Part shown: one piece after another, positions 1 to 15,851 of the stretch
How positions within the stretch are numbered: position 1 is the stretch's first letter
Layout: the number at the start of each line of letters is the position of its first letter
DNA from: a virus
Taxonomy: Duplodnaviria; Heunggongvirae; Uroviricota; Caudoviricetes
Length of the DNA stretch: 15,851 nt
IMG/VR virus record: IMGVR_UViG_2684622669_000012
Span: 1-15,851 of that record
Direction: 5' to 3' (one strand)
Program-made: the position numbers and the translations under genes
Notes under the pieces: generated by a model
What the model saw: only the letters and a program-made list of their open reading frames with translations
Databases searched by the model: none
Told to the model about the DNA's origin: nothing

Positions 1-8021: not shown

Positions 8022-8634
8022 AGGTGCACTATAATTCCACCCGTTCTGGTTTTCAATAGCTACATTCAACATTTTCTCTACCTTTCATCACCTGAGTGAA
8101 CTTTGTTGATGCGGTGCCTGGTGCCTCCAGGTGACGTTAACCAGTTAACAATTAACGCCGGATGACTCACCCATAACACTCATGTTTTTAACTGTTCCGC
8201 GTGCGCTTAGCCGCATTCACCGCATCACAAAATTCACTTTAAAAAGGGCGGCAGAGCAGTCACGGAGTAAAACTGATACCGCCAAACGCCACCAGAAAAT
8301 TGATAACAGAGGGCGTTGTAGCGGGGTTGTCACTTAAGCGTATGGTCAACCTGACAACCCGGTGTCCTCAACGGGGAAGGAATAACCCAGCCATACTTAC
8401 CGCCGCGCCATTTCGCGGAGTGCCACAACCGGAAGCGCACGGTCGAATTAAATTTAACGACACCGTACAGAGAGACCAATTTCGCCGTGCGCTTTCGCGT
8501 TATGCCCTGGCTTTTCAGGGATATATCCTTTCAGTAAACTGTCAGTACCGGATTCTTATCCGTGTCCGGCGCACGACCACACGTGACAGCGTGTTGGTCT
8601 CCATTTTTAACCCAGAACCTCAATGGAGGATAAA

Positions 8635-8844
8635 ATGCCAAACAAAAAAAGAAATCCGCTTATTGAAAAAAAGATTGAATGCCTGGTAAATCAACTCAGG
8701 CAATCAGGGTTATTAAAAACTCATTCAGAGTTGAGGCTCACAGAATCAGCATTCGACGATAAATTAAATAATGTCCTTTATAATGGCATTATTGATTTTA
8801 ATCGTTCTGTTGGTCGCCGCGGCCCTGCTGGTGTTTCCTTATAA
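8635..8844 (+). CDS. Hypothetical protein (69 aa), convergent with the 216-aa gene
   Basis: ATG at 8635 with GGAGG 5 nt upstream; Lys-rich N-terminus (MPNKKRNPLIEKKIE...); stop abuts the stop of the opposite-strand gene with no spacer. Occupies the position that sieB holds in Rac (memory). Confidence 0.45.
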   Translation: MPNKKRNPLIEKKIECLVNQLRQSGLLKTHSELRLTESAFDDKLNNVLYNGIIDFNRSVGRRGPAGVSL

Positions 8845-9495
8845 TTACCAGTCAATCCAGAGCGGACCGTGTTCAGCGTAAATATAACTGTACACATCCA
8901 GATTATATTTGTGGTCTGTTAAGAACAGGCCGCAAATATATGCCGAAGCTTCCAGGGCAGCGGCTCTGTTACTGAATAACCATGTAGCAACATTCCAGCG
9001 TTTTTCTGCATCCCAGTCTTTCTCAAGGCCTGATACCATGAAGAAACCGTTAGTGTTGCCATCAAATAATTCTGTTTCCAGATTTTTAAGCAATGCCTGA
9101 TGGACTCTTGCCAGGTATTCCGCCGGAATTTCGCCACGAATTCTGATGAGATTGTCATAAACAAACATGTTCCCCGCATATGGCGATTCTTCTTTCTTGT
9201 TTTTTAAACCAGCATCATGAGCAAACTGATCAATTTCTTCTTCCGTTGGTTTCGTATTGATGTTTTGCGCTGTCGTTTCTGCAATTTTATTTGCCACACT
9301 CTCTGAGTCGTGTTTATTTACAGACGCACAGAAATACAATCCGGTAAACGCATCGCGCACATTACGAGCCATATTATCAGTGTCTTTTTTCGTTACCGAT
9401 TCCAATGCAAGTTCGTTCAGACGATGACGAAGTGTGTGTGCTGCAATCTCCTGGATTGAAGTAGGTAAATCTTTAAATTCCATCGTCAACCTCAT
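8845..9495 (-). CDS. Hypothetical protein (216 aa) of unknown function; accessory (moron) candidate
   Basis: Long clean ORF; start ATG overlaps the TGA stop of the upstream 50-aa gene (TGATG); alternative start 4 codons in has a GAGG RBS. No motif I can assign; soluble, acidic, no obvious TM segment. Confidence 0.7.
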   Translation of the reverse strand: MRLTMEFKDLPTSIQEIAAHTLRHRLNELALESVTKKDTDNMARNVRDAFTGLYFCASVNKHDSESVANKIAETTAQNINTKPTEEEIDQFAHDAGLKNKKEESPYAGNMFVYDNLIRIRGEIPAEYLARVHQALLKNLETELFDGNTNGFFMVSGLEKDWDAEKRWNVATWLFSNRAAALEASAYICGLFLTDHKYNLDVYSYIYAEHGPLWIDW

Positions 9496-9647
9496 CAGTC
9501 AGAGTTTCTTGCTAACCAGCGATGCGCGCCAGCTTCGGTTTTAAACGTTTTACTTTTGGTATACGTCATCGCGGTGAACGTGCCGTCCTGGTTGGGAAAC
9601 ACGCCGTACACCAGAGATTCGTTGTTGCCAAGATCGATAGTATCCAT
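9495..9647 (-). CDS. YdaF/YdfA-like small phage protein (50 aa)
   Basis: Below the 60-aa ORF-track cutoff. ATG at 9647 with GAGG 5 nt upstream; product MDTIDLGNNESLVYGVFPNQDGTFTAMTYTKSKTFKTEAGAHRWLARNSD resembles the small proteins encoded just downstream of the repressor in Rac (ydaF) and Qin (ydfA), from memory. Confidence 0.65.
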   Translation of the reverse strand: MDTIDLGNNESLVYGVFPNQDGTFTAMTYTKSKTFKTEAGAHRWLARNSD

Positions 9648-9771
9648 GCTGACCTCATTTCCCCTTAACGCCGGGGGAGCGGAACTAAGACCTGTCGCAC
9701 CGTTGTGCTTTGATGGAATACATTGCTCTCTTTAGGTGAACAAAAGTCAACATGATGAATACGTAAAAAAC

Positions 9772-9794
9772 AAAAAAAACCGCCTTGTGGCGGT
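9772..9794 (-). terminator. Rho-independent terminator downstream of the repressor gene
   Basis: Minus strand reads ACCGCC-acaa-GGCGGT followed by 8 T; lies 22 bp past the repressor stop. Confidence 0.6.
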
Positions 9795-9815
9795 ATGATT
9801 CTGTAAAATAAAGAA

Positions 9816-10205
9816 TTATTTTTGTCGTGTTATTGGGTCGACGTATTCTGAGTAAAATTCAGTCAGTTTTTGGAGTCGCATTTGAAAAGCTGCCAGCATA
9901 TTTCTACGTTCTACAGGTGGCAGGTTTCTGTAAACATCAAGCAGGGCCTTCTCGTCATCATCAAGCGCCTCTCTATTTGTCTCTTCTTTCCCTGTCAGTA
10001 GCCAAGAAAGGGAAACGTTTGTGGCTTCTGCAATTTTGGCTGCGGAATCTTTACTGATTGTTCCTCTTTTTTTCCATGCGTTGACTGATGAACGACCTAC
10101 ACCAGCGATACGCGCTAAATCTGAACCACTTAAATGATGCTGTTGAGAGATCGTATCTAACCTTTCTGCTAGCGGGGTGTCGTATTGCTTTTTTCTCATG
10201 TCCAT
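9816..10205 (-). CDS. Prophage repressor, Cro/C1-type HTH (XRE family), short form without S24 peptidase domain
   Basis: 129 aa; HTH at LSGSDLARIAGVGRSSVNAWKKRG; divergent from the cro-like gene; far too short to include a LexA-like autocleavage domain. Confidence 0.8.
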   Translation of the reverse strand: MDMRKKQYDTPLAERLDTISQQHHLSGSDLARIAGVGRSSVNAWKKRGTISKDSAAKIAEATNVSLSWLLTGKEETNREALDDDEKALLDVYRNLPPVERRNMLAAFQMRLQKLTEFYSEYVDPITRQK

Positions 10206-10308
10206 TTGGCAATTATAACCGTTCAGTGAACACTAACAATTCCTCGAGGTGTTGACTTATGTTCGCTTTAAGTGAACAATTATTGTGGTTAGTTGAACTG
10301 GAGGTTGT
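10206..10308. promoter_or_regulatory. Divergent promoter/operator region (pRM-like leftward, pR-like rightward)
   Basis: Minus strand: TTGTTA - 16 nt - TATAAT ending 6 nt before the repressor ATG, implying a leaderless or near-leaderless mRNA. Plus strand: TTGACT - 17 nt - AACAAT upstream of the cro-like gene. Repeated AGTGAACA motifs at 10236-10248 and 10274-10286, including the palindrome GTTCAGTGAAC. Confidence 0.6.
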
Positions 10309-10584
10309 ATGACAGCATTGGACAAAGCAATAAAGATTGCTGGTGGTATTCGTCCGCTAGGGCGTGCAATAGGGGCTTGGCCATCTCAAATACACAAATG
10401 GGCAAATGAATACAATGGTCGAGTGCCGACGGGAGAACGGGTTCGTCAAATTTATATTGCAACTGGGGTTACTCCTCATGAATTGCGACCAGATTTATAC
10501 CCGAATCCAACTGACGGGTTGCCTGCTGGAGATAAGGCTAACACACCAAATACACCGGAGTTGATTCATGAAAATCAAGCATGA
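10309..10584 (+). CDS. ydaS: Cro-like HTH regulator, YdaS family
   Basis: 91 aa; GGAGG RBS; contains the YdaS-type motif (ERVRQIYIATGVTPHELRPDLYP) as recalled from Rac YdaS; first gene rightward of the operator region. Confidence 0.75.
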   Translation: MTALDKAIKIAGGIRPLGRAIGAWPSQIHKWANEYNGRVPTGERVRQIYIATGVTPHELRPDLYPNPTDGLPAGDKANTPNTPELIHENQA

Positions 10585-10993
10585 ACACATCCGCATGGCG
10601 ATGAATGCCTGGGCGCGTCCTGATGGCGAAAAAGTTCCAGCAGCTGGAATAACCCAGGCTTATTTTGAGTTGGGTATGACGTTTCCTGAACTGTATGACG
10701 AAAGCCATCCGGAAGCTCTGGCTCGCAATACTCAGAAAATTTTCCGCTGGGTGGAGAAAGATACTCCTGATGCGGTTAAAAAAATTCAGGCGCTGTTACC
10801 AGCGATCGAAAAGGCAATGCCACCTTTGCTGGTGGCCAGAATGCGCAGCCACAGTTCAGCTTATTTTCGGGAGCTGGTGGAGACGCGGGAGCGACTGGTG
10901 AGAGACGCTGATGATTTTGTCGCAGTGGCAATCGCCGGTTTCAATCAGATGAACCGTGGTGGCCCGGCAGGAAATGCTGTGGCAGTACATTGA
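10568..10993 (+). CDS. ydaT: YdaT-like protein (CII-position regulator/toxin family)
   Basis: 141 aa; starts MKIKHEHI as Rac YdaT does (memory); overlaps the ydaS-like gene by 17 nt. Confidence 0.75.
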   Translation: MKIKHEHIRMAMNAWARPDGEKVPAAGITQAYFELGMTFPELYDESHPEALARNTQKIFRWVEKDTPDAVKKIQALLPAIEKAMPPLLVARMRSHSSAYFRELVETRERLVRDADDFVAVAIAGFNQMNRGGPAGNAVAVH

Positions 10994-11064
10994 CTGACAA
11001 TAGCCATATCGAATCGCTTCCGGCAACTCGTGAGTAAAAAGATTCGGTATCAGAAGAGGTGAGT

Positions 11065-12135
11065 ATGGCTAACGCCTGGCTCAGATTATGGCATGACATG
11101 CCAAATGACCCTAAGTGGCGAACAATTGCCAGGGTGTCAGGGCAGCCAATTGCAACAGTGATGGCAGTGTATATCCACCTCCTGGTGAGTGCGTCACGAA
11201 ATGTCACGCGAGGTCACATTGATGTCACGACAGAAGATTTGGCAAGTGCGCTCGACGTGACAGAAGAGGTAATTGATTCAATTTTGCAGACGATGCAGGG
11301 GCGGGTACTTGATGGTGATTTAATCACTGGATGGGAAAAACGCCAGGTGCTTAAAGAGGACAACGGCAATATTTCGCAAACCGCAAAATCTCCTGCAGAG
11401 CGCAAGAGGGCGCAGCGAGAGAGGGAAAGAAAGCGGGAACAAAATGGCGATTGTCACGGCGCGTCACGAAATGTCACGCACATGTCACGACGAGTCACGA
11501 CAGATAAAGATACAGATAAAGATACAGATCAAGAAGATCAAAACACTATGGTCCATGGCGTAAAAAACGCCACGAACCAGGCAGGGGATGTTCAGACCGT
11601 CAATCCTGGTCAGCCAGCAGGCACGACACCGGAAGCCGATTCAGCGTATGCGCTGAAAGCCGATTCGGGCGCTGTGCAGCAGGTGATGACCGGAAGGCCG
11701 GAGCAATCACACCAACTGCAGCAGCCTGAAGCCGATTCCGCCATTCAGCGGGAAGCCGATCGGGTAGTCCCGGAAAACACCGGGCAGCCTGTGGGACGAG
11801 TGGATTATCCGGATGTGTTCGAACAGGTCTGGCGGGAGTACCCGTTGCGTGCCGGAGCAAACCCGAAGAAATCCGCTTTCAGTGCCTGGAAGGCCAGATT
11901 ACGCGAGGGGGTGCCACCAGAGGCCATGCTGGATGGCGTGAGGCGTTACGCAAGATATCTGGCGGCTACCGGGAAAACGGGAACGGAATTTGTTCAGCGA
12001 GCGACGACCTTTTTTGGACCGGACCGGAATTTTGAAAACCCCTGGTTGCTCCCGGTAAGCGGCACGAACAACCAGCGTTGTGTGAATCATATTTCTGAAC
12101 CGGATACCGAAATTCCGCCGGGCTTCAGGGGGTAA
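11065..12135 (+). CDS. Replication initiation / replisome organizer protein (O-like) with internal origin iterons
   Basis: ATG at 11065 after GAGGTG (ORF track uses GTG at 11059). Two GTCACG iteron arrays inside the gene encode repeated ASRNVT..VTT peptide segments, followed by an A/T-rich tandem repeat; position is immediately after the cII-like gene. Confidence 0.7.
   Translation: MANAWLRLWHDMPNDPKWRTIARVSGQPIATVMAVYIHLLVSASRNVTRGHIDVTTEDLASALDVTEEVIDSILQTMQGRVLDGDLITGWEKRQVLKEDNGNISQTAKSPAERKRAQRERERKREQNGDCHGASRNVTHMSRRVTTDKDTDKDTDQEDQNTMVHGVKNATNQAGDVQTVNPGQPAGTTPEADSAYALKADSGAVQQVMTGRPEQSHQLQQPEADSAIQREADRVVPENTGQPVGRVDYPDVFEQVWREYPLRAGANPKKSAFSAWKARLREGVPPEAMLDGVRRYARYLAATGKTGTEFVQRATTFFGPDRNFENPWLLPVSGTNNQRCVNHISEPDTEIPPGFRG
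11193..11229. repeat. Iteron array 1: four GTCAC(G) repeats at ~10-11 bp phasing
   Basis: GTCACG at 11193, 11203, 11224 and GTCAC at 11213. Confidence 0.6.
11463..11526. repeat. Iteron array 2 (four GTCACG repeats) plus adjacent A/T-rich 12-bp tandem repeat; candidate ori
   Basis: GTCACG at 11463, 11473, 11484, 11494; first 19 nt identical to array 1 (GCGTCACGAAATGTCACGC). Followed by GATAAAGATACA x2 (11503-11526). Confidence 0.6.
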
Positions 12136-12175
12136 GTGTTTATTTCAGGTCATGAGGTAATTTTCAGGAGGACTT

Positions 12176-12598
12176 GTGGCAAAAGTATTTACACAGGAAG
12201 AGCGAGAAAAAATTAAAGGGCAGGTTGTTGAACTCGTACGCCAGAGTGGGCGTGAGACGTTACGACAACTGGAAGCTAAAACTGGGGCAACAAGATATCT
12301 GATGAGCGTTCTCGCAAGAGAGCTGGTTGCCAGCGGCGATGTATACAACTCTGGTTACGGGTTATTCCCGTCTGAACAGGCGCGTAAGGACTGGCAAAAT
12401 GCCCGTAAAAAGCTCTCAAGGGCAAAGCTGAAGAAACCATCTGCGGTTGATCTGGACCTTATCTGGTCATTACCAGACGGAGAAATACGTCGCTACGACA
12501 GGCGCCTGAATATAATCTGTCGCGAGTGCCGGAAGAGCGAAGTTATGCAGCGAGTGCTGGCGTTTTATCAGGGAAATTATCAGGGGGGCTGTGAGTAA
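12176..12598 (+). CDS. Hypothetical phage protein (140 aa)
   Basis: GTG start with GGAGG 5 nt upstream; occupies the slot after the replication initiator but has no Walker A motif, so it is not a DnaC/P-type helicase loader. Confidence 0.7.
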   Translation: MAKVFTQEEREKIKGQVVELVRQSGRETLRQLEAKTGATRYLMSVLARELVASGDVYNSGYGLFPSEQARKDWQNARKKLSRAKLKKPSAVDLDLIWSLPDGEIRRYDRRLNIICRECRKSEVMQRVLAFYQGNYQGGCE

Positions 12599-12651
12599 AA
12601 TTAGCTATCAGGCTTCAATTATCGCTGGCATTCGCATCAAAGGAGAGGACC

Positions 12652-13008
12652 ATGGAAATAAAACCAGAAGATGAGTTAAGTAATATTGTTTTATTTCCGG
12701 TAAAAGAGGATGACCCACGCAATCAGGTTAATTTTCTTTATGAGCCATCGGAAAGACCATATTGCCATCACGCTTCTGTCCGGGTTGACGAAAAAGTGCG
12801 TCAGGTCCGCTGTAAAATCTGCGGTGCAGTTGTGGAGCCATTTGACTGGATGCTCTCTGTGGCGAAAAGAGAAAGCAGACTGGCAGATGATGTAAGGCTC
12901 TTGCGCCAGGAGGAACGGGAAAGGCGGAGAAATATAGAAAAGCTAATTCAGATTGAGCGTAACGCGAAAGCACGTATACGCAGGGCGGCAAAATCAAGAA
13001 CTGAATAA
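12652..13008 (+). CDS. Hypothetical phage protein with Cys-rich segment and basic coiled-coil-like tail (118 aa)
   Basis: AGGAG RBS; Cys/His cluster (PYCHHASVRVDEKVRQVRCKIC) then an Arg/Glu-rich C-terminus. Confidence 0.7.
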   Translation: MEIKPEDELSNIVLFPVKEDDPRNQVNFLYEPSERPYCHHASVRVDEKVRQVRCKICGAVVEPFDWMLSVAKRESRLADDVRLLRQEERERRRNIEKLIQIERNAKARIRRAAKSRTE

Positions 13009-13103
13009 TTAAATTTAGCACTGTTAAAAATTTAATCCTTAACCGGAGGGATTTCTGCACCCTCAGAACATCAGGAGACCGCCTGAAAGGGCGGTAATGA
13101 AAA

Positions 13104-13667
13104 ATGACTGAATTAACCAAAGAGCAATTAATCGAAGAAGCTAAATTAAAAATAGCGATTGCGAAATGCCATCCCAATTCAGGGATGGCACGAGTAGAGG
13201 GTGAGTTATTCAAAATTGCATTGGCATCGCTGGAAGCAGAACCGATAGCGTGGGAATGCGGCGAAAAAATAATCCTGTTTAATCCTGATATAGTTGAAGC
13301 ATACGCAAAACGTGCGGAGATATCACCTAAACCACTATTCGTCGCTCCACCTGTGCCGGTAGTGCCTGAAGGACTGGTTAAAGCTGTGCGCTTTTATGAA
13401 CAGGTACGGCGTGAGAATCCTCCAGTCGAAACAGGAGCATGGAAAGACGCTGTTGATTGGGTACTCAAAGAGGCCTGCTGTGCTGCCATTCTGGGTAAAG
13501 CCGACAATCCCCCAGCATCCGGCAATCAGGTTAGCGAATTAACAATGTGGGTTAAGCGACTGGTCAGCCAACTGAAAAAAGCTAAGCCGGACTGCAAATT
13601 ACCGGAGAAGGCGATGGACTACCTGAAGCGAAACGGACTGATAAGCGCGGAGGATATTTTGCGATGA
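13104..13667 (+). CDS. Hypothetical phage protein (187 aa)
   Basis: Clean ORF; its stop overlaps the start of the following mini-ORF (ATGA). Confidence 0.7.
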   Translation: MTELTKEQLIEEAKLKIAIAKCHPNSGMARVEGELFKIALASLEAEPIAWECGEKIILFNPDIVEAYAKRAEISPKPLFVAPPVPVVPEGLVKAVRFYEQVRRENPPVETGAWKDAVDWVLKEACCAAILGKADNPPASGNQVSELTMWVKRLVSQLKKAKPDCKLPEKAMDYLKRNGLISAEDILR

Positions 13668-13747
13668 CCTGGCCTGAAGCATTTACAACGGTAGGAATTG
13701 CGATAGCGGTGGCGCTGGTGGTGTATTCGATTTGCCGCTGGGGGTAA
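13664..13747 (+). CDS. Candidate 27-aa single-TM peptide
   Basis: ATGA stop/start overlap with the upstream gene; GGAGGA 9 nt upstream; product MTWPEAFTTVGIAIAVALVVYSICRWG is one hydrophobic helix. Below the ORF-track size cutoff. Confidence 0.4.
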   Translation: MTWPEAFTTVGIAIAVALVVYSICRWG

Positions 13748-13908
13748 GGTATTAAAAAACGCCCCGCACACAGAAGTTGAGCGCCTGAGATATGGGGATA
13801 GGGAGTCAGTTAAATAGTTATGCAACAATACCTGATTTTATATTGAAGCAAGAAATAGGTTGCTACATATTGAATCATGCGCGTGTGCGTCAAATATGGG
13901 AGGTCATC

Positions 13909-13998
13909 GTGCTGGTTCTGAAATGTGCGCTGGCTATTGCGGCTGTAATGGCAATTTATTGTCTTGTTATTGTTCTTATGGAGCACCTTTCTGATTGA
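13909..13998 (+). CDS. Candidate 29-aa hydrophobic peptide (alternative long form 13792..13998)
   Basis: GTG at 13909 preceded by GGGAGG at 5-nt spacing; product (M)LVLKCALAIAAVMAIYCLVIVLMEHLSD; in frame with the 68-aa ORF-track entry, whose own start has a weaker RBS. Confidence 0.35.
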   Translation: MLVLKCALAIAAVMAIYCLVIVLMEHLSD

Positions 13999-14209
13999 TT
14001 TCATATTGGCGAGGTAACGGGAGTTAAGTAGAATGGCTGCGGGTGCTTGAGGCTATCTGTCTCAGGCATGAACACCAAAGGCAGATAGAGAAAAGCCCCA
14101 GTTAACATTCGGCGTCCTGCAAGACGCTTAACATTAATCTGAGGCCCAATCTATGTCTCACAAATGTAGGTTAGCCTCTTACGTGCCGAAAGGCAAGGAG
14201 AAGCAGGCT

Positions 14210-14365
14210 ATGAAGCAGCAAAAGGCGATGTTAATCGCCCTGATCGTCATCTGTTTAACCGTCATAGTGACGGCACTGGTAACGAGGAAAGACCTCTGCG
14301 AGGTACGAATCCGAACCGGCCAGACGGAGGTCGCTGTCTTCACAGTTTACGAACCTGAGGAGTAA
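14210..14365 (+). CDS. hokD: Hok/Gef-family type I toxin (membrane peptide)
   Basis: MKQQKAMLIALIVICLTVIVTALVTRKDLCEVRIRTGQTEVAVFTVYEPEE: near-identical to HokD/RelF as I recall it (one A/V difference). AAGGAG RBS; the ORF-track entry adds an in-frame 19-codon upstream extension. Confidence 0.9.
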   Translation: MKQQKAMLIALIVICLTVIVTALVTRKDLCEVRIRTGQTEVAVFTVYEPEE

Positions 14366-14434
14366 GAGACCCGGCGGGGGAGAAATCCCTCGCCACCTCT
14401 GATGTGTCAGGCATCCTCAACGCACCCGCACTTA

Positions 14435-14456
14435 ACCCGCTTCGGCGGGTTTTTTG
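14435..14456 (+). terminator. Rho-independent terminator at the hok mRNA 3' end
   Basis: ACCCGC-ttcg-GCGGGT followed by a T-run. Confidence 0.6.
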
Positions 14457-14585
14457 TTGTTTATTTTCAAGACGTTTGAGCTTTTTGAAGGTGCCGGAAT
14501 AGAATCAAAAATACTTAAGTAGCGCGCAGGGAGAAGAGGGATGGACCCCTTAAGGGGAAATGTTAAAAGTTCATAGGGTTTTGTT

Positions 14586-14753
14586 ATGAATGATAAGGAA
14601 TTAATTGCTGCGCTTTCTGTACCGGGTAGTTATGAGGTGATAACCCTTGCAAATGGAGAGTTTATTGTAATGCCGTTACCACCCGACGCCATTCTGATCA
14701 CTAAAGAATCTCACATGGATTCTGTCAGCCACTTCTGTATTAAAGAAGACTAA
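14586..14753 (+). CDS. Hypothetical small protein (55 aa)
   Basis: ATG-initiated ORF below the ORF-track cutoff; weak RBS (AGGG 9 nt upstream); no family recognised. Confidence 0.4.
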   Translation: MNDKELIAALSVPGSYEVITLANGEFIVMPLPPDAILITKESHMDSVSHFCIKED

Positions 14754-14813
14754 ATTATACTGGTGAAGCCAGCCTGAACAACTGGCTCCTGTCGCACCAT
14801 TACGAGGGTTGTA

Positions 14814-15851: not shown

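Follow-up and report, generated by a model that had tools for sequence, protein, structure and literature searches.

A hairpin-rich noncoding segment of a lambdoid prophage corresponds to the dicF sRNA locus and its folded RNA flanks

What does a lambdoid prophage keep in the ~560 bp (8073-8634) that separate the ORF called rha from a convergent 69-aa gene and that hold no convincing gene of their own? A first-pass annotation of the window (the whole 15,851-nt stretch of viral DNA analyzed here) had judged a noncoding stretch this long to be unusual in such a region, and had proposed structured RNA(s), a nut-like antitermination region, or a recombination or packaging site, naming no strand; the strand that matters is the minus strand. 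Judging from its sequence, the segment is the known prophage gene for the sRNA DicF together with folded RNA flanks, all on the minus strand, and we put at roughly 88% the probability that it is the dicF region of a lambdoid Qin/Rac-type prophage, an untranslated part of a repressor-controlled early-left operon. The apparent annotation gap is thereby resolved, and the locus itself is already known, ordinary and common in E. coli. The premise that its length is unusual here was mistaken, and "structured RNA(s)" was the right call for a DicF gene with three conserved folded RNA segments around it. With DicF, which was among the first bacterial regulatory RNAs described, a prophage can stop its host from dividing and rewire sugar metabolism.

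The RNA was found by an Rfam covariance scan of the window, in which the DicF family (RF00039) scored 76.4 bits at 8297..8246 on the minus strand (gathering score 48, E = 1e-15), with the model covered in full (positions 1-52 of 52). A second, more permissive scan of 7700-8900 repeated the DicF match and added a sub-threshold match to STnc100. The same conclusion is reached by alignment with the dicBF locus of the K-12 prophage Qin (RF00039; Faubladier, 1990). The two sRNAs are identical at 52 of 53 nucleotides, and window positions 8575..8097 (minus strand) are 89.8% identical, over 491 aligned positions, to the Qin ydfC-dicF-dicB interval; the K-12 partner stretch begins 60 nt past ydfC, stops 18 nt short of dicB and has dicF mid-way. 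The DUF1391 (ydfA) gene and its upstream flank also are homologous to Qin, where dicF likewise lies downstream of a CI/DicA-type repressor gene and a DUF1391 gene, such that the overall order of repressor, DUF1391 and, further on, dicF agrees between the two prophages. Since this homology begins only ~39 nt before the DUF1391 gene, the promoter region is unlike K-12 dicBp. The genes around the segment are:

CI-type repressor gene: 9816-10205, minus strand, upstream of the segment
DUF1391 (ydfA-like) gene: 9495-9647, minus strand, upstream, from the Pfam scan
216-aa ORF: 8845-9495, minus strand, upstream, no Pfam family
69-aa ORF: GGAGG at 8625-8629 and ATG at 8635, plus strand, convergent, between the upstream genes and the dicF block
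Flank outside the widely shared DicF block: 8576..8634, 5´ region of the 69-aa gene, holding an ACACG/CGTGT repeat
ORF with Phage_ASH and Phage_pRha domains: ATG at 8072, minus strand, next after the segment and followed by kil, racC and recE
isrK match: 8021..7945, inside the ORF called rha
C4 antisense RNA match: 7920..7833, inside the ORF called rha

As befits a DicF gene, the segment occupies an untranslated stretch of a repressor-controlled early-left operon of the dicBF type. Because the plus-strand 69-aa gene separates the upstream genes of this operon from the dicF block, transcription must cross that gene antisense; the dicF copy of this prophage is presumably expressed. In contrast to Qin, the window lacks dicB and ydfD and continues with the ASH/pRha ORF, which overlaps isrK and C4, and then with kil, racC and recE in a Rac-like arrangement; ydfB and ydfC are replaced by the 216-aa gene and the convergent 69-aa gene, and the window DicF bears an A10G change.

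We also asked how widely the block is shared. Of 5426 complete E. coli genomes, 4729 had a megablast match to 8000-8700; the block is retained by 83-87% of the complete genomes of this species, with copy numbers reaching 9-10. For comparison with the window, 101 distinct flank haplotypes with the DicF core were collected from IMG/VR and species-representative genomes. The downstream edge of the block falls at 8097 in 88 of these 101 loci; past it most loci differ in sequence, with dicB following in K-12 and dicB-type loci. The upstream edge falls at 8515 (24 loci), 8575 (46 loci) or ~8637, and 8436-8107, far longer than the 53-nt DicF, is nearly invariant across the set. The particular junction to the ASH/Rha ORF seen in the window recurs in 399 of 5426 E. 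coli genomes. Since a species-level genome scan with the DicF core returned 8 loci only (from Escherichia, Shigella, Salmonella and likely contaminant MAGs), deep covariation is out of reach. The ACACG/CGTGT inverted repeat noted earlier exists, though two bases away from where it had been placed, at 8579-8583 / 8590-8594; it lies beyond the conserved block edge at 8575, and we attach no significance to it.

Folding of the whole segment was compared with dinucleotide shuffles for both strands. Each strand folds better than its shuffles, with an MFE of -204.4 kcal/mol for the minus strand (z -4.07, 0 of 100 shuffles as good) and -179.9 kcal/mol for the plus strand (z -3.43), a difference of 24 kcal/mol in favor of the minus strand. 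The 173-nt sub-segment 8245..8073 (minus strand) has an MFE of -63.4 kcal/mol (z -5.61, 0 of 200 shuffles). Several conserved G-U pairs of domain S would be A-C mismatches on the plus strand, which argues that the functional form is the minus-strand RNA. The RNA elements, all on the minus strand and listed in the direction of transcription, are:

Hairpin H0, long and imperfect: 8430..8497, with arms 8497-8478 (5´) and 8449-8430 (3´)
Domain U, a four-helix junction upstream of DicF: 8307..8435, with helices within 8429-8315 (~115 nt)
U helix P1, closing: 8429-8422 / 8322-8315, consensus fold of 22 diverse copies
U helix P2 (CCGCG/CGCGG): 8418-8414 / 8407-8403, consensus fold
U helix P3: 8402-8399 / 8363-8360, enclosing a variable hairpin, 8388-8386 / 8375-8373
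U helix P4: 8358-8349 / 8339-8326, containing the 9-bp stem of the first-pass annotation
Candidate pseudoknot in U: GUAUGG 8396-8391 with CCAUAC 8345-8340
A/U-rich single-stranded linker, GCCCUCUGUUAUCAAU: 8299..8314, 5´ of DicF
DicF sRNA, 53 nt: 8246..8298, A10G variant of the K-12 sequence
Intrinsic terminator of DicF: 8241..8283, from the Rfam structure line and the U-run
Domain S, 144 nt, STnc100/PasD-related: 8095..8238, directly 3´ of the DicF terminator
S closing helix, 19 pairs: 8238-8218 / 8116-8095
S hairpin Sa: 8214-8210 / 8204-8199
S stem Sb: 8198-8196 / 8162-8160, surrounding a hypervariable insert
S hairpin Sc, the GTTAAC repeats: 8159-8149 / 8143-8133
S hairpin Sd (CCUGG AGGCA CCAGG): 8131-8127 / 8121-8117

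The mature sRNA differs little from its K-12 counterpart. Nucleotides 11-53 are the same as in K-12 and cover the ftsZ-pairing 3´ part, so the published ftsZ-pairing region (target-pairing regions described in PMC5069750) is intact; the DicF-ftsZ duplex energy of -37.7, against a shuffled-control mean of -34.0 (sd 4.3), is within the shuffle spread. The A10G variant was found in 3 of the 101 distinct haplotypes; as K-12 DicF pairs with xylR through the 5´ region affected by the change, the variant may act on a different set of targets. At the 3´ end, a stem (8283-8277 / 8253-8247) with an inner helix is followed by C8246 and five U residues (8245-8241), which together give the stem-loop and U-run of DicF, a terminator and Hfq-binding module; termination at the DicF terminator has been reported for K-12 (PMC5069750).

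Upstream of DicF, the arms of H0 (20 nt, 80% complementary in an inverted-repeat search) form a stem in the MFE fold as well. H0 has 18 consensus pairs that are 98.3% paired across 35 distinct sequences; the changes seen among these are all one-sided (G-U), none being a compensatory double change. For U, 98.5% of cells are paired in the 22 diverse copies and 7 pairs are changed on both sides; 0 of 500 shuffles reach any of the measures, and slid controls are 31-54% paired. Because most of the double changes come from the phage P1 lineage, the support from covariation, although real, is shallow. The perfect 9-bp inverted repeat GGGTTGTCA/TGACAACCC, which is present exactly as first described (8324-8332 / 8352-8360, 19 nt between the arms), corresponds to P4 on the minus strand (8324..8360), and its 19-nt loop bears the pseudoknot partner CCAUAC. 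This loop is invariant across the set save for pairing-preserving changes: pseudoknot pair 42-100 is U-A in 20 sequences, C-G in phage P1 and U-G in one. The hairpin enclosed by P3 is wholly different in sequence between lineages, with its pairing always kept. An extension of the pseudoknot by UAA/UUA pairing was discarded, as the UAA is invariant and changes in the 3´ partner are instead matched within that partner itself, and so was a tRNA-like reading of the four-helix fold, for which ARAGORN and the Rfam tRNA model call nothing. The U region (8298-8520) gave no match to any Rfam family even at E ≤ 10, and a full-text literature search with U-domain sequence strings found no paper; our own covariance model of U (R1) scores 153.7 bits on the window copy.

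Copies of U also are found without canonical DicF, in phages Ayreon and 2H10, in Stx2c phages and in P1, where a different single-stranded stretch and terminator follow in each case. Chimeric variants also occur, in which the DicF 5´ half precedes a different terminator or the DicF hairpin is preceded by a different 5´ half. In P1, the annotated "dicF-like region" (NC_005856; Lobocka, 2004) behind the C1-controlled ban promoter holds a copy of U that is 78.6% identical and shows compensatory changes in the pseudoknot and in helices P1 and P4; a short unpaired stretch and an intrinsic terminator come next. As in the window, the setting is a repressor-controlled early operon, but the P1 3´ unit (seed and terminator) is unrelated to DicF in sequence, and an STnc100-like domain is not adjacent, lying 1.2 kb further on, before tciA. 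When the U model was run against 868 kb of loci fetched by the STnc100 motif, U appeared solely in loci also holding DicF; U and S therefore are separable modules.

Domain S matches STnc100 (RF02076) at 8234..8102 (minus strand) with 40.5 bits, below the gathering score of 47 (E = 4.6e-7), over positions 22-154 of the 206-position model. The core fold of that family (the GGUGAAU junction, the UCACCNGGAGGCACCNGGCACC hairpin and the closing helix) is present in S, and a 5´ hairpin, a variable middle and a penultimate hairpin also are shared with STnc100 and PasD. A recent preprint reports that STnc100 is related to PasD of EPEC/EHEC prophages and does not mention DicF (Zhu, Shabalina and Storz, 2026, 10.64898/2026.05.13.724894). 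In contrast to STnc100, S lacks the promoter-proximal part and a terminator of its own: the match stops at model position 154 and is followed by a Shine-Dalgarno-like sequence and the ATG at 8072, with no counterpart of the 3´ terminator (positions 155-206) that makes STnc100 a stand-alone transcription unit. Whereas STnc100 stands alone, S is embedded in an operon, where it comes straight after the DicF terminator and leaves ~20 nt to the next start codon, and it is presumably the 5´ leader of the ORF starting at 8072.

Among 40 distinct copies of S, the 43 consensus pairs are 99.4% paired (31-44% in slid controls), and compensatory double changes affect five pairs, of which the GTTAAC hairpin has two and the closing helix one, so that structure-preserving covariation was found among relatives in S as in U. 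The GTTAAC sites at 8136-8141 and 8144-8149 and a third TTAAC at 8152-8156, all reported previously, are read directly from the sequence. The CCTGG/CCAGG repeat is likewise real, at 8117-8121 / 8127-8131, one base off from the 8116-8130 given earlier. The central insert of the window S is 9 nt shorter than the commonest type. Elsewhere, terminator-less S comes next before dicB (K-12), kil (Shigella phage 75/02 Stx and phiSTEC1589) and tciA/terB (P1 and P7). The homologous copies that precede dicB, kil and tciA reach 30.8-43 bits with the STnc100 model, with the next start codon ~20-45 nt past the closing helix in the copies read. The UCACCNGGAGGCACCNGGCACC signature occurs in >120 viral contigs, often two or three times in each, and its canonical copies are bona fide STnc100 RNAs (66-165 bits) that stand alone, have their own terminators and often are in tandem.

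How such an arrangement might be used is suggested by K-12, in which DicF is cut from the polycistronic dicBF RNA, with RNase III making the 5´ end of a 190-nt form and RNase E making the 5´ end of the 53-nt DicF (Ragunathan, 2023; PMC10448788). The K-12 3´ end arises by termination, giving 53 nt, or by RNase III acting on read-through RNA, giving 72 nt (Balasubramanian, 2016; PMC5069750). Cleavage sites, enzymes and targets were transferred from K-12 to the window by alignment, with positions extrapolated from RNA lengths, and they are given here as predictions. Counting 190 nt back from the DicF 3´ end leads to the boundary between cgaccgtgcg and Cttccgg in K-12, the first base of the latter being window C8435, in the H0 3´ arm. 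Counting 72 nt forward from 8298 leads to the boundary between 8227 and 8226, 10-11 bp into the S closing helix. By this transfer, the two longest helices, H0 and the S closing helix, coincide with both K-12 RNase III-dependent ends, and Qin has the same helices at these ends and the same terminator. By analogy with K-12, H0 is a probable RNase III substrate that would make the 5´ end of the 190-nt precursor, predicted at ~C8435; U would form the body of this precursor, and S is probably an RNase III site too. The RNase E cut, whose position was taken from the K-12 53-nt DicF annotation and the alignment, is expected between 8299 and 8298, at the 3´ edge of the linker.

In the proposed pathway, transcription of a polycistronic RNA would begin close to the gene for the CI-like repressor, ahead of the DUF1391 (ydfA-like) gene. 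RNase III would cut the hairpin at 8497-8430 to leave an intermediate of ~190 nt, consisting of folded U and DicF, and RNase E would then cut the A/U-rich linker just before 8298 to give the mature 5´ end. The 53-nt 3´ end would come from the intrinsic terminator with its U-run at 8245-8241, and RNA reading through it could be cut by RNase III in the S closing helix near 8227, yielding the 72-nt form. Mature DicF with Hfq would pair with ftsZ and other mRNAs and block cell division. S would act as a structured leader of the following gene, which is dicB in Qin and kil or tciA/terB elsewhere; here, it would lead into the ORF at ATG 8072, which carries the isrK-C4-Rha module.

Since antitermination had been proposed for the segment, we compared it with the known elements of lambdoid phages. 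Lambda nutL consists of boxA and boxB and acts with N, and the HK022 putL and putR sites lie just downstream of PL and PR. With nutL and the put sites the window shares an untranslated structured RNA in a lambdoid early-left operon, upstream of terminators, but it lacks boxA, boxB and any sequence similarity to put, and its fold differs. No boxA was found at ≤1 mismatch on the minus strand of 8073-9800; the window as a whole has a single 1-mismatch match, at 9726 on the opposite strand, against a chance expectation of 3.4. Neither of the two upstream ORFs scanned against Pfam (DUF1391 and 216-aa) is a recognizable N gene, and a lambda-type nut site was rejected on these grounds as far as the sequence can tell, leaving the nut-like proposal unsupported. 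That no recognizable N gene is among these two ORFs would suit a variant of the idea in which U, like HK022 put, antiterminates in cis, as an RNA that travels with RNA polymerase and takes it past the DicF terminator and later ones, allowing the early genes downstream to be expressed. In the contexts seen, U always lies <80 nt upstream of an intrinsic terminator beyond which the operon continues, to dicB in Qin, to further early-left genes in Ayreon, and to tRNAs, tciABC and ban behind the C1-controlled ban promoter in P1, and K-12 yields both dicF-terminated and read-through transcripts. Nevertheless, put is two stem-loops of ~70 nt whereas U is a four-helix junction with a pseudoknot, and blastn with short words against the HK022 putL/putR region (22000-32000) gave only chance matches of 10-12 nt. 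A leaky terminator would account for read-through without a special element, and because DicF-like units with S occur without U in Shigella phage 75/02 Stx, phiSTEC1589 and a Salmonella locus, read-through there needs no U. We consider put-like antitermination by U unlikely.

Other readings make the segment a source of protein, a DNA site or a relic. All ORFs of ≥20 aa were listed and their integrity was checked in the 101 distinct relatives: ORFs exist mechanically, but none is conserved, and the segment is ORF-free in the sense that matters. Only 3 of 101 relatives have the 49-aa ORF (8479..8330, minus strand) intact, and 45 have indels that shift its frame; the 129-aa plus-strand ORF is interrupted in most. 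A short ORF within S (8216..8145) keeps its first 10 codons in all variants, as a leader peptide might, but this constant start falls where the RNA fold has hairpin Sa and its GGUGAAU junction, and the ORF ends at 11 to >44 aa with its frame changing between variants. The 51-aa ORF at 8182..8337 (plus strand) is open in 86 of 101 relatives, which carries no weight because the DNA underneath is near-invariant and there is no Shine-Dalgarno sequence. PGAP marks a pseudogene "DicB, incomplete" in relatives (~8088-8186 equivalent), but the 62-aa K-12 DicB has no match in the window by tblastn. Since only the in-frame extension upstream of dicB matches, the partial DicB is an annotation artefact, a translated S leader, and a DicB remnant was dismissed. 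With protein coding rejected for these ORFs, one or more small proteins (from the 49-aa ORF, the leader ORF or a truncated DicB) are very unlikely to be what the segment provides. That the repeats act as DNA, in recombination, packaging or protein binding, we regard as scarcely credible. Two HpaI-type palindromes with several inverted repeats within 60 bp would be candidate sites, and recombination between phage modules recurs at the block edge, 8097. However, the GTTAAC repeats form Sc, in which compensatory changes run from G-C to U-A or A-U and from U-A to G-C and which includes G-U pairs that are A-C mismatches on the other strand; pairs kept by changes that work only in the minus-strand RNA leave the recombination or packaging proposal unsupported. 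Bona fide STnc100 RNAs also have the same architecture with a different Sc sequence, and the early-left operon lies far from any cos/pac or att site, the two tRNA genes of the window, possible att sites, being at 1.9-3.1 kb. Rather improbable, finally, is an intact-looking but silent relic, a DicF copy never made in meaningful amounts whose conservation reflects a recent spread of prophage modules. For this speak the repression of dicBp in K-12 under laboratory conditions, the convergent gene in the path of transcription, and the 90-100% identity among copies, because of which purifying selection is hard to tell from recent common descent. Against it, K-12 DicF accumulates in stationary phase, variation respects the helices while the loop insert and P3 hairpin vary freely, and the block is retained, with as many as 9-10 copies, in the large majority of complete E. 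coli genomes.

With the segment read as a dicF locus, U and S, neither of which Rfam records at this position, are a modest side result. We tentatively raise the possibility that DicF is one cargo of a modular "sRNA cassette" made up of U and an STnc100/PasD-class domain. On this speculative reading, one module would be U, which other phages have fused to ~10 different seed-plus-terminator units, and the other would be the STnc100/PasD-class domain, which stands directly before the cell-division inhibitor genes dicB, kil and tciA. The partners seen with U include the P1 ban-operon leader, Ayreon, Stx2c phages and several DicF variants with swapped 5´ or 3´ halves. If U directs sRNA maturation or read-through, and if stand-alone STnc100 and PasD derive from or mimic a leader of this kind that RNase III processes, a function and a common logic would emerge for two orphan RNA classes. 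Apart from this, the sharing of U with other sRNA units and the position of S at a probable RNase III site provide hypotheses on the maturation and diversification of phage sRNAs. Two annotation oddities also are explained by the locus: the "partial DicB" pseudogene in relatives is a translated RNA leader, and the "Rha" ORF begins right past that leader and covers two further RNA genes.

The 283-aa 'rha' ORF (7221..8072, minus strand), which follows directly on the STnc100/PasD-related domain downstream of DicF, coincides over its first ~100 codons (stretch 7833-8072) with two above-threshold RNA genes. The following features lie in this 5´ stretch of the ORF:

8056..8028, minus strand, promoter-like TTGAAA-17-TATAGT
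8034..7982, minus strand, c4-a1b1 target, weak match
8021..7945, minus strand, isrK RNA gene, above-threshold match (67.2 bits)
7967..7950, minus strand, terminator-like hairpin
7920..7833, minus strand, C4 antisense RNA gene, above-threshold match (80.6 bits)

Residues 14-109 of the ORF match the Pfam family Phage_ASH, the same stretch as the isrK and C4 matches, and Phage_pRha does not begin until residue 120. Codon 100 of the ORF is an ATG (7775) with GGAGG 8 nt upstream. Either 7833-8072 is RNA and protein at once, or the 'rha' ORF is over-extended. The arrangement is reminiscent of c4-icd-ant of P1 and isrK-anrP of Gifsy-1.

The dicF block is of Qin type and is combined with an immunity region of Rac type. 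Upstream of the block, on the other side of DicF, lie the following features:

8635-8844, plus strand, 69-aa ORF with a strong GGAGG at 8625-8629
9779-9794, minus strand, terminator-like hairpin with a T8 run, directly 3´ of the CI-type repressor gene
10212-10239, minus strand, near-consensus promoter TTGTTA-16-TATAAT, upstream of the CI-type repressor gene
10309-10993, plus strand, YdaS- and YdaT-family genes, divergent, on the other side of this promoter

The 69-aa ORF, for which we found no Pfam family and only hypothetical annotation among relatives, has the 216-aa gene on one side and the dicF block on the other, and is convergent to the repressor-controlled early-left operon, whose transcription must run antisense across it.

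The NCBI pipeline labels two comparison loci (L001 3089-3187 and L002 3006-3089, corresponding approximately to window 8088-8186) as 'cell division inhibition protein DicB, incomplete'. We rejected a DicB fragment here, as the label corresponds to the RNA leader upstream of dicB translated in frame (VLWV..ALIVNWLTSPGGTRH..); the window carries no real DicB. DicF itself has G at position 10 (window 8289) versus A in K-12, a minority variant (3/101 distinct haplotypes) that falls in the 5´ region, which in K-12 pairs with xylR.

In other viral contigs (L243, L244, L247, L251, L257, L269, L271, L280, L133 and L131), ~10 different units are fused downstream of the conserved domain that precedes DicF. 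Each unit consists of a single-stranded stretch and a terminator hairpin; some are chimeras with the DicF 5´ half only or the DicF 3´ hairpin only. These fusions look like a common scaffold with diversifying seeds. Bona fide STnc100 genes also occur in viral contigs in tandem, with arrays of 2-4 copies inside ~1 kb and middle hairpins that vary from copy to copy:

L145, 2265-3380, STnc100 array at most ~1 kb from tRNA genes
L167, 811-1488, STnc100 array at most ~1 kb from tRNA genes
L194, 4349-5513 and 8357-8555, STnc100 array adjoining isrI

Elsewhere in the window are the following RNA features:

14041-14215, plus strand, sok antitoxin RNA, above-threshold match (116.9 bits)
1899-1974, minus strand, tRNA-Asn(GTT) gene
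2966-3055, plus strand, tRNA-Ser(CGA) gene

The sok match implies that the prophage carries a putative hok/sok-type toxin-antitoxin locus. The two tRNA genes, toward the left part of the window, could be phage-borne or could be markers of the integration site.

Follow-up and report, generated by a model that had tools for sequence, protein, structure and literature searches.

We identified a convergent pair of genes in a prophage sequence of the Caudoviricetes (IMG/VR record IMGVR_UViG_2684622669_000012, positions 1 to 15,851; this whole stretch of 15,851 nucleotides is referred to as the window). A 69-amino acid (aa) gene on the plus strand (8635..8844) and a 216-aa open reading frame (ORF) on the minus strand (8845..9495) meet at their stop codons, and a short hydrophobic ORF in a second plus-strand frame (8771..8881) runs across the junction. 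Probably these are two real, uncharacterised prophage genes in an ordinary convergent arrangement, with the hydrophobic mini-ORF a by-product.

Genomic context

The surrounding sequence is that of a Qin-like cryptic lambdoid prophage of E. coli, and the gene pair maps to its early-left operon region, which is of dicBF type. The sequence matches E. coli EC12 at 99.9% identity over 701 nt and O157:H7 strains at 99.0% over 401 nt. The minus strand carries DicF, a DUF1391/ydfA gene, a CI-like repressor, kil and an exonuclease. The arrangement is that of a dicBF-type early-left operon: the DicF sRNA (8246..8297; Rfam RF00039, 76.4 bits) is found downstream in the minus-strand operon, 3' of and on the same strand as its first gene, a ydfA-like DUF1391 gene (9495..9647; Pfam PF07151, E=3.5e-29), and a CI/DicA-like HTH repressor (9816-10205, minus strand) adjoins the operon. 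From the annotation of related loci, dicB is apparently interrupted here by an isrK/C4/Rha-Ash module.

Between the ydfA-like gene and the region upstream of DicF is a cassette (8576..9501, both strands) that consists of a leader, the 69-aa gene and its convergent partner. Qin of E. coli K-12 lacks the cassette, and the K-12 BLAST matches are confined to 8097-8575 and 9502-9686. In strain E9 the same gene pair is located between ydfC and dicF. Approximately 600 of 5,426 complete E. coli genomes, O157:H7 strains included, have a dicBF-type operon with a reverse-oriented small gene.

The original prediction of tail-to-tail genes was accurate in its ORF coordinates and sequences, which we checked directly in the window, and in its claim of a zero-length spacer. 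The abutting stop codons, TAA and TTA, form the sequence TAATTA at 8842..8847. The 85 loci fall into 28 haplotypes; 27 keep this junction, and L086 has 1-nt deletions at this position. Of the four lineages of distant homologues, three have an overlap of 11, 44 or 53 nt between the small gene and a convergent neighbour, and the fourth (L100) has no convergent gene that abuts it.

The 69-aa gene

The 69-aa ORF extends from an ATG at 8635 to a TAA at 8842-8844 and is annotated by PGAP in RefSeq genomes. Direct reading reveals a Shine-Dalgarno (SD) sequence, GGAGG (8625..8629), 5 nt upstream of the start codon, and the sequence ATGGAG(G/A) 5' of the start is kept in distant homologues (L094, L097 and L098). 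The protein matches the profile of PHROG 4274, a family of unknown function, over its full length (E=7.3e-51, residues 1-69 of 69). Homologues with 54% identity retain the C-terminal motif GRRGPAGV, and the C termini of P0159 and P0162, two distant homologues, fit the pattern N[RK]E[YH]GR[RK]xPxGVxL.

Variation in the frame is concentrated at third codon positions. Counted across 28 haplotypes, the N-terminal part requires a minimum of 12/9/28 changes at first, second and third positions, and the tail, which the mini-ORF overlaps, requires 6/6/18. Almost every informative comparison gives a pN/pS below 1 for both segments. Given its SD sequence, its membership in PHROG 4274, the excess of third-position variation and the tail motif of its distant homologues, the 69-aa ORF is a genuine small-protein gene with a strong ribosome binding site (RBS) of its own and a conserved leader.

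Searches for a function returned little. We found no match for the 69-aa or the 216-aa protein in Pfam, NCBIfam or PADLOC, and PHROGs returned families of unknown function only. A sequence search of the PDB gave nothing useful. The AlphaFold2 model of the 69-aa protein, two helices followed by a C-terminal tail (NRSVGRRGPAGVSL), is of low confidence (pLDDT 56), as is that of its partner (pLDDT 59), and a Foldseek search against the PDB gave a best E-value of 0.09, with no assignable fold. A scan of genome contigs with the alignment of the 69-aa protein identified no confirmed relative. The shared leader is present in an isolated-phage collection, where the 69-aa gene was not found.

The hydrophobic +1 frame

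The mini-ORF is read in the +1 frame relative to the 69-aa gene. Initiation at an ATG at 8783 would give a 32-aa product (8783-8881; MALLILIVLLVAAALLVFPYNYQSIQSGPCSA), and an upstream ATG at 8771 extends it to 36 aa. It overlaps the 69-aa frame by 74 nt and is entirely contained within two other coding sequences. The transmembrane-like core originally reported in this frame is real: its 19-residue Kyte-Doolittle maximum of 3.4 is the highest among the 128 ATG-initiated ORFs of at least 25 aa in the window, above that of the HokD-containing ORF (3.07). In 20,000 synonymous-codon resamplings of the 69-aa frame a value of 3.4 was never reached, and values of at least 2.5 occurred in 1.2%, for a stretch that was selected post hoc. 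The hydrophobicity is thus not a trivial consequence of the sequence of the 69-aa protein.

The composition of the +1 frame can be traced to codon choice. Pyrimidines occupy 23 of the final 24 third codon positions of the 69-aa frame, which are the second positions of the +1 frame, and for this reason the +1 frame reads Leu, Ile, Val, Ala and Phe. The count is 20-23 of 24 throughout the E. coli/Salmonella clade compared with 11-16 of 24 in the four distant lineages (L094, L097, L100 and L101). The pyrimidine run is statistically odd, and we have no positive explanation of its origin; neither a rut site nor codon optimisation could be supported. We also considered that the tail of the 69-aa protein was overprinted on an ancestral transmembrane frame, and rejected this because the distant homologues keep the tail motif and have no hydrophobic +1 frame.

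The original prediction raised the weak possibility that this frame encodes a type I toxin-like peptide. In its fullest form, the 36-aa (or 32-aa) ORF would be a young, lineage-specific overlapping gene for a small membrane peptide, possibly toxin-like and restrained by the antisense operon transcript. The hydrophobicity of the segment speaks for such a gene, and the geometry of the locus implies that an antisense RNA would exist. Additionally, E. coli and Salmonella alleles with approximately 75–85% identity share the first ATG and a hydrophobic core of 13-15 residues, and a 13-residue core is hydrophobic in all deep lineages of this clade. However, retention of the core is not distinguishable from neutrality (P ~0.1, by hand count from the listed variable sites, with few substitutions).

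The remaining evidence is against a gene. As the original prediction had itself noted, the mini-ORF has no convincing RBS: by direct reading, no purine-rich SD sequence occurs within 15 nt 5' of either ATG (8771 or 8783). Counted in its own codon positions, changes are distributed 6/18/6, so that second positions are the most variable, and pN/pS is approximately 1-2 in most comparisons. The signature of dual coding, a reduction in synonymous variation of the 69-aa frame within the overlap, is absent among the 28 haplotypes, with 18 changes at 24 third-position sites in the overlap compared with 28 at 45 elsewhere. Natural alleles also break the frame. A TTT to TTG change creates an internal stop in L061, L075 is truncated to 21 aa, the length across alleles is 21, 32, 34, 36 or 37 aa, and Gln substitutions are found inside the hydrophobic core in natural isolates. 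None of the four distant lineages has a hydrophobic or ATG-initiated ORF in this frame.

Database searches agree with this. Exact look-up of five allelic versions of the mini-ORF in a collection of 15 billion proteins found none of them, and the peptide has no match in PHROGs, NCBIfam or PADLOC. There is no Pfam toxin family among its hits, which are limited to sub-threshold matches to OppC_N and Hemotin (E=0.04-0.09), and no sequence match to known toxin families (Hok/Gef, Ldr, TisB, Ibs, ShoB, Zor and others). An Rfam search of 8290-9200 with E-values up to 1 gave a single match to a microRNA family, at 18.6 bits against a gathering score of 54, and no relevant RNA. A genuine type I system elsewhere in the window, sok (116.9 bits) and hokD, provides a contrasting example. 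The toxin-like peptide is therefore not supported: it lacks an RBS, purifying selection, a toxin family and an Rfam antitoxin RNA, it has nonsense alleles, and it is absent in distant homologues. We regard an overlapping toxin gene as very improbable.

A second way to make use of the frame would be a programmed +1 frameshift, for example at CTT-T in GTC CTT TAT (8773-8781), that places the hydrophobic segment after the first 47 residues of the 69-aa protein and yields a tail-anchored membrane protein. The prfB gene uses CUU-U as its slip site. The CTT-T is kept in all haplotypes. The +1 frame has its last stop codon before the site at 8765-8767, and a ribosome that shifts directly past this codon would continue in an open frame. 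However, the A site holds an ordinary TAT codon and neither a stop nor a rare codon, and there is no SD-like stimulator upstream. The zero-frame tail 3' of the site is under purifying selection and kept in distant homologues, whereas the +1 frame shows no such selection and has no hydrophobic counterpart in those homologues. Frameshifting at this site is hardly credible.

When the conservation of each frame was compared among relatives, as the original prediction had proposed, purifying selection and distant homology were found for the 69-aa frame alone and none for the mini-ORF. The mini-ORF is most likely not a gene and would be a by-product of codon choice in the 69-aa gene. The locus does not reveal a hidden toxin but offers a worked example of how a transmembrane-like ORF in an alternative frame can arise from pyrimidine-rich third positions in a tail rich in Gly, Arg, Ala and Val, and of how codon-position variation and distant homologues can decide which frame is real.

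The convergent partner and a putative two-gene module

The stop codon of the 216-aa ORF is read as TTA at 8845-8847 on the plus strand. PGAP places its start at 9483, which gives a protein of 212 aa. The protein matches PHROG 2151 over its full length (E=2.5e-143, residues 5-216) and is named 'Ybl81' in some records; we found nothing in the literature for 'ybl81' or WP_001133037. There are 153 homologues of the 212-aa protein, and the listed source names are all Escherichia or Salmonella, with one unclassified Enterobacteriaceae isolate.

The 212-aa protein has two domains. The N-terminal domain of approximately 83 aa is common to other families, and the C-terminal domain of approximately 115 aa appears to be co-inherited with the 69-aa gene. 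This C-terminal domain is also homologous to the convergent partner of distant homologues of the small gene (33–40% identity; E=2e-16 and 2e-14). Shuffling of the domains is observed.

Three of the four lineages of distant homologues again have the small gene closely packed tail to tail with a convergent gene. Two of these lineages keep the C-terminal domain of the partner, hinting at a two-gene module of unknown function. More specifically, the 69-aa gene and the C-terminal domain of the convergent gene might constitute a swappable effector with a small cognate inhibitor, a tentative and rather unlikely reading that is compatible with an ordinary pair of real genes. The small gene would then be expressed in the lysogen, and the partner only upon induction of the early-left operon, which would simultaneously send antisense RNA across the small gene.

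Several observations are consistent with such a module, including the small gene's own SD sequence and conserved leader. A Salmonella element shares exactly 8548-9188, comprising the small gene and the C-terminal domain, at 83% identity. P0159 and P0162 each face a convergent gene, with an overlap of 53 or 11 nt, whose C-terminal domain is homologous to that in the window. When the same N-terminal domain carries other C-terminal domains, it has other convergent small genes, with overlaps of 44 and 12 nt (L006 and L172 type). Taken together, the C-terminal domain found here (domain A) is paired with the small gene in three contexts, and two other C-terminal domains with other small genes. The site holds interchangeable pairs in which a C-terminal domain of variable type is matched with a convergent small gene, which suggests functional coupling.

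However, the linkage is not obligate. In L089, L162 and L166 domain A is found beside another convergent gene, with a spacer of 162 nt. Small-gene homologues occur in the absence of this partner in L100 and L101, and L004 and L005 have an intact small gene next to a partner annotated as a truncated pseudogene. Neither PADLOC nor any toxin family matches the pair, the structure models have low confidence, and the fold search was uninformative.

Antisense transcription and RNA structures

The 69-aa gene lies inside the early-left operon that extends from ydfA to DicF, on the opposite strand, between the 212-aa gene and DicF. In K-12 Qin, DicF arises only by processing of a polycistronic transcript from dicBp that starts 5' of ydfA, and no internal promoter was found (PMC10448788). 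If DicF in the window likewise needs read-through of the operon, the minus-strand transcript is probably antisense to the entire 69-aa gene, which it would cross on its way to DicF. There are no intrinsic terminator-like sites on either strand in 8050-9700, so the 69-aa mRNA would enter the 212-aa gene with no terminator first, and the two transcripts would overlap. The original prediction placed this overlap at the abutting 3' ends, where there is no room for terminators. Overlap of the transcripts is a reasonable inference, but its extent is likely larger, taking in the whole of the 69-aa gene. Induction of the early-left operon would probably lower expression of the small gene through transcriptional interference or cleavage of double-stranded RNA. 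A promoter scan gave no credible plus-strand promoter; the -10 element of the single candidate overlaps the start codon.

The leader (8576..8628, plus strand) is conserved and appears structured, based on predicted folds and the alignment. It contains a hairpin (hairpin 1, 8576-8598) followed by CTCCAT (8599-8604), which is complementary to ATGGAG (8623-8628), a segment that overlaps the SD sequence. In hairpin 1, L094 (CCCAAC/GTTGGG) and L098 (CCCAGC/GCTGGG) differ by a compensatory change. The arms of the SD pairing are invariant and the loop is variable; any function of the leader is inferred only.

A stem-loop of 17 base pairs (8904..8940) is found within the 216-aa ORF, 60 nt past the plus-strand stop codon, and has no U-tract. 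The segment has a z-score of -4.6. Across nine haplotypes 90.8% of cells are paired compared with at most 52% in slid controls, and three pairs have changed on both sides. This stem-loop is a candidate 3'-end structure of the 69-aa mRNA.

These elements can be combined into a single scheme, which we consider doubtful. The 64-69-aa gene and the C-terminal domain of its partner would form a mobile cassette of effector/inhibitor type in the early-left operons of Qin-like prophages and of integrase/Cox/Ash-type elements. Convergent, overlapping transcription would couple the two genes, the SD-sequestering leader would gate translation of the small gene, and the operon transcript, carrying the partner and DicF, would silence it.

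Comparison with known systems

The mini-ORF resembles type I toxin-antitoxin systems such as hok/sok, which is found in the same window (~14041-14365), in being a short ORF with one transmembrane-like segment opposite a would-be antisense transcript. Unlike those systems, it has no RBS, no family match, no purifying selection and no antisense RNA gene recognised by Rfam, and nonsense alleles occur. With overlapping, dual-coding genes it shares two long open frames over the same 74 nt, the second of which is unusually protein-like in composition. However, synonymous variation of the first frame is not lowered in the overlap as it is in dual-coding genes.

In the operons of pore-forming colicins the immunity gene is convergent and constitutively expressed. 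Both these operons and the cassettes that pair the C-terminal domain of a polymorphic toxin with its immunity protein resemble the present pair in that a small gene is set against an inducible operon, directly 3' of a gene with a variable C-terminal domain, and, for the present pair with the exceptions given above, changes with that domain. The 69-aa protein is predicted to be soluble and helical, unlike the integral membrane immunity proteins of colicins, and no similarity to colicin, CDI or Rhs domains was found by sequence or fold. 

A close counterpart in layout is the dicBF operon of K-12 Qin (dicA / ydfA-ydfB-ydfC-dicF-dicB-ydfD), which is like the window in gene order and strand logic, with a repressor, the DUF1391 gene ydfA, and DicF. 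Identity is 90% in the region upstream of DicF and 93% in ydfA. K-12 has no opposite-strand gene here, and ydfB-ydfC stand where the window has its 926-bp cassette (8576-9501). By analogy with K-12, the reverse-oriented small gene sits where transcription must pass for DicF to be made, and expression of the small gene and of the operon may therefore be mutually exclusive.

The convergent gene pair

The junction lies between a plus-strand ORF of 69 amino acids (ATG 8635 to TAA 8842–8844) and a minus-strand ORF of 216 amino acids (8845–9495, stop TTA 8845–8847). As originally predicted, the two ORFs abut with no spacer, the hexamer TAATTA consisting of their stop codons. A mini-ORF is open in the +1 frame of the plus strand, extending from ATG 8771 (36 aa) or ATG 8783 (the 32-aa peptide of the original prediction) to TAA 8879–8881. 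The 69-aa gene has GGAGG 5 nt before its start codon, and there is no Shine-Dalgarno sequence upstream of either mini-ORF start, in agreement with the earlier remark that the peptide has no convincing ribosome-binding site. In all genomes examined, the RefSeq annotation includes the 69-aa ORF but not the mini-ORF, and it places the partner's start at 9483 (212 aa). The two proteins correspond to PHROG 4274 (69 aa) and PHROG 2151 (216 aa), both of unknown function. The junction as observed is confirmed, and it is an ordinary, already annotated convergent pair of hypothetical prophage genes.

Prophage context

The window is a Qin-type lambdoid E. coli prophage that adjoins tRNA-Ser and mtfA at its integration point. 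Identity to strain EC12 is 99.9% over 701 nt, and the locus occurs in approximately 600 of the 5,426 complete genomes of E. coli, with O157:H7 strains among the carriers (99.0% identity). In minus-strand order, a CI/DicA-like repressor (9816–10205) is followed by a ydfA-like DUF1391 gene (9495–9647), the 216-aa gene, DicF (8246–8297; Rfam, 76.4 bits), an isrK/C4/Rha-Ash module, kil, and an exonuclease. K-12 Qin matches are limited to 8097–8575 and 9502–9686, and 8576–9501, comprising the leader, the 69-aa gene and the 212-aa gene, is therefore a cassette absent from K-12. In strain E9 the same gene pair is located between ydfC and dicF.

The isrK, C4 antisense RNA and Rha-Ash antirepressor-like module between DicF and kil (7221–8072 and 7833–8021, minus strand) is flanked by dicB fragments in related loci (compare L005 and L001) and is absent from EC12. 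It appears to have been inserted into dicB, which would leave this prophage with no intact dicB. Upstream of hok/sok, two plus-strand ORFs with transmembrane-like segments (13664–13747, 27 aa, MTWPEAFTTVGIAIAVALVVYSICRWG; 13792–13998, 68 aa) are unannotated in the near-identical EC12 record. The first has a start codon that shares bases with the stop of the 187-aa ORF before it (ATGA), and appears to be a candidate small membrane protein made by translational coupling.

Coding frame at the junction

Eighty-five loci from E. coli prophages, IMG/VR contigs and one Salmonella element (75% protein identity) yielded 28 distinct haplotypes. Within the 69-aa frame, the minimum changes at codon positions 1, 2 and 3 are 12, 9 and 28 for the 45 codons before the overlap, and 6, 6 and 18 for the 24 overlapping codons. 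The second positions of the +1 frame are the third positions of the 69-aa frame, and these accumulate changes at least as freely within the overlap (0.75 per site) as in the rest of the gene (0.62). In pairwise Nei-Gojobori analysis, pN/pS of the 69-aa frame in the overlap is well below 1 in most comparisons, and that of the +1 frame is about 1–2. The +1 ORF varies in length among haplotypes (21, 32, 34, 36 or 37 aa; it is truncated to 21 aa in L075), is interrupted in L061 by a stop codon (TTT to TTG, Phe to Leu in the real frame), and carries a glutamine in its core in two minor alleles (the L59 group and L082). Only two haplotypes have a broken 69-aa frame, one through an A7 to A6 slip in the run at 8644–8650 and the other through a 1-nt deletion. 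The original prediction had looked to conservation across relatives to distinguish the frames; the 69-aa frame is kept, and the +1 ORF is broken in some alleles and absent from the distant homologues.

The A7 run spans codons 4–6 and is A6 in eight IMG/VR loci (L062–L069), shifting the frame past residue 5. Possible explanations are a tract prone to slippage, a pseudogene allele and sequencing error.

Searching 1.84 billion representative proteins with a profile recovered only a handful of relatives of the 69-aa protein. One of these, P0159, is 54% identical over 59 residues; it and a second relative, P0162, have the C-terminal ends NREYGRRGPAGVGL and NKEHGRKPPGGVRL, so the odd Gly/Arg/Pro tail of the 69-aa frame is an ancient conserved motif. 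No ATG-started or hydrophobic ORF is present in the +1 frame of the P0159, P0162, L100 or L101 DNA. The best 15-residue Kyte-Doolittle mean in this frame is at most 1.15 in these four distant relatives compared with 3.15–3.57 in the E. coli/Salmonella clade. We consider the distant homologues decisive as to which frame is real. That the 69-aa frame is the coding frame is highly likely, and the hydrophobic mini-ORF is very probably a non-functional by-product.

Weak matches to the central part of the 69-aa profile came from two metagenomic proteins, P0158 (1370 aa) and P0160 (662 aa), each built of many tandem copies of a ~73-residue unit; both are probably artefacts that arose when tandem repeats were assembled or their genes were called.

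T or C is the third base in 23 of the final 24 codons of the window's 69-aa gene, compared with 15 of the 45 earlier codons, and its Gly/Arg/Ala/Val/Ser/Pro codons read GTC GCC GCG GCC CTG CTG GTG in the +1 frame. In this way, pyrimidine third positions in the real gene give the +1 frame its resemblance to a membrane helix. Pyrimidines occupy 20–23 of these 24 positions across the E. coli/Salmonella clade, compared with 11–16 in the distant homologues. The mini-ORF is the most hydrophobic of 128 ORFs in the window, and synonymous resampling with the window's own codon usage reached the observed hydrophobicity in 0 of 20,000 trials and a value of at least 2.5 in only 1.2%. The pyrimidine run is genuinely unusual, and because of this oddity we leave a slight chance that the mini-ORF is a young overlapping gene. 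By hand count, half of the third-position substitutions seen in the overlap turn a pyrimidine into a purine, so nothing indicates that the run is being maintained at present; a by-product of the 69-aa gene is the reading we prefer.

Probable transcript overlap and RNA structure

The original prediction held that the two transcripts must overlap as antisense pairs. Within 8050–9700, a consensus scan detected no terminator-like sites on the plus or the minus strand. In the K-12 Qin operon, DicF is processed from a polycistronic transcript, and no internal promoter was detected (PMC10448788). Were this also true of the window, the minus-strand transcript would run across all of the 69-aa gene and its leader on the way to DicF. 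The plus-strand mRNA meets no terminator before reaching the 212-aa gene. Given presumed K-12-type read-through and the unterminated plus-strand mRNA, overlap is likely, even very likely, where it had been called obligatory. A regulatory role for it is plausible.

The only strong structure nearby is a 17-bp stem-loop at 8904–8940, 60 nt past the plus-strand stop and inside the 216-aa coding sequence. Across nine haplotypes 90.8% of cells are paired, compared with at most 52% in controls with slid partners. In three pairs both bases have changed, pairing is kept through wobble and compensatory changes, and the encoded amino acids differ between lineages. The stem-loop has no U-tract and is therefore at most a 3'-end stabiliser.

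The leader of the small gene contains a covarying hairpin (8576–8598) with a compensatory change between distant loci. The adjacent CTCCAT (8599–8604) is invariant and complementary to an ATGGAG overlapping the Shine-Dalgarno sequence, and the loop between these arms is variable. This pairing may form a translational gate. The conserved leader of ~65 nt (8570–8634, plus strand; motif GTCCGGCGCAC) also occurs at L006, L007, L010, L094, L097 and L098, and is common to prophages with unrelated cargo at the site.

A recurrent cassette upstream of DicF

The tight tail-to-tail layout, as read from related sequences, is found beyond this prophage. The Salmonella element is shared with the window over exactly 8548–9188, a segment comprising the small gene and, from its partner, the C-terminal ~115 residues. 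P0159 and P0162 are encoded in integrase/HTH/Cox/Ash-type elements and are convergent with a neighbour, overlapping it by 53 or 11 nt; the neighbours' C-domain is homologous to that of the window partner (33–40% identity, E=2e-16 and 2e-14). Where the N-terminal ~83 residues of the partner are the same but the C-domain differs, the convergent small gene differs too, encoding a zinc-ribbon-like protein in L006 (44-nt overlap) and a 64-aa protein in the L172 group (12-nt overlap). The leader and ribosome-binding site (8560–8647) are common to these alternative cargo genes.

Across Qin-like prophages, no fewer than four unrelated, reverse-oriented cargo genes occupy the site immediately upstream of the DicF precursor region (L006 1574–1816; L007 1575–1769; L089 3299–3934; the L172 group). 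Each abuts or overlaps the gene before it, apart from the L089 type, which has a 162-nt spacer, and L007, whose partner is a remnant lying 177 nt from the cargo gene. This pattern suggests a hot spot for interchangeable cassettes.

The recurrence of the small gene convergent with a homologous C-domain (Salmonella element, P0159, P0162), and of other C-domains with other convergent small genes, is consistent with a module of an effector and its cognate small protein. However, the linkage has exceptions: the window-type C-domain faces an unrelated convergent gene across a 162-nt spacer in L089, L162 and L166, small-gene homologues in L100 and L101 lack a partner of this type, and in L004 and L005 the annotation gives the partner as a truncated pseudogene. 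Because of these exceptions we keep the module as a hypothesis only, and a rather unlikely one.

Comparison with known systems

A genuine type I system within the window, sok (116.9 bits) with hokD, served as an internal standard; the mini-ORF has only hydrophobicity in common with it. Rfam searches found no RNA dedicated to the mini-ORF at the locus. The weak suggestion of a type I toxin-like peptide is not borne out, since the mini-ORF has no ribosome-binding site, family membership or conservation, and its pN/pS is about 1–2. A dual-coding gene (third positions show 0.75 changes per site in the overlap compared with 0.62 outside) and a programmed +1 frameshift product were each rejected on their defining tests. 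The recurrent cassette upstream of DicF, in which a variable C-domain is paired with a convergent small gene, offers a modest lead. Pore-forming colicin operons carry a convergent immunity gene, and the effector module, if real, would have a similar layout.

Follow-up and report, generated by a model that had tools for sequence, protein, structure and literature searches.

A probable immunity switch with a short repressor and YdaS/YdaT-family genes in a lambdoid prophage of Escherichia coli

Closest described switches and the setting of the locus

Many prophages of E. coli and Salmonella, carriers of virulence genes among them, have short repressors that lack a self-cleavage domain, and the way in which these are induced decides when such genes and the phages spread. 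The closest experimentally dissected switch is that of CP-933P (Sp12) of E. coli O157:H7, in which a short repressor without peptidase domain, PaaR2, is divergent from ydaS and ydaT across an intergenic region of about 100 bp with back-to-back promoters and operators (PMC8630535, PMC9986795). In this prophage, OR is bound by PaaR2 and YdaS, which also repress PL, where the promoter/operator of PR is present a second time; its YdaT activates PRE, and the leaderless nature of paaR2 mRNA was established by 5' RACE and N-terminal sequencing (PMC8630535). The footprinted YdaT site is TTGATT-N6-AATCAA (PMC9986795). YdaT of the Rac prophage of K-12 acts on a reverse promoter inside ydaS and thereby activates the repressor gene (PMC11879457). 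DicA/DicC of Qin and GfoR/GtgR of the Gifsy prophages represent switches with repressors of about 130 aa, composed of an N-terminal HTH and a helical C-terminal domain with the motif L-x-x-x-E-x-x-L-L-x-x-[FY]-x-x-L-P (PMC3121763, PMC10448788). Mitomycin C does not lead to cleavage of Gifsy repressors, which antirepressors inactivate instead (PMC3121763); Rem acts as an antagonist of DicA, which also shows spontaneous switching (PMC10448788).

The locus described here lies in a window of 15,851 nucleotides, by which we mean the whole stretch of DNA that was analysed. A repressor gene and a ydaS-like gene are divergent across a 103-bp intergenic region with back-to-back promoters and repeated operators, and the region stands between early-left genes (recombination, kil, xis, int) and replication genes. 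Gene content, motif positions, homologies and conservation among alleles were computed directly. The region probably forms the immunity switch, controlling lysis and lysogeny, of a lambdoid prophage of the Rac/Qin/CP-933P kind that is inserted in E. coli at tRNA-Ser beside mtfA. The original prediction had described it as a switch of the RacR/YdaS/YdaT type; the arrangement of YdaS- and YdaT-family genes divergent from a short HTH repressor was recovered, and the assignment of that repressor to the RacR type was not, only 28 residues of the HTH being alignable. The sequence features named in that prediction are all present at the positions given. The gene order is the same as in Rac, and Qin shares the DUF1391 gene and DicF downstream in the left operon. 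The locus adds a new allele to a type of switch previously characterised in the CP-933P, Qin, Rac and Gifsy prophages; since precise published precedents exist for all its elements, the concept is not new and the current picture is unchanged. This repressor allele was found in 82 of 5,426 complete E. coli genomes, and the nearest relative, EC12, is 99.8% identical in the immunity region.

We compared eight heteroimmune alleles (56–99% amino-acid identity). In this set, the repressor C-terminus, the YdaT site, the places of the operators and the spacing between -10 hexamer and ATG were fixed, as was the terminator (not evident in one allele) with PL behind it, whereas the HTH and the operator half-site varied, changing together. 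This comparison provides a clean map of fixed versus specificity-linked parts.

Repressor, YdaS-like and YdaT-like proteins

The proteins and the predicted YdaT site are as follows.

9816–10205, minus strand: immunity repressor of 129 aa, in which an N-terminal HTH of the CI type is followed by a helical DicA/GfoR-type C-terminal domain (Pfam, PHROGs)
10309–10584, plus strand: YdaS-family Cro-like HTH protein of 91 aa, with Shine-Dalgarno GGAGG at 10300–10304
10568–10993, plus strand: YdaT-family, CII-equivalent transcription factor of 141 aa, with a POU-like HTH and a tetramerising helix (PF06254)
10561–10578, unstranded: predicted YdaT operator OM, TTGATTCATGAAAATCAA, spanning the ydaS end and the ydaT start, an exact TTGATT-N6-AATCAA

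The repressor matched HTH families alone in Pfam (Phage_CI_repr, 1.7e-12; HTH_3, 2.6e-08), with no match to Peptidase_S24 at E≤0.01. The expectation that a 129-aa protein would be too short for an S24 domain thus agrees with the domain search, which found HTH families and neither S24 nor another cleavage domain. Only 55 residues follow the HTH, and the single Ala-Gly (residues 34–35) sits within it. The same pattern was observed for 83 database relatives, which were all short (126–133 aa when intact, with a few longer gene calls of up to 172 aa) and whose precomputed Pfam matches were to HTH families only, S24 being found in none. DicA aligned with 25% identity over 110 aa (E 3e-6, repressor residues 30–129), and Gifsy-1 GfoR/GtgR aligned over residues 12–126 (E 1e-6), the similarity extending into the C-terminal domain. 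This nearly full-length similarity, with an identity of only 22–25% and no Ala-Gly/S24 module, places the repressor by its sequence with DicA and Gifsy GfoR, in the short, non-cleavable class. RacR, a protein of 158 aa, was rejected as a homologue (12 of 28 identities, confined to the HTH), as was PaaR2, for which no similarity was detected. Because the repressor has no S24 domain, self-cleavage by RecA should be impossible, and its homologues likewise suggest that it would not be cleaved. The C-terminal 37 aa are nearly invariant among heteroimmune alleles.

The YdaS-like protein matched Pfam PF15943 (7.2e-10) and phrog_35 (5.8e-25), as well as Cro proteins in the PDB (3BD1 and 5W8Y, E 1e-3 to 2e-4). 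It is 30% identical to K-12 YdaS, and no similarity to the YdaS of CP-933P or to DicC was detected. The YdaT-like protein shares 83% identity with its CP-933P counterpart and 33% with K-12 YdaT; its PDB matches were 3C4R (E 1e-87, 94% identical) and 8BT1 (E 5e-78), and its PHROG match was phrog_163, 'CII-like activator' (5e-45). Its start, MKIKHEHI, agrees with those of the K-12 and CP-933P proteins, and the predicted 17-nt overlap of the two genes is correct (ydaS-like end at 10584, ydaT-like start at 10568), compared with 4 nt in CP-933P. In Qin, by contrast, only the small YdfX follows dicC, in place of a full-length YdaT. The OM motif at the ydaS/ydaT junction, identical to that of CP-933P, occurs once (0.10 matches expected). 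Because the repressor and YdaS show no sequence similarity to their CP-933P counterparts, CP-933P is an analogue for these two and a homologue for YdaT only.

Instead of a phage developmental switch, the three genes could make up a toxin-antitoxin-like or 'toxin-repressor' module, with YdaS and YdaT acting as toxins that the repressor keeps silent. The Pfam family names, YdaS_toxin and YdaT_toxin, point in this direction, and two 2017 mSphere papers describe Rac ydaS/ydaT as toxic on racR silencing (PMC5700373, PMC5700377). However, YdaT binds DNA as a tetramer and has a defined operator (PMC9986795), which is present here, YdaS is Cro-like, the genes sit precisely in the interval that separates the early-left operon from the replication genes, with the OL/OR duplication, and the toxin reading has been explicitly rebutted (PMC5917428, PMC8630535, PMC11879457). 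We regard such a module as highly improbable. The two proteins correspond to Cro and CII and are not toxins, and the premise of toxic ydaS/ydaT, on which the original prediction had drawn, is outdated (PMC5917428, PMC8630535, PMC9986795, PMC11879457).

Promoters, operators and the repressor transcript

The control elements of the putative switch are the following.

10212–10239, minus strand: PRM-like repressor promoter from the promoter scan, -35 TTGTTA (10239–10234), 16-nt spacer, -10 TATAAT (10217–10212)
10252–10280, plus strand: PR-like promoter of ydaS/ydaT, -35 TTGACT (10252–10257), 17-nt spacer, -10 AACAAT (10275–10280)
10260–10278, unstranded: main right operator, a 19-bp imperfect palindrome, TGTTCGCTTTAAGTGAACA, in the PR spacer and overlapping the -10 by 4 nt
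10221–10231, unstranded: operator-like short palindrome GTTCAGTGAAC with half-site AGTGAACA, within the repressor-promoter spacer
10288–10298, unstranded: GTTAGTTGAAC, perhaps a weak third operator, covering roughly +1 to +12 of the PR transcript
9722–9750, minus strand: PL-like promoter, -35 TTGACT (9750–9745), 17-nt spacer, -10 AGCAAT (9727–9722), with left operator OL, TGCTCTCTTTAGGTGAACA, at 9724–9742
9779–9794, minus strand: intrinsic terminator of the monocistronic repressor transcript, ACCGCCACAAGGCGGT followed by T8
9650–9718, minus strand: conserved leader at the 5' end of the leftward operon, in which UUAAGGGG comes after two small hairpins

A promoter scan of 9400–11200 gave only two sigma-70-like sites, both intergenic: TTGTTA-16-TATAAT on the minus strand and TTGACT-17-AACAAT on the plus strand. 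The architecture of the latter, TTGACa-17-aACAAT/CAATAT, was kept in 8/8 alleles. The PL-like promoter stands behind the repressor terminator, an arrangement also seen in other alleles. It had been proposed that operator motifs repeat between the divergent genes and again upstream of the ydaF-like operon (9734–9742). AGTGAACA is present at 10225–10232 and 10271–10278 and GGTGAACA at 9735–9742; the short 7-mer motif alone is not significant (4 found, 2.2 expected). In contrast, the full 19-bp element, TGTTCNCTTTARGTGAACA, was found only at 9724–9742 and 10260–10278 (0.03 expected; none of 200 shuffles reached this count), that is, at both of the proposed places. The 31-nt promoter/operator cassettes at 9722–9752 and 10250–10280 form an inverted pair with 81% identity. 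Weighing against the switch reading, the -10 hexamers of PR (AACAAT) and PL (AGCAAT) are weak. Duplication of the operator motif at OR and upstream of the ydaG/ydaF operon is also a feature of Rac, where the operator is of the GCCTAA type; here it is of the GTGAACA type, compared with GTTTAGTAA in CP-933P.

Two further sites may modulate the switch. The element at 10221–10231 is a direct repeat of 10268–10278, and the equivalent position in other alleles holds their own half-site, AGCCnnnGGCTAA. We predict that it is a site of autorepression or a Cro target, analogous to OR3. The element at 10288–10298 matches 10221–10231 in 8 of 11 positions, and in L007, L009 and L013 the corresponding place carries half-sites specific to the allele; from this resemblance we infer that it may be a third operator. 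The leader at 9650–9718 was conserved in an alignment of nine leaders that included those of Rac and Qin.

With regard to the repressor transcript, the -10 TATAAT was seen, as predicted, to end 6 nt before the repressor ATG at 10205; the gap (10211–10206) reads TTGCCA and contains no Shine-Dalgarno sequence. It measures 6 nt in seven of the eight alleles and 7 nt in the eighth, and its letters vary. The same geometry is found for paaR2 (GATAAT, 6 nt, ATG) and the Gifsy-1 repressor (TAAAAT, 6 nt, ATG). Transcription is predicted to begin with the A of the repressor start codon (10205), so that the repressor mRNA is probably leaderless. A leaderless mRNA, as originally proposed, is the best reading of a gap that is kept in eight alleles and matches the paaR2 geometry. 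Alternatively, the repressor could start at Met3 (ATG at 10199) behind a short leader, which would be 6 nt long if transcription begins at 10205, or its main transcript could come from another promoter. Many homologues in NCBI are annotated as 127 aa from Met3, and the Enterobacter and Cronobacter alleles have no Met-Asp extension. However, in every allele, with or without this extension, the -10 hexamer tracks the first ATG at 6–7 nt, the bases between them vary and never make a Shine-Dalgarno sequence, and identical geometry has been proven leaderless in paaR2. A repressor mRNA with a leader thus appears improbable to us. The racR mRNA, on the other hand, is not leaderless because a GGAG Shine-Dalgarno sequence is present. 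At the other end of the repressor transcript, a CCGCC...GGCGG hairpin with a T-run was found at the equivalent place in 7/8 alleles, the L014 stretch having no evident one. CP-933P differs in this respect, having the paaA2-parE2 toxin-antitoxin pair behind its repressor, where the present locus has the intrinsic terminator and no such genes.

Based on homology to CP-933P, Qin, Rac and Gifsy, the repressor and the YdaS-like protein are expected to bind DNA. The repressor would bind the 19-bp operator in the spacers of the mirror-image promoters PR and PL and, at OR/OL, would silence both early operons. PR would drive the Cro-like YdaS, the CII-like YdaT and then the replication genes, and PL an operon with DUF1391, DicF, Kil, exonuclease, xis and int. 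The half-operator within the repressor's own promoter would let the repressor or YdaS damp that promoter, whose mRNA would begin at the A of the AUG and finish at the intrinsic terminator. After infection, YdaT on TTGATT-N6-AATCAA at the ydaS/ydaT junction would act on a leftward PRE-like promoter and so establish repressor synthesis. Activation of a leftward promoter by YdaT is suggested by homology, and a PRE-like promoter was not located within the 15.8-kb window. Such a switch would resemble lambda cI/cro/cII in its logic and map position, in a leaderless repressor mRNA (predicted here), in operators at PR and PL and in a CII-type activator site at the cro/cII junction. It differs from lambda in that the repressor is without the S24 autocleavage domain, the main operators each lie inside a promoter spacer, and YdaT is a POU-like tetramer unrelated to CII. 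Moreover, the -35 hexamers are only 12 bp apart, which leaves no room for a lambda-like OR2 between them.

Candidate routes to derepression

Derepression of this switch would need a protein antirepressor, spontaneous bistable switching via YdaS, or both. A candidate antirepressor gene and its upstream RNAs lie in the early-left arm.

7221–7775, minus strand: Rha-family protein of 184 aa, with a pRha domain (residues 1–108) and a separate C-terminal domain (101–184)
7833–8021, minus strand: IsrK-like sRNA (8021–7945) and C4 antisense RNA (7920–7833), directly upstream of the Rha gene and on the same strand
8028–8056, minus strand: predicted own promoter of the IsrK/C4/Rha cassette, TTGAAA (8056–8051), 17-nt spacer, TATAGT (8033–8028)

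The Rha-family assignment of the gene at 7221–7775 in the original prediction is borne out by Pfam (Phage_pRha, 1.1e-31). Both RNAs scored above the Rfam gathering thresholds (C4, 80.6 bits; isrK, 67.2 bits), the cassette has 78% column identity to Gifsy-1 isrK-orf45, and its promoter ends 7 nt ahead of the Rfam IsrK start (8021). The C4 RNA family controls ant in phages P1 and P7, whose c4-icd-ant immI module is a further comparison for the IsrK/C4 cassette. The likeness to the Gifsy-1 isrK-orf45-anrP cassette covers the homologous IsrK and C4 RNAs, the Shine-Dalgarno sequence, the start context and a downstream protein whose C-terminal domain is of the kind seen in AnrP-like proteins. The present cassette differs in that the N-terminal domain is pRha here and ORF6N in AnrP, that orf45 of Gifsy-1 ends in AUGA whereas its equivalent here is fused in frame to the Rha ORF, and that the whole unit follows DicF in the early-left arm rather than being next to the Q gene (PMC4825925).

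One route to induction would be SOS-independent and RNA-gated: the Rha protein would be the antirepressor, translated only when the IsrK/C4 gate allows, and through its own C-terminal domain it would attach to that of the repressor, which is conserved, and strip the repressor from the operators. This is suggested by the two RNAs directly upstream of Rha with their own promoter, and by the homologous Gifsy-1 cassette, which gates translation of the antirepressor-like AnrP, a protein that raises antQ transcription (PMC4825925). The Rha C-terminal domain is common to ORF6N/AnrP-like and AntA-like proteins (41–56% identity to the ORF6N/AnrP-like C-termini), is also known as stand-alone proteins of about 82 aa, and matches the PHROG families of Rem (phrog_340, 1.1e-6) and AnrP (phrog_2379, 8e-7). 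Besides, near-invariance of the repressor C-terminus in heteroimmune alleles is what would be expected of a shared docking surface. Against this route, the cassette is absent from EC12, the nearest relative, and from O157 prophage L003, and apparently from most of the 82 repressor-bearing complete genomes; it was beside the repressor in only 5 of the best 40 matches listed, and it also adjoins other immunity types. Comparison of the Rha C-terminal domain with the Rem family gave an hhalign probability of 20% (E 1e-3) and no match by BLASTP, identity to Gifsy-1 AnrP in this domain is only 17%, and no fold match for it was found. Furthermore, pRha proteins carry inconsistent annotations, and even AnrP is not known to bind a repressor directly. 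On balance, we consider this route unlikely, with Rha no more than a candidate antirepressor. A broader version is that Rha is one of a set of modular SOS-independent antirepressors, IsrK/C4-gated, in which interchangeable N-terminal domains (pRha, ORF6N, AntA) are joined to a shared, also stand-alone and maybe Rem-related C-terminal domain that would dock on the nearly invariant C-terminal tail of DicA/GfoR-class repressors (LPPVERRNMLAAFQMRLQ...DPxTRQK). This is a distinctly speculative proposal; if true, the cassette of one prophage could induce several heteroimmune prophages in the same cell.

Another route, which also seems unlikely to us, would have a small LexA-controlled antirepressor, encoded outside the window, inactivate the repressor in SOS, as in Gifsy. 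Such a mechanism has been demonstrated for repressors of the GfoR/DicA class, also in trans between prophages (PMC3121763), and the invariant repressor C-terminus is compatible with a shared antirepressor. The related EC12 prophage has a KilA-N protein near the lysis genes, beyond the window. However, no LexA box (CTG-N10-CAG) occurs anywhere in the window, nor CTGT-N8-ACAG (with at most one mismatch) near candidate genes. This sets the locus apart from Qin and Gifsy, as does the lack of a Rem or GfoA homologue in the window: downstream of the replication genes, the Gifsy position, there is no dinI or gfoA homologue, and the small ORFs at the Rem position (14586–14753 and 14814–15092) had no match to Rem or GfoA. 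In addition, mitomycin did not induce those O157 prophages that have a peptidase-less repressor (PMC2669165). It is also conceivable, although we hold it to be rather doubtful, that there is no dedicated inducer and that the switch flips in a subpopulation, spontaneously or under unspecific stress, via repressor instability and YdaS (Cro) feedback, as in Qin and CP-933P. The PaaR2/YdaS switch is bistable (PMC8630535), Rem-independent derepression of DicA targets, whether spontaneous or induced by urea or heat, needs DicC (PMC10448788), and the window holds every part that such a switch needs. On the other hand, this route leaves the strong conservation of the repressor C-terminal domain unexplained. 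The locus is a test bed for what inactivates DicA-class repressors that have no LexA-controlled antirepressor nearby, and for what IsrK/C4-gated Rha/AnrP-type proteins bind. Spontaneous switching is not exclusive of either antirepressor route.

Gene map of the prophage

We found that the immunity region of the window was 99.8% identical to that of E. coli strain EC12 and that the window is E. coli chromosome, with the prophage adjoining mtfA and a tRNA-Ser gene (Rfam tRNA at 2966-3052; EC12 annotation). The gene layout is that of a lambdoid prophage of the Rac/Qin/CP-933P style.

Features of the window (coordinates, strand, description)
3108-4133, minus, integrase, first gene inward from the attachment site
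4133-4336, minus, DUF4224 excisionase-like gene
4395-6836, minus, 3'-5' exonuclease, 813 aa
6954-7175, minus, Kil
7221-7775, minus, Rha-family gene
7833-7920, minus, C4 RNA (Rfam)
7945-8021, minus, IsrK-like RNA (Rfam)
8246-8297, minus, DicF sRNA (76 bits, full-length)
8845-9495, minus, 216-aa protein
9495-9647, minus, DUF1391 ydaF/ydfA-like gene
9816-10205, minus, repressor, 129 aa
10309-10584, plus, YdaS-like gene, after the repressor
10568-10993, plus, YdaT-like gene, after the YdaS-like gene
11059-12135, plus, replisome organiser
between replisome organiser and sok/hokD, plus, DUF977
14041-14365, plus, sok antisense RNA/hokD type I toxin pair (Rfam sok 117 bits)
14586-14753, small ORF after sok/hokD, phrog_34610
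14814-15092, small ORF after sok/hokD, phrog_1212
extending past the window end, plus, DUF968 gene

The exonuclease region of the 813-aa protein is C-terminal according to the EC12 annotation, and the middle of the protein, N-terminal to this region, is long, acidic, of low complexity and rich in Gln, Glu and Pro. DicF has no dicB behind it.

Promoters, operators and the predicted leaderless start

Scanning 9400-11200 for promoters gave two sites and no more, each within the 103-bp intergenic region: the repressor promoter on the minus strand (TTGTTA-16-TATAAT, -10 hexamer at 10217-10212) and PR, the rightward promoter of ydaS/ydaT, on the plus strand (TTGACT-17-AACAAT). The TATAAT was indeed located 6 nt before the repressor ATG at 10205, as originally noted, and the gap, TTGCCA, is without a Shine-Dalgarno sequence. 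In public annotations the repressor begins either at Met1 (129 aa) or at Met3 (127 aa; 10199-10205). We favour Met1, the first ATG, because the -10-to-ATG distance is kept whether or not an allele has the N-terminal Met-Asp extension.

The operator repeats that had been noticed between the divergent genes and upstream of the ydaF-like operon resolved into a 19-bp element, TGTTCNCTTTARGTGAACA, which occurs in the window only at 10260-10278 and 9724-9742 (0.03 expected). Enrichment was limited to this full operator, the 7-mer GTGAACA alone not being enriched (4 found versus 2.2 expected). Promoter and operator together make up a 31-nt cassette present in two inverted copies, at 9722-9752 and 10250-10280 (81% identity), and a third, shorter operator copy, TTCAGTGAACA, lies at 10222-10232 within the repressor-promoter spacer. 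In lambda, OR2 lies between the -35 hexamers, whereas here the divergent -35 hexamers are just 12 bp apart, which leaves no space for such a site. A perfect 8-bp palindrome, CCTCGAGG, occupies 10243-10250, exactly between these hexamers; it is probably incidental because it is not kept in the O157 allele, which has CCTCGTAG there. Besides, the half-site AGTGAAC occurs five times in the window against 1.6 expected, with isolated copies at 8095-8101 (plus strand, about 40 nt upstream of the IsrK promoter) and at 7623-7629 within the Rha gene. Both isolated copies were missing from a search for the 19-bp operator with up to 3 mismatches, and a putative link of these half-sites to the repressor is unsupported.

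Combining the anatomy of the window with experimental work on relatives, we propose that the repressor would sit on the operators in the spacers of PR and of PL, the leftward early promoter behind the repressor gene, and would block RNA polymerase at both. The half-operator in the repressor-promoter spacer may serve negative autoregulation or be a target of YdaS. The repressor message would be monocistronic and leaderless and would end at a terminator at 9794-9779, and YdaT at 10561-10578 would activate a predicted leftward establishment promoter (PRE) inside ydaS.

In heteroimmune alleles, and likewise in Rac (upstream of ydaG) and Qin (upstream of ydfA), the 5' leader of the PL operon (9650-9718, minus strand) shows strong conservation. 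Two small hairpins of the forms GCAC-N6-GUGC and CGCC-N5-GGCG precede UUAAGGGG in it, and it showed almost no covariation and no Rfam match. This leader might be a nut-/put-like or protein-binding element.

Relatives of the switch proteins and heteroimmune alleles

The domain search on the repressor returned HTH families only (Pfam, Phage_CI_repr 1.7e-12). No S24 domain was found in the 129-aa protein by Pfam or in any of 83 relatives, in agreement with the expectation that it lacks an autopeptidase domain. Near full-length alignments were obtained with DicA of Qin (E 3e-6) and the Gifsy-1 repressor (E 1e-6), both including the C-terminal L-x-x-x-E-x-x-L-L-x-x-[FY]-x-x-L-P segment, which places the protein in the short-repressor class of Lemire et al. 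(PMC3121763). Gifsy repressors are not cleaved but inactivated by antirepressors, with DicA and RacR listed as relatives (PMC3121763), and DicA/GfoR is the nearest known class for the repressor itself. RacR orthology was ruled out, the alignment being confined to 28 HTH residues. Of the proposed RacR/YdaS/YdaT type, the window has the order of the genes and both Yda families in common with Rac, but not the repressor or the predicted leaderless start. For the repressor, single-sequence structure prediction gave a poor model (pLDDT 52), which was left out of the analysis.

The YdaT-like protein is 83% identical to CP-933P YdaT and matched PDB 3C4R (E 1e-87) and 8BT1 (E 5e-78). In CP-933P, YdaT forms a POU-like HTH tetramer, serves as the equivalent of CII and has its footprint on TTGATT-N6-AATCAA at the ydaS end (PMC9986795). 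This motif was matched without mismatch at 10561-10578, spanning the ydaT start codon (0.10 expected), and the PRE-fragment primer of Jurenas et al. (ATGCGGATGTGTTCATGCTT) matches the reverse complement of 10577-10596 exactly. Activation of the leftward establishment promoter by YdaT has been shown in CP-933P (PMC8630535) and Rac (PMC11879457). The YdaS-like protein, a member of PF15943/phrog_35, matched the Cro structures 3BD1 and 5W8Y. Its gene ends at 10584 and ydaT starts at 10568, which gives the 17-nt overlap noticed before. The premise that ydaS and ydaT are toxic is no longer current: the toxin label came from Pfam and two 2017 papers and has been superseded by the Cro/CII reading (PMC5917428, PMC8630535).

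The CP-933P switch is the closest characterised system, yet homology to it is limited to YdaT and the YdaT operator, the repressor, the Cro protein and the operators being analogous; BLASTP gave no match to PaaR2 or to CP-933P YdaS, ruling out both as homologues of the repressor and the YdaS-like protein, respectively. The geometry of the repressor start is shared by paaR2 (GATAAT, 6 nt, ATG), whose leaderless translation was proven by 5' RACE, N-terminal sequencing and mass spectrometry (PMC8630535), and by the Gifsy-1 repressor (TAAAAT, 6 nt, ATG), whereas racR has a GGAG Shine-Dalgarno sequence. Since the short non-cleavable repressor, leaderless message, OL/OR duplication and antirepressor need are all published for relatives, the switch of the window is a new allele, not a new concept.

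We compared eight loci, the window and seven others encoding repressor relatives at 56-99% identity (one O157:H7 strain, three Salmonella, two Enterobacter and one Cronobacter). The repressor was divergent from a YdaS-family gene over 103-108 bp in all eight, and a YdaT-family gene came next in seven. The -10 hexamer (TATAAT, TATACT, TAAAAT or TACAAT) lay 6 nt before the first ATG in 7/8 loci and 7 nt in one; the bases of the gap varied (TTGGCA, AACGGA, TCACTA, GCTTCG, TTCTCA and others), and a Shine-Dalgarno sequence was found there in none of the eight. PR had the form TTGACa-17-aACAAT/CAATAT with a palindromic operator in its spacer in all alleles, all of which also had an inverted PR-like cassette behind the repressor gene, preceded by the repressor terminator in 7/8. 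Three loci, namely the window, the O157 locus and one from Salmonella, had the half-site GTGAACA; four of the remaining loci had GCTAAC or GGCTAA, and the HTH showed parallel substitutions, among them Gly37 to Ser and Lys45 to Tyr, Phe or His. Residues 93-129, the last 37 of the repressor (9816-9930), were almost invariant, the tail LPPVERRNMLAAFQMRLQ..DPxTRQK being kept in relatives of 56-74% overall identity. As these relatives recognise different operators, the invariant tail suggests a shared partner or oligomerisation surface. This pattern of conservation and variation is expected of heteroimmune switches built on one scaffold. To our knowledge, neither a conservation map across eight heteroimmune alleles nor the nearly invariant repressor C-terminus has been described before (no specific literature search was made).

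Possible routes of induction

Self-cleavage of the repressor is very unlikely, as had been anticipated, because neither it nor its 83 relatives carry S24, mitomycin C leaves the Gifsy repressors, which are of the same class, intact (PMC3121763), and O157 prophages with peptidase-less repressors (Sp6, Sp9, Sp10) are not mitomycin-inducible (PMC2669165), an observation that applies to the class and not demonstrably to this allele, which is present in only a subset of O157 genomes. Three mutually compatible routes remain.

The suggestion that the Rha-family protein is the antirepressor gained from its surroundings. IsrK-like and C4 antisense RNAs (67 and 81 bits; Rfam) lie back to back at 7833-8021 on the strand of the Rha gene, which they directly precede; the near-consensus promoter in front of them (TTGAAA-17-TATAGT, 8028-8056) ends 7 nt before the IsrK start. 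The cassette aligns with and is homologous to isrK-orf45 of Gifsy-1, a system in which translation of the antirepressor-like AnrP is gated by IsrK (PMC4825925). The C-terminal 84 residues of Rha form a separate domain, which is also found after N-domains of the pRha, ORF6N (AnrP-like) and AntA types and by itself in proteins of about 82 aa. This domain matched two PHROG families, that of AnrP and that of Rem, which is the proven antirepressor of DicA. However, the link to Rem is weak (20% probability by profile-profile hhalign; no direct BLASTP match), the modelled domain had no fold match, and AnrP has a different N-domain, ORF6N, which together with a BLASTP match to the C-terminus only (E 0.085) rules it out as a full-length homologue. 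Nor is the cassette linked to the repressor: EC12 shares the immunity region but carries a DicB fragment at the site of the cassette, the contiguous Rha-to-repressor stretch was found in 0/5,426 complete genomes, both genes occurred together in just five of the best 40 listed matches (H84-H88), and the cassette also adjoins other immunity types. Rha is still a candidate antirepressor. A small LexA-controlled antirepressor, as in Gifsy, would need to be encoded elsewhere, since the window has no LexA box (no CTGT-N8-ACAG with at most 1 mismatch near any candidate gene, no CTG-N10-CAG anywhere, and 7 mismatches to the LexA consensus in the best 20-mer), which rules out LexA control within it, and has no dinI/gfoA-like gene; the Rem position, between hokD and the DUF968 gene, is without a homologue of Rem. 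The third possible route is bistable switching via YdaS, either spontaneous or driven by stress, with precedent in Qin and CP-933P.

The ORFs at 14586-14753 and 14814-15092 sit where Qin carries rem; they were rejected as Rem-like antirepressors, showing no Rem similarity and belonging to PHROGs of unknown function.

Among phages, 209 records matched the cassette DNA (IsrK, C4 and the first ~105 Rha codons), and many of these records were from Stx-converting phages. We know of no prior description of a modular C-terminal domain common to IsrK/C4-gated Rha-, AnrP- and AntA-type proteins (no specific literature search was made); such a domain is the basis for a purely speculative idea of SOS-independent cross-prophage induction. 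A 283-aa ORF at 7221-8072 (minus strand) is an artefact of read-through of the IsrK and C4 RNAs. The ATG at 7916 opens the orf45 equivalent, which shares its reading frame with the Rha gene and runs into it without a stop codon, making a 231-aa orf45-Rha fusion possible; Gifsy-1 has an overlapping AUGA stop-start instead. The same read-through is seen in the database proteins P0205 and P0210, before AntA- and ORF6N-type genes.

Follow-up and report, generated by a model that had tools for sequence, protein, structure and literature searches.

Two separated clusters of one repeat, one of them adjoining the unwinding region, are known from phage P4 (ori/crr), from SaPI ori, and from the iteron sets of P1 and F, the second cluster being a cis enhancer (P4 crr) or a control locus (P1 incA). 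These clusters are intergenic or flank rep. [quoted passage not shown] The product of gene 38, G38P, also binds a second repeat cluster, oriR (PMC6316719).

The locus described here resides in a window of 15,851 nucleotides, this being the whole stretch of DNA analyzed. Its segment 11192-11579 is probably the replication origin of a lambdoid prophage, embedded in its own initiator gene, with one of its two repeat arrays (array 1) representing an accessory cluster. As in lambda, repeats and an A/T-rich region are placed within the initiator gene, namely in the interdomain linker, which in lambda O separates the N-terminal DNA-binding domain from the C-terminal domain contacting the helicase loader. 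The gene order upstream (repressor, cro, cII, and then the initiator) is likewise that of lambda, as is the behavior of the N-domain and the iterons as a specificity cassette. In contrast, lambda-type iterons are ~18 bp long, feature dyad symmetry, and are bound by dimers, whereas asymmetric cores of 6-7 bp recur here every 10-11 bp. Furthermore, a second array and an inverted site are located inside the region coding for the DNA-binding domain, and no P-like loader gene follows the initiator. Nor is the initiator homologous to lambda O: the Pfam search returned no Phage_rep_O match at E values up to 10.

By weak similarity (PF09681/TIGR01714, below threshold), SPP1 gene 38 is the closest relative, and it shares with this locus, here at the sequence level, the direct repeats and the AT-rich tract in the organiser gene. 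However, the second cluster of SPP1 is ~13 kb away, compared to ~225 bp within the same gene here; a loader and a helicase (gp39 and gp40) are specified by SPP1 itself, neither of which is present in the window; and the hosts here are proteobacteria. Unlike the clusters of P4, SaPI, P1, and F, whose initiator families are unrelated to this initiator, both arrays lie within coding sequence here, array 1 in the part specifying a folded domain, and each base therefore serves the protein as well as a putative binding site.

The Initiator Gene and Its Neighborhood

The initiator gene (11065-12135, + strand, 356 aa) was recognized as an open reading frame matching phrog_3729 ‘replication initiation protein’ at 2e-257, and its NCBI names are ‘phage replisome organizer’ and ‘DnaT-like ssDNA-binding domain-containing protein’. 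At its N-terminus, the encoded protein has a winged-helix domain; a basic helix and a disordered linker connect this domain to a C-terminal module that ends in a DnaT-like tail. The winged-helix domain (aa 4-95, encoded at 11074-11349 on the + strand) is the candidate iteron-binding domain and is presumed to bind the iterons; it was predicted confidently by AF2, and its fold resembles the N-terminal domain of DnaD. PF09681 matched the initiator with 16.5 bits (E 0.009), below the cut-off of 23.3, with residues 5-123 aligned to positions 1-119 of the 121 in the profile, and TIGR01714 reached a score of 15.4, below its cut-off of 49.8, with the profile aligned over its full length. As deduced from these comparisons, the initiator would be, at best, a distant relative of the PF09681/TIGR01714 replisome organisers. 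The other weak Pfam match was HTH_Crp_2. The predicted ‘recognition’ helix H3 of the domain (EEVIDSILQTM) is acidic.

Just upstream of array 2, the gene encodes the basic helix (aa 110-126, ERKRAQRERERKREQ, 11392-11442, + strand; AF2 helix H110-126). Within it, R113 never varies and R118 hardly varies among 45 aligned sequences, and R113, R118, E119, and R120 are all invariant in an alignment of five sequences. This helix may bind DNA. Residues 128-162 were predicted by AF2 with pLDDT values below 50, and array 2 and the A/T-rich tract together encode aa 130-160, inside this low-pLDDT linker after the winged-helix domain. The C-terminal module (aa 158-356, 11536-12135, + strand), which is exchangeable between initiators, is presumed to recruit the host helicase-loading machinery. 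Its last 24 residues (12061-12132, ..VNHISEPDTEIPPGFRG) resemble the C-terminus of DnaT (NF002770, E 0.0015; PDB 6aep/2ru8/9zbt), the likeness to DnaT being limited to this tail; the rest of the module matched no Pfam family. A full DnaT DNA-binding domain (PF17948 at 1.3e-16) was found in an Aeromonas homologue. In DnaT itself (primosomal protein I of E. coli), the C-terminal domain assembles into filaments on ssDNA, and the protein is considered to recruit DnaB/DnaC (PMC13377028).

Downstream of the initiator, DUF977/LygF, two genes of unknown function, and hok/sok were identified, and no helicase or loader gene was present downstream of the initiator in the window. Relatives with a helicase gene include Ralstonia phage Hennie (dnaB), phi1 (a DnaB-like gene), and pAEv1818 (helicase). 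Identity of the locus with oriJ/YdaU of the Rac prophage was considered and rejected: the Rac records in the phage collection matched only the lygF part, with no match to the N-domain protein. The origin oriJ is known to be active (PMC3945230) and belongs to a different initiator.

Iteron Arrays and the Adjoining A/T-Rich Tract

Ten GTCAC(G) sites are present in the initiator gene (11065-12135), namely four direct copies, one inverted copy, and five further direct copies. Array 1 (11193-11229, + strand) consists of four direct iterons at 11193, 11203, 11213, and 11224, corresponding to spacings of 10, 10, and 11 bp, in agreement with the four GTCAC(G) copies at ~10-11 bp described in the first-pass annotation; its third copy reads GTCACA and thus differs from GTCACG. 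It encodes aa 43-55, comprising the end of helix 1, the loop, and strand 1 of the winged helix. Array 2 (11453-11499, + strand), with array 1 lying ~225 bp upstream, encodes aa 130-145 within the disordered linker. The phased GTCACG repeats proposed for this array were recovered, but in five copies instead of four, the first being located at 11453 and the others at 11463, 11473, 11484, and 11494 (spacings of 10, 10, 11, and 10 bp). Array 2 is presumed to be the core initiator-binding site of the candidate origin. The conserved iteron core, GTCACG(A/C), is asymmetric, 6-7 bp long, and recurs with a period of 10-11 bp. The identical 19-nt start that the arrays had been reported to share (GCGTCACGAAATGTCACGC) was seen at 11191 and 11461, and the repeats do encode repeated peptide segments, as ASRNVTRGHIDVTT, ASRNVTHMSRRVTT, and DKDTDKDTD are present in the translation. 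The single inverted iteron, TGTCACG on the - strand at 11256-11262, was absent from the first-pass annotation; it encodes D64-V65-T66 in the turn preceding helix 3.

Array 2 is followed by an A/T-rich and purine-rich tract of the form (GATAMA)n (11500-11545, + strand; GC content 0.28), which is made up of ACAGATAAAGAT in tandem and then CAAGAAGATCAAAAC. A tandem repeat had been annotated at this place with two copies; its presence was confirmed, whereas the copy number determined with TRF was 2.9 (11500-11534). The lowest duplex stability of any 40-mer in the gene is that of the tract (dG -44.7 vs. -58.8 +/- 3.8), which reaches the 99.6th percentile of the window for duplex instability and contains GATC sites at 11527 and 11536. 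Across the family, a (GATAMA)n or GA-rich tract follows array 2 in 71 loci, whatever the GC content of the host, and these tracts are rich in AT (63% vs. 44%) and in purines (70% vs. 53%; P ~3e-13). Composition and predicted stability make the tract a presumed candidate for the DNA unwinding element.

An imperfect palindrome, TGGTCCATGGCGT-AAAAA-ACGCCACGAACCA (11549-11579), adjoins the tract and folds as DNA with -8.7 kcal/mol (z -2.8). The corresponding palindrome of Shigella phage 75/02 Stx features a compensatory change (GGCGA...TCGCC), and hairpins are enriched downstream of the tract across the family, so that the palindrome is possibly a structural element of the origin. DnaA boxes often accompany the iterons of such origins but are not required. 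The DnaA box TTATNCACA, with up to one mismatch allowed, was found at no site between 9323 and 12080, and the total count of DnaA boxes in the window is at chance level. An Rfam scan of 11000-12200 returned no match, and an RNA element is therefore not indicated.

Ten of the 35 GTCAC/GTGAC sites in the window fall within 306 nt (Poisson P ~9e-11). Phased runs of four and five copies were seen, compared to no run of at least four copies of any 5-mer in 300 dinucleotide-preserving shuffles of the window, and a phased-repeat scan of the entire window revealed no further phased array beyond the two. When the same peptides were recoded with codons drawn from the codon usage of the window itself, the observed motif count was reached in 1e-4 of the trials for array 1, and none of 20,000 trials reached it for array 2 (P < 5e-5). 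Furthermore, each of the two arrays has the motif in all three reading frames.

Codon choice was followed in 23 diverged homologues, a set that was picked by the peptide alone and hence represents an unbiased test. The motif codons of array 1 were GTC in 46/46 cases (19% elsewhere), ACG in 46/46 (24%), GGT in 23/23 (27%), CAC in 23/23 (51%), TCA in 22/23 (13%), and GCG in 21/23 (29%). At the inverted copy, the Val codon is GTG in 21 of the 22 loci having the peptide A[LF]DVT; the lone exception, GTT, belongs to a locus of the GTAAC class, where GTT forms an inverted GTAAC. In a homologue set picked by the motif, third-position entropy amounted to 0.21 bit in the motifs, compared to 1.26 in the spacers and 1.39 elsewhere. 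The motif is kept while the encoded peptide varies (ASRNVTRGHI, ASQGVTRGHA, and ASRNVTRGHV), and the extended 19-nt identity between the arrays is missing from the Aeromonas and Pseudomonas homologues. Selection acts on the repeats at the DNA level and irrespective of the protein; they are DNA elements rather than protein repeats.

Motif Classes and Conservation across the Family

To survey the motif classes, ~80 homologues from gamma-, beta-, and alpha-proteobacteria were compared, and 78 loci were classified. Five classes were distinguished (GTCACG, GTAACG, GTGACG, GCAACG, and CGAACGC), all having the ACG core in common. A phased array at the position of array 2 was found in 70 of the 78 loci. 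Array 1 is present in 54/78 and has fewer than three copies in the remaining 24/78, and is therefore not essential to the origin of the family. The first-pass annotation had regarded two arrays in one gene as less usual and had suggested a comparison with related prophages. In this comparison, the two-array layout recurred and array 2 proved to be near-universal; the layout is thus a trait conserved in the family and not peculiar to this prophage.

In all 50 loci having both arrays, the two belong to the same class (permutation maximum 31/50), and the inverted copy also co-varies with the class of the arrays. Close relatives may differ in class, as exemplified by L108 compared to L105/L109 (83% identical) and by L118 compared to L135 (85% identical), and mixed GTAACG/GTCACG arrays occur in some loci, e.g., in L105. 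Array 1 retains its exact positions and codons in hosts from the gamma- and beta-proteobacteria, between proteins that are 55-78% identical; in one locus (L086), array 1 is longer by 21 nt, which equals two iterons or seven codons. The 15 class switches counted by parsimony on a neighbor-joining tree, which was built on ~80 residues, are taken only to indicate that the classes are interspersed. For the helical phasing between the arrays (distances of 168-319 bp), the Rayleigh significance shifts with the assumed period and is confounded by relatedness. Because the sites and the domain are physically linked, concerted evolution could partly drive the co-variation.

The N-domain with its iterons is a swappable cassette. 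Both stay together in phages of E. coli, Aeromonas, Pseudomonas, and Ralstonia, and it is the C-domains and the neighboring genes that differ. Shigella phage 75/02 Stx has an initiator whose C-half shares 65% identity with the C-half here and whose N-half is unrelated; the N- and C-modules meet in a mosaic junction at the A/T tract.

Origin Model and Alternative Explanations

The proposal of the first-pass annotation that iterons and an A/T-rich region reside inside the initiator gene, comparable to the lambda origin, is supported by the selection acting on the repeats, the co-variation of the arrays, the location of the least stable tract, and the position in a disordered linker. In the mechanism proposed, the N-terminal DnaD-like winged-helix domain would bind the short asymmetric GTCACG iterons, and as these recur every 10-11 bp, the bound initiator monomers would be arranged head to tail along a single face of the helix. 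The five sites of array 2, located in the linker-coding stretch, would nucleate an initiator oligomer, which may in turn melt the adjoining (GATAMA)n A/T-rich tract, and the C-terminal module with its DnaT-like tail would bring in host helicase-loading proteins. Array 1, with its four direct and one inverted site, may serve as an accessory site bound by the same initiator, whether by making the nucleoprotein complex larger, by looping it, or by titrating or controlling the initiator.

We infer binding by the N-domain because the two arrays co-vary and because the N-domain and the iterons behave as a cassette; unwinding of the tract, firing of the origin, and the roles of array 1 and of the DnaT-like tail are likewise inferred. 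A literature search returned no description of the origin, binding, or unwinding of this family. In the plasmid collection, no independent replicon using the initiator was found, its occurrences being restricted to prophages on large plasmids or chromosomes and to circular phage genomes.

As an extension of this model, which we consider doubtful, the segment aa 45-55 (RNVTRGHIDVT) encoded by array 1 might be part of the iteron-reading surface, meaning that the site would encode its own reader. The leads are weak: the sole protein positions tracking the motif class are the array-encoded ones, and no clear class-tracking residue was found outside the array-encoded segments in class-sorted alignments or in near-identical pairs of different class. 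Arg, Asn, Thr, and His abound in the RNVTRGHIDVT loop, whereas the canonical recognition helix is acidic. Furthermore, L118 and L156, which are GTCACG loci without array 1, have His or Tyr after the invariant Arg-Gly, like the GTCAC class, and their closest CGAACGC relatives have Arg, Gln, or Thr at this position. If the array 1 segment reads the iteron, a change in the repeat would alter the site and the reader together, which would explain the concerted switch of arrays and specificity between close relatives.

Alternative explanations were weighed against the reading of the segment as an origin embedded in its own initiator gene. The repeats might have no function as DNA and simply reflect a peptide, ASRNVT..VTT, that is repetitive or was duplicated; in line with this, the arrays have the 19-nt start in common and, at a distance of 270 nt (90 codons), both encode ASRNVT in one and the same reading frame. 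A duplicated coding segment alone, as named in the first-pass annotation, is excluded by the reading of the motif in three frames and by the synonymous codons fixed to it in the 23 homologues; considering also the low third-position entropy of the motifs (0.21 bit vs. 1.26/1.39, in the motif-picked set), the peptides varying under a constant motif, the missing 19-nt identity in Aeromonas and Pseudomonas homologues, and the placement of array 2 in a disordered linker, a pure peptide image appears extremely improbable. The 19-nt identity in the window and the mixed GTAACG/GTCACG arrays, such as that in L105, would also be in line with concerted evolution (gene conversion or slippage) having produced the match between the arrays as a side effect, with array 1 not under selection. 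It is highly improbable that this accounts for the match, given that the 6-7 conserved bases per unit are too short for conversion over 225 bp, that the spacers are not homogenised, and that array 1 keeps exact positions and codons at 55-78% protein identity in gamma- and beta-proteobacterial hosts.

Other explanations accept the repeats as binding sites but assign them to another task or to another protein. The sites might be bound by the initiator mainly for control, i.e., autorepression or roadblock, handcuffing, or titration of the initiator of a superinfecting phage, with the origin being located elsewhere; in a milder form, array 1 would be purely regulatory and array 2 would be the origin. 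Array 1 and the inverted copy do lie inside a transcribed gene, array 1 is dispensable in 24/78 loci, up to four copies of the module per E. coli genome make cross-titration plausible, and plasmid iteron systems use additional clusters for control (P1 incA and F incC). Furthermore, rep-lambda phages are inhibited by plasmid-borne ori-lambda fragments (PMC3349717). Against this, the tract that follows array 2 in 71 loci is prone to unwinding, a property for which a site with a regulatory role alone would have no use, and the window holds no other phased-repeat origin candidate. In addition, the origins of SPP1 and lambda occupy the same position in the gene (PMC6316719, PMC6022878). Altogether, a mainly regulatory role is regarded as unlikely. 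That some different protein occupies the sites, whether a host factor or a phage regulator resembling CI, Cro, CII, or Rha, is very unlikely. In favor of such a protein, no class-specific residues were found in the helix of the N-domain expected to mediate recognition, and the ACG core occurs in all motif classes; yet the arrays travel with the N-domain despite unrelated repressors, cII-like genes, C-domains, and helicase genes, and a host factor would leave unexplained both the five classes in related hosts and the differing classes in proteins that are 83-85% identical.

Conclusions

The plan of the origin embedded in this initiator gene is very likely lambda/SPP1-like, the new feature being the additional repeat cluster inside the DNA-binding domain. 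The module was found in 2226 of 5426 complete E. coli genomes (~40%), with up to four per genome, and also in prophages of many gamma-, beta-, and alpha-proteobacteria; despite this wide spread, its origin is unannotated. The array in the folded domain represents natural dual-use DNA, specifying a protein fold and a site array at once, for which selection is measurable at synonymous sites. The junction at the tract locates the recombination point at which initiator modules are shuffled, and engineering could draw on the family for a compact set of origin/initiator pairs that are candidates for orthogonality. For the prophages themselves, the iterons and their five specificity classes would offer a rule predicting which of them share, and which escape, each other’s replication control.

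Genomic setting of the initiator gene

The window represents the end of a lambdoid/Rac-like prophage. It carries two tRNA genes (1902-1974, minus strand, and 2966-3052, plus strand), an integrase gene (3108-4133, minus strand) and an 813-aa ORF (4395-6836, minus strand) in the same place as exonuclease VIII in phage Tritos. Two short perfect tandem repeats, ACTTGGAATT x1.9 and CTTGGAATATTTT x2.1, were identified by the end of the integrase gene (3100-3137) and may be connected with the attachment site. Known small RNAs of the same prophage are located at 7833-8021 (minus strand), 8246-8297 (minus strand) and 14041-14365 (plus strand); those of the prophage comprise C4 antisense RNA and isrK, both overlapping an Ash/Rha gene, DicF next to it, and a sok/hok toxin-antitoxin pair. 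Genes for a CI-like repressor (9816-10205, minus strand), a Cro/YdaS-like protein (10309-10584) and a CII/YdaT-like protein (10568-10993) precede the initiator gene (11065-12135, plus strand), whose 356-aa product was assigned to PHROG 3729, 'replication initiation protein' (2e-257). A DUF977/LygF gene (12176-12598), two genes of unknown function and hok/sok follow, and no helicase or helicase-loader gene was found downstream of the initiator gene within the window.

Phased iterons within the initiator gene

The first-pass annotation had described two arrays of four GTCAC(G) repeats each. For array 1, GTCAC was located on the plus strand at 11193, 11203, 11213 and 11224, as described, except that the third copy reads GTCACA. 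Array 2 had been undercounted, as it starts at 11453 and comprises five copies (11453, 11463, 11473, 11484 and 11494), and a single minus-strand copy between the arrays (11257-11261) had been overlooked. The identical 19-nt start of both arrays (GCGTCACGAAATGTCACGC), the peptides encoded by them and the tandem repeat after array 2, a 12-nt unit ACAGATAAAGAT present x2.9 at 11500-11534, were all recovered. Ten of the 35 GTCAC/GTGAC sites of the window are packed into 306 nt (Poisson P about 9e-11), and 300 dinucleotide-preserving shuffles of the window yielded no 5-mer run of four at 10-11-nt spacing, compared to runs of four and five phased copies in the window itself. Three phased ATCTG copies at the same spacing were also observed at ~12439 (plus strand) inside the DUF977/LygF gene; this run is probably due to chance, runs of three occurring in about 4% of shuffled windows.

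The repeats were identified as elements of the DNA and not of the peptide. All three reading frames are used within each array (GCG-TCA-CGA, GTC-ACG and GGT-CAC). When the same peptides were recoded with random codons weighted by the codon usage of the window, the observed motif count was attained with a frequency of 1e-4 for array 1 and never in 20,000 trials for array 2. Furthermore, codons were analyzed in 23 distinct homologues, for which a match to the peptide AS..VT.GH..VT was the sole selection criterion; their sources include E. coli, Aeromonas, Pseudomonas, Serratia, Bordetella, Acidovorax and Chromobacterium. The same amino acids at other positions of these domains provided the baseline. 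Motif residues were encoded by GTC for Val (46/46; elsewhere 19%), ACG for Thr (46/46; 24%), GGT for Gly (23/23; 27%), CAC for His (23/23; 51%), TCA for Ser (22/23; 13%) and GCG for Ala (21/23; 29%). In the array spacers, third positions vary as much as in the remaining gene. At the inverted site, GTG encodes the Val of D-V-T in 21 of 22 loci; the only exception, GTT, occurs in a locus with the iteron GTAAC, where it yields an inverted GTAAC.

An AlphaFold2 model built from 45 sequences predicted a confident winged-helix N-terminal domain (mean pLDDT 86-97 per 10-residue block, residues 11-90) with helices at 29-45, 56-63 and 67-77, a strand at 51 and a wing at 78-87, as well as a basic helix (110-126) and a disordered segment (128-162). 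Mapped on this model, array 1 covers the codons of aa 43-55 (end of helix 1, loop and strand 1), the inverted site those of aa 64-66 in the turn before helix 3, and array 2 together with the A/T-rich tract those of the disordered linker. The canonical recognition helix is acidic.

Iteron classes and array composition among homologues

Protein-level searches detected the N-terminal domain in Aeromonas, Pseudomonas, Ralstonia and Microcystis phages and, with 37-99% identity, in 80 genomes representing gamma-, beta- and alpha-proteobacteria as well as a few others. The architecture recurs among these homologues and the motif varies between five iteron classes, GTCACG, GTAACG(C), GTGACGC, GCAACG(C) and CGAACGC, which have an ACG core in common. 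The comparison with relatives proposed earlier showed that the two-array layout recurs, and that the class is identical in both arrays in all 50 loci with at least three copies in each (27 GTCAC, 14 GAACG, 4 GTGAC, 3 GCAAC and 2 GTAAC); random re-pairing of the arrays gave a mean of 19 and a maximum of 31 matches. Classes are intermixed among close relatives. The homologous locus L108 (GTCACG) shares 83% identity with L105 and L109 (GTAACG) outside array-encoded residues and differs from them in both arrays, L118 (GTCACG) and L135 (CGAACGC) are 85% identical, and the N-terminal domain of L156 is 67-72% identical to those of L153, L158 and L151, with iterons differing from those of L153 and L158. 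Iteron class is tracked solely by residues that the arrays themselves encode. In GTCACG users, an invariant Arg-Gly is followed by His or Tyr, also at loci where array 1 does not overlap this residue; in CGAACGC relatives of these loci, the residue is Arg, Gln or Thr. It is a possible specificity determinant, as judged from very few independent cases.

Sixteen loci featured array 2 only, four (by this count) array 1 only, and eight neither, indicating that array 2 is near-universal and array 1 an addition in about two thirds of the members. In E. albertii (L086), array 1 has grown to six copies through a 21-nt insertion (two iterons, or seven codons; gene nt 129-181), 21 nt being the sole step size preserving both reading frame and helical phase. 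The extra aligned length in the O157:H7-type E. coli variants H75-H78 (84-86% identical) fits such an insertion, +21 nt being found in H75, H76 and H78. In loci L129 (Serratia) and L150 (Pantoea), the tract is missing along with both arrays; the linker position (gene nt ~320-375) is occupied by clusters of palindromic TACGTAGTA-type repeats, and the C-terminal part is different. This could reflect another type of site or another protein fusion.

A/T-rich tract and adjacent palindrome

In nearly every member, the last array 2 iteron is directly followed by (C/T)AGATAAAGATA..., that is (GATAMA)n, or by a GA-rich purine run, independent of iteron class and host GC content. The 50 nt after array 2 contain 63% A+T and 70% purines, compared to 44% and 53% in the N-terminal domain (n=71, Wilcoxon P about 3e-13). 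The tract of the window (11500-11545) represents the GC minimum of the gene (0.28), includes two GATC sites and holds the gene's least stable 40-mer (dG -44.7 vs -58.8 +/- 3.8), which ranks at the 99.6th percentile for the entire window.

An imperfect palindrome (11549-11579; core TGGCGT-AAAAA-ACGCCA) directly follows the tract and folds as DNA with -8.7 kcal/mol (z -2.8). Its counterpart in Shigella phage 75/02 Stx (L166) shows a compensatory change (GGCGA...TCGCC), and 19 of 70 loci contain a perfect stem of at least 7 bp in the 130 nt downstream of array 2, compared to 34 of 349 control windows. Many of the loci L087-L164 have unrelated stem sequences and a conserved C-T(G/A/T)AC-G loop. 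On this modest evidence the hairpin is a probable third element, which could be used in priming or helicase loading.

Modular exchange and the C-terminal part

The Aeromonas, Pseudomonas and Ralstonia proteins have the N-terminal domain and the sites in common and differ in C-terminal domains and neighbours: the Aeromonas homologue has a full DnaT DNA-binding domain and a helicase nearby, the Pseudomonas homologue another C-terminal domain and a DnaB-like gene nearby, and the Ralstonia homologue dnaB as neighbour. Conversely, the initiator of Shigella phage 75/02 Stx, followed by a DnaC-like loader, is 65% identical to that of the window from aa 158 and unrelated in its N-terminal half. Of 5426 complete E. 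coli genomes, 2226 contained a 596-nt query, with up to four occurrences each; partial matches ended at query positions 458-471 or started at 476, within the tract, which places a mosaic junction at window positions 11522-11540. The N-terminal domain, iterons and tract thus form an exchangeable specificity cassette with the tract as its junction. In databases, numerous family members are labelled 'partial', their contigs stopping near the linker, which probably results from several prophages per genome with a common N-terminal and differing C-terminal modules. Intact initiator ORFs are unannotated in Pseudomonas phage phi1 (L002, KT887557; 2501-3400) and in L167 (CP137943; ~3001-3900).

The last 24 residues (aa 333-356, window 12061-12132; ending in VNHISEPDTEIPPGFRG) resemble the extreme C-terminus of host DnaT (NF002770, E 0.0015; PDB 6aep, 2ru8 and 9zbt). 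In DnaT, the C-terminal domain assembles into filaments on ssDNA, and the protein is believed to bring in DnaB/DnaC (PMC13377028). The tail resemblance, together with these properties of DnaT and the full DnaT domain of the Aeromonas homologue, suggests that the initiator mimics DnaT and would recruit the host helicase through its tail, thereby reaching the host helicase-loading machinery.

Comparison with known origins

The earlier proposal of an origin made up of iterons and an A/T-rich region inside the replication gene thus gained strong comparative support, and the arrays and tract most probably constitute an intragenic iteron origin, in which array 1 may act as an enhancer or in looping, or in control or titration. 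In ori-lambda, gene O contains four iterons together with a 39-bp region of high AT content (PMC6022878). In SPP1, oriL is located in gene 38 and combines direct repeats with an AT-rich DUE; the replisome organiser binds it and, in addition, a second cluster at a distance (PMC6316719). The window follows the same plan as both. In contrast to these systems, its sites are short, asymmetric and of helical period, a second array and an inverted site lie within the region coding for a folded domain, its family uses five iteron classes, and a phage-encoded loader is absent from the window. Identity with the Rac oriJ module was rejected, as Rac records have lygF alone in common with the window and do not possess the N-terminal domain. 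A literature search retrieved no description of this origin.

Follow-up and report, generated by a model that had tools for sequence, protein, structure and literature searches.

A predicted complete hok/mok/sok module and two probable small membrane-protein genes upstream of it in a lambdoid prophage of Escherichia coli

Three small ORFs for hydrophobic peptides, the last of them a Hok toxin, lie in series in the 15,851-nt stretch of viral DNA analysed here (IMG/VR record IMGVR_UViG_2684622669_000012, positions 1 to 15,851; hereafter the window). The first-pass annotation, which recognised this series, left two possibilities for the toxin gene: a degenerate hok locus, or a hok locus with a differing mode of regulation. 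Alignment and a covariance model refute both of these and recover instead an intact, canonical hok/mok/sok arrangement. We hold with high confidence that positions 14006-14457 form a complete canonical type I module of the hok/mok/sok kind, and that the two ORFs upstream of it, here called orf27 and orf29, are separate conserved membrane-protein genes. The prophage that carries the module is a lambdoid one of E. coli, and the module lies in its early, nin-like part.

The toxin gene itself (hok, 14210-14365, plus strand) encodes a 51-aa Hok/Gef protein of the HokD/HokW type, with the length of about 50 aa and the N-terminal TM helix that mark the family. Its product, for which the PGAP name is HokD, matches Pfam HOK_GEF (PF01848; 77.3 bits, cut-off 22), confirming the original assignment, and PHROG 251 ('MokW-like host killing') with an E value of 7.8e-32. 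The SD of hok is found within AAGGAGAAG at 14195-14203 (plus strand). A consensus scan places the hok promoter at 14006-14034 on the same strand (TTGGCG, a 17-nt spacer and TAGAAT), with a predicted +1 at about 14041; it directly precedes the leader element tac, the expected position, and its -10 box is conserved among 119 family sequences. The terminator hairpin reported earlier is also there, at 14434-14451 and followed by a T-run, the whole terminator (14434-14457, plus strand) comprising a stem of 7 pairs, 5 of them GC, together with a 4-nt loop and the run of T. A weak isrK-like match at 14374-14455 (30.5 bits; gathering score 50) was taken as terminator-like noise. As had been remarked, no relBE-like pair stands upstream: the preceding ORFs are orf29, orf27 and the gene of a 187-aa PHROG 660 protein.

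The only upstream extension of hok is in frame with it (14153-14365, 70 aa), a correct observation, which had been set against an overlapping mok frame in another register. A mok can nonetheless be placed, as the in-frame ORF is itself mok: a 70-codon leader ORF on the plus strand, co-terminal with hok, whose ATG at 14153 lies 19 codons ahead of the hok ATG. It has its own SD (GAGG, 14142-14145, 7 nt before the ATG) and is read across the hok initiation region. Among 168 related loci, 139 have the same geometry as here (a 57-nt offset, in frame), and minority offsets include 58 nt, out of frame, in 4 loci and 56 nt in 2; K-12 mokB and the plasmid Mok (DUF5431) are likewise out of frame. The in-frame arrangement is the majority state of the lineage and the annotated state of K-12 mokC/hokC, and the frame of mok relative to hok is no defining feature of hok/sok loci. 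Work on plasmid R1 has found that mok translation matters only as far as the hok start (PMC9841398); since the frame that mok takes beyond that point is irrelevant to coupling, an in-frame mok is a normal variant. Near-identical loci in which 1-nt indels place mok in or out of frame are natural evidence that only translation to the hok start counts.

The leader has the structure expected of such a locus. The structured-leader family of Rfam, RF01794, which holds the Sok target, matches 14041-14215 over the full model (1-157) with 116.9 bits (E 1.5e-26; gathering score 59), on a par with K-12 hokC (118.3 bits), Sp5 hokW (113.5 bits), hokB (109.7 bits) and the R1-type plasmid locus (106.6 bits). 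The match is to the hok-sense strand and encloses, on the other strand, the annotated sokC. Taken over its full length, leader and terminator included, the hok mRNA (14041-14456, plus strand) has an MFE fold of -168.2 kcal/mol (z = -6.7). In this predicted structure the 5'-terminal element tac (GGGUGCUUGAGG, 14041-14052, plus strand) is joined by 12 pairs, with one bulge, to its complement near the 3' end, the fold-back inhibition element fbi (CCUCAACGCACCC, 14415-14427, plus strand). Because tac and fbi are both nearly invariant in the family, fbi being conserved even in K-12 hokD, the pairing draws no covariation support here. In the Rfam consensus alignment tac alternatively pairs with ucb (about 14092-14099) in a local 5' hairpin, so that both the long-range interaction and its local alternative are predicted for this mRNA.

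The first-pass annotation had been unable to place a Sok promoter or terminator with confidence. Both parts of one are present on the minus strand, a promoter at 14196-14168 and a hairpin with a U-tail at 14161-14086. The promoter (14168-14196) consists of the -35 box TTGCCT (14196-14191), a 17-nt spacer and the -10 box TAACCT (14173-14168). It is easily overlooked by eye because only 7 of the 12 sigma-70 consensus positions match, by our own count, and a generic sigma-70 promoter scan did not flag it; we placed it by homology to sokC and sokW together with its conservation in the family. It is nearly invariant in 119 distinct family sequences, and the segment that carries it (14164-14212) is identical to that of Sp5, in which the 'pro-less' mutation (primer YO-421), a replacement of just this TAACCT box, does away with the antitoxin activity (PMC8621323). 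The predicted Sok RNA (14086-14161, minus strand, about 76 nt) has its ends mapped from the annotated K-12 sokC. Its 5' end would be a single-stranded tail of 14 nt, complementary to the region where mok starts, followed by a long hairpin and then a U-rich tail. The predicted fold has -31.6 kcal/mol (z = -4.0), and the Northern probe used for Sp5 sokW (YO-592) matches the equivalent segment. At the sequence level, then, the locus encodes a predicted cis-antisense Sok RNA, complete with promoter and terminator, that overlaps the start of mok. The promoter of Sok is fixed and its 5' tail hypervariable, suggesting that specificity diversifies among co-resident prophages.

The anatomy, homology, predicted structures and conservation of 14006-14457 are thus established, and its transcription, processing and toxicity can be proposed by analogy with the experiments on R1 and Sp5. 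A stable full-length hok mRNA would be made from a constitutive promoter, with tac at the 5' end locked onto fbi at the 3' end, leaving both mok and hok untranslated. Slow trimming of the 3' end would release tac, upon which the leader would refold and expose the mok ribosome-binding site. Short-lived Sok, made from the opposite strand, would pair with the mok start region, block mok translation and bring about cleavage by RNase III. As hok translation would require ribosomes reading mok up to the hok start, and would hence depend on mok translation, Sok would control hok indirectly. Once Sok synthesis ended, on prophage induction or loss, Hok would be made, enter the inner membrane and depolarise or lyse the cell. 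No new regulatory model is needed for this locus, since an in-frame mok, an inconspicuous Sok promoter and the absence of relBE are all normal for the hokC/hokD/hokW lineage.

We then asked what the two ORFs upstream of the module represent. The first, orf27 (13664-13747, plus strand), would encode the 27-aa single-pass membrane peptide MTWPEAFTTVGIAIAVALVVYSICRWG from an ATG start. The translational coupling ascribed to it is borne out by the overlap (ATGA) of this ATG with the stop of the 187-aa ORF (13104-13667), and GGAGG stands at 13649-13653. The second, orf29 (13909-13998, plus strand), was also rightly described, together with its strong RBS: it would encode the 29-aa hydrophobic peptide M/VLVLKCALAIAAVMAIYCLVIVLMEHLSD from a GTG start, has the SD GGGAGG at 13898-13903 (plus strand), 5 nt ahead of the GTG, and stops 8 nt short of the hok promoter. 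Three larger ORFs that overlap them were considered as genes and rejected. These were a 68-aa ATG ORF (13792-13998), an extension that is open only in the window and its closest relatives, and two on the minus strand, 13619-13828 (pN/pS 1.37) and 13810-14004 (pN/pS 0.73).

That one or both of these ORFs are untranslated, their conservation reflecting a DNA or RNA element or merely recent common descent, we consider unlikely. Such a reading would fit the lack of family matches and annotation (orf27 is unannotated by PGAP, and none of the 40 orf29 matches listed carries an annotation); it would also fit the supplements of the Sakai intergenic small-gene ribosome-profiling paper, where neither the orf27 peptide nor hok finds a match. 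The pattern of variation in orf27 argues against it. Across 48 nucleotide alleles its pN/pS is 0.18 in frame, a value that none of 200 column shuffles reached, compared with 1.4-3.6 in four of the other frames; the phase-matched antisense frame, at 0.23, contains no ORF of at least 20 aa in the window. Variable sites fall 13, 8 and 22 at the first, second and third codon positions. The SD of orf27 is retained in three different upstream contexts, and its length, start, stop and SD are preserved even at 71% nucleotide identity. With more than 566 relatives in viral contigs and a presence in 1233 of 5426 E. coli genomes, orf27 is probably a real conserved gene and no part of the hok locus.

The signal of coding is no more than moderate in orf29. 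Most of its 29 nucleotide alleles share at least 86% identity, and its pN/pS, at 0.33 lower than in any of the other five frames, is only marginally below the shuffles, 9 of 200 being as low (the antisense phase-matched frame gives 0.45); variable sites by codon position number 8, 6 and 15. Other features speak for a translated gene. The ORF is intact in 28 of the 29 alleles, that is, in all but one of about 100 loci. A purine-rich SD (GGGAGG, AGGAGG, AGGAG or GGGGG) and the GTG are kept across all the main upstream contexts, and mosaic breakpoints coincide with the ends of the ORF. Moreover, a divergent group of loci (L009) has at the same position a 34-aa homologue with a strong SD, 65% identical in nucleotides, which is recognisable at the protein level and for which blastn finds nothing. 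In this group 35 nt separate orf27 from orf29, and the strong SD of orf29 is exposed, the pattern of an ordinary operon gene. Relatives of orf29 number 258 in viral contigs and are found in 1169 of the 5426 E. coli genomes. A genome-wide scan placed them in Escherichia and Shigella only, apart from short, probably mis-binned contigs within MAGs of other taxa; it gained no more-divergent homologues. Altogether, orf29 is probably a real gene, separate from the hok locus. The first-pass annotation had named a lack of conservation in the two small ORFs as what would count against it; both prove to be conserved and both carry a coding signature.

What these two genes do is not suggested by any family in the libraries compared. 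Neither has a significant match in Pfam, NCBIfam, PHROGs or PADLOC; sub-threshold matches of the small peptides to KdpF, ATP synthase c, DUF883_C and Cmr5 were set aside as chance hydrophobic resemblance. The earlier proposal that they are holin-like finds no support in their lack of any holin-family match, in their length of 27-29 aa or in their location, which is outside the lysis cassette: with the replication genes on one side and the DUF968/RusA/Q genes on the other, they sit upstream of Q. They were also compared with independent type I toxins, for which a dedicated antisense or divergent sRNA and a structured 5' UTR that blocks translation would be expected: no Rfam family matches within 13600-14000, orf27 is coupled in translation to the gene before it, and orf29 has in the L009 group the operon-like arrangement described above.

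We also weighed whether orf27, orf29 and hok make up a single three-peptide membrane module, serving Hok insertion, lysis timing or exclusion, and find this improbable. The order orf27, orf29, hok is found in 29 of the 29 loci that hold all three, and a divergent trio exists in which the small ORFs are 71% and 65% identical in nucleotides to those here. Linkage was counted in the best 80 loci of each search, which are hence closely related to one another: in these sets, orf27 has hok downstream of it in 49 of 80 loci when hok is scored by a peptide motif and in 59 of 80 when it is scored by blastn with the hok leader, and orf29 has hok downstream in 55 of 80. However, hok is missing within 1.5 kb in 31 of the best 80 orf27 loci and in 25 of the best 80 orf29 loci, and 41 of the best 80 loci seeded with hok are without either small ORF. 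Moreover, hok owns a promoter and a terminator, its spacing from orf27 ranges from about 100 to 1500 nt, and a shared mosaic neighbourhood explains the linkage equally well. It is similarly doubtful that orf27 and orf29, taken as two new families of single-pass membrane proteins (27-34 aa) in Escherichia lambdoid phages, act jointly with Hok or on the membrane process that Hok affects; if they did, joint action with Hok in lysis timing, superinfection exclusion or Hok insertion would explain the fixed order before hok.

By our preferred reading, orf27 and orf29 are small membrane-protein genes of the preceding rightward operon, mosaic modules that occur with or without hok. Each is present in roughly one-fifth of complete E. 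coli genomes and has been missed by annotation pipelines. A much-studied toxin locus thus has beside it two conserved, unannotated membrane-protein genes, each found in more than 1100 E. coli genomes, Stx phages included. One of the two small genes lies, unknowingly, inside a published hokW-sokW expression construct.

The least probable reading, to which we give very little credence, takes the module for a decayed or silent hok relic, in which mok is in frame because the usual overlapping frame was lost and Sok synthesis has ceased: it can appeal to the generic promoter scan that misses the Sok promoter, to K-12 hokD, itself without a leader, and to the strains K-12, E. coli C and ECOR24, whose chromosomal hok loci were reported unable to mediate post-segregational killing (cited in 10.1101/2025.08.07.668861), but all the elements are present here with scores like those of bona fide loci, there is no IS element and no truncation, the hok ORF is intact, the Sok-promoter segment is that of the functional Sp5 locus, and the in-frame mok is the state of K-12 mokC and of most of the lineage. 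Since these chromosomal hok loci are reported to be unable to mediate such killing, an intact hok locus is not by that token guaranteed to be an active one.

The locus, as a canonical hok/mok/sok module, is of an already known kind. The hok/sok system of R1 and other IncF plasmids has the same architecture, belongs to the same Rfam family and follows the same logic of mok-hok coupling; it differs in serving plasmid maintenance, in not being prophage-borne and in having mok out of frame. HokW of Sp5, a close homologue of the Hok protein here, is only 44% identical to R1 Hok (PMC8621323). Among the chromosomal loci of K-12, hokC (gef)/mokC/sokC has a mok that is in frame and co-terminal with hok at the same 57-nt offset (19 codons), and its sokC reaches 9 nt into the start of mokC, the geometry also seen here. 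Its leader aligns with ours from tac onward, at about 75% nucleotide identity; it differs in having IS186 immediately downstream and in lacking an 18-nt insertion in the Sok hairpin.

The closest characterised relative is hokW-sokW of Sp5 (VT2-Sakai, a Stx2 prophage), a type I TA system in which Hok is toxic, Sok neutralises it and the system aids phage release (Takada et al. 2021, PMC8621323). The locus here is a close allele of it, with 93.0% gap-free nucleotide identity over 14021-14437 (417 nt). Sp5 has the same in-frame 70-codon mok-hok ORF, annotated as 'gef homolog; orf74', and a Sok terminator hairpin that is likewise extended by 18 nt in comparison with hokC. It is also a lambdoid prophage and has an orf27 homologue directly upstream, with orf29 absent. 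The C-terminus of Hok reads FTVYEPEE here and FVDYESEK in Sp5, and 6 of the 17 nt that open the Sok 5' tail are different, with matching differences in mok codons 2-5. Because of these differences in the tail, Sok here and the Sok of Sp5 are probably not interchangeable.

The relation to K-12 hokD (relF), in the relBE-hokD (relBEF) locus of the Qin prophage, is of another kind. The two sequences are 98.5% identical over 275 nt, the hok coding region, fbi and terminator being almost the same, and the neighbourhoods are equivalent, with rem, DUF968 and Q downstream; in PGAP both proteins carry the name HokD. However, the homology extends no more than about 20 nt upstream of the hok ATG: in K-12, relBE replaces the hok promoter, tac, the mok start, the Sok target and the Sok -10 box, whereas the locus here has the full leader and no relBE. 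Judged from these alignments, the module is an allele of Sp5 hokW-sokW and the untruncated form of hokD, and K-12 relBE-hokD is no norm but a truncated derivative of the intact, ancestral arrangement that is preserved here.

Judged by its sequence, the hok locus of the window is a known, intact hok/mok/sok locus, and its apparent regulatory puzzle dissolves. The three small ORFs of the first-pass annotation were all found on reading the window: orf27 (13664-13747, plus strand, 27 aa), whose ATG overlaps the stop of a 187-aa ORF (13104-13667) as ATGA, consistent with the proposed translational coupling; orf29 (13909-13998, plus strand, 29 aa), with a GTG start and its ribosome-binding site, GGGAGG, 5 nt upstream; and hok (14210-14365), whose terminator hairpin was placed at 14434-14451. 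The upstream extension of hok is indeed in frame, as a 70-aa ORF that starts at 14153 and encloses hok. The suggestion that the locus is degenerate or differently regulated did not survive, since alignment and the Rfam model both show a canonical arrangement.

The Rfam model RF01794 covers 14041-14215 end to end with 116.9 bits (gathering score 59); K-12 hokC, Sp5 hokW, hokB and an R1-type plasmid locus score 118.3, 113.5, 109.7 and 106.6 bits, respectively. The model is oriented in the hok sense, with the annotated sokC inside the match on the opposite strand. The promoter scan placed a plus-strand hok promoter (TTGGCG-17-TAGAAT) that ends 7 nt 5' of the leader. In the predicted fold of 14041-14455 (-168.2 kcal/mol, z = -6.7), the 5' element tac (14041-14052) pairs with the 3' element fbi (14415-14427), while in the Rfam alignment bases of 14041-14052 pair with ~14092-14099 in an alternative local hairpin. 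Within hok, the Tyr47 codon TAC together with the G after it forms TACG at 14348-14351, the A-to-I editing motif of TadA. Tyr-to-Cys recoding by TadA has been described at codon 29 of hokB, and likewise in hokC, hokD and hokE (preprint 10.1101/2025.08.07.668861). If TadA edited the hok of the window, the predicted change would be Tyr47 to Cys.

A Sok promoter and terminator, which could not be placed with confidence before, can now be assigned. Mapping the annotated sokC through the alignment predicts a minus-strand Sok RNA from 14161 to ~14086 that folds into a long hairpin between a free 14-nt 5' tail and a U-rich tail (-31.6 kcal/mol, z = -4.0). Its promoter (14196-14168, minus strand) consists of TTGCCT (14196-14191), a 17-nt spacer and TAACCT (14173-14168); because only 7 of 12 positions match the consensus, it was missed both by the by-eye reader and by the generic promoter scan of the window. 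It is nearly invariant across 119 distinct family sequences, and 14164-14212 is identical between the window and Sp5 (VT2-Sakai), the Stx2 prophage that carries hokW-sokW. In Sp5, the 'pro-less' primer YO-421 changes TAGGTTA to CCGGCTC (hok strand), and protection against HokW is lost (PMC8621323); sequence comparison shows that the -10 box so altered is exactly the Sok -10 box of the window. Next to this fixed promoter, the Sok 5' tail, which overlies mok codons 2-5 (14146-14166), is hypervariable, with ~30 variants in the 119 sequences, and 6 of the first 17 nt differ between the window Sok and sokW. These comparisons suggest that prophages residing together diversify in antitoxin specificity. 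The 13000-14800 query, hok included, has a median of 2 and a maximum of 12 matching places per E. coli genome.

The in-frame extension had been taken as a sign of an odd locus; the same geometry occurs in K-12, where mokC (16751-16960) and hokC (16751-16903) are annotated with a common stop codon and a 57-nt difference, the 19-codon offset seen in the window. A 57-nt in-frame, 70-codon mok is found in 139 of 168 related loci (119 distinct sequences), next to four with a 58-nt out-of-frame, 68-codon mok and two with a 56-nt offset. Out-of-frame arrangements are seen for mokB and hokB, a plasmid DUF5431 Mok and the annotated mok of MN652886. By saturation mutagenesis of R1 hok/Sok, translation of mok was shown to be needed up to the hok start, not past it (PMC9841398). 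Therefore the mok frame is not defining.

The window is a lambdoid prophage of E. coli; strain EC12 is 99.9% identical to 13000-14800. Its PGAP gene order runs replication genes, DUF977, two hypothetical proteins, hokD, a small hypothetical protein, DUF968, RusA and antiterminator, with both orf27 and orf29 missing from the annotation. A tRNA-Asn lies at 1899-1974 (minus strand) and a tRNA-Ser(cga) at 2966-3055 (plus strand), directly followed by a 341-aa ORF (3108-4133, minus strand); the latter two probably mark the integrase/attachment-site end. The Rfam scan also found known prophage regulatory RNAs clustered on the minus strand at 7833-8297: C4 antisense RNA (7833-7920, 80.6 bits), isrK (7945-8021, 67.2 bits), a partial, below-threshold STnc100 (8102-8234) and DicF (8246-8297, 76.4 bits). 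An isrK-like match over the hok 3' UTR (14374-14455) reaches 30.5 bits, under the gathering score of 50. Just past the hok terminator, a promoter-like site (TTGAGC-18-TAGAAT, 14476-14505) may serve a rem-like 55-aa ORF (14586-14753).

Neither small peptide matched a family in Pfam, NCBIfam, PHROGs or PADLOC. For orf27, a search with peptide alignment gave >566 relatives in viral contigs, and by megablast 1233 of 5426 complete E. coli genomes contain it. Across its 48 nucleotide alleles, the encoded peptide is mostly unchanged or conservatively altered, and start, stop and Shine-Dalgarno sequence (SD) are kept in three different upstream contexts. The pN/pS is 0.18 in frame versus 1.4-3.6 in four other frames, a value as low being reached by 0 of 200 column shuffles; the phase-matched antisense frame gives 0.23 and holds no ORF of at least 20 aa in the window. 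Variable sites by codon position number 13/8/22. Ea22-, EaA- and DUF551-type genes precede orf27 in different phages, Sp5 included, each ending next to an orf27 homologue; for the window and for Sp5 the ATGA overlap is confirmed. The 187-aa ORF belongs to PHROG 660, and its C-terminal 50-70 residues match the otherwise different PHROGs 924, 8171 and 30109; the shared mosaic unit may be the C-terminal domain plus orf27. In Sp5, an unannotated orf27 homologue is the ORF directly upstream of hokW. Cloning of pBAD18-hokW-sokW (PMC8621323) used a forward primer, YO-432, that begins 6 nt before the ATG of this homologue, and the plasmid therefore includes the 27-aa ORF, placed under the arabinose promoter; in the hokW-sokW deletion of the same paper the ORF is left intact (PMC8621323).

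For orf29, there are 258 relatives in viral contigs and copies in 1169 of 5426 E. coli genomes, with no annotation among the 40 matches listed. Its nucleotide alleles are intact in 28 of 29 cases (all but one of ~100 loci), the GTG and purine-rich SD are retained in the main upstream contexts, and its pN/pS of 0.33 is the lowest among six frames (9 of 200 shuffles equally low). The upstream extension to an ATG, which makes orf29 part of a 68-aa ORF, is not conserved. The family is limited to Escherichia and Shigella. Sequences of orf29 and hok also occur on 2.6-3.3 kb MAG contigs labelled Scatousia, Haemophilus and Collinsella (L253, L254, L256) and in PP818812.1, 'Actinobacillus phage vB_Apl-pPE4', 96% identical to the E. 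coli prophage region of the window; mis-binning or wrongly assigned hosts probably account for these. A compact divergent trio was seen in the viral contig L009 (1088-1400) and ~8 similar contigs. There a 27-aa orf27 variant (1088-1171) precedes, at the orf29 position, a 34-aa peptide (…GVYCLVVFLMDRLGN; 1207-1311) with a strong SD (AAGGAGGG), 65% identical in nucleotides, whose likeness to orf29 is recognisable at the protein level only. A perfect 20-nt palindrome (GATATGGGAATTCCCATATC) comes next, and then the promoter and leader of hok at 1388.

Motif scans covered 240 loci, the 80 best-scoring per search and hence closely interrelated. Around hok, 41 loci had neither small ORF, 17 orf27, 10 orf29 and 11 all three, with one lacking the hok motif; orf27-seeded loci comprised 45 with orf27 and hok, 4 with all three and 31 without hok, and orf29-seeded loci 41 with orf29 and hok, 14 with all three and 25 without hok. 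The order 27, 29, hok holds in 29/29 loci with all three, and hok carries a promoter and a terminator of its own. Our reading is that orf27, orf29 and hok are mosaic modules that assort independently within a fixed neighbourhood; a functional tie among them is a possible but unsupported reading. The remaining interest lies in two conserved, unannotated, putative small membrane-protein genes, orf27 and orf29.

Among known systems, Sp5 hokW-sokW shares 93.0% gap-free identity with the window locus over 417 nt. It is by experiment a toxin-antitoxin system of type I, its toxin appears after mitomycin C in a RecA-dependent manner, and phage release is about halved without the locus (PMC8621323). 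As for relBE, its absence from the window would, on these comparisons, be the ancestral, intact state: homology of K-12 hokD to the window begins only ~20 nt 5' of the hok ATG and then continues, and relBE-hokD is therefore a truncated derivative.
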